Origin: Hormiphora californensis
Lineage: Eukaryota; Animalia; Ctenophora
Length of the DNA: 64,000 nt
NCBI GenBank assembly: GCA_020137815.1
Contig: CM035351.1
Span: forward strand, 7,378,001-7,442,000
Direction of reading: 5' to 3'
The translations under genes were made by a program, and so were the position numbers. This document shows positions 1-64,000 of the stretch, piece by piece (the first letter of the stretch is position 1; each line of letters starts with the position of its first letter). The notes under the pieces are model-generated. The model had not been told where the DNA came from. It searched no databases and saw only the letters and a list, made by a program, of their open reading frames with translations.

Positions 1-558
1 AATGCCACACCATGGATTGACTTGTTACCTTGGCAATCAGAGAATTGGTTGTAAAATGCGCCTTTTTTCTATTTTTTTGGTCTATTTACTCAGTTTTAGC
101 CATCTATATTGCTTGAATAGGATAATTATGAAAGCAGGTTGTCTATGGTTACCATAGAAACGAGTATAAAGGCGCCATGAGGCCAATTTGTATTAACCAA
201 TTTGCCCCATGGGGCAATTTGGTCTAGTCCAAATTGCCCCCGATTTTTTCGTCCGAATTGCCCCAAATTGTCCGAATTGCCCCGCTTCATTAAAATGCCA
301 ATTAGCTAATTAAATCGAAAGCTAATGTCATTTTGATGATGAAACTGGATAGAAAAGTATCATATTATGAAATTCTGACCCTTAATTTAAATAATTATCA
401 TAATCAAGTTTACCGAAATAAAGTTTAACTTTAAAGTCGTCATTTTTCGTTATTTCACACTAAACACCACAATTTAAAAGTCCCATATAAATCACTAGTC
501 CACATTGCCCCGTCCTGTGACCACATTGCCCCACCGTCCAAATTACCCCGGTCTACCC
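1..558. mobile_element. Right part of a non-autonomous DNA transposon (pogo/Tc1-mariner-type MITE)
   Basis: Ends ...aattaccccggtctaccc followed by TA. Many subterminal ttgcccc/ggggcaa motifs at 200-290 and 500-550. Left end lies outside the window. Confidence 0.5.
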
Positions 559-790
559 TATACGTTTTATGGGTGTTGGGTTGAATAAGCCGGATTATAG
601 CGTGGCTCTCTTTCATCCGTTTGGCTTGACATTTGGAATGTATACCCGGCTTGGTGTCTTTGACTCATGTTAAATGAGTCATCAGTATGACGTAGTAACG
701 TCGCGACGTCGCGTAATGACGTCAAAAGTGAAATTTTCGTAGTTTCGCGATTCAATCATCTCTTTACCAGTTCTACTACATCTGCCGGGA

Positions 791-1208
791 TACAATACAC
801 CAAAAATTATACAAATTATCCCAAAACTAATTGAAATTAGCTAGTAAGCCGGAAAGGTTGCCCTATTATTTGAGCTACTTTTGACAGCTTTACACGGTCG
901 CTTGTAGTGGGAAAACGGTAATGGAAAACGAAGATACAGTAAGACGACGCGCAACCGTGACCAATCAGGGCGCTAGTACGTGCTGACACATGAACTTTTT
1001 GCCGCGCGTTATGCACCGTGTGCGTCTCCTTACTGTATTTTGCGTTACCGTATTTTGACTGCAAGCAGCACTGTAACATTCACTGAACACATTATACGTA
1101 GCATCTGTACCCTGTCTGTATCCAAATAATAGGGCAACCAGCAACCTTTCCGGCCTACTAATTTCAATTAGTTTTGGTATGATATGTATTACATATTGCG
1201 TGTTTGTA
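791..1208. mobile_element. Foldback/MITE-like element with ~85-bp imperfect inverted arms
   Basis: 791-873 (ccaaaactaattgaaattag...gccggaaaggttgccctattatttg) is the reverse complement of 1122-1208 (caaataatagggcaacc...cctttccggcc..ctaatttcaattagttttgg). Confidence 0.6.
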
Positions 1209-2153
1209 ATCTTGACCACCAAATTATAAGCTGTATAAGCTACATAATATGAACATTTGCATTTTATCTGAACATCCGTTTCAGGCCGACTACCGCGGGG
1301 GAAACCGCCATGGACCCGACCACATCATCAATGATCAAAGTCCGAGAAAAGAAATCAAGAAAGTCGGCCAAGAAGAAGGGAGCATGATGAAATGAGGGCT
1401 TAGGACTCGATAAATTCATTCAGCTCATATAACAAGTTGTGCCTAGATTTTCTTGCCGTCGGTTCTCTTTTATTGATAAATGCATATGCTAGATCTTTGA
1501 GCATTGCTAATATGACCTACACGGGAAGCAATAATGAAAACATATTTTAGTGCTGGGATAATGATGTGAAAGGTGTTCTACTCATATCCGATAAAATAAT
1601 AACGTGTATCATGTTTGAAAACGAAAATGCATTAAATGGATAGCATATAAGTATGTATCTCTATTTAAATAATATGTATTTATCATCCACTTTCGAGTTT
1701 TCTAGATCAATCACCATAAATAGGTTTTCATTCATCAGCAAATAAAACATAGACTAAGAACATTTATATGGGTTAATCATAATGTCAATTGTTAAAAGTG
1801 TCCTATATCGTCACGCAATGTGAATGCAACTATGATAAAATAAAATCTACGGTTAAAACAAGGAAGTGAAACTAGAGGGTTCTGTACAGAGTTTCTCTTT
1901 ACTAATCCAATATCACTTCATTTTCTAATACCAGTTTAATCTATCTGGATAGCTTTTCGGTCGATAGACTGTTCGGCATGTCTTGTACTGCTGCAGAGAT
2001 TTGTGTAGCCCACACATGGTTCGGCAAGCAGGGATTGATGAAGACTGTGCAGTATCACATCCCCGTCGTGGTGTCAACCGTCTAAATGGTGGGAAACAGC
2101 TGTGTTAATAGTTGTATTGATAATATGTTTACTTACTTGTGTTGAACACACAT

Positions 2154-4171
2154 TCATTCTCGAAATTTAATATTGCCAACATTATAACAACTAACCGGTC
2201 GATGAATTGCACTTTTACTGCTCCGGAGCTGCTTTATTTGAATTTTGTAGAGATACTGATTCACCTGAAAGAAGCATATAGATTTCACGGAGGAGTAATT
2301 TCATTACCAAAAAGAATTCGAACTATACAATTAATGGCGAGACAACATTTCACAATTTTACTGTTTGACATCGCGACTAGTAACTTGTAACCCCGTCAGA
2401 GCATTGGCATATTCTAATAAAGCACTGCATATATATTTTAAGAAAGCACTACGAATAGCTGAATTAATTACCTGTTTTCGAAATTGTTCTTTACGGAAGG
2501 CATACACCATGGGATTGGTGACTGATGGGAGAAGATGGGCGAACATGGCCCACTTTACCATATCTTGCGTAATAATGAAGGGCAGTCTGACACGAGAACC
2601 CACCTGCAAAAATTATCAAATTAGTTTTCTGTTTAAGGAGTTGGTTATCTTTGGTAAACTAGATTGTAAGCTAAAATTGGGCAAAGTAATCTACCCTGAG
2701 GAGAATGTCAAGAAGAGTTGAAGGGAACCAGCTGGTAAGGTAGAAGCCCATCACAATGAACATTGTGATCACAGTTTTCGTCTCGGCACGCAGTCTAGCC
2801 TGTTCAATTATTTTTGTATGGTTAAGCACTGTCTTGGGTACTGTATCTCATTTCGCAATGTGTCTGTAAAACTAGTCAAGTTTATCAAAATTCAAGATTT
2901 ACCCGCCGGAAGTGTGAGTTTTTCTGTAGAGGTCCGACCGAGCGGTTTCTTATCGTCATGAAGATGAGGCTGTAGCACACACCAATAATCAATAGTTGAG
3001 CAAACCGGAAACATTGCTGAGGAAAATATCACACGTGTTAACATTTAACTAAAAAAAAACGATTTAGCAACTTACTAAAACTTAAGAATTAGAATATTTC
3101 GGCTGAACGGTGTCAGGCGTTCACACTACAATAGTATCATGATTACTTGTGTTTAATTTGTGCAAGTACGTGTAGTTTAGTTAATTTTGCAAACATACCA
3201 TCCCATAATTGATTGTGACTTTAATTGCTTCACTGGTATCTTCATAGGTGGTGAAGAAGCACATGTGGAAGTTGTAGTAGTAATTAGCACCACAGTAGTT
3301 GCTAATTAGCCCGAATGTGGCCGACATGATGAGCCACATGGCACCAAATATCAACAACATCCGCTTCTTGGACATAATAAACCTGCGGGGTCAATGTATA
3401 AAGATACAGTCCAGTAATTGTCCAACCAATTTACTGGACTCCATGGAGGAACTATTTCGGCAGGGTCGCCCGGTATATAGAAGTTCACACGGTATTTATA
3501 AAGGTGAAACATCATGATCCGTCCGGTAAATCGAGGTTTGATCACTGAATGTACAGAAACAATCCCCACAGTATGTATATTTCTCTACAGTATATCTTTA
3601 GATCTTACTTGTAGGTAAAGGGATGGTTTATGGCAAGGTATGCGTCCATGGAAACGAAAGTTAGAACAAGCATTTCCACATTGAAGGCGATGGATGTTCC
3701 AACGGCATACCCAGAACACCACCAGCTAGGGAACGGCCATTTCCCCGTGTAACTACTGTTAAATTAGATGATCATAATTTTAGATGTATGTGCCAACAAT
3801 CATTAAATCAAACACAATAATATTTAGTATTTACGGGTTTTTAGTGTACAGCGCTCAAGATCTCTTAGATTCAAAGCGGTACACCAAAAATGTACGTTAA
3901 CAGCTTACCTGTAAGCGTTCGAAGAATGGAACAACAGAGAGGAGGAAAGGTCAATGAGGGCAAGTTTGGTGATCAGTAGATTCGGAATCGTCCGAAGATT
4001 CTTAACGGAAAGAACGAGAGTTGCAGTAGCACTGTTCCCCACGAGAGAGCAGCAGATCATTATAACGACCGCCCAAAAGTAAAGGCTGTCAGGAGTTCCA
4101 TCTGATGCTGCACCACGGTGATCAGACGATGAGTTGGATCCCTCCAACAAGGAATCGGTAGTTATGTTCAT
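2154..4171 (-). CDS. Rhodopsin-like (class A) GPCR, multi-exon
   Basis: Spliced exons give TM1 'GNSAT', TM2 'NLLITKLALID', ECL1 'GKWPFPSWWC', TM3 'VSMDAYLAINHPFTY', TM6 'FYLTSWFP' and TM7 'SVTNPMVYAFRKEQFR'. The 3' end is approximate. Confidence 0.85.
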
Positions 4172-5269
4172 TCTAGAAGTTCCACTGCAGTTATCAGCTC
4201 CTGTCTGTACAATACAAAAACCACTTAAGCGTAAAGATAGGTCAAAAACATGTGAGGCATATTTAATGGTTATGATAGAGAGAAAGAGAGAGAGCAAGCC
4301 AACGCAAAACGAAAAACGCGTGAGGGTGATCGATGAATCTGACAAATTTGTAGTTTTTAGAAACAAGACCAAGTAGCTCGTTCTGGTGAACCTCTCTACT
4401 GATAAGGTACTTGTTCTTTATCTAAAAAATACTCCCACAGTCAATAGAATTCTGATCTTCCCAGAAGGCCTTTTCATCAAGCACGTGATGGCTCATTCAT
4501 CATCATCAGTGATGCCCCGGGCCCCCCCTTTCAAAGGAACATTATTCGTGTGGGACCTTACAGACGGCAGCCCAGATCGGGTGTTCACAGCCTCATACTA
4601 AATTTTTAATCAGCTTTATTCAGAGATCAAAGGCAGATAAATTAACATACCCCAACCCGCAATATTAGCAGTAGTTGTGACCTGATCTCATTAGACAAAA
4701 CTTGGCTTTTAATCTACGCAGATTAAACTACCCAACAACAGCTTGGGTGGGGGTTTGATTTGATTTTTTCAATATGGTAATGAAACAGAATATCAACAAA
4801 AAGAAACTTCGGATTTTAGTTACTCAAATGGGGTCAGCTGAACAAGATGCTGATCCATTTATTGAGAAATGGCACACAAAAGGACTGGCAGAGTAATGAA
4901 TGAGATGAGAATCAGCAATGGTGTGATTTAAACACTGTTAAATGCCTTGATCATCAGCTACAGTAGAGATGAGATTCTTGTCGAATAACTGATACCACAG
5001 AGACTGAGTAGTACCACACCTTTTATCTTGCATGACAGCTTATTAACAGAGTACAGAGTGTTCAACGAACCGAGTACCCAGGTCCCTATATATTTGTTGA
5101 GTAAGCCTACTTAACAATTATATATTTTTAAATAAATTGTTTTGATTTGCAATAATATACCACCTGAAAAAACACGCTGTTATTATCAACTGTCACTAAA
5201 TCAAGTGCTGAATACATAATATAATTCACTCTATTATATAATACAGGGGCGGTAATATTTGACCTCTGA

Positions 5270-8200
5270 TCTACAAGTGTCTCGCGAGTTCCAGAAAGCC
5301 AAACGCGTTCATATATCCGAATAAACTTGGGTGAAGAGCATGCAGATTTTGAGAAGATTGAGGGCGCTACTGAAAAAAAGGTATTTTATGAATAAAAGAT
5401 AATCGGTGTCGACAATAGCACTGTAGTAAGTCCGATAAGAAAGATAAGCCTTACACGGTTCAGTCCAGAAGTCCCTGATGTAAAATAGTAGGATTGGTGC
5501 ATGTAGATGAATTCAACTTGGTTAACCTGAAGATTAACATCAGTAACCAATACAGACAAATTATCATGATAAATTGTAAGTTCACACAAAAAGCATTAGA
5601 TACATTGTGACTCTAAAGCTTACGGATTTCTCTGAAGTTTCGAACAGGAAATTGAAGTCACATCGCTCCTTGGCGTATTCGGGTATATTCGGAGCATCTG
5701 TCGGTAGGTTTATGATGGCGGTGAAAGAATGTAGTGGCTTTTCTTTTTCTTCTAATAACGTTCCGTTTCCCAGGCCCAGGACAAACTGAGGATATTATAT
5801 TTATTATATTGCACTCTTGTGTTTACCAGTTGGAAGGAAATGATTTCAAGTGAAAGCGAAACAACAACGAACTGGCTGTGCGTCACGCATTCGTTGCGCA
5901 ATAATTACAATTACCGGTGAGATTCAAATGCGCAACGTTGCACAATGCACAGACAGTTTGTTGTTGTTTCACCTACAGTTTACTCAAATACAGTTGGACC
6001 CCGATTTACCGGAACCCCGATTTACCGGAAGGGAAAACCGTTATAGGAAATTTACAGTTAATTGGGGTCCGACTGTTATAATAACGTTACCATTAGTGTG
6101 CCATTATTTAAAGTGACGTTGAGATCCGGATAAACAGGATTATAGTAGATCCCCTCATATATCGTTAGGTTCTCACGCGGTTGCATGTACTCAACTTCTA
6201 CAGACTCAAAGGATCCATTGCATTCTTCTATCCAGGGCTTTGGGAAGGTACAGATAGAGGATGAGTTAAGCCACGGTTCCACTTCCATTAGACTGTCTAA
6301 GAAATACCTGTCAAAATGGATGTTATCGGTTATAGCTAAATTTAACTGATAATATTACTAAGGTATGTCAGATAAGATCGACACATCAGACATCAAATCT
6401 CGTAGAAGACGCCTCCCACTAAGAGTGCTCAACTGGTTACCCAAGGCATCAAATTGAAATTTTGCCTTTATTAGGCAGAGGAAAGTGGGTCATAAATTAT
6501 AAAAAAAAACCGTTGATCGCTGGGAACTCGTCCTTGTTTGGCAAATTGGCCTAGATCTGTCAGTTATATTTTTAAATCTATCTCAGGGTGGGGTTGGTAA
6601 GATTCCCATATAGGTAGTTATAATACTCACATATAGATCAGTCTTTGTATCTGGTGTGGAAGACCCAGGGCATCATATCCTGAAAGTGCAGTGAACACCC
6701 CTATCTTCTTTTCAGGAATTATGGACATTTGAGAGAACTGACCGTATGTGGATCCACCATGATTTATCATCTGATACTCTAAAAGGATCAAATTTAAGTA
6801 TTCATTATAGCAACCGATACACGAAATTATATTTAGATATGTGAAAAATGGGAGCGGTCGATTACTTAATATCTAACTTTATGCAAAATGAAAAATTATT
6901 TGTTGTGAACTAATTAATATCTAAATTTATCCAAAATGAAAATGAATTTGTTGTATGGGAGACGCAAGTGTGCTAGAAACCTCTGTAAGATGCAGCGATG
7001 TATCCCATTGCATATCCATACTGTTTCTCCGTCACAGGAAATATAGGGGTATGAATTAAACACAAATCACCAATTTGCCCATTCATGATTATCCTGGGCT
7101 CTGTTATGTTGATCAAAGTATCCCTGAAAAAGATTATCTTCTCAAAAGACCTCTTATCTGGTAAAATAATGCAAAGAAGCTGCACAGACCACCTAATTAT
7201 ACAGTTCTACCCCAGTTTTTATTACAGTTTGAGAGATTCATCGAATAGAGTTTGAGAGCTAGGGTTCATTACCGGTCAAGAATGGAGCCGGGTTCGTCGT
7301 TGTATGCATTCAATAAAGCGCCCATATATTTCGCCATATCACCAGCGGTAGAAACTATCCCTCCTGAAAAAAAGGAATGATATTCGATGGAAATTCTTTG
7401 CAGGGAGTGTTCTTGCGAATTCGGATATAGGATTGCGCCACTTGAAAAATTTTCGCACATGCTTTAGAGCATACATACGTCATACAACATTATCAGACAG
7501 GTATCTCACCTGCAGGATTGTGAAATCCAATGAATTCCATGACATATTGAGGAATGGGAAACAGTTTTGAATCTCTTCCCTCTTTGTAGGGAACGGCAAT
7601 CTTATTGCCTGACAGTTCCCTATACGCTTCATCGGATACAAACATTGTCTCAGTCATTCCCAAAGGTTCAAACATTGCCTCTCTGATCTAGGTGCGAGAT
7701 TATTTAGCTTTACAATGGACAATGAGTCAATGTATGGTTCATTTCAATTTGATTATTTCGGAGAAAAAGTACCCCACCTGGTCTTCGAATGGTTTTTCTC
7801 CTATCAGTTCCAAGAGGTATCCTATCAGAGAATACAACCAATTGTTGTAAATAAAGTTGTACCGCACACTCACCTCCTGTAAGCAACAATATACTTGTTA
7901 AAAGGATTGGGCGGTTTTCACATATTGTAGCTATGTGCTGATGCATGTGTCCGTATAGCAACTATCTCTCCCCTCCCTCTCTAAAAGACTCCTCTCCCAC
8001 TCTCCCTCCTCTTTCTCACTCTATTTCTCACTCTCCCTCTCTTGTTCACTCTCCTTTTCTCTCGCCCTCCCCTCTATTTGTTTCTCATTTAATGTGTTAA
8101 ACCTGTTCAAAGTGTGGTAAAAGCTTTGTTATCCAATAGGCTTTAGAGTAATTCCTTCCATCCACGAGGAGCCAATCATATGTCTTCAGCCCCGTCCGAT

Positions 8201-8994
8201 GGCTTAGGGCGTCTGTTATCGTCAACGAGTGATCCCTAATGAGTTTTACCGTGTTGGTCAGGGTCAGGGAGTGGGGTCAAAAACGTCACACGGCACTGAT
8301 CATTATACCTGTTTTCTCCCACAAACGAGAATTCTACACCATAGTCAGCGAACGCCTCTGAGAGTGTTTGGTCCCATCGAATCTTCCCCTCTTGCACGTA
8401 CTTGGACGCTAGGTAAGCCGTGAAACTTTTAGAAATTGACCCTATTGAAAACCTGGGTGGAAATTATCTAGTAATATCGCGGTTTTTGATTATGGAACAT
8501 TATACTGTTATCGGTGAATATACGATATAATGTGCATATATTATCATAAGCGTGCGATATTTCGTTAAGAACGTCATAAATGGCTAGATTCGGTTTCAGC
8601 CGTGAATTAAGTTCAAAGAATATACCATGATAAATACACTGCTACACAATCTATGAAAAAGGAATATCAAATGTCGCACATACCTGGTCTCATTAACAGC
8701 TGGTATCTTCTCTTCAATGTTAGCGTACCCGTATGATTTAAGGAAAGCTAATTCATCATTATTTTTAACTGCACTCACTGTGAACGAGGCTATACCTTTA
8801 TGGCATTCCTGTAACATTGTTGTGTAGGTAATCTGTAGATCAACGAATATTTAATCAAAGTTAGTTCAACAATAGGGTATACTTCTATTACCTACCTGAA
8901 CAGAATCACAAAGACCATCTAGCTTTAGGATATCATATGATGCTGATAACTGACTTCTGGTGGCTAATAGCAATAACAGGATAACACCGGGCAT
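5270..8994 (-). CDS. Secreted beta-lactamase/AmpC-family serine hydrolase, multi-exon
   Basis: Signal peptide MPGVILLLLLA, then FSIGSISK (SxxK), LSHRTGL, FIYNN (YxN), MFEPLGM, GGIVSTAGDMAKY and HGGSTYG in the expected order across GT-AG exons. The 3' end is approximate. Confidence 0.85.
5991..6075. mobile_element. 85-bp Tc1/mariner/pogo-type mini-MITE in an intron
   Basis: TIRs cagttggacccc / ggggtccgactg, TA on the left flank, internal duplicated ccccgatttaccggaa. Confidence 0.6.
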
Positions 8995-11900
8995 TTCCTA
9001 AGATCGTAGAGCTACGACCCGGTAGTTACGTGGTGGACATATGAAAATCTGCCGGAAAGGTATTGAATGGTTCAAATGTGTGAACTGGGAAAAGTATAAC
9101 AACTGTCCAGAGTCTGAAGCGCTTGGAAAACAACAATACCATTATAACAGCTGTAGTGTAAAGCATTTGGGACTGCGAATGTATAACTACGGCGAAACAT
9201 TTCGACCACATGTAAAAGCATTCACAACAACACTGCTATGTACCGCCCCCTCTCCTCCTCCTGAATGGATGAAACCTAATCGCTTTGCACAAAAGCCAGT
9301 AAAACACACTGTGCGTTTTTCACGTGCCGATGTAAGATAAAAAGCTGCGACAGAGTTTGCAATTCAGCCAAGTTGGATAGAGCAAAAACACCGCGATATT
9401 TTTATGTGCTTATTATTAATATTACATTATATATTCTTATCATGGGGCTTTGTCTAGTAATATAACATTACTTTATTGCAAGAGAAGAGGCCCTATACGT
9501 GTGCCCTTTTGCTACTACCACACAGTAATTCGCTCCCACGCCCCTTTTGTACCTGCCACCCTGCAACATTTCGAAGTCGATGTTCAACTGTGAGGACACG
9601 ATGCGACTATTGGCGAGACGAGCTGGAGAATGATAAATATTTTTTGAGGTGTTAGATCAGCAGTATGCCGTCTTATCAGTCTTCAGTAACCCTCTTCCTA
9701 GGTGTCCGTACAAAAGGAATTTTTGCCGTCACTTGGCAGCAATAATTCATATTGTATGAAAAACTGTGAGAGGGATATGAAACATGTGGAAAATGACCGG
9801 CCAGACAGGAATTTTCGCATATTCAGTGACGAAGTAGAGGAACTTTCAGGAAGATGCTGTTAAAATCACAAATGACGTCACGAGTGTAGTGCGATGAAGC
9901 AGACATTTATCCCGACGTGCGGGAGGACATGCGTCCTTTCGATCCCAAACTAAAAGAGTAACTAATTGCAGAGGTAACATCTCTCGGAGTTGTTGGTAGG
10001 TGTTGCCTCTGATCGATGATCGGATTTAACGGGAAACTTAATCAGCCAATTACATCTGGCACATGAGGATCGTACTGTTAGAGGACATACTGAAGGGATC
10101 ACATGAGATCCAGGGGGAGCTATCTAAGTGAATCAAACTGCATGGGCCGGAGCGCTACATTGCCGTGGAACTATTTAGAGACCCCAGCGGAGGAGGGATC
10201 TGCAACGGAGTAATATTGCATGGTATCTTCTGAATCTTCATTTTTAGAATTTACAAGTCTATAATTGGATACATATTGAGTGAATTGGCTGACTGTCTGG
10301 ATAGAATTAGTGCTTCAACGTGCAACTCTCATTCCAATGTCGCAGCATGCACCCAGCATGCATGAACCTTTCGAATGAACTTATTATCCTTACTCGGAAG
10401 AGTCTCTCTTCTAAAACTGAAGTTATAACAACGATAATGTTGTATTTGATGCCACCTACAAGTACCGTATAGAAGGGACACAAAGCTACCTTGACGAATT
10501 ACTAAGCTAAAATTACTAAGCTAAAATTATGAACATTTCATGGCCGTAACGGAAACAGAGCAGTATACGTGAGCAGTATAAAAACTGGCAGATTGAGGTT
10601 TATTTCTGAAATTATTGCTGTAAGGAGCTCGCTTTCATGGTGTTGACACATCGGTGTTTCTAAAATTATAAAATCGAATAATTGACAAACTGGAATGCAT
10701 GCATACCAGTTGCAACTTGGAATAAAGCAATCAGGAATAAATTATCAGTAATTTAACGTAAGACCAATGTCTTCAAGTGCTTCCCCCTCTCGCCGATGTC
10801 GGGTGGAGCATCTGCTTTTATACATGTTGTCCAGCAGGTAGTTGACATTATATCAGAGTGTTTAATAGCTTCACACCTTTCAATAGTTGATGTAATGGGT
10901 ATGCACATCAATTAAACTTTCACTTCATCAGCTATAAAGATAATATTTTATTAGGAGAGAAACTAACATGGGGTAATTGATGCTGCTTGAGTGTACAACG
11001 AGAAGCGGTAATCAAGGAGTCACACCCTTTAAAAAGATTTTATAAGATATCTTACTGGCTTTCATCAGTTGGTAGTTGACTGGTTGTTGACATGCAGTAC
11101 CTGATATATTGATAGTTACCGAGAATTTAGATATCTTGTGATAATAATCGTATCATATGACCATAAGCAGACCGTACTGTGAACTATGACGAAAAATGAT
11201 CCAAAATGACCGGAAAATGCCAATTTTGACAGGTCCAAGAAAGAGACTAAAAGGGGTGTTGGAGTGTTGTTCATTATTAGATCTGCTTAAAGAGAATGGG
11301 TGGCATCAAATTCAAACTTGGTGCCTGTCAGAGCATTGGCCTGACAGTTTGGCGCTATCTTTTGTCTATGTTTCAGGTGACGAAAACATTGTTTTTTTTC
11401 GTAATAACTTGTGTACTCGCAGGGCCATAGAATCATTTGTTGAGTAAGGGGTGGAAGAACAATTAAGAATCATGTGAATAGCCATAACCCTTCTCTATGA
11501 CTATGGAATGATATAATAGTACTTTTGGCTATTTTTGAAAACACAGTGAGGAAGGTCGCATTTCATAATTCAATCCTCAATTTGAGTAGGTACATCATTG
11601 TAATTGTATCTGATTATAGTATGCTTTTTGTTGTTGGTGATTTGGAATTGTTTTGTCGAGAATTTACATGTTTACCCGACCGCTTCTTTAGACATATAAA
11701 TTGCCGGTATTTTTCGACCCGCTCCTGTTTTGGTAGACTAAGATTTTAAAATCATTAAATTAAGCATCAAACAGTATAATGGCTGTGTATGAAAATAAAT
11801 GCAGCACAATAATTTTCAGATTTTAGAAAATTCATTCACAAGTTCTGACGATTGACACAAATTGGAATTATGAAACGATTGGAAATTGAAATTTCTTGGA

Positions 11901-13307
11901 ATTTGTAAAGTCTGACGCATCGGTTTTTATACAAATGGGGGGAAAATTTAACTGAAATTTATACTTCCCAGAAATTATTCGTTCCAGAACGAGCGTGATA
12001 TGGTCATCCGGAAATAAACCAATGATTAATATGTTGTTGTTTTTGCCTTCCACTTCCGAACATCAGCTGCTTTTTGGTCCGAAGACGAGATCAAGATTCA
12101 TAAAATAAATTATTTTATCCCAGAATGATCAGCTTCCGTCTCTGCAGGGCACGATTAGTATGTGATTCGAGGGCTAGTTATATAGGTGAATTGCTGACAT
12201 TCTGCTGCACTACAGAAGTTTCTATTCCTGACCGTGTCCTCACGGCTCACATTCCCTCATTCATTCCTAATGAGCGGACAGCTAGGTTACACTAGAGAGA
12301 GGAAGGGAGATAGAGATAGAGAGATAGAGAGAGAGGGAGAGAGAGGGGGAGATAGAGAGAAATTGAGAATGAGGAACACATATATTTCAGCTGCTCGAAA
12401 TTTACGCACGAAGCTTCCTTGCTCTCTTGCGATATATCACATCTATAGATTCTCAACCCTTTCTCTCTCCCACCTCTCTATCTCCCCTTCTCTCTCCCAC
12501 CTCTCTATCTCTCTATCTCTCTCTCTATCTCTCTATCTCTCTATCTCTCTAGTAGAGAGTCTCCACCTCTCTCCTTCTCGTAATCTTGCTGAGCTCCATG
12601 AGATGGCATTTCTGATGGGCGAGGACGTTTCCTGTCATCACACGTAGCAAGAAAAAAACGAGAGTGTACCCTAGTTGAGAGCCCTGCGCTATATCTCTAT
12701 CTCTCACTTTCTCTCCCTTTCTCTCTCTTTCTCTCTCTTTGTCTCTCTCTCTCTCCCTCTTACTCTTGCTCCCCATCTTTCTCGGAGAGGAAAGCCTCTG
12801 CATTATTCCAGTCAGTTGGTTTTTGCTTGCTGGGCGAGGTCAGCTGCCGCACACTTTTTCCACATGTAATTCCTTTTTGTTAGGGAACGAGAGATGGTAA
12901 TGAAATTGGGTCGCGGGAGGAAAAGATTTCTTGAATGAGATCAGTGAGATATAGCGAGAGAGAGAGCGAGATAGAAAGGAGAAAGGCGCCTCATTGAACA
13001 GAAACCACACGTTTGATCTCCGGTTTTTTATTGTAATTTCTTTTGTGTGGCCAACTCTATTTCCGGGACAGAGATCCATTAATTAAATTTCCCTTTTTCG
13101 TCCAATTAGTACCACGTCCCATATAACTAGAGATATACACTTGCAAAAGCAGGGAAACCGCGGTACCGTGAACCACAATCAGAAGTTAATCTAACTCTGT
13201 ATAACCACTGAAGTACCCAGCACGCCCAACAACCTACGTCAGAGGGGGGGTTTAAATTAGAGTTATCTCCCAAAATAACCAACCAACGCGGACACCCCTA
13301 AAGCTGG

Positions 13308-13400
13308 TATAAAGCCCTCCCAGTCAGTAACTCATATTGTATATTAGCTTGGTGTTCTACCCAGGACTGCTTAGAATTGTCGTCAAATAGAATTATTCCT
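13308..13400 (+). promoter_or_regulatory. Candidate TATA box and non-coding leader exon of the transgelin/calponin gene
   Basis: TATAAAG at 13308, Inr-like TCAGT/TCATATT at about 13324-13338, donor-like CCT|GTAAAT at 13401. Confidence 0.35.
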
Positions 13401-13732
13401 GTAAATGAAAACTAATTGTCCCTCCCTCACACACACACATAAAAGCACGCCAATAGGACGCAGCGGGAAGAGAAATTATTTGCGCTTTCAGTTGTTGTGT
13501 GCACTAGCCTGCTGGGTCGGATATATTTAATTTTATACCGTACCGGTGCCAGTCACCGGGGCCTGTCCTTTTCCTTCTTGCCACGTACAACATCCGCTGC
13601 TACTCTACATTTGCTTTTTGTTTCTCATTGCATTATTGTTGTCAGAAGTCATGGCGATGATCATAAATATCATGTTTTTAGATCCCTACTAACACCATGA
13701 CTTCCCCTGCAGCTACAGCTAATCTCTTAGCC

Positions 13733-22185
<8,453 letters not shown>

Positions 22186-22567
22186 ATCTTGTTAGATACA
22201 ATTAGAGACACTCACGTGATAATGGAGAACTTAATATTTGTTACATTATAAACTGTACAAACCATATCTCTCCGACAGCATTACATATATAATGCTGGTC
22301 TCTCTCGATCATAGGACTGTCGCCAGTTCTTATTTGTAATCTATAATAATTAGTAAATTTAGTTTGTATTGTGTGTTACATTGCATCTGTCCTCGTATTT
22401 CTTCACTCTTCATGTTTAATCAATCATGTTTCTTTGACACAAGTCTTGTACTTATAAATTAATCACTTTCCAATAAATGTGTATTGTTTTCGAGTCCCCC
22501 TGAAGAACTCGGAGATATACACGCGTTCATTATATATCACCATCAGTAGAAGGTATACAGGTTACAG

Positions 22568-25508
22568 TTACTGGCATCCGAGATGTTGACAGCAGAACCC
22601 GGGACAGTGTCTCCAGTACCAATCGACCCTGTTTTGGGCCCTCTCGTGAGAGAGATAGCAGTTGGCCGGGTTGAACCTGGAGCAGTACGGGTAGGGATCC
22701 ACCTTGGTTGTCCCACATGGCATGTCGTGATCACCGCCACAATTGGGACCCCGATAACAAAACTCCTTGGATCCTCCCCGGACAATACAATAGGGTGCCA
22801 TGTCCTGACCCCAGGGATTCCGACAGAAGTTGTGATTACCCAACCTCAACATTTCTCTTCCAAACTCCACTTCCTCAAAATCACCAACAACCGCCATTTG
22901 CTTCCAATTCTGACATCGCCGACCACTGACAGTGCTGGACAAGGATCCCTGGTAGTCCATGCCCGTACCGACAAAGTCATCCCCGGGGTTCTCTTGGCAG
23001 TACTGAATCAACCTACTGTCCGGTCCGAAGACATTTTGGACTTCACAGTAGTTTTGTTCCCCGGCCAGCACATACCCCTCATTGCATTCAATTTTCAATT
23101 TCTCTCCCACGGTAAGGAGGAAGTTATTGAGAACCCTTCCATTCTTGATATCGGGTGCCCAACACGTCCCAGTTGAGGGTTTCTCATGCCTCACCAGCAA
23201 CTTGACCATCTGAGTTTCAGTGCCACAGTCCAGGGGATTCATGTTGCACGTACGCGGACACTTTATCATGATATTTGTGGAAATTCGGCAGTAACTTTTC
23301 AACCGTGCACAACTCTTCTCTCCCACTAGCGGTACCTGATCCTTGCACCGGTACCCTCCATCGCTGTCACACACCTGACACGTATACCCGCACACATCCT
23401 GTACCTTTCTGTAGTTGCACTTGTTGAATAGCACCTGGCAGTTGTAACGGGGGTTGTCTCGGCAGTGTTCCGGCAGGGATAGGGAGAGGTGGCGACGTTG
23501 GGTTGCAATCCTCGTTGTCACTCGTTTTCTCTCTTTATCCAGCTCGTTCTGCCTGTCTTCATCAGACGTGTTTCTCTGGAATGAGGCAGGTTAGGCAGGT
23601 TAGGAAACTCTCCTAGAGTATGTGACTTGATGTGAGGTTGTTAAGAGTAAGGGGTGGGGCACCTCTTACTCAACTAATGTGAGGAATTCCAACTCGAAGT
23701 AAGGAATTTGAATCCATAGGAGGTGTTATTGCAAATGATAAATAGGCTGGATTCAGGGAGTGTCGAATATATATAATGCTCATGACAAAAAGACATAGGT
23801 CTCTTTAATTCTCGATCCATTCCTTCTCTTTCTCTGTGTTTCTTGGATCTTCAATGATAATATGAAAAAACTTGGGGGACTCCTGCTGCAGCAGGGGACG
23901 AATGATAATCGTTTTAGTGAATAGTGTTGAACTCCAATATAATGTATCTACTGGTATGGGTGGCAAATTCCAGATTACACAGTGTGTAATGTGGGATACC
24001 CTTGCATGGTTATTAGTGACATCATACAATTATTTAATTGGGGCAACGGAAGGTAGGTGACTGTTTGAATAATATAATCATGTCTCAGTATTTACCGGAA
24101 CACAGTACTGCTTGTGAGATCGGCACGTCTTCGTTTCGGAACAGTAAACAGGAAAATCATCAGGGCACCCCGATGTCGCCTGTATCTCTTTTGGCTCTGT
24201 TCTCGGTTCCGTCAGTAGGACGGACATGTGACTTTCAATTCCACATGAATTCCTCCCCCGGAGAATCCTAGAACGAGTTTAACGATGAGGAAAGAGGGGA
24301 TGAGAAAGAGATGGTGCGATTAGGGGCTCAATCCGGCTTTTGGAAAAATGTGAAATATTTAATTCATAAACTCAATTATTGAGTCCTGCAGCTGTAGTAT
24401 CGGGATTGTGTTCTGGTGTGTTAGTCGGCAAGATCAATGGATAATGAAATCAATAGCATGTACCTTTGCTTTGTCAAAAGAAGTAAAGGTGAATGGGAAA
24501 TATATTATGAATTCCGATATGTAAAATCTACCTGAAATATCCATTTTCACCCCAGTTAGAGCCTCGATCATTTTTTACTTTGTAGAAACGATTACCATCA
24601 ACTATGTCGTATCCTACTATCGTTACAAAGTGGTCACACGAGTCGCTTGACCGACTGTAAAAGTTGTTAAAAGGTTAAGTTTGCAAGCCGACTGACAAGT
24701 CTACAGCTCTCAGTCTTAATTAAAGTGGGCTGCCGTGGCAGTAAAGATACATTTAGCATTTAATATACTCACCCGTCGAGTATTCCCTCTCCGTATCCGT
24801 GATATGAAGGGCATACCGTGTTTTCAGTTGAGATGCACGCCAGTACACTACCATACCTGCAGACAACAATGATTCGAAGAACATCGAATTCTGACACCTA
24901 ATTGGCGTTGCCATGGTAACACATTCTGACACCTAACTAGTGTCGCCATGGTAACACATTCTGACACCTAACTAGTGTCACCATGGAAACACATTCTGAC
25001 ACCTAACTAGTGTCGCCATGGAAACTGACCTCACAATGGCGCTCTCGAACTCCTCCGCTGTAATTGATGCCAGACCGGTGACCCTGATGTCAATGAGTCC
25101 ATCCGGTGCCCCGGCACTCCTGCAGACTCGTTTAGTGGACCCATAACTGGCATATTTATCCTCTGGAGACAGTCGATCGTGAACCTCCAGCCACTTAACA
25201 AGTTGCTCTAAGCTGTCACCAGAGCCCGTCCTGCAGCCGTTCATGTAACAGTCTATAATCTCCTGCTCACTGAACTTCGGCAGGCTGCCCGTGTGTCTGA
25301 AGTATGCTATTTCTAGGGCAGTTGTGAGGGTAAACACATCGGAGGCGGAACATAGGGGAGCTCCTAACAACCGGCTGGAAGCTGGCTCTGGTAACCGGAC
25401 CTCTCTGTCGATATCAAATCTTGCAGGAGTCTCAATTGAGGTGTCGAGATAGATGGCGTGGAGAATGAAGGCAAGTTGTAGTAGGATAACGTGGAATAAA
25501 AGGGCCAT
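22568..25508 (-). CDS. Secreted papain (C1A)-fold protein with Cys-to-Ser nucleophile, followed by ShKT x2, sushi, kringle and an ShK-like C-terminus
   Basis: Exons ~25508-25030, ~24856-24773, ~24654-24534, 24267-24096 and 23575-22568. Motifs: FSEQEIIDC..GC, CDHFVTIVGY, KVKNDRGSNWGENGYFRILRGRNSCGIE; CGYTCQVC and CPRTC (ShKT); ECNEGYVLAG (sushi); GMDYQG...HNFCRNP (kringle). Confidence 0.85.
24888..25025. repeat. 35-bp minisatellite, 4 copies, making up most of an intron
   Basis: Unit acattctgacacctaactagtgtcgccatggtaac. Confidence 0.9.
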
Positions 25509-26250
25509 AGTTTTTCTGGGATCTGAGAGATGGAAAGATTATGGGTATCACATTCAAACAACTACTGCAGCTGCTGGATCGCGGCTAATACCCTCCAAGA
25601 TTCCTAGCAACTATTTTACTCCAGCAGGATTCTCAACAACTATTAAACTCTCCAGGATTCTCGGCAGTCCAGGGTACAAAGAACAAACAGGACACAACAC
25701 GAGGGACTTCGTGCATGGCTTGATCAAATCAAAAGATCTACAATATACACTCAGAATTAAAGGCTCTATACAACTACTAGGAACTATATATAAGCGGAAT
25801 ATATAATGGTGGACTGCTGAGCTATACTTGTACATACACGCCCGATCGGAGTGGGGGGTCTGCAGATAATTCGGTTAGAATCATACCCCCTGATGAAGGA
25901 AGGAAGAATCTAGAATCATGAGGATCGTCCATTCAATATCATTGTATGGGTTACTGAACCCTATCCATATTTAAAATAACCCCAAATTATGCACTTGTAA
26001 TTTGACATAAAATAACGTTTACACAATCAGAGAGATGGGGGATATAACTTTCTAATTCTTGTCTTAGTATTAACAAAATGGGCATTGGGCAAATCAGAAC
26101 AATAGATAAATAGGGTGGAACCCAGCGTAAAATGTTGAAACCCGAGTGATCCACATATTTTATTTCAAGGAGCTACCTTCCTGATAACGATGGGGCAAAT
26201 GCTCTGAATAATCCAAGATATCCCAGGTCGAGTTCGATTCCCGGCAAGTT

Positions 26251-26254
26251 CGGA

Positions 26255-26333
<79 letters not shown>

Positions 26334-26626
26334 AGAGAGCGAGCGAGAGAGAGAGAGAGACAGATAGACAGACAGAGAGAGACAGAGAGAGACAGAGAGA
26401 GACAGAGAGAGAGAGAGACAGAGAAAGAAAGAAATAGAGGGAGAGAGAGAAATTTAATCACTGTTCCTGCATAAATAATTTTTTTCTTGGCGTCATCGTC
26501 CAAAACAGCTCAAATAATTGCCTCGCATGGCAAATCTCATCTTCGACAGATCAATGGATAAACATACCCTCACAGATCATATTATATAGTTTGTATTTGG
26601 GAAGAGAGAGGGAGAGAGAGAGGGGG

Positions 26627-26705
<79 letters not shown>

Positions 26706-26720
26706 AGGAGAGAGAGAGAA
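26251..26720. repeat. (GA)n microsatellite tracts
   Basis: Direct inspection. Similar GA/CT tracts at about 12290-12970, 14930-15260, 29347-29555, 36845-37245 and 46410-46512. Confidence 0.95.
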
Positions 26721-27460
26721 GGAGTCTTCGGAGTGTCATATATGGCTCCATTGAGACGAGAAATATATATATGGAAAAAGAGCTGGAGAGAAGCCGATAA
26801 CAACTGAATCTGAAAACATATTGAAGAATAGGCCGATGGAGAGAGAGAGAGAATGTATACAGCATTATGTTAGGTTTAAAATTGGAAGAGTTGACAGGTA
26901 TTCAGAATGTAGAATGAAGGGTATACTATAGAAGAAATTAGGGACAACCGCATTAGCCGAGTCAAGAGCTGTGTCGCTGACAAGTAATACTCTCAAGTTA
27001 TTTACTAAATGCAAACCCGGGATTTTGGTCAGGCTTCATCATTGAAGCACGATTATTCCCCTTCTTTCTGTCTCTATAACTTACAACTATCTCTCTTTCT
27101 TCCCCTGATGTAGTGTTCAGTCATTTTGGTAGGCTGGAAGGAGCCAAGAGTTTCTATTTCTTGAAGGTACTCATATAAGTCGCGTGTGAACTCAATCTTG
27201 CTTTCACTATTCATGAACCCAGACTCTGCCCCCACTCTGCCATAACAAATTATCCTATTTTCGACTTTCAGGAATTCTATAGTTGTAACGGAAACTACCT
27301 TATTATGTACCTAAAATCTTATTTTTACTGTTTCCATGGTAACCGTATCGGTAACTATGAAGACTGAATCGCTAAAATGTGTTCTAAAATAATCACGAAC
27401 TTCCAAAAGTGTGAATAACAGCTTTACAGCGTTGGTCACATAAATGCTTTAATGAAGGAG

Positions 27461-28783
27461 CACAGTGGCCTTTTTCATGGGAGTAGGTGGTCATTAAGAA
27501 AAAAAAATTTTTTGAACCTATCTGGTAGCTTTTTGGACGTAGAATCCAATGCACCCCTCACTCATGCCTTGATTTTTTGAGGAAAGTGGTGTTTTTCCAA
27601 AAAGGAGGGTAATTGAAAAATTTTCGAAACAATTTTTTTGATCTTATCTGGTAGCTTTTTTGACGTAGAATCAAATGCACCCCTCACTCATGCCTTGATT
27701 TTTTGAGGAAAGTGGTGTTTTTTCAGTTTTTAGTCTTTTTAGGCTTCTTTGACAACCATACTTAAAATTTAGCTGGAGCAGGTGAAATGGGGATCCATAA
27801 CAATTTAAATGTGGTTGATAGTAAGAAATCGAACAAATGTATATCTCATTCAAAATTTTTTTTCAAACTTCATCCAGGGCGTTTTTATGGTCAAAAAACG
27901 AAGAAAACTTGATTTTTCGACCATAATATACAATAGTACGCACTTGAAACCTTTTTTATCTGAAAGGCCAGACAATTTCCTATCTTTTGGTCTATAGGAC
28001 ATCGATGAGGTTCGATGAGGAGGCTGGGGAGAAAAAAGAGCCACAAAAAGACGAAAAAACGCGTTTTCACCGTTTTCCTTCAATATTAGAGTCCTAATTC
28101 TATCGGCAATCGATTCTACGTGTAAAATAAGGTCGAGAAACGTGTTTAGTTAGGTCTCAAACTTTTGAAAGATCGTTTTTTTTAAAGTAAACAAACACGC
28201 CTTCTTTAATGCTTTCTCCCCAGCCTCCTCATCGAACCTCATCGATGTCCTATAGACCAAAAGATAGGAAATTGTCTGGCCTTTCAGATAAAAAAGGTTT
28301 CAAGTGCGTACTATTGTATATTATGGTCGAAAAATCAAGTTTTCTTCGTTTTTTGACCATAAAAACGCCCTGGATGAAGTTTGAAAAAAAATTTTTGAAT
28401 GAGATATAAATTTGTTCGATTTCTTACTATCAACCACATTTAAATTGTTATGGATCCCCATTTCACCTACTCCAGCTAAATTTTAAGTATGGTTGTCAAA
28501 GAAGCCTTAAAAGACTAAAAACTGAAAAAACACCACTTTCCTCAAAAAATTAAGGCATGAGTGAGGGGTGCATTTGATTCTACGTCCAAAAAGCTACCAG
28601 ATAAGATCAAACAATTTTTTTCGAAAATTTTTCAATTACACTTCTTTTTGGAAAAACACCACTTTCCTCAAAAAATCAAGGCATGAGTGAGGGGTGCATT
28701 GGATTCTACGTCCAAAAAGCTACCAGATAGGTTCAAAATAAAAATTTCGTAAAATTCTTAGTGACCACCAAAAGGCCACTGTG
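27461..28783. mobile_element. Non-autonomous Transib/RAG-like DNA transposon with ~570-bp inverted arms
   Basis: Termini CACAGTGGCCTTTT...AAAAGGCCACTGTG. 5-bp TSD AGGAG at 27456-27460 and 28784-28788. Arms ~27461-28035 and ~28213-28783 are near-identical reverse complements. Confidence 0.88.
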
Positions 28784-29342
28784 AGGAGCACCGTCGCATA
28801 ACAACGCACTGAACGAACGACGTTCAAATCTGTTTTATAGCAGAGATAAGGTAGCTAGTTGATAACACGAACAATACTTCATTGACGAAGGTATCCGGGA
28901 TCACGACAGGATTTGTTGAGTACTCAACAAGACAGGATTAATAATTCTGGAATAGTCTAGGTTCATGAATAGGTGGAAAGAAAATATAAAATCAAACGGC
29001 ATAAAGAACAGACTACCGTGATACTCTGTCAGAGCATTAGCCTGACAGGTGATACTAAACTTGGACAAATCGACATTTTAAGGGACCAACTTACAAAAAG
29101 TACCCAGATATGTTTAGTGTTTACCATTGAGGGTATATTAACCCGGGCGCCGCGCCACAGGTATTTGGATTGGGTTGACAGCACTTTAAACGAAGCGTTG
29201 CAAGACACAGGTTAGGTACTTTTTATAAGTTGCTCTGTAATGATTACTCTGCAGAACTATACCTTCGTGGAAAGGTTTAGCATTCTTGTTACAAAAAGAG
29301 ACAAGAAAAGGCTGCGGAGCTATCTCAGAGACAGGTGTCTGT

Positions 29343-29474
<132 letters not shown>

Positions 29475-29481
29475 AAGAAAG

Positions 29482-29560
<79 letters not shown>

Positions 29561-29908
29561 TACCTTGGAACACTGCACGTGAGAGAAGATGCGAATTGCA
29601 AAGAGAGAAAGGGGATATAATGGGGATTTTCAGGAGAAAAGAGATGGATATAGGGATGAAAGGAGTGAAAAAGAGTTGGAATATTTACTGAAAGGATAAC
29701 TGGAAGTGAAATGTAGACCTTGAAGGAGACGGACTAAAAATTCGACCAGGGGGGCGGGGGTTGTACCCTCTTACGATTATATGTCATCATTACGTAGCAG
29801 TTATATAGTTACAGATATTTGTCTTGTTGTGATGATGTTTCCATTTAGGTAGGTGCCAGGTGGGTTGCGTCCTGTGTGACGTGTGTGGGAGGAGTGGTGG
29901 TCAGTTTC

Positions 29909-32900
29909 GGAGGGTGAGATTCCTTCCTACGCCTGATGGAGTGCGGGCCGGGGCTAACGTCTAGCACAACCCTACTAAAAGGGATGTAGCTAGCGATAGT
30001 GTCTAAAGACTCCATCTCTGGAGAGCATACCCAGGGGACAAACCACACACCCCCCTGTAATGGGTCTCTCCATCTAACATGGACTAACCCAACCCCTTAA
30101 TCAAGATTCAAAAATTCCAAACTACTAACAAATTCACTCCAGGTACAATGGTAGAAAACCAGCAGAGACCGGAGTTAAACACTTCATTATATTATTACCC
30201 AGGGGCTCTTTTACGTTCCCCTGTAACTACCAGAGCCAAGTTTTGGGACGGGGCAACTACAGGGATGCCCAAATCAAATGGGCTACCCTTGCTCCCGACC
30301 CTAACTTATAACTAAAGAACCAATATATAGGCCAATAGGGTGTGTAATTCGCCGACCCCCAGGCCACGGGGCCTTAATTCCGTGGTCACGAGGCGTCTCT
30401 TCTTTCCCTTTTAAAACAACGGGGCATATCATTACTGACCCGCCATAATCCCATGCTATATGGAGAATTATATTACCTTCACAAACCATCTAAGTGAGGA
30501 CTCTCACTACCCTTATCTCCCCCAAATAGCTAGAGGACTCTCAGCAACTCCGCACAGGGCCCCCATCCCAGGAGGGCCCTTCAGGGAGCACCCTCTATCC
30601 GGGGAGCACCCTCCATTACATGAGGGCACCAGCCCCTGTAAAACGGGACTATCGCCCGTAAGAGAAGCTGACCTTCTAAATGATGGAGATTCGGGCAGTG
30701 TAGCGACAGGGAAAGGGCAGAAGAGTCAAATCGCAGCCCCGAATAGTGCAGGTGGAATCCAAATGACCCTCCGAAAGGAAGGGACAGGGAGGTCCAACAC
30801 TGTCCGCGGAGCCCAAGACAATCTGCCGCCCCCACCCCAGAAGGAGGGGCAGCAGAGTCTAGGGCCGCCTCCAGGACCCTCAGCAGCCAAGAAAATAAGT
30901 AAAAACATCAGAGTAACACAAATTAACCTCCATAAAAGTCATGAAGCATGGGATGACATAATCACCTGTAACCAAACACGATCACAAATTATCCTAGCCC
31001 AAGAACCACCTATTATAGGGAAAACATCTAAAGTTAGAGCCAGCGGAGGATTCTCTGCCCTATATGACAAAAGGGCTCAGAGACCACGTGCGAGCATCTT
31101 AATCAATAGTAACCTAGGGAGGAACGTATTTCTCCTTGACAAATTCACTGACAGGGACACAGTCACTATCCTTGTCAAACTGGGCACCAAATCAGTCATT
31201 TTATGCTCAATGTACATGGACAGAGAGCTAGAATGCCCTCCTAAATTACTAGGAGAGTTGGCAGCCCACGCAAAAAGAAATAACCTGAAACTAGTAATTG
31301 GATCTGATACCAACGCCCACAACACTAGTTGGGGGGCACTGGTTAAAGATCCTATTGGGAAGAAAAGGGGAGATGCACTATTAGATGCCATTGTAGATCT
31401 TGATCTGCATGTATCGAATGTGAATTGCCCCCACACTTTCGACAATGGAACAAGAAAAAATGTGCTAGATCTTACCATGACCAACAACCATGCACTGGAC
31501 ATGATACAAGACTGGCAGACAGTAGAAGGAAAATGCAGATCCGACCACGTACCCATCACATTTGTGTTGAGGGACATGGACGGTAGCAAGATCCGCTCAT
31601 TCTACAATATTAAGAAAACAAACTGGGCCCTATATAGACAACTTGTGGAAAAGGGCCTAGAAGAAACAGGACTGACAGAAATGGTAATATCAAACGCCGA
31701 AGAACTTGAAACAGCCAACGAAAAACTAATAGAACTGATGCTGTGGGCATACTACAAGTGTACCCCAAAAACATACGTTTCCGCCCACTCCAAAGACCCC
31801 CCGTGGCTCAGTGGGGAGGTCAAGGCAGCTAGGGAAGAAATATTTGATAAACTGAGACACGCCCAGACCACGAAAGTGCATCAAGACTGGGACTCAGCAA
31901 AAACAGCTCGAAACAAATACACAAAAACCAAAAACCAGTCTAAATTTAAAAACTGGAAAATATGGGCTGAAGATCTCGATGCATATTCAGATGCCCAGAA
32001 GGTTAGCCAAGTGCTCAAGAACAGTAAAGATTATAATCTCAGCTGTATCTTTGACGCAAATGGTGAACTATCACAGTCCCCTAAAGAAACCCTCCAGATA
32101 ATGGCAGAGGTTCACTTTGGCGAGGACCACTCAACTAGACCCTCCCTCAAGGACAAAACTGAAGCCCCAGAAGGGGAGTGGTCTGATGAAAAAACATTCT
32201 CGAAAACACGTATCATCAAGGCGCTGAGGGAATTTAAACCCTTAACAGCTGCTGGGCCGGATGGCATCAGGCCCATCATGATGCAAAAAGTAGCAGACAT
32301 TATTGCTGAACCATTTGCAAAGATAGCTAAGGCATCGTACAGTCTAGGGGTAACCCCCAAATCCTGGCAGGAAGCAGAAGCCATCTACCTGCCCAAGCCA
32401 GGAAAGGATGACTATCGTATGCCTAAATCATACCGAACAATAACCCTTGCGTCAAACCTCCACAAACTCATGGAACGGTTAATTCTATGGCACATTGAGG
32501 TAGACCAAAAAGTACACAAAAAATTAAACAAGTCGCAATATGGATTTAGAAGAGGCGTTTCAACAGAAACAGCCCTCCATAAAGTAGTACGCAAACTCGA
32601 AGGCACCCTCATGCACAAGGGCATTGCCCTGGGTACGTTCTTGGACATCGAGGGAGCCTTCGATAACGTGGCATTCCAAGCTATGGAAAGAGCCCTTCAT
32701 GCAAAGCTACGCGACAAAAGAACAGCGGTCTGGATCACCTACATGATCTCAAACCGCGAAATAACCACGAACCTAATGGAAGAGTCCCTTACTATAAGAG
32801 CCACCCGGGGTTGTCCCCAGGGAGGAATACTTTCCCCGTTCCTATGGAACCTGGTAATGGACGATCTACTAAACCATAGCAAAAAGAATATACCAGGTGA

Positions 32901-34765
32901 ACTACAGGGCTTTGCGGATGACTTATGTCATATAGTAGCAACCACAATGCCCTCCGGAAGAAATGGACCCTCTGCGGACATACTCCCTCTAAGGGACGCA
33001 ACCCAGAAGGGGCTTAATTCCATAAACGCCTGGTGTAAGACAGTAGGGCTTAAACTAAGTGCCCTGAAATCGCATGTAGTCATATTCACCCATCGAAAAA
33101 AATGTGAAAATTGGAAACCCGATCAAAATTCAGGGTAACCCTATCAAAGTGTCCGAATCCACGAAGTTTCTAGGGATTACCCTTGACAGCAAACTGAACT
33201 GGAACGAGCACGTAAACAAACAAATAAAAAAAGCAAAAAATATCCTGATGCAGTGCCGTAAAGTGGTGGGACCCACGTGGGGACTAAACCCTAAAACGGC
33301 CCTATGGATATACACTGCAATAGTGAGACCCACCTTATGCTACGGGGCAATGGTCTGGGCTAATGCAATGCGAACCAAAACAAACAAAGAAAACATGATA
33401 AGGGTACAGAGGCTAGCACTCAAGATGGTAACTGGGGCCATGCCCTCGACGCCATCAACAGCCCTAGACACAATCACAAACACCGCCCCGATCACCGACC
33501 ATCTGAGGTACTGTGCAGCCAAAACTGCATACACCCTAATGGCAACGGGAGAATGGGAAGGGCCAATAAAATCAGACCTAAAGACCCCAAAAGTGTTCAC
33601 TTCGCATGCCAACACGGTATCACGTGATCTCAGAACTCTGGAAGCAGAGGGCAGATGTCACGATCTCACAACCCCGGAACTCACCCTAGACAGGGAATTC
33701 TCGTTAGAGATCCCAGAAAGGGAGACGTTTTTGGAGGATGGAGACAAGTACACGATAGTTGCACACACTGATGGGTCAAAAATTAACAACAATGCCGGTG
33801 CAGGATACATTATCCACTCTGGCGAAACAGAGCTAGCTCGAAATTCGTATAACCTAGGCCCCGAAGGAACTGTCCCGGCGGCAGAAATGTATGCCATACA
33901 ACAGACGGCTCAATATCTCCTGGATAGGGGAACAGCTAACGAGCGAATACTCATAAACTGTGACAGTCAAGGGACAATAAAGACCCTAGACTCCACGACA
34001 TGCAGATCAAAAACCACGATAAAGACTATCAAAAATCTGAACACCCTAGCCATATTCAACGATGTCATGATTAGATGGATCCCGGCCCATCAAGGGTACG
34101 ATGGAAACGAAATAGCAGACATCTTGGCAAAAAGGGGTGCTCAGGAAATCGAAGAAGTAACTCTCATACCAATTCCCAAAGCGGCAGCCTATGCAGCCCT
34201 CAGGGAGAAGGTTAAAACCGGACCCATCAAACAAACCAAACATATGGACATGATGTGGACCGAAAGATATGAGAGACCTCTTCAAAAACTTAATAGAACA
34301 GACCTAAGGGCGGCGACACACCTACTCACAGGGCACTGCCACCTTAACTACCACATGAAAAAATTAAAAAAAGTCGAGACCACAACCTGTGCAGCATGTG
34401 GGATGGAAGACGAGACAATAAAGCATGTACTTACTGAATGCCCCGCCCTTTGGAAACTCCGACAGGAATCCTTTGACAGGCTGGGCCTCAGCATGTACGA
34501 AATTAGACACCATCAACCCCTTAGAAAAACGATCTCGTTCTATAAGAAGGCGATGGAGATACTTCACCCCCCTGAAACCACCCCTTAAAGGGAGGTTTCC
34601 CCTGTGACCTGGTATGGCACCAGCTCCCCAAGTCTCCTTGGGCCGAAGCAGTTGGCAACATACCAGCCACACCACCCAGGACGGGGAACGGGAGCCTCAT
34701 GGCACCCACCCCTTACTGGCTAGTGCTTCGCACTAGCCAGCGTCCTCCCAGAAGAAGAAGAAGAA
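29909..34765 (+). mobile_element. Non-LTR retrotransposon (LOA/Lian-like; APE-RT-RNase H-CCHC)
   Basis: 13-bp TSD GGTGGTCAGTTTC at 29896-29908 and 34766-34778, and a (GAA)n tail. ORF motifs: QINLH, GSDTNAH and SDH (APE); GCPQGG and FADD (RT); HTDGSK, WIPAH and GNEIAD (RNase H); CAAC...HVLTEC. Confidence 0.95.
30460..34588 (+). CDS. LINE polyprotein split by one extra A in an A7 run at 33096-33102
   Basis: Removing one A fuses the 892-aa and 494-aa ORFs (…HRKNVKIGNP…). Confidence 0.88.
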
Positions 34766-36884
34766 GGTGGTCAGTTTCCATATTATTCAAAATTTTCTCA
34801 GCGATGATACAACCTTCATCTGAGATCAGTTCTACACATGACCTCCCACACACAGGATATTGTGTCCCCACAACAACCTTCAATAAACGGAAGGCACCAT
34901 GACATGGAAAGGATTGTATGAGATCATTGGGAGAGGTTGTTACCCCAGTCGTAAAGAGGGTATCAGAGGGGAGTGGTTGTCGTAAAGAGAGGAAGGGGGT
35001 CATATAATATCGAGGATATCAGCTTTCTCTTTTTCATGACGTCATACCTAGTTGGTATTCCATCATTGTTTCATCATTAATGGCTTACCTTGTAATGATA
35101 ATTGTTGTGAAGATGTTTTGATGGGATAATAAGGGAATCGAATCTCGCGTTTAATGGAGAGGACAAAAGGTTGACCTCTCGTACAAATGTTATAAAAACA
35201 AGGGTAATAGTAGACTGTAATAGTAAGACTGTTAGACAACAACAACAAGAACGCTGAGACAAAAACTATGTTTGAAGTGCAAGTGGAGATGTTGGTTTTG
35301 TACCCGAAAATGATATTTCAAAACACATCACTTTTGGATTTGTCCAAATAAAAAAGCATGTCAGTGCGATTGCAATCGGAAATTGCTGTGTCGAATTGTC
35401 GACCTTGCTATACTGTTATGTTTGTTCAGGACATATTATAGTATACTGCGTGAACAAACATAACATTATCATGTCAACTCAAGAAACCCGAAGAAAAAAC
35501 ATCATAGAAATGTGCGAACTGCGAACAAGGTGCCAAAAAGTGTCAAGTTTAGAGAGAGAGAGCGAGAAAAAAAAGAGACAAAGATATAGATTAGGTAGTT
35601 GGTGGCGACACACTAAATAATCTCATATAGACAGGTGCAATAAATTAGTAGATCTTTCCAGAAACATATTCTGCCAAACACAGAGACAACATGTGAGGAA
35701 TTTCCCGAAGGACTGTCTACTTCTGGAATCTGGGTGCGCCGACCCGATCTGAGCGCACTGTCGAGTCGCTTGCTTTTGAGAATGAGGACGGGGTCTCGTC
35801 TGGTGCCGCCAGACAGTCGATGAAAATAGTTTAGTAAATCACCATCTACACGGTGGATTTATTAAGGGTGGACCTGTTGGAGATCCAAGATTTACCCTTC
35901 GTGACGAAGTTACCCCTCCCTTACCAGCGCGTGAAGGTTATAACCAAGGTTTACCCTCTTATATCTATAAATTGAACTGAACATTACCCTTTTTGACAAT
36001 TGGGTCTGAGCAACCTCCTTCTCTGTATTTGTTATTTTGTCGATGGAGCTGAATGTTTGCATAAGCACATACATCTCATTTCTCAAATTCTGATCAAATC
36101 AAAACACACACATATCTTTCAACTCAAATTGAGCTTTCTTTAGAAGTGGTATAGTCTTGTTCTTGATTTGCACCCAGTTTTGCGCACTGCCCACTGGTCG
36201 TGTCACATTTAACTATTTAAGAACTCACTACATATGCCCCCCCCCCCCCCACAAACATATACCCCTTTCTCGTGCCAATTGGTTAGAAGATTAGGAAAGA
36301 CGAGCGACATGAACCTAGTAATTAATTAATTGCAATCTGTAATGCATGTACATATCTGATACATATCTGATATTGTTTACCAACCCCTGGTTGTGATATA
36401 TTTTGAAACTATTCCATGGTAACAAATTCCCGCTGATTATAATTGTCATCCTTGCCAAAAGCTCTCTAGTGTTGAGGCAGCTCCCACGTACTATTTATTA
36501 CACGCACATGATATCCCTCACCATTATACACATGTAGCTTGTTAGTTTGATTTTATCTATATTGTACATCTGTGTACAGATTCACATGTGAACAAGTAAC
36601 ACTTATCTATCAACTTGCCCCCCTCCCCTTTTTAAAAAAGTGCTTGTCAATTCTTTCGAAACTAGAAATGGTCTGGCCAGTGGCCACGTATACACACATC
36701 AAGTGCCTATAAAGACACGTATCTTCCTTGTTACGTGGACTCTATGTTTGTGTGTGTGTAAAATATATAATACCCATGTGTGTTGTAGGAGCAACCTGCT
36801 AGAGCCTCACCAAGAAACGGGCATCCCAGAAACATGTCACTATCTCTCTCTCACTATCTTTTATATGTATCTCTCTCTCACTCT

Positions 36885-37010
<126 letters not shown>

Positions 37011-37189
37011 CCTCTCCCTCTCTCACTATCTCTCAGCCTCCATCTTATCGTGTACATTATTATACCAAGCTTTATGATGAGGAACATAGGAGTGGCGTTG
37101 GGCTATGAGTGCAACTCTTATAGCACTATCGTGTTACCTGCAAATGCTTCCATCTTTTTATTATTTAAACTATCGTTTCTCTCTCTCTC

Positions 37190-37236
<47 letters not shown>

Positions 37237-37385
37237 CTATTTCTCTCTACCACCTATATCTTTTTAACTTACATGGCACACGCGCTTACACCTATTGTTT
37301 TGACTAGCTCATCATCACATATCACTTCTCGTGTTTGACTATTGGGAACTCAGCCGCCTATAATAACCGGAGAAGAGCTACTGTG

Positions 37386-39413
37386 ATGGAAAATGAAATC
37401 TTCAATGAGCTCTTTAATACCTTCCTCTCGCCCGCTTCTACCATTGTAAGTTCTCCTTTGTTGAATAACTTACTCAGCAAGTAATGAACCAGGTTTATTG
37501 TCCGAGTACTGCTGGGCCTGCCAGGCCAATGCTCTTACAGTGCTGAGCAAGGCTCGCAATTTGTGTTGTCCAGTTTGTGTAGTTTGGGAAAGATGCACCC
37601 TGTGTTTTGTTGGCGCTTACACGCCGTGTTACAGGAGGACTGTTTGAAGAGTGTCAACTGGCTTACATCCGATAACTCATCTTCCTCTACAATGACTGGT
37701 GATAACAGACAACAACCTGAGGCAGCTGATACAACTACCAGGGTGAAGGTTGAACAGTATGATGACTCGATTATAGGAATAGATCAAGATGATGATGATG
37801 ATGACGATGATGACCAGGTATACCAGGGTTTATCATAAACCTCTCTTTACGTGTCTGTCAGGCCAATGCTCTGACCACATAACAGTTCTCTCTCACGTGC
37901 TCCGTTACTCAACAAATCTGTACATGTTGAGTAAGTCACCAAATCTTTACATGTTTGTCAACTTGTTTGTCAACTTGCTCTGTCAACTTGCTCTGAATAT
38001 TATCATTTCACTGGATATCTCTAGTTATAATTTAACAATCTTGGTATCCCAAATAAAAAATATAAAATATGTCTTATACAAATTAAAAACAACAGCAGTT
38101 TTTAAGGTCTATACACATGTTTCATGGTGCCCCACGAGGAGGCACCAATCATCAGTAGTAAAATATGTCTTACTGTTTTTGTCAAAACTTCTTGCAGTTA
38201 CCCCGAAGCCGACTGTAACTGGCCCAGTTGTATCTCGCTATAGAACCTATCTGTTGTTTCAATGTCAAATAATATTTTAGGAATGTAGTTGTTCATTTAT
38301 TAGACTTCCATCCTGACAACTTGTATGACAGATGTTACCAACCCCTCCCTACTGAACAACCCATAAGGGGAATCCGGTAGACTTTTAACCCATAACGGCA
38401 TAACTAAACATAAAGTATAAACTTTCTATTTGTGGTTACGGAACTGTACGGAAAGTAGTGAGCTCTGCAGTGCAACAACCACACACGTTCTCTCTCTATC
38501 CCTCTCTCTCTGTCTCCCCATGCCATTGTTCGAAACCCTCCATGGTACACGTATAATAATGCACACATGGTCGTGTAGCTCACGTCTCTATGCTCCTCTT
38601 TTGTACGTTTTCTGTGGTAGTCTGATAACTTCCCCCCCCCCTCATAACATCCGGAAACTTGTATACTATCGTCACGGTCTATCTATTGGAAACAATCCAA
38701 GTTTATCACTGTCAATGCTCTGACAGTGTTGAGTAATAGTAATACTCTTCTTGTATTTTAGTATTACTACCAATAGTAACAACACTCGACTCAGATCATG
38801 ATGCCGGTAGCAAAGCGACACAGAGTACACAGCAGCAGTGGCTACCAGAGTATTGATGACCCACTAGAAAACTCAATGCTATCATCAGATTCGCCCTCTA
38901 AACGCTACGATATATCACTCCTGGAATGCCTTACTAAGAGCGAGGAACGGGCTATAAAGAAGGCACGGAGGAAGATAAAAAACAAGGTAAGAAATCTCCA
39001 TTCATCCAAATTTTAATCTAGAACTCAAAATTTTACGATTTTTTTAACTTGTATGTAATATTATATCGGTACCCTGTTGTCAGTCAAAATAATGTCAAGT
39101 CATATAGGATACCCCCTAACTCTAACCTGTGTTGCAGATATCAGCTCAGGAGAGTCGTCGTAAAAAGAAGGAGTACATCGAGGGCCTGGAGAGGCGGGTA
39201 ACGGTATTTTCCTCCGTGAATCAGGACCTGAAGAGCCGGTTATCGGAGTTAGAGGAAATAAACCGGGAGATGCAGGAGAAAATAATCTTACTTACATCGA
39301 AAAGAAGAACAGTGACACAGAAACCAGTAGCTCGCCCACCACCTCCAGTACAATGTTGCACTGTGGCAACCCAGACAGATAGCATTGGACAGTTGAGGGG
39401 CAGTGAACTGTGA
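37386..39413 (+). CDS. CREB3L: CREB3/OASIS-family bZIP transcription factor
   Basis: Exons 37386-37445, 37635-37817, 38795-38986 and 39138-39413, all phase 0. LTKSEERAIKKARRKIKNK|ISAQESRRKKKEYIEGLERRV is diagnostic of the family. Confidence 0.88.
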
Positions 39414-39813
39414 ACTTTAGTCATGATATTATATCATCAGTGATTTATGGTGCTGGTCTTGTTGAGTCATGTTTGCTTGCTGGGCGAGAATATATTGTGT
39501 GAGTGAGGGATGGGGAAGTGTACCTCAAGGTACACTATCAGAACAAGAGTTTCATGAAACTTCACGTGAAACAGTTTCAGAGAAATTAAAACAGAAGAAT
39601 TTTGCTAAGTAAACGTGTTGAATAAATAAAAACAGGGCCAGATTATCAGACATATATATGTTTCACTGATCACACAGCGGCGGGGATCTATTGAGTCAGG
39701 GGTGCGGGCGTCCCGGACTCATTGTCTCTAACAGAAATCAAGAATCAGAAGATATATCTTTTAAATATTATTTGTCACACACTGCCTAAACACAATAATA
39801 CACAGCATGACAC

Positions 39814-42358
39814 TCAGGGCTTGTTATTTTCTCTTATCTGATTGTTTTCTCTGTTTTCTTTAACTTTAAAAGCAACTGTCTTCCCTACCCACGTCTCTCC
39901 CTTTTTATCCCTCCTCGGTATCGGTCGGTACTTCAGGTACCGGGGTTTCGGGAAGGCAACCTGCACGGCTGATTGGAGGATCATCTGGTGAAGTCTACTG
40001 ACAAGTAAAGGTGCCGGGCCGTCCGAGGGGAGCTTATAATAGTTACACAAATACACCAGAGATCGCTCCTTCAGTAGTAGGATATCTTGCAGTGCAATGT
40101 TTTTTAGTGGCCCTGATATTTGGTAGACTTGTTTCCGTTTATCCAAACTATCCTCCTCCGCTCCAGAGCCCTCATCATCTGCTAGACACGATGTAGTTCG
40201 TTTTCGGCCCCGTTTTCTGGAGGAGGACGAGGAGGAAGGTCGCCGGACACGCCCAGATTTACTGCTCCCGGCTGGGCCCCGGTGTTATAGGAGGGAGGAG
40301 GTGGTGGTATAGAGGTGTTTTTAGGCCACGATACGACCTGATTTTAGACCGTGTAATGCACAGAATAGGGGTGAGTTTCTTAACCTGAACCTCACACGCC
40401 TCTTGAAGATGGAACAGAGGAGAGACATGGGAAATAGGGAAGAAGGGTTCATGACCGGATGGAAATGTCTTTCTTCGTTTACTGCTCTTAGGGCCAGGTC
40501 TGCTAAAGAAGACCTTGTCCATGAATGTGGAAACAGTGTCACTGTCATCAATATCAGTTATGACGTCATCATTCAGAATGTCCGCAGGGGTTATCACATC
40601 GTCAATAAATGTCACTGCAACATCCGGTACAAGTGGTTTACTGGGGGTATTTTCTGGTAACCTCCTTTTCAGCCCAAATCCAGTCCATGGTTTCTTATTT
40701 TTTGATTGATCTCCCCATATGTTTTTTGATTGATCTTTCCGTACTTTTTTGTTTTTTGATCGACACCTCTCAACTTTCTTGTTTCTCAAAAGACCCATAT
40801 CCTCGGATTCCGATCCATATACAACTTTGTAGCCCGGTACATCCATACCGTCCTGTGGATTATCTGGTACCACATCCTCCTCGAGTATCGTAGCAACCTC
40901 ATCCGACACCTCTAGTGGGCCTCTATCCTCCAGTGAACCTCTGATATAAGAACGCGAACGGGTTTCAAGAAATTTAGGAACTTCCACAATCTCTGTGTCA
41001 GCGCCCTCCACTATTTCTGTAATGAAGGTTTCAAAAGATCCCGGTGAACTGAGTGAGCTGTCAGAACCATCATCATCATCATCATGGATACGACAATTTT
41101 TATCAATCTCTTGCAGTGGATCAAATATAGGAGGACTAGGCTGAGTAGGGGGTGATTTAGTATCCATCTCTTGAACATGATTTATTGCAGGAGATTCGGG
41201 CCGGGAGGGAGATGGCTTAGTATCCATTTCTTCGGTTGGATTTAAGGTTGGAGATCCGGGCCTGGAAGGGGATGATTTTGTATCCATATCTTGAAGAGGA
41301 GAAACATGCGGACTCGGAAAGGGGGATATTTCTGGTTCCTGCTTTGGCACTGTCCTAGGAATGATAGGTGTAGGTGGGTCATACACAGGAGATCCAGGAC
41401 ACTCCAGCATCTCATCCTCTGCTTCATTCGTGGTGGAGTCTGCAGCAGTAACTGTAATATCTGGCCGTGAATTGTTACACTCTGGAGGGTCTACTAATGG
41501 AGTCTCTTGTGGCAAATTACCCCAAATGTTGTTGAATAGGGATGCCAAGTTGGGCTTCCTCTTGCCCTCTCCTTTTATTTTGACAGGAAGCTTCGGTGGT
41601 CCTTCACTAGGAGCTTTCCGCTGAACATATTTAGCAACGCCATTCTTATTGCCAAGCGGTTTCTCAAGCAACAAATCAGCATCAACATTAATCGCTTTGG
41701 CTGTTTTGGAAAAGGAAAAGAACTGCCCCGGCTCAGCTGAGTGCCGGCTGGACTTGGGTAAGGGAGCAGTAAAGTCTTCCAAAACAGTGTCCGGGTACCG
41801 GGTACAAGATCGCCGCGAGGAACCAGTTCCATTTACAGCTGCTTTCTTTGGCTGATAGAACAAACTCCTTTCCGTTGAAGTAAAGTCGCTCGGCCCAAAG
41901 ATATCACCCGGCTGAAAAGTCTTTTGAAATTTGGTTTTGTTGCGGGATTTGGTTTTGTTGATGGGCTTGAGGGCTTCACAGGACCCTATAACGTTCTCAG
42001 CTCGAGATGGGTGTGATGATCTATCATCTAACTTTCGTCTCTTGCCTTTCTGAAATGTGAGTATGCGTTAGGGAAAAGAAATGGAGATGAAATAAATGGG
42101 GATATATCATTTTGAATGACACATGCACAGTGTACACACTATTTATTGCAGGTAGTACACAGTACACACAGAATGTACAGTCAGTACACTGAAATAAAAC
42201 ACTGAGAGTCTACATGTGGGCCCGCTTTGTTGCGCGAAGTCTGTGATGGTTGTCATGTTATTTTGTCGCCGCGCGTTACGTCACCGTATACCTGGGAGGG
42301 TTTGGTGGTCGTAGTTGTGTGCCCGTTGTTCTGGCGGTGTTTCGGAGGTCGTCCCATC
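39814..42358 (-). CDS. Low-complexity putative nuclear protein with N-terminal AT-hook-like GRPPK and C-terminal SAP-like motif
   Basis: Exon 1 MGRPPKHR...KPSQ|GT. Exon 2 from ~42049 is in frame with the 534-aa ORF. A frame change near 40260-40400 leads to LLLKERSLVYLCNYYKLPSDGPAPLLVSRL. Confidence 0.55.
41100..41320 (-). repeat. Coding 60-bp repeat (x3.5), consensus QEMDTKxxPxxPxSP
   Basis: Visible in the translation and as tatccat motifs spaced 60 bp apart (41161, 41221, 41281). Confidence 0.75.
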
Positions 42359-42608
42359 CTCTTTCTGGTAGGGTAGAAATAGAGGGTTAGAGGGATATAA
42401 AACATCTCTATACATTGAAAGAGTGCAGTCAGGGAACTATCAAGGGAGTTGTCAGTTGGCCGTTGCGGACCAAAAGTTGGTCGGCCGGCCAGCCGCGATT
42501 TGGCTCTTGAATTAAAAAAATTCTTTTCGTATACTGGATCTACACAGCTACCAAGTTTCAACTTTCACTATACCACAAACTGTGTCTACAATTTTGGGCC
42601 AATACTCG

Positions 42609-43670
42609 TTAACCACACACACCAGGTACCCAATTGCAGAGGCAAAGATTCTGTACCTGTTTATTCTCTGCTCCCTTTGAAGGGAGTCGAGAGGTTTCTC
42701 TATCAGCGATTCTCATTTTCTGTCTCCTACCCGCCAGTGCCTCGGTGAGATAATACACCCCGGGATTTACTACACACAGGAAACTGGGGAGGATAACAAA
42801 GAAGGTAGTTCCACCCCATTTAAAGGCCTCCCACTGCCAGAATGTTGGCGGGGGTAGCACCACTATCTCTGTATCGACCCTCCCCCATAATAACATGCAG
42901 CAGATAATATAGAACAGAAGGTTCAAAGTGTGAACCAAACTTCCGATATTCATCAGGATTATCCGAGTGGTAATTTTAGACCGATCCCTAGGATGGCTAG
43001 AGGATTGGTTTCCCTCGGACATTGATCCGAGATGAATGATAGTTAGAACAATGAAAACCAGGCCAACACACTGGAACATTGATGGGCAGGGAGAGATTCA
43101 TTAAGCGAGATGTTAGAGATGCAATAGGGTTGACAGATCCTTCTTCTATTTTAATGCTCGTAAAGGGATTCGTATTGTGAGTCAGTACAATCACGGGCAG
43201 CCAGTGTAGGTTGACAGTGTTAATTGAGTTGATACAACTGGTAATGACAATCTGGGCCAGGGACACACAGGAATATAGCGCAAAGAAATACTTCTTAGGT
43301 TGCTCTCTAAATGGGAATCTCAGTTGAAAGAACCGTGCGACTAGCATGACTGCAGTTAGCAGGTTAGGGATTAGGATACTACCAGTGAGAATGACGGAGT
43401 ATATCTTGTCTCCCAGGGTAGGTTCCACCATCCTCATCACTGGAGGGTGGGAGAATATAGACGATGGCTGCATAGATATGAATGATGCTGGTTGTCAGAT
43501 TTAGAAAGGCGATAATGGAGCTAGGTTACTCTATGGATGGTATAGGGAGGGCCCAGGTGCCGGTACATAACGGGTGGGTTGAGTATCACAGAGGCAAACC
43601 CACACACCATCACGAATAGAAATATTCCAAAGTCTGGAAAACTCGTTCCTCCTTCTGAATGCATGGACAT
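42609..43670 (-). pseudogene. Intronless divergent GPCR-like gene with several frameshifts or stops
   Basis: TM1 'FASVILNPPV', TM3 'LVARFFQLRFPF', TM6 'ILMNIGS' and TM7 'CVVNPGVYY' are distributed over different frames. Confidence 0.65.
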
Positions 43671-45150
43671 GGCTGCAGCTACTGTCAAACTTAGATTTAA
43701 CTATGTGCCTTTCGTACACAAATCTAGAATGGTTCCAAATCAAGAGAGTGAGAGACAGAGGGAGTGAGAAAGGGGAGGGAGAGAGTGTGGGAAAGGGATC
43801 CGTGGAATAAATATTACGAAAGCCCGCTGTATGGAAAGATATCAAACCCAAACTTGACTGAGAGAGGAACTAAGAATCTAGAAACTTGGAATTCCAACAA
43901 GCTACATAACAAGTTAGGGCTCATAACATGCCGGGTCGAAGTGAACATTACTATATGAGGGTGTGTTATAATACAAGCACAGAGGTTTTACTGGGAGCAG
44001 GTGTGTGTCTATCGTCTAATGACAAAACCCAGAAGGCACTGCCTTCAAGGCAGATCTGTAGCTGTTGTATAGGAAAGGAGAGTTCATTTCTCTGTTTCTA
44101 AGACTACAACAAACCAACGACCACAAAAGAGAGTTAACTTTAACTCGAATCGCTGAAATCTCTTAAATCTCCCACATAATTACTGGAGGCCATTTTCAAC
44201 AGGCTAGGATGCAGTAAGTATGAAATGACTCATAGTTACCACATTCTACTATACTGTCGCCCCACTGTCGCTAAGAACCTCCGCCCCAATGATAACAGAA
44301 AAAACAGAAACGAAAAAAACATCCATTAGAAAAATCTACAATTCAAACTACAAAATTGATCTCGGAGATTTAAATTTTCATTGTCTCCGGTCAAGCTTGA
44401 TCAAGTATCCTCATGAAACTCTGATACTAAAACTTGAAAATACCTTACTCTCGTTAATTAAGCTCGCATATTTCAAGAAACTTTTTTTCTAGGAAACTAC
44501 AGGTGTAAGCAATCCAAAAACAAAAAGAATTTCTTCTTTATCAAGAAACTAAACAAGTTAGGGGTGTTCTATTTTGTTGTGGTGTCTCTGAATTGTGTGA
44601 TCTACAATTGAAAAATTTCTTATAAAAAAGTTTCTTACTAAAGCGTTTCTTAAAAAACGAGAGTAAGGTAGGTGCTTGATAAAATGAAAATGCTATTTTT
44701 CAAAGCTGACACAACTCTTTTGAAACTTGGTTTTCACTATGTTTAACTCACATGATTTAGATGGGGAACGTCTTCTCGATACATGTAGGATATCCATTAT
44801 CTAGAGGGGAGTAGTGAGAGATTTAGATTGAATAAAGGAACTACAATTTCAAAGAGGGGAAACGAGGCCATTATAATATGAATGGGTCACGCCAAACTTA
44901 TAAACGTTTTGTAAAAATCAAACTAGCAATAATGAATAAGTTAAATACCTATTATATGGAAATAATTTTTTTCACCCACTCAAAAAACCTAAATACTAAA
45001 CTGGTTCAACATTTGAATACAGTTCTTCTAATATATTCCACTCGATTTTAATATTCTCTCAATCCCTGTTGATCACTTCCATGCTAATATCTAGCTCTAT
45101 CCGCCTATTCAACACACCGACTACATTTCAATTTCAGCGTCCCTAATATT

Positions 45151-46123
45151 TCAATAAACTGCCTGCTCCTTCGCTGTAAAATATTCCTTGAACGCCTCAA
45201 AAGTTGTAATGAATATTGTACACGAGGGAATAACTTTTGTCATTCGCGGAATGAGCCCCACGAACAACCCTCTAAACCCCTGCGTCTCTGTCACGTGTGC
45301 AAGTTGTTGTATCAGTCCTCGGTTCCCAACCTCACTCTCCCCAACCCCGATACTAGACTGAACTTGTGTCTTTGCAAGGTCAAAAGGATGGGAGATGAGG
45401 GTGGCAACTAACCCGCCCGTTACCGCCCCTCCCACATTGCTGAGCACAGTTCCATGGTGTGCTAGACGGAGTTTAACGCGCTCCTGTAAATACCAGTAGA
45501 CCGCTGTAAAAGGGATATCACGGAGAAGCTGGGCACGGGACCCATCCCACAGAGATCGCCTTCCATTTAATGAGATGTGCCGCTTTATTGATTCCTTTAG
45601 TTTCCCATAGTCAAGTTGATTCTCACTCTGAGCTTTGGTTCTTACCATCTCGATAGGAGAAAATACAGCTACATTGATGGAACGGGATAGCACCCCCGAT
45701 ATAGATGGAACTATAGGATGCCACTTTCTCCCTGACAAAATCCTTGCCCCTGTTTCTCATGTAGTCAAAAGAGGTAAAATAGAGAACAGCAGAGGGGACT
45801 ATCATGAGAAGGGTGGGGGTGACCCCATTCCACAGTGCAAATACCCCCTCAGTCCTTGATATCCTAACTGCTGCATCCCATGTCCCCGTGTACATTACCT
45901 TTTGACAAATTCCCCTGTATACTACTTGCGGTGGGTGGGCGTGCCCGCAACTGACACATACATCGTCCAGGACGCCCTTACAGTACCGGTAGTAACACTC
46001 CTTGTTATGGGTATGGAGAGACTGGGCGATCAGACGGGTTTTTAGGACATCAAAGGGTGTAGCTAGGAGGGCGACAAGGAGGCCCCCTGTGCCCGTTGCA
46101 ATGACGTGTTCATGGGGTCGCAT
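45151..46123 (-). CDS. SLC25A40: Mitochondrial carrier SLC25A39/40 (Mtm1/shawn family), intronless, one frameshift
   Basis: Three Px(D/E)xx(K/R)T signatures (PFDVLKT, PIEMVRT, PFDLAKT), Cys-rich loop YCKGVLDDVCVSC, and LRDIPFTAVYW. One extra base in the 4-nt run at 45737-45740. Confidence 0.85.
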
Positions 46124-46427
46124 GGTAGTGAAGTCTGATCTCTCTTATCATATCCAGCTAGCTATAACGGGGGTTAGGAAGTAGAGTTAGTATATAGGAG
46201 GAAAACAAACGTTCTCTCTCTCTCCCTCTCTCTCACTCTCTTTCTCTATCTTTCTCTCTCTCACTCTTTCTATCTATTTTGTTTGTGCGTGTCACACACT
46301 TTGTTTATCACGCAATATCACGCCACCCTCCTCTCTCTCTCTCATTTGGCCAGTAGTGGCGAGAGTTGTTACGCGACGGCTGTTACCGGAATTAGCTGTA
46401 GTCGCATCAGGAGAGACGGGAGAGAGA

Positions 46428-46516
<89 letters not shown>

Positions 46517-47316
46517 GTAAATAGGCTAGTTAATTTGTTAGCAACCCCCGCGATGCAATTTGTCTTGTTTGCTCCACACGGCAGCTTCATCTCGCGCCAC
46601 GATCACCTCATCCCAAGCATGTCCTGAAATGATCTAACACTTTCGTCTCTCTATCTCTATAGAATCTATCTCTCTATCTCTCTATCTCTCTTTCTCTCTC
46701 TTTCTCTTCCTGTTTAAATATCGTGTGATCATCATTGAATCGATGTGTTTTGAGGCAACAGTTGGCCACTGCCCCACCTTTCTTAACTCAACAGCACGAG
46801 GACTATTACGGCAGTTTGTTGAAGGGGAGTAACCCCTCTTCCTGGGTCTAAATTTTATCTAACTGCCCAAAATCCAAATTTGTGTCAGATAAGGACATGT
46901 CTTATTATTATTATTATCTAAACTTTTGGACTCAATCTTTGCTGAGCGGCCGGCTTTCTCTAGTTTCTGCAGCTGCTGCAACTCCTAACATTCCTCCCTT
47001 TATAATTAGCAATAACAAGAATCCAACAAGTAATATATTCCTGCCACGAGTGTTGGATGTCTAAATAGGATTAGGAGATAGGAAGAACAAAATAAAACAG
47101 AGGAAGAGTGATTTTATCCCTGCCTTCTCGCTGCTGCTCCTGCGACATGTTTATACTGCTGACTCTCTTCGCTAACTTAGTTCACCAAATAGAAGGTATC
47201 GCGTGTTTGATATTTACATCTTGATCCCTCTGGATTGATCTTCATTTGATATTATATGGATCCCTTTGAACACTGAAGTATATCACATGTAGAACAATAT
47301 ATCACTTCTCTCCACA

Positions 47317-50197
47317 ATGCCCTTGATATCGTTGTTCTTGTTCCAATGCTGTTTGATTCTCTCTACCTTAATTTGGATTTCAGGAGCCTCAGGGTGCAGA
47401 GAGTTGAAGAAGGAGTACCCCAGCTACCGGATACGATTACGTCCCCTTAGAGATTCAAATGGTAGGAATTGCTTGAATTGTTCATACTTTATTTTTTCCC
47501 TGCCCGGGTGAATGCCGAAGGCATTCACCCGGATGCCTTTTTACTTTGTAAAAAGGCATAGCAGGGTTAGAATTCGAAAACGACATTTTGGTATACTAAC
47601 TAATCGGTAGAGGGACCATTTTGGTCACACTTTCGTTGCGAGGGGCAACCCGGTACCACCCAGTGTACTCAGCGTAGCAACTGAGCCGCGCACACAACAA
47701 CAAGCTGCTCCTTTATCAAAACTTACAACGACACAGTTTGATGGACGTGTATGCGCGCGCCACTCAACACAACATGAATAGCGCTGCCGCGTGTTACATA
47801 CACATTGTCATCTTGCGAGTGGAGTGTGAGAGGTTAGATAAGTAGTTAAGTTGGAATGTCAAAAGCTGGTTAGCAAGTGTCATGTGAGTAAACTAAGCTA
47901 TGTGAGAAGTATACTGACAGCTAGATCGTAATTAGTATGCATCTCACATTACATTATGACCAAGCCCTGATCCTGTTGACAGTGACACGTGAAACGGGAC
48001 GGCAGGGAAACACAGCATTATGAATACATAATGCAATGATTCTTGTTATTCACGGAAACAGTGTCAAGCGACTCAACGAATTGCATCAAATTGTTTGTTA
48101 CATTTCACTGATTTGATGTAACCTAGCTTTGTACTGTTTATAATGTCGGTTTCAGACATTTGTTTATATAGTTCATGTACCACAACCTGTAATTATTAAG
48201 CTGCTCCTGTACCTGTTCTCCCTCCCCCAGGAACGTGTGCAATAGATAAATCATGCTGCAATGAGGATGTAGAGAGAGCTGTGAGAGCGGAATCCCTGGT
48301 GAAGATGAAACGAGTTGTACAAAGGGAGGTGGACAGTGCTCGATCTAGTGTACAGTTTATCAAATCACAGGCAGAAGGTTAACAATTCCCTGACATGACG
48401 TTCTACATAGTAGACAACCCTAAATGGGGTATCTTTTTCTGGCACATTCCCAAATTCTATCTCCTGCAAGTAAATCTCCAGCTCACACAGTCCCCTCCTA
48501 CTCAGGTAACACAAAGCGTATGATGAAGGAGCTATTCCCGGCTGACATGGCAGCCCACATTAACGTGGAGCAGGTAGCGGATATAGTGTGGAGATACAGT
48601 GTTGGTGAGATCACTGCAGTGGACCTCCTAATTGAGGGTGCCATAGCGGCCATGTTTACCGAGCAAGCAGAGGAGAGTGTGAGGGCCACGGCGGAGTGTG
48701 TCATGAGTGAGCTAACTAAAACTGCCCCTGATGCTTTTGGACAGATCACCGGTATTGTCGATGGTAAGTGTGGAGATTTGGTATGGTAACGCTCCTTTAC
48801 ATTTGGGTGGGGCACAGAGAGCGGCCGAGCGGGTCGAAGAAGGCAACAGGGTTCAGCTAGTTAGCATCATTCTGGATCCACTCGTTGAAATTGTAACCCT
48901 TTCAGATGTACTGAAAGCTCCCAGAACTTTTGGAAGAGGGCTACAAGTAGCAGAATCATTACTGTTGGCCGTGGAGAATACTGAACTCTCTTCAGTGTGC
49001 AACTACGATGAGTTGTTTGGTTGTCAGAAGTGTGGAATCAAACTGCCTAACCCATGTCGGGCCAGCTGTGTGTCTAGTGCTAGGAGTTGCCTCCTTGAGA
49101 TCAATGCTATTACTCCCCTCTGGATGGTATGGGTTGATAGGTAAATATATCCTTTCATCAGTCCTCACTATCTCTTACCTTAATCAACCCTCCCAGAGCC
49201 GCACAACCCTTCTATTCTATTCCCCTACTTTCTCTAACAACTAATACACACCCCTGTTCAGTATTGCATCGCTGACGGATGCCTTGGTGCTAATGAAGGA
49301 CATTCCAATTGATCCGGAGAGCATCGTGGATGAGGATACCATAGCAACCATCACTAGGGACATCATGGGCTCCATGGGAAACGCAAATTACCAGAAGGTA
49401 TGCTTTTTGGCTTTGGTGTTTATACATGTATCGAGTTACAAAGTTTCAAGATAAACTCACACCCTTGTTTCCTCCCCCTCCCAGTGCTTGGCAAGCAAAC
49501 GACTAAAAAGGAGAGCCACCAGACCAACTAAACACAAGGAGGAGCCAGGATATTATATTCCCGGGAGGCGTGTAAGACGAGATTTCTCGGAGGGTGACAT
49601 GTTAAAGTTGTCCTTGGAGGGGAATTTTGTAGAGTACGATATGGAGAGGGGCATGTGCAGAGATGCTACTTCAGACTCACAGTAGGTTAACAAGTGTGTG
49701 ATTGATTCACCTGTCACTGTGTCATAAAGTATGAATAATTGATCCTTATTCGGGAGATGAATCACACGACACCCAAAATAATATATAATCAATTGATTGA
49801 CAGGAGGCTGCATACAAACTTTGTACGCCTCTCCATCTCACAATCATCACTCAGGTGCTGGCTGGGAGACAGGATAGGTGATGTTGACGATGCAATGTTG
49901 ACTCAACTCCAGGAGAGTGAGAGGATAACTAAAGCCTATAGGTCTGGTACTGACATGGTGAGCGGTGTTATACACGGATATGCGGCCACCGTTAATATTG
50001 TCATTGCAGAGGTACGAAACTAGAGTTAGAACAACTTGACCTGTGACCAATCATCGCCATGTATCTTTTTGTTTAACACATTTTTTAGTTCATTTTAGTA
50101 TTTGAATAACACGTTTTTAATTTAGATTCACCAAAAAGTGAGAGCAGCCCGTCACGCCCGATACCTGGAAGAACGAGGGAGGAGAGCACACAACTAG
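47317..50197 (+). CDS. GPC: Glypican-like protein, multi-exon
   Basis: Signal peptide and glypican-type Cys pattern: TCAIDKSCCNEDVE, RTFGRGL, GCQKCGIKLPNPCRASCVSSARSCL, CWLG. Exons ~47317-47461, 48231-48377, 48470-49140, 49262-49397, 49486-49682, 49856-50011 and 50126-50197. Confidence 0.75.
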
Positions 50198-51573
50198 GGA
50201 GCAGCTACAGGAACTAGGACTTACATGTGGCAGGAACACTTATTTCTATTTTTAAGTTAATTTAATTTATGTAACTATGTAGTATTTTAGTTCATGTTTT
50301 GTATACAAAAATTGGAATTCAATAACGTGTCATTTGCGTACTTTTGGGACGGTCCAGGTAACGATGTAACCGCCACTACTCCCCCACGTGAATTAAACAA
50401 AGAATTGTTTACCTCAAATAACTCATTCACCAAAAACCGTTAAATCATTAGCCCGCCCATCTCAACCAGTGGATCACCTTTTCCTGGAATAAGCTTAGCG
50501 CTCACGCCTCGACTTAAGCACTGTCAAGCATCTCAGATCTCAGTGGAAAACTTTCAAAGAAACGGCTTAACTTTAACTAATCCCGGAAAGAGCTTTATTA
50601 TATTCTTGGCACACGCTGCAGGCACCTTCTATCTGTAGCGCATACCGAAATCGAGTCAGAAGTCAGAAGGCGAGTGTTTAAGTAAAATATTAGGAACACG
50701 ACTGTGCGGATGTTTAAGTTCGAAAATCGTCTTGGCAAACGTTGCTGGCCCCGCAGCGCGGGATAAGGCAGCGCTTTTCAAAAAATCGTCGCAAAAACGA
50801 AAAAGTGGTTTAAAAAAGTGGCTAAAATCCGCAAAAATTATCGCACGCGCATTAGTGGGGATCCTTGCTCCATCGTTGTGCGCGCCCGACGTCGGCGACC
50901 GTCGCCGACCGTCGGCGACATCGCTGATTGAGCTGACAGTGGCACTCTCTCCCGCGCGCTGAGCGCTTTTTTCGCGCGGTACGTGTTAGTTCGTTCGGAC
51001 TGTTTGTGAGTGTGACTGAAAATGGATTTTGTCACCAAAAGTGGCCGGTCGCCCTGGAAACTTGCAGGACCCATTGAGATACTAAGTTAAACGGAAATAT
51101 GGGACTTGAGAGTCCCAACTGGTAATACAATATAGAGCTGGCCGTGGGGAAGGTATATCATACAATGGTGTCCTATGAACAGCAGTTAGAAAGTAGACCA
51201 ATTTATCAAAACTACCGCAGTGGGTAGTGGCACTGAGCCGCAATAAAACGGAAAACATCAATGAAAGGATGGCATTTTTAGGTAAGCTCGATAGTCAAAA
51301 CACTCTATAATGAAAATTCCGCTCTGTATTCTCCTTCTAAACAGGGGTAATAATAGACATGTTCGGTATTGTTTATGAGTCCATTCACTGTTATTCCTAT
51401 TCCATGTAAACAGCCAAAATGGAGCTGGATCAATACTGCAGTCAGTAGATGTATATATATATAATATATATATTATAATAATAATATACAGTGTAGGGGA
51501 GTAAGGAATATTCTGTTTCAATGTCCTGACATCACAGCATACATCACAACAGCACCCACAGGCCACAGTCGCC

Positions 51574-51987
51574 GTCATAGTAACATGTGGTGCAGTTTGT
51601 TACAGTCAACTCCAAAGTCGAATTCCGGCTCTGAGTGATCCTGGAGAGAGGAGATGGGGTGTTAGGGCCTGGTTAATCAGGGGGTGAGTTAGGGTGTTGG
51701 TGTGAGATAGATAGAAACTGGGGTTTCGGTTCAGATAGCAGGTGTTAAGTGATTAGATATAACATGGGCTATACAGTACACGAGAGTGTAAATTAGCAGT
51801 TAGGCGATTGAGAAAAACAACCTAACTGGGATTATAGAGGATAGAGCTGGACACAAACCTTATCACAGTAATCCTCCACATCATCAGCTTCAGGTCGAGA
51901 TGTGATCTCCTTATCAGTCTGGGTCATAGCTTCCAGCTGAGATCTCTTGGCTGCTGGGCCGGGCTGTTCCTCTTCAAGATCTCCTTC
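51574..51987 (-). CDS. Candidate last two exons of an unidentified acidic protein
   Basis: cag|EGDLEEEQPGPAAKRSQ...DYCDK|gtttg, then cag|DHSEPEFDFGVDCNKLHHMLL*. Upstream exons were not identified. Confidence 0.4.
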
Positions 51988-52499
51988 CTGAGAGGGAACG
52001 GTGTTAGAGGGTAAAAAAGAGGGTTGGTAAAGATGGGACAGTGTTCCGTGTTCGACTAATCGTAACGTTATCTGTAGAGAGAATATATGTTATATATTAT
52101 ATCTGCTATCTTGGAATAGCAAGTGTCATGTTGTTCGGGCCCCAGGTGCCAGGGCCGGGCCTACAGGGTTCTAGGAAAGTTTTATAAATTTCGGGGGGTC
52201 ACCAAAAATGAAAAAAGAAGGTTGTGGAATTAATACCACCCAGGGAAGATAAACGGTTGCCAGGGATTACTATGGGCGGTTGTTGGGTAAGGGCAGGGCC
52301 AGGTTTATGTCTGCTAAACAACTGATAAAACCTAACATCACATTCGAGTGATCCGGTCCTGCAACACAACCACCCACAACTAGAAGAATAGGATCACATA
52401 CGCGAGATCTTATCCCTTACTACAGCTACATACAACGAAAGAGAGAGAGAGGATATTGAGAGAGGCGGAGAGAGGTTAGAAGTCGTAATTGACACTAAA

Positions 52500-53778
52500 T
52501 GCTCTAGCCAAATTACAAATTATTTTGTTTTTTCAATTCTATGCTAATTAGCTCCTAATTAGGGGCAAACATAATTGATGTCAAAATCGCTAAAAATGTT
52601 CAAATCAAAATGGGTACCATAAATTTTGACCGGGCTAATGACCGAATCAAGTTTGCTCCATAGAGTGGAAGGGTTTCGATCAAATAACTCGGGGCACCAT
52701 TTTTCAAACCCGATCAATTACTTTAATTGAGGCTAATAGGGGTGGCTAATGTTACCCCACCATTTTTTGAATTTTGGGGTAACTTTGGACGGGGTGCCAA
52801 AGTTACCCCACACTACAGGTTTTGAACTTTTGATGTCTGTAGAGTTGCCTTAGACCCTCTCTGAATTGTTTAGGGCCATATAACCGATATTCAGCCCACT
52901 CCACGCCCATTTCCATCCATCTATTCGATAGGTTAGTGAAAAAACTAGGATTTGGACTATCTTATGGAGCTAAATCACAGAAATCCGGCCTGAAGCCCAT
53001 GAAACTTCAAATAATTTGGTGTTCCTCATCCATCTTGTAGCTTTTTAGATGGTATTGGATCTCTAGGCGAGTGTTCTAATTCATGTAGACAATCTATGCA
53101 GGAACACAGGTACCAAAACTCCTTTATTTAGCCAGTACCCATAAATAGACCACTTCCTGTCTATCCAATTCAGCAAAAAGAACTAACACACTCGCCTAGA
53201 GGGCCAATACCATCTACCAAACTACAGGATGGATGGGGGACCCCAAATTACTGAAGTTTGATGGGTTTTAGGCCGGATGTGGCAACCTTAAATCAAGTAT
53301 GATTGAGCTGAAATTTTGTTTGGTGGCTAGTTTCATCATTCCTCACACCCAAAAAAAGTTGAGTCGACATCAAAAATTTTTTGAAATCATGGGGCGTTTG
53401 GCTTACCTTATTGTTCTTTTTTAATTTATTGACCCATTTAAACCCCATTTAAACATTTTAGGTTCATTTATTTATCATTGCAAAATGTTCGGATTTATGT
53501 TTGTTTCAATATTACTATCGTGGGGTAACTTTGGACGGGTGTCCAAAGTTACCCCACCCTCATTCCAAAGTTACCCCATGCCCTAAAACCCCACTTACAC
53601 TAAAATACACGTTAATTAATGTAATTAAATGAGAGGGGACCAAAAATTTCACTAGTTATATCTGGTGTACTAGGTCTGGAACGGGATTATTTGGTTCAAA
53701 AATTTTCGAGTGTGATTCTGGCAAGGAGTTATTTTAGGAGAATGCTAAAAAGTGGTACAAAGTTACCCCAACTTACGG
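52500..53778. mobile_element. Non-autonomous DNA transposon remnant(s) with nested inverted repeats
   Basis: Right end aaagttaccccaacttacgg|TA. Recurrent ggggtaactttgg/ccaaagttacccc palindromes. Inner ~92-bp inverted arms at 52983-53074 and 53184-53279. Left boundary uncertain. Confidence 0.55.
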
Positions 53779-54293
53779 TATCAGTTGGCACCTGGGTAGC
53801 GCAAAGATAGTTATATATTGAAGAGGATAATGTTGTGACATTGGTGTAGAAAGATGTAAAAACAGTTGTTACTAGAATATCCTGCGATCGAGAATCTCCA
53901 AGACAACTCACTTGGTTTATGAAAAATGGTTCTGATGGATCATTGTCATGTCTGGGTTTTGATTCTATATGTATCAGAGGTGGTGGTTTTCAGGCAACTG
54001 TATTTTTCAAACAATGGTGCAGTGGGTGTTGTTTACTTTAGAAGCTTCAATTTATGACGAAAATCTCCACTCGCAAAAGATTTCGAGAGATATCGAAATG
54101 TATAGCACACTAGCCCAATTCGTTAAATTGAACGACAGGTAAGTGATAAATGCGGAGGAGGTACAGGTTTGCCAGTGCTCTAACGTTTCAAAAATGAAAT
54201 TGAAACACAAGTTTTGATTATACTAAAAAAATCCAAATTTCAAAAAGTTTCAAACTTTTCAACACTACTTTAAACAAATTAATTTGAGCCAAA

Positions 54294-54620
54294 ATGGTTG
54301 ACGATTGTGATCAAGTGGAGAAGCAGAAACGTAGACTCAAGGAGCTGCGTGATGACGACACTGCTAACGCTAAGGTAAAGAGACTGATCGATGCCTACAG
54401 CCCTACTGTTCTCCACAACACTAACGTTAAAAAACTGAAACGTTTTTCTGACGACACGCTAGAGCAGGCCGCGACATCCCTGGGATCGGGGAACAAGAGG
54501 TACAAATCTAAAGCTTCCCTGATTGATTGGCTCAATAATGGCCATAGAAGGACTTTTTGAACAGTTCGGCGGTGCGTGTGAGAGCTATTACACCTTAAAG
54601 AAGGTGTACAACACAACTAG
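54294..54620 (+). pseudogene. Possible decayed N-terminal fragment of a LINE ORF1
   Basis: Frameshifted ...KASLIDWL/IMAIEGLFEQFGGACESYY resembles the start of PHD-type ORF1 proteins. Based on recollection, not a search. Confidence 0.3.
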
Positions 54621-56117
54621 CAAAAACGTAGTTAACAGTGACAAATTGTTTATCCAGGCATTTGGTCAAGGCTCAAGGCTGCTCAAGCTTTTTCAAAAAT
54701 TTCTCTCAACGAAAAAAGTAGCTAAATTTTGGGTAAAGATGAATTTATAACTTTGGAATCAAGAACGGCACAAATAAAACAGAATACAAAGAAAGAACAT
54801 CGAAATCGCACAGAGCGTCCGGATCGAACCTCCCAGAATCCACCGAAGTGGAAATGAAAAATTTTTGGTTTGGCTCGAGTACGGACGAACAAGTGGCAGA
54901 GCGCGCGCAAACAAGAACAAAATGCGCGGCTTGGAATTGCGCGGTCTGGAGCTGCGCTCTCCACTACATGGCCTAGACAGAAAGCCGCGCACTTGGTATG
55001 CGCTGCAGCCGGAAAATCTCAATACAAAATTCTAAAAAAGCAAAAATAAATTTTCGTTATGTCAATTTTTATTTTCGTTTGGCATGCGCTGCAGACCCCG
55101 AGTGCGCGCGTTTTCCACGGCTTCTAGGGGCCTGGGGGTTGGTACGCGCGGTAGACCCCCTTTGAGACACGACATAACTTTGCGACCGTGATTTTGGCGG
55201 GCGCTATATCTCCGGCACCTGAAGTCCGTTTGACAAAATTCCAACGTCAGTCGATAGTCCTTGATGTCTTCTACCTCCCTGTTTTTAATTAAAGTTAATT
55301 GGCCTTAATTGGCCAGAGTTATGGCCAGTCAAAGTTTTCGCGCGTTACGTCCAAATTTACCTTGCGCGGCTCGTTTTTTATTATTCACTGCGAATATTTC
55401 CGAGTTACGTTGACGTTTGACGTCATATCTCTCTCATTTCTTCATCAATTTCGACGTTCCAAAGCTTGCTGGATAGGAAATTGTCAGCTCTTTCCAACGG
55501 TTCTAAGAACGTGAAGATTGAACGTAAACTCGTGGAGATATGGCTTAAAACGTCACAAAGTTGAATAAATGACGCCGCGGCGCGTATTTAAGCGATATTT
55601 TTTTCTTTTCGTCCCAACTTGGCCCAGCTTTTGACTTCGTGACAGCTTTAAAATCGACCCGTGGACACTTTTGATATGTCTTTAGGACACCTGAAGATGA
55701 CATATGAGAGAGCAGTGGGCCGGGTGACCTCTCACAGTACGTTGAGAGTACGTAATACCTTGCTGCCACAACTAGGGTTGTTTAGCTTTATCGGGTATCC
55801 TTACCTTTCGATTTTAATCCTTGAATAACTGTAACATAATACTATAATACTATAATATAATACTAAATTCCAATTTCAAAGTAGCTATTGGATGACAAAA
55901 GCTTCGATAATCGATATGAATGTGATGAGCACTAGGTGTGGTCAGTGGTGTGGAACAAGATCGAACCGAAGACCCATAGTACCAAGAAGATAGTAGATAC
56001 CAAGATCGTTTATCGTTGCTTTGATGCTCCTGATCTTCATGCGATCAATTTGAGTTGTACTACTCTCTTTAAAACTGTAAGTTGAATTCCTTGATTTATT
56101 CACCTCATCTCTTTCTC

Positions 56118-56694
56118 TATCTCTCTAGATCTCTCTCTAGATCTCTCCCTAGATCTCTCCATCTCCATCTCTAGACCTCCATCTCTAGATCTCCATCTAT
56201 AGATCTCCATCTCTAGATCTCCATCTCTAGATCTCCATCTCTAGATCTCCATCTCTAGATCTCCATCTCTAGATCTCCATCTCTAGATCTCCATCTCTAG
56301 ATCTCCATCTCTAGATCTCCATCTCCATCTCTAGATCTCCATCTCTAGATCTCCATCTCCATCTCTAGATCTCCATCTCTAGATCTCCATCTCCATCTCT
56401 AGATCTCCATCTCCATCTCTAGATCTCCATCTCTAGATCTCTAGATCTCCATCTCTAGATCTCCATCTCTAGATCTCCATCTCCATCTCTAGATCTCCAT
56501 CTCTAGATCTCCATATCCATCTCTAGATCTCCATCTCTAGATCTCCATCTCCATCTCTAGATCTCCATCTCCATCTCTAGATCTCCATCTCTAGATCTCC
56601 ATCTCCATCTCTAGATCTCCATCTCCATCTCTAGATCTCAATCTCTAGATCTCCATACTCTCATCTCTAGTCTTCCATCTCCATCTCCATCTCC
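56118..56694. repeat. 14-bp satellite (ctagatctccatct)n with 6-bp ccatct insertions
   Basis: Direct inspection. Confidence 0.95.
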
Positions 56695-56894
56695 AACCTA
56701 TAATGTGAACCTGCCTGTGTAGGTCCTGATGGTGGGAGGGGGAGGGGGGCTATTCTCCTAGTGGCCGGCGATATCGCTTCGCGATAGGTCCCCTGTAGGC
56801 TGGAGGGCGTGGAAGTTGGAAAGACCAGGCACTCCGTAGGATAGAATAGATAGAAGATCAAAGAGATCGCGCGGAGCGCTTTATAGCAGATGAG

Positions 56895-56972
56895 CTATAG
56901 AGAGAGAGAGAGAGAGAAGAGAGAAAGAGAGAAGAGAGAGAGAGAGAGAGAAGAGAGAGGATGAGGAATGAA

Positions 56973-57003
<31 letters not shown>

Positions 57004-57182
57004 GAGCTGCTTGTTTGAGTGTAGAGAGAGAGAGAGAGAGAGAGAGAGATAGGATAGAGAGAGCAGAAGAGGAGATAGAAGCGATCGAGGCGAGAGTAGA
57101 GAGCGGAAGAGAGCGAGAGAGAGAGAGAGAGAGATGAGAGAAGAGAGAGAGATGAGAGAGAGAGAGAGCGAGAGAAGCGAGA

Positions 57183-57237
<55 letters not shown>

Positions 57238-57320
57238 TAGAGAGATAGAGAGTCTCCTCTCTCTCTCTCTCTCTATCTCTATATACTCTCTATTTCTCTC
57301 TCTCTCTCTCGCTCTCTCTA

Positions 57321-57388
<68 letters not shown>

Positions 57389-57400
57389 GCCTCTCTTCTC

Positions 57401-57444
<44 letters not shown>

Positions 57445-57466
57445 CTCTCTCTCTCTCTCTCTCTCT
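56895..57466. repeat. (GA)n tract switching directly to (CT)n
   Basis: Polarity switch at about 57252. Confidence 0.9.
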
Positions 57467-57484
57467 GGACCCCAACTAATCAAC

Positions 57485-59075
57485 ATATGGACCCCTTATA
57501 ACCCACCTCTGAGCCCTTTTACCTCAGCTCCCTGCTAACCCACCTCTGAATCTCTTCTAGCTCAACTCTGGACCCGCCTTTGAACCCCCTCTGATAGTTT
57601 TATCAAATGTTAACAAAATACTCTCTCAGATTCCGTTCCGGAAACCAAATTACTGGGTCAAGATACTATTACTGGGCCAACGTACTATGAGCTAAACACC
57701 TGAGTAGGGGAACCGTTCACAGCCGCTTCTCATCGCCAGCAGATCTTTATTGATGGATTCACAGACCCTGGTAAGTGGTTCTAGTCTAGAACTGGGTTAG
57801 TATGGATCCACCTCTGGACGCCTTATACTAAGCAACATGTGGACCCCTTCTAACCCACCTCTGAGTCCTTTTACCTCAGCAGTCAGCTCCCTACTAACTC
57901 CCTCTGAAACCTCTATTATATCTCACCTCTGGACTCTTCTAACCCACCTTTGAAGCCCCTTCTAACCCAACTCTGAACCCCTCCTAAATCAACTTATTAA
58001 CTCTTAATCCCTTTTAAACCACCTCTCGACCCCTACTAATTACTACCCCACTCCTCGAACCCTTCTAACCCACCCTTCAACCCCTTCTAACAAATCTTTC
58101 AGCTCCCTAATAACCCACCTCCGGACCCCTTCTAACTTACCTCTCGACCCCTTTTAAACCACCCTTTGAACACTTTTAACCCAACTCTAGTACCATTCTG
58201 ACCCACCTCTCGACCCCTAGTAACTCACCTCTGGGCCCCTTCTAACCCCCTTTTGACCGCTTCTATGTTCTAACCCACCTCTCGTACCCCTTTTAACCCC
58301 TTCTATCCCACCTTCCGACCTCTACTAACCCATCCCTCTAACCTTTCTAACCCACCTTCCGATAGGTGGGTTAGAAGGGGTCGGAACTTCTAATCCATCT
58401 CCCGTACCCCTTCTAAGCCACCTCTCGACCCCTTCTAACTCACCTCTCAATCCCTTATAGCCCACCTCTCGAGCCCTATTAAGTACTTACCCTTCCCTCG
58501 ACCCCTTCTAACGACTAACCCACTTCTCGACCCCTTCTAACCCATCTTTCAACCCTTTTTAACCCACCTCTCGACCCCTTTTAATCCACCTCTCGACCCC
58601 TAGTAACTGACCTCTTAACCCCTTCTAACTTACCCCTAGACCCCTTCTAACTCACCCTTCGACCTCTTCTAACTCACCCATAGACCCCTTCTAACTCTCA
58701 ACCCCTTTTAACCCACCCCACCAGTCTCCACCTCTTCTAACCCACCCCTAGACCTCTTCTAAGTCACCTCTCAACCCCTTTTTACCCACCTCTCCACCTC
58801 TACTAAGTACTTACTCTTCCCTCGACCCCTTCTAACCCACCTCTCGACCCCTTCTAACTCATCTTTCAACCCCTTTTAACCCACCTCTCGACCCCTATGA
58901 AGTAGTTACCCTTTCCTCGACCCCTTCTAACCAACCTCTCGACCACTAGTAACTCACCGTGGACCCATTAGCCTTTTAAGTTTTAACCCACATCTCGACC
59001 CCTACCAAACCACCAAATCTCTAGACCCTTTCTAACCCACAGCACCTCTCATCACCTTTTATCCCACCTAGATTC
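57485..59075. repeat. Degenerate ~23-bp satellite, consensus cttctaacccacctctcgacccc
   Basis: Dozens of diverged copies, with one inverted unit at about 58364-58385. Confidence 0.85.
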
Positions 59076-60704
59076 TAACCTAGATGTTATCTCTCTATCT
59101 AGAGATCTAATATTTGCATCCCTAGATGGTTTCTCTCCATCGCTAAATACTACATCGCTATCAAGACCAACATCGCCAACTCCAACATTCATGTTAGTAC
59201 CCCACCCTAATTTTAAAGCTACCGGATACCCCATCCTCATTTATTACCCCATCTCTCAGTTAGCCCACGCTACCTCTCACTCTCAACTACTCAGGAGTCA
59301 GGTACCCTCTTTTTCTCCCTCCCCCTTCCCAAAAAGAGAGGGTACACCGTGCCCAACAATTAGACCACGTCACCTCTCACTCTCACCTACTCAAACACTA
59401 TGTCTCAAGTACCCGGCATCTCTACCACCCTACCCGTTGGGTACCCCACGCTGCTAGATACCTATGAAATTTTGCTAGATGCCCCTAAAACCCCCTAAAT
59501 ACACCAATATATCCACTAGAAACCCCTCGGACTCTACAAAATACCCCTCAGAGCATTATTCACGAACGGACACTATCACACCATGTCATACTCACAAACG
59601 GACACACACTAACATCGTTACTAAAATCTCTGTCTTTTCTCAGGTATTATTGACCACGTTAGACCTTCCACGACCTTCCCCACGACAACTTTAAATTGCC
59701 AAGGTTTGTGATGAACTACAACGACATGGACACCTGAAACTCGCCATTTTCCAGGTACAGTGTTGTCTTGTTCGACCTTCCTTCCCCGAACAAAACAAGT
59801 ACAGTGTGGGAGCGGCCAAAATTCACGTGGGAGTCACGTGACACAACGTTACTTTATGTGCACTATCTCTCTCTATCTGTCTATCTCTCAAATATGTAAC
59901 GGTTTCCAATTCAGGTGTGATAATTACGGCAGATAATCTAGACAAGTTCACTCTTCCTATGGTTCCCACAATCAAGGGATGGCAAGGGAGGGAGGGCACA
60001 TGTTTTTTCATCATCACGGGACTGTTGAAGTCGGTTAAGGCACCCACGGAGCTAAGCCGTAATCTCCCTGCTGTGCATCAAGCTAACAATGGTCCTTAGA
60101 TGGCCCTACCTCTGCTGATGGCTGTAAACTGCAAGGATTTCAGTGCAGTGGAGACATTGATTGTTAAATGTACTATCCTGGAGCCTCATGAACAAGTTTA
60201 ATGTGTAAGAGTGACTCTTGTATATCCGTCATTTCCCAATAATATTTCCCCTGTGCTGTATGTGTCTAGAGAGAGGGCGTGAGGAGACGAGTATTTTAAT
60301 TTTAATTTCAATTTAGGTGGACCCATAAAGGGAAGATCTATATACATATTTAGTGTCACCATTACTGATTACTTTATTTGTAAACCTGTAAACCTGTATA
60401 TTTTGTAACATGATTTTTCCAAGTTTAGTTTCTTCACCTTGAAAATTGTTGTTTTGTTCGAACAAGGCAAGAAAGTTGCTCATGATGTCTTTAAAAAACA
60501 ACCCCAACCGCCGATTGGCATCACTTTTCAGCAGCCCTCATGTCCAATTTGCCACAGTTTGATATAACTTTACGTCGCGCGCGTTTGTTAAATCTCTTAT
60601 CGAAAGTCTAAGTAAGTCGGCATTTCAATACCGCGCGTACGACCCCCTAGGCCCTTTAAGGGCCTGTAGCATAGGCCAATATTTTCGTCGATTTTGGCCT
60701 TGAA

Positions 60705-61314
60705 TGTTGTGATCGAACCTCACCTTCTTCCACTAACTGGAGAGGAGTTCAAATACCGTTCCGCCATCACCACCGAAGAGGCTCGATTAGATGTCTCAGC
60801 ACGTGACCTCTGGTCTCCTATGGCAAAGCTATTCCTTGATTTCCGCGTCTTTAACTCTCGAGCCCCCACCAATCAATCTCTTCCTATTACCAAGGCTCTC
60901 AAGAAACACGAGGATGAGAAGAAGCGAGCATATGGTGAACGTGTCTTGCAGGTCGAAAAAAGTTCCTTCACACCGGTTGTCTTCTCGACATCAGGAATTA
61001 TGGGCGATGAACCAGACAAGTTCTATAAGAAGCTTGCTTCTAAACTTTCCGATAAAACGAAACAATCCTATCCCGACTCTATCCGGTACATTAGGCAACG
61101 ATTATCATTCTGCCTCTTGAGGACACTTGTGATCAGTCTAAGGGGTCACCGTGGCACTAGCCCAAAACGTTTCAGCGACAGGAATGATATTAACATTTTA
61201 TACATGATTAAAAACAATTCGAATTAATTTATTATATCCATTTTATGTACAGATAACCTTGATTTCTATATCCATTTTACTAATTGAACCGGTACCCCGG
61301 CTTTTGCAAAAAAA
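60705..61314 (+). mobile_element. 5'-truncated CRE-like non-LTR retrotransposon (restriction-like endonuclease C-terminus)
   Basis: ARLDVSARDLW...FLDFRV...HEDEKKRAY...FTPVVFSTSG. Short poly(A) tail. 14-bp TSD ATTTTGGCCTTGAA at 60691-60704 and 61315-61328. Confidence 0.85.
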
Positions 61315-61582
61315 ATTTTGGCCTTGAAAAGCGCTGCCTTATCTTGCGCTGCCAGCAGCGTTTGCCAAATTTTGGCCTCTCCAGCTAAAGAACAATACAA
61401 TACAATACAAAATATAAATTTATAGTCCGCTTTTTAACTGTCCGATTTACGGCTCAGCACAAGTTCTGCTGCTGGGAGTCAGATTCATCATCACATCCTC
61501 TTTCATCCTCAACAGCCCTCGCTCCAAAAGCGGCTAGCTTTGCAACAAGATTATGATAGATCATGTAGTGGGAATAATAGTC

Positions 61583-62530
61583 CTATCCTACTTGGATTAG
61601 ATTGTTTTTGATATAGTATTTTCCGCCCGGGTCCTCTAAGCGGAGCTTTTTCAAGGTGGTGATAAGGGCTTTACGCTCCTTTATTTGGACTGGAGTTAAG
61701 TCTGGTGAAAAGTAAACAGCTGAGAAGTGTTCCGAGTTCTTCAGCTGACGTGACTTTTTCAGCAGCGCCATAAGTGTTGCTCGTTTTTCCAAAGAAACCA
61801 ATAGAGGTCGAGGGCCCTTTTCGTTTCTCTCGCCGATACGTTTTATGGAATTTACTTTTGGTTTTTCATTCAGCTCGGCAAACAAACCATCGACACTGTT
61901 CTTAGTCAGGCGTTCCGTTGTTTCTGGTATACCGAATATTACAAGATTTTTATCCCTCTCGGACAATGGTGCGTGAGTTGGTTCTTGAGAAGATTTTCTC
62001 ACCACCGGAGAGACTGCAGCACAGTTTTGAGCAAGAACAGTAGAGTAAGCTTTCACCTTCTGCACTGAGTTTGTCATTGAACTTAGTTGCTCCTGTTGAT
62101 TGTTGATGACGGTCTGCTGCAGCTCGATCACCGTAACACGGTGGCGGTCAAGTTCTTCTTTGCACTTACGAAACTCCTCCTCTAGTTTCCTCGTACTGCT
62201 AGCCTCATCAAGGCTATACATTGCACATTTCAGAAGTTTCACACCGGACAAAAAGGTTTTACATGTAGTGTCTATGATTTCCTCTTTAGATAAGGTCTTG
62301 AGAATATGTCTAAAGTGAGAGCATATATCGTCACTAGGTGAACCAAGTTTTGACTCAGGGAATTGTTTGATAAAGTTGTAGTTATTCGTTACTTGCTGCG
62401 GTTCAAAAGTTATCTCTTCCGAGGTATCCTCGTAGTCCATTCTCAAAATTTCCATAACATGGTCGTTCACTGCTTTTATCAATCGTTCATTCGTAGGGTT
62501 ATCGCCCTCGTTATCTTTCGTTCCCATCAC
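61583..62530 (-). CDS. CR1/L2-type LINE ORF1 protein (coiled coil plus RRM/CTD-like region)
   Basis: ERDKNLVIFGIPE, RIG...GPRPLLV and VYFSPDLT...ERKAL motifs. Confidence 0.75.
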   Translation of the reverse strand: MMGTKDNEGDNPTNERLIKAVNDHVMEILRMDYEDTSEEITFEPQQVTNNYNFIKQFPESKLGSPSDDICSHFRHILKTLSKEEIIDTTCKTFLSGVKLLKCAMYSLDEASSTRKLEEEFRKCKEELDRHRVTVIELQQTVINNQQEQLSSMTNSVQKVKAYSTVLAQNCAAVSPVVRKSSQEPTHAPLSERDKNLVIFGIPETTERLTKNSVDGLFAELNEKPKVNSIKRIGERNEKGPRPLLVSLEKRATLMALLKKSRQLKNSEHFSAVYFSPDLTPVQIKERKALITTLKKLRLEDPGGKYYIKNNLIQVG

Positions 62531-63398
62531 TACCTAGAGGCTCACGCCTCAAATTAATTTGTTTAAAGTAGTGTTGAAAAGTTTCAGCGTTACCTTATCT
62601 CACACTGCCTGTAGCATATTCCAACCTTTCTAGGTAGTTTATCTGGAATTTGGAGGCCGAATCACACCTCTGATCCCCACAAAGCTTTAGAATTGACATA
62701 AAAATTATCCAAAAACGTTTTAGTAGTGTCTCAGGACTCAGACCCAGGTACTTTAGATTCCAAAAACGTAATTCCTAAATCCTGGGGTACTAAAGCTCCG
62801 GAAACACTTGGCACATGCTACAGACCCATAGAAAGTGCGGGATAAGGGAGCGCTTTTCAACGAAAACACCAGAACCTGCCACCTGGAATAACCTGCACAC
62901 CAGGCTGCTCTCCACCGTGTAGCGGTGCAGAGCAGCCACTAGACACGAATCACGATGAGGTGTAAATCAGGTCACCATACAGTCCCCGTGTGGGTTGTGT
63001 AGGAACCTGGAATAACGGAATAGAAAATAGACTAAGTATGAAGTTTAATATTTTTTTTCCTGGGTCAATCGCAACGCTTGTGAAGGTCTCCCTGTACAAA
63101 GAGCGAAGAGAAACAGGGGACACAAATGAGGGTGAACCGTAGGTATTGTGTTAGGACACCCTGTATAAATGTTTATGTTACAATGTAAAACCTATGTTGT
63201 ATTGTGCAACAGCACAAAACCTAAGACGGCTAAGAGGCCATCAGTTGGGGTTTGTTAATTTTTCATTAGTTTTTACTTAACCTAAAATGTACTCTTCAAT
63301 ATCGGTTTTATGCCTCCATTGCCTCCAAGCTTATACCACTCACCAATAATTATCTAAAAACTTTTAGCTCAGCAGTGAATGGTTGATACCAATGGGGG

Positions 63399-64000
63399 AT
63401 GCCTTTTAAACAGCAATCATACGTAGCTACAGCCTTCAAAAACACCAAATGTGCCGACTGCGGGGCTCCTGGTGAGTGAGAATATATGGGGGGGGGGTCC
63501 AGCCCCCCATATTTGTATTTTATCCAGTTTGTTTGTTTTTGACAGAACACATTGATACCTACTGCCCTACATGTATGGAAGCACGCCCCCTCCCCCCTCC
63601 CCCCGGAAGCACATGTACGTGCTCTAAACCTAACATCCTAATATCTGCAGGTCCTGCTTGGGCGAGTGTAAACAAGGGAGTATTGGTGTGTAACGAGTGT
63701 TTCCAAATACACAGCACTCTAGGGCGGCATGTCAGTGATGTGGTATCTCTCTACCACGCTAGCTGGGCTCCTGCTCGACTACAGGTATGTTATTATTATT
63801 TGCACACACCAGAGCTAAGTGCAGTTCCTGCACACCTAGTTTCTCTGTACCATAGTTGTGTGTAGAATTGTGTGTCAGTGTGTAGCTTATGATGCATATT
63901 TCCCTGTATTATTATTTGTAAGGTAGTTGGTGATGATGTCTTATTTCAGCTGCTACAGTCTCTGGTACAGTGTGGTGCTAACAGGATATGGGAACATGAA
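63399..64000 (+). CDS. GIT: GIT-family ArfGAP, 5' part (runs off the window)
   Basis: Exons 63399-63471, 63651-63784 and 63950 onward: [36 protein letters not shown]...WAPARLQLLQSLVQCGANRIWEH. Confidence 0.88.

Follow-up and report, generated by a model that had tools for sequence, protein, structure and literature searches.

The 1,323-bp element at 27461-28783 of the window (by which we mean the whole 64-kb stretch of DNA that was analysed) most likely adds a member to the Subgroup I Transibs of ctenophores: a non-autonomous foldback for which a Transib transposase from another locus of the genome is the probable mover. It is recently inserted, polymorphic and multi-copy, and its empty site is present in one sample. 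New are the exact 11-nt offset between its long and its short tip and its foldback body; the architecture itself has already been described in the same phylum.

Boundaries and unequal tips

The element lies between two copies of AGGAG (Table 1). When duplication lengths from 2 to 10 were tried, a match was found only at 5 and at a nested 2. Identical 5-mers at the spacing of the element occur at only 97 of 62,595 window positions, so a chance duplication of AGGAG is unlikely. At this single insertion site, three of the five target bases are G or C. Both tips start with CACAGTG, a heptamer that is frequent by itself (11 occurrences in the 64-kb window), and they form a perfect inverted repeat of 14 nt. 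Beyond it, the shared block GGTGGTCA starts at nt 26 of the left tip and at nt 15 of the right tip, which gives the 11-nt offset. The heptamers and the duplication claimed in the original prediction were thus confirmed from the window letters, and the displacement of the shared block by an 11-nt insert from the alignment of the two tips. A second cluster of indels near nt 41-50 reduces the net difference in tip length to 4 nt. The element shows two features of the Transib superfamily: a 5-bp duplication (at one insertion site) and inverted tips that start with CAC and carry a heptamer like CACAATG or CACAGTG.

It is exceedingly improbable that the element belongs to another superfamily with CAC ends and a shorter duplication, such as CACTA or Chapaev. 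The nested 2-bp match does flank the element, and the target goes on with CAC, which leaves an ambiguity of eight letters at the empty-site joint; against this, the empty site is short by exactly 1323 + 5 bases, and the tips are mirror images only when the duplication is read as 5 bp. A reading with an 8-bp duplication was rejected, as it would leave the left tip without CAC.

Table 1. Features of the element and its target-site duplication (window coordinates)
Feature	Position	Strand	Basis or remark
Left copy of 5-bp target-site duplication	27456..27460	.	AGGAG; empty site skips 1328 = 1323 + 5
Right copy of 5-bp target-site duplication	28784..28788	.	AGGAG
Outer 14-nt element of long tip, CACAGTG at start	27461..27474	+	Perfect inverted repeat with 28770-28783
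Outer 14-nt element of short tip	28770..28783	-	Perfect inverted repeat with 27461-27474
11-nt segment only in long tip	27475..27485	+	Tip-to-tip alignment; contigs of other copies cover the segment
Second conserved block of long tip, CATTAAG at nt 32-38	27486..27500	+	Register of MleTransib_2823 5' end (hand count)
Second conserved block of short tip, CACTAAG at nt 21-27	28755..28769	-	Register of 3' ends of MleTransib_3931 and PbaTransib_0868 (hand count)
Left foldback arm, about 574 bp	27461..28034	+	94.3% identity to right arm over 582 columns
Right foldback arm	28213..28783	-	Alignment to left arm
Non-palindromic centre, 178 bp, no coding match	28035..28212	.	Arm alignment, frame scan
Two internal repeats of left arm, 126-bp spacing	27501..27725 (27501-27599, 27627-27725)	+	
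Two internal repeats of right arm, 126-bp spacing	28523..28765	-	

A foldback body without genes

The element is a foldback, a feature that had escaped the original prediction. Between the two arms, the first 60 nt differ by 4 mismatches and 18 gap columns and the remaining 514 nt by 10 mismatches and 1 gap. Although 28 stop-to-stop frames of at least 30 aa overlap the element, the longest is 99 aa, and a Pfam scan of 10 of the 28 gave no match at E 0.1. An Rfam scan of 27200-29100 was likewise without a match, and neither the frames nor the Pfam scan of 10 of 28 revealed a RAG1L or RAG2L gene inside the element, which is non-autonomous and gene-less. By blastn, neither the element nor its flanks occur a second time in the 64-kb window.

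The tip motif AGTGGNNTTTT recurs within the arms: in the left one it is found at nt 4, 125 and 251, and in the right one at nt 4, 121 and 247. The inner copies, which are degenerate, lie at window positions 27585 and 27711 and at the mirror positions of the right arm, and the rest of the window holds two matches. This recurrence suggests that the arms may have grown by tandem duplication of a former end. When the long tip was compared with the first 126-bp unit, the left arm matched at 16 of 24 positions (20 of 2000 shuffles) and the right arm at 15 of 24 (96 of 2000); that the long tip might be the ancestral one is only suggestive from these internal units.

Further copies and an empty site

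Of 11 listed sequencing runs, 9 contain the whole stretch or a part; no RNA data set is among them, which carries no information on expression. We compared four of these runs, each in the form of assembled contigs: X3 from one sample, X5 and X6 from a second sample, and X9 from a second organism; the marine metagenomes X7 and X8 (share 0.08) were left out. A joint from 27455 to 28784, which skips 1,328 bases (the element plus one duplication), was present in X5 and X6, i.e., in one sample, and absent from the joints listed for X3 and X9. In X6 the depth of the contig with the empty site (665.5) equals that of the contig extending 200 nt into the right flank, so this joint is probably the same locus without the insertion, with the caveat that the surrounding sequence is itself a repeat of very high copy number.

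That other repeat, which the element interrupts (about 27321-27460 and 28784-28830), is far more abundant. Its mean contig depth exceeds 200,000 at 27377-27434 in three runs vs. about 200-300 in the flanks, and reaches 32,690 in the second organism. It has no Rfam match and no second copy in the window.

Both types of tip were found on other copies. At 27499, in the long tip, depth was 1210 in X3 (1 contig), 5014 in X5 (11 contigs), 0 in X6 and 184 in X9 (3 contigs); at 28744, in the short tip, it was 2772, 1293, 1791 and 3846, respectively, where contig depth does not equal copy number. Depth of the flanks was 165-665 in X3, X5 and X6. Long and short tips were about twofold apart in depth, in either direction, in X3, X5 and X6, and far more in X9. 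All of the depth at 27499 in the compared runs carries a letter other than that of the window, so the contigs there represent other copies. The 11-nt segment is covered by at least one contig in each of X3, X5 and X9, as read from the distances to contig ends, and an X9 record over 27461-27546 departs from the window by 7 letters and 1 gap. Before 27460, the flanks of three X6 contigs are different. The contigs with the short tip reach beyond the place that the 11 nt would occupy; an X9 record over 28683-28784 has 7 other letters and 10 gap letters whose placement is not given.

These contigs largely refute the alternative that the 11-nt indel is private to the window copy and that the ends of the family are symmetric, and we regard it as extremely unlikely. 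The left tip of the window does carry private changes, at 27499, 27505 and 27507, and the 12 indels listed out of 21 include none of 11 nt. On the other side, in two samples the contigs with either tip type are several times as deep as the flanks, and the second organism also has both. Long and short tips are thus shared by the family, and the private indel that the original prediction had named as a refutation does not apply. As none of the listed contigs spans the whole element, the pairing of a long with a short tip is seen on the window copy only.

At 27534-27537 and 28712-28714, linked alternative letters make up most of the depth of three runs, pointing to a related, more abundant subfamily with the 126-bp unit.

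Register of the second block

The original prediction placed its 9-mers after 23 nt of spacer in the left tip and 12 nt in the right tip, a spacing like that of a 12/23 pair. They match the vertebrate nonamer ACAAAAACC at 4 of 9 positions and carry TA instead of AA at nonamer positions 5-6. AA is found at positions 5-6 only with spacers of 13 and 24 nt, and the matches are then 2 of 9. Since other registers score as high as or higher than the 12/23 register, "12/23" is the label of a chosen register, while the 11-nt offset is observed. The spacing stands to that extent, and the statement that the 9-mer is not the canonical nonamer was upheld; as an RSS nonamer the 9-mer fails. Thus, the vertebrate RSS heptamer CACAGTG is present at both tips, and neither tip has ACAAAAACC after 12 or 23 nt or an A-rich nonamer with AA at positions 5-6 of the insect Transib5/Transib2_AG type.

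Relation to ctenophore Subgroup I Transibs

Six ctenophore Transib-like proteins have been reported (Tao 2022, PMC9435367), and the same paper describes asymmetric ends in all Subgroup I Transibs and names ctenophore elements in the legend; our placement of these elements in Subgroup I rests on that legend and on their ends. In its supplement, five ctenophore elements are filed as Transib (MleTransib_2823, MleTransib_3931, MleTransib_6236, PbaTransib_0868 and PbaTransib_8175). All three that are readable at both ends start with CACAGTGG and share the outer 12 nt (hand count). Their YATTARG block lies at nt 32-38 and 22-28, 31-37 and 21-27, and 31-37 and 21-27, an offset of 10 nt in each case, compared with nt 32-38 and 21-27 for CAYTAAG in the present element; TAGG is found at nt 24-27 in two further ctenophore 3' ends. 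This comparison of motifs was made by eye, with a motif defined after the sequences had been seen.

The present element shows the asymmetric bipartite ends of the subgroup, with the second block about one helical turn further in at one end (11 nt vs. 10 nt in three of three). The asymmetry is common to the family in the sense that both tip types occur on other copies, the pairing being known for the window copy. The original prediction of a recently active Transib/RAG-like family thus holds insofar as the element is of Transib type, was recently inserted (empty site in one sample) and has a long and a short tip that recur in other copies and parallel those of published ctenophore Transibs. The phenomenon is not new: 12/23-like Transib ends (PMC1131882) and asymmetric ctenophore Subgroup I ends (PMC9435367) had already been published. 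We found no published description of a foldback ctenophore Transib or of the present family in the literature accessible to us; the repeat libraries Repbase and Dfam may hold it. A 12-mer shared by eye with the subterminal region of PbaTransib_8175 was left uncounted, as a rough estimate allows for chance.

We then considered the mover. Pattern scans of metagenome contigs gave 0 matches for the tip pattern and 0 for an internal 23-mer, and the pattern scan of viral contigs gave 0. The four pattern matches in prokaryote genomes were dismissed as chance: none extends beyond the pattern, and the DNA is 57-64% GC. No autonomous copy or transposase with these ends was therefore found in the metagenome, viral or prokaryote pattern scans. 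Published Transibs of P. bachei, two in number, have tips that differ from that of the element from nt 9 onward, and so neither may be its mover.

It is very unlikely that the mover is a two-gene RAG-like transposon (RAG1L + RAG2L) in place of a one-gene Transib. RAG-like transposons also start with CAC and make 5-bp duplications, and some of their families have a 10-bp asymmetry and non-autonomous copies (bioRxiv 10.1101/2023.08.20.553239, PMC7204232). However, the five ctenophore elements of PMC9435367, whose tips are closely similar, are filed as Transib, and protostome RAG-like ends carry AAA at nt 8-10 (PMC7204232), which the present tip does not have.

How the two ends might be paired

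By analogy with the chemistry of HzTransib and RAG, a dimer of Transib transposase would bind both tips, cleave them at the edge of CAC through a nick and a hairpin, and insert the element with a 5-bp stagger. Judging from published relatives, each tip would be bipartite, with the outer 12-14 nt followed by the block ending in TARG, a probable binding site. The DNA helix has 10.5 bp per turn, and with an offset of 10-11 nt the second block would face roughly the same side of the helix in the long and the short tip, such that one enzyme could hold a long and a short end. Gap repair can copy the interior of one end while preserving both tips, and the arms most likely arose in this way, the interior of one end having been copied onto the other with both original tips kept. 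Near-identical arms with unequal tips fit selection for asymmetry and fit tip-preserving gap repair too, which falls short of proof.

Whether there is a real preference for the long + short pair seems to us almost evenly balanced, tilting slightly against it, and a strict pairing rule is unlikely. A strict rule, if true, would explain why unequal tips were kept on arms that are otherwise near-identical over 500 bp while the family spread in two species. We lean somewhat further against the alternative that the 11-nt difference is a passenger, which is nonetheless a substantial possibility: the enzyme would read the outer 14 nt only, and unequal tips inherited from a parent would simply have been amplified. 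The outer 14 nt are the sole terminal part that is perfectly symmetric, the second block is a poor nonamer, and gap repair would preserve both tips without selection. Published work agrees in part, as a main reliance on the terminal 15-17 bp and a fair insensitivity to asymmetry have been proposed for invertebrate RAG-like enzymes (Martin 2020, PMC7204232), and Hztransib ends have little or no likeness to a nonamer (Carmona 2016, PMC4840297). By contrast, elements of Mnemiopsis and Pleurobrachia have kept the second block and the 10-11-nt offset despite differing spacer sequence, which suggests constraint, and ProtoRAG, which favours its asymmetric pair, needs the distal block and the spacer length (Tao 2020, PMC8289069).

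The origin of the 12/23 rule is disputed, as it has been tied to RAG2 (PMC4840297) or traced to an asymmetric Transib or RAG-like ancestor (PMC8355894, bioRxiv 10.1101/2023.08.20.553239, PMC9435367). Unequal Transib ends are known at the level of sequence. In the passages on pair assays that we consulted, asymmetric pairs were assayed with ProtoRAG and RSS pairs with Hztransib, and no Subgroup I Transib was assayed with its native ends. If a one-gene ctenophore Transib transposase without RAG2 were efficient only on long + short ends exactly 11 nt apart, which we consider improbable, a rule of the 12/23 type would predate the capture of RAG2. A multi-copy, polymorphic family with an exact 11-nt offset and near-identical arms offers a cheap natural test of end pairing; because the architecture is already known in the same phylum, the element is modest as a discovery and useful as a test substrate.

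Other features of the window

A mitochondrial carrier gene lies at 45151-46144 (-), with an exon at 45151-45756; its Bolinopsis relative is named SLC25A40-like. The exon has 98% identity to a Pleurobrachia bachei protein in EukProt and 56-59% to clusters with Mnemiopsis and Bolinopsis proteins, from which the host is placed as a Pleurobrachia-like comb jelly. At 30439-34588 (+) we observed a LINE-like retroelement, whose two frames (899 and 502 aa) overlap and encode endonuclease, reverse transcriptase and RNase H domains, and at 22568-23590 (-) a cysteine-rich frame of 340 aa with a Kringle domain. Frames of 156, 602, 185 and 316 aa at 39814-42067 (-), 60670-61227 (+) and 61583-62533 (-) had no Pfam match at E 0.001; our impression is that those of 185 and 316 aa may be retroelement remnants. 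At 56899-57466, an AG microsatellite of 350 bp is directly followed by a TC microsatellite of 210 bp, and the two could fold back on each other.

Comparison with known systems

The ctenophore Subgroup I Transibs come from the same host phylum and share with the element the CACAGTGG tips, the outermost 12-14 nt in identical form, a spacer that varies, a pair of ends of which one is long and the other short, and a second block that closes with TARG at nt 24-28 and 34-38; the 5-bp duplication is shared with PbaTransib_0868. The element differs from them in its offset (11 nt, not 10), in its tip from nt 9 and in having no transposase gene. Its inverted arms measure 574 bp, whereas the ends of PbaTransib_0868 are, by eye, alike only near the tips.

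5-bp duplications and RSS-like ends were described for Transibs, and five insect families have pairs of an RSS12-like and an RSS23-like end (Kapitonov and Jurka 2005, PMC1131882), and a later hypothesis was built on these pairs (Yakovenko 2021, PMC8355894). Transib5, Transib2_AG and TransibN1-N3_AG resemble the present element in their 5-bp duplication, CAC heptamer, RSS12-like plus RSS23-like ends and non-autonomous members (PMC1131882). Their nonamer is A-rich, whereas here the block is of the CAYTAAG type. Gene-less derivatives are known as well: Kodama/Hopper (about 1.4 kb) is similar in length and amplified in trans, and the same study (bioRxiv 10.64898/2026.08.26.747230) cautions that Transibs can differ among themselves in the length of the duplication and in their tips. 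Kodama arose by simple internal deletion and has end repeats of 37 bp, whereas the present element is a foldback with unequal tips.

Among RAG-like transposons, a 10-bp asymmetry has been reported in a hemichordate (Martin 2023, bioRxiv 10.1101/2023.08.20.553239). PflRAGL-A, AanRAGL and ProtoRAG are similar to our element in their bipartite asymmetric ends (10-bp, 4/13-bp and 27/31-bp spacers) and 5-bp duplication; they encode RAG1L and RAG2L, whereas the present element encodes nothing. With the vertebrate 12RSS and 23RSS, it shares an identical heptamer and a difference of 11 nt between two signals. Unlike them, it has no true nonamer, has conserved sequence beside the heptamer, is mobile and shows no sign of a host recombination role. 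The element behaves as a Transib, with ends arranged in the manner of RSS pairs; we class it neither as an RSS nor as a RAG-like transposon.
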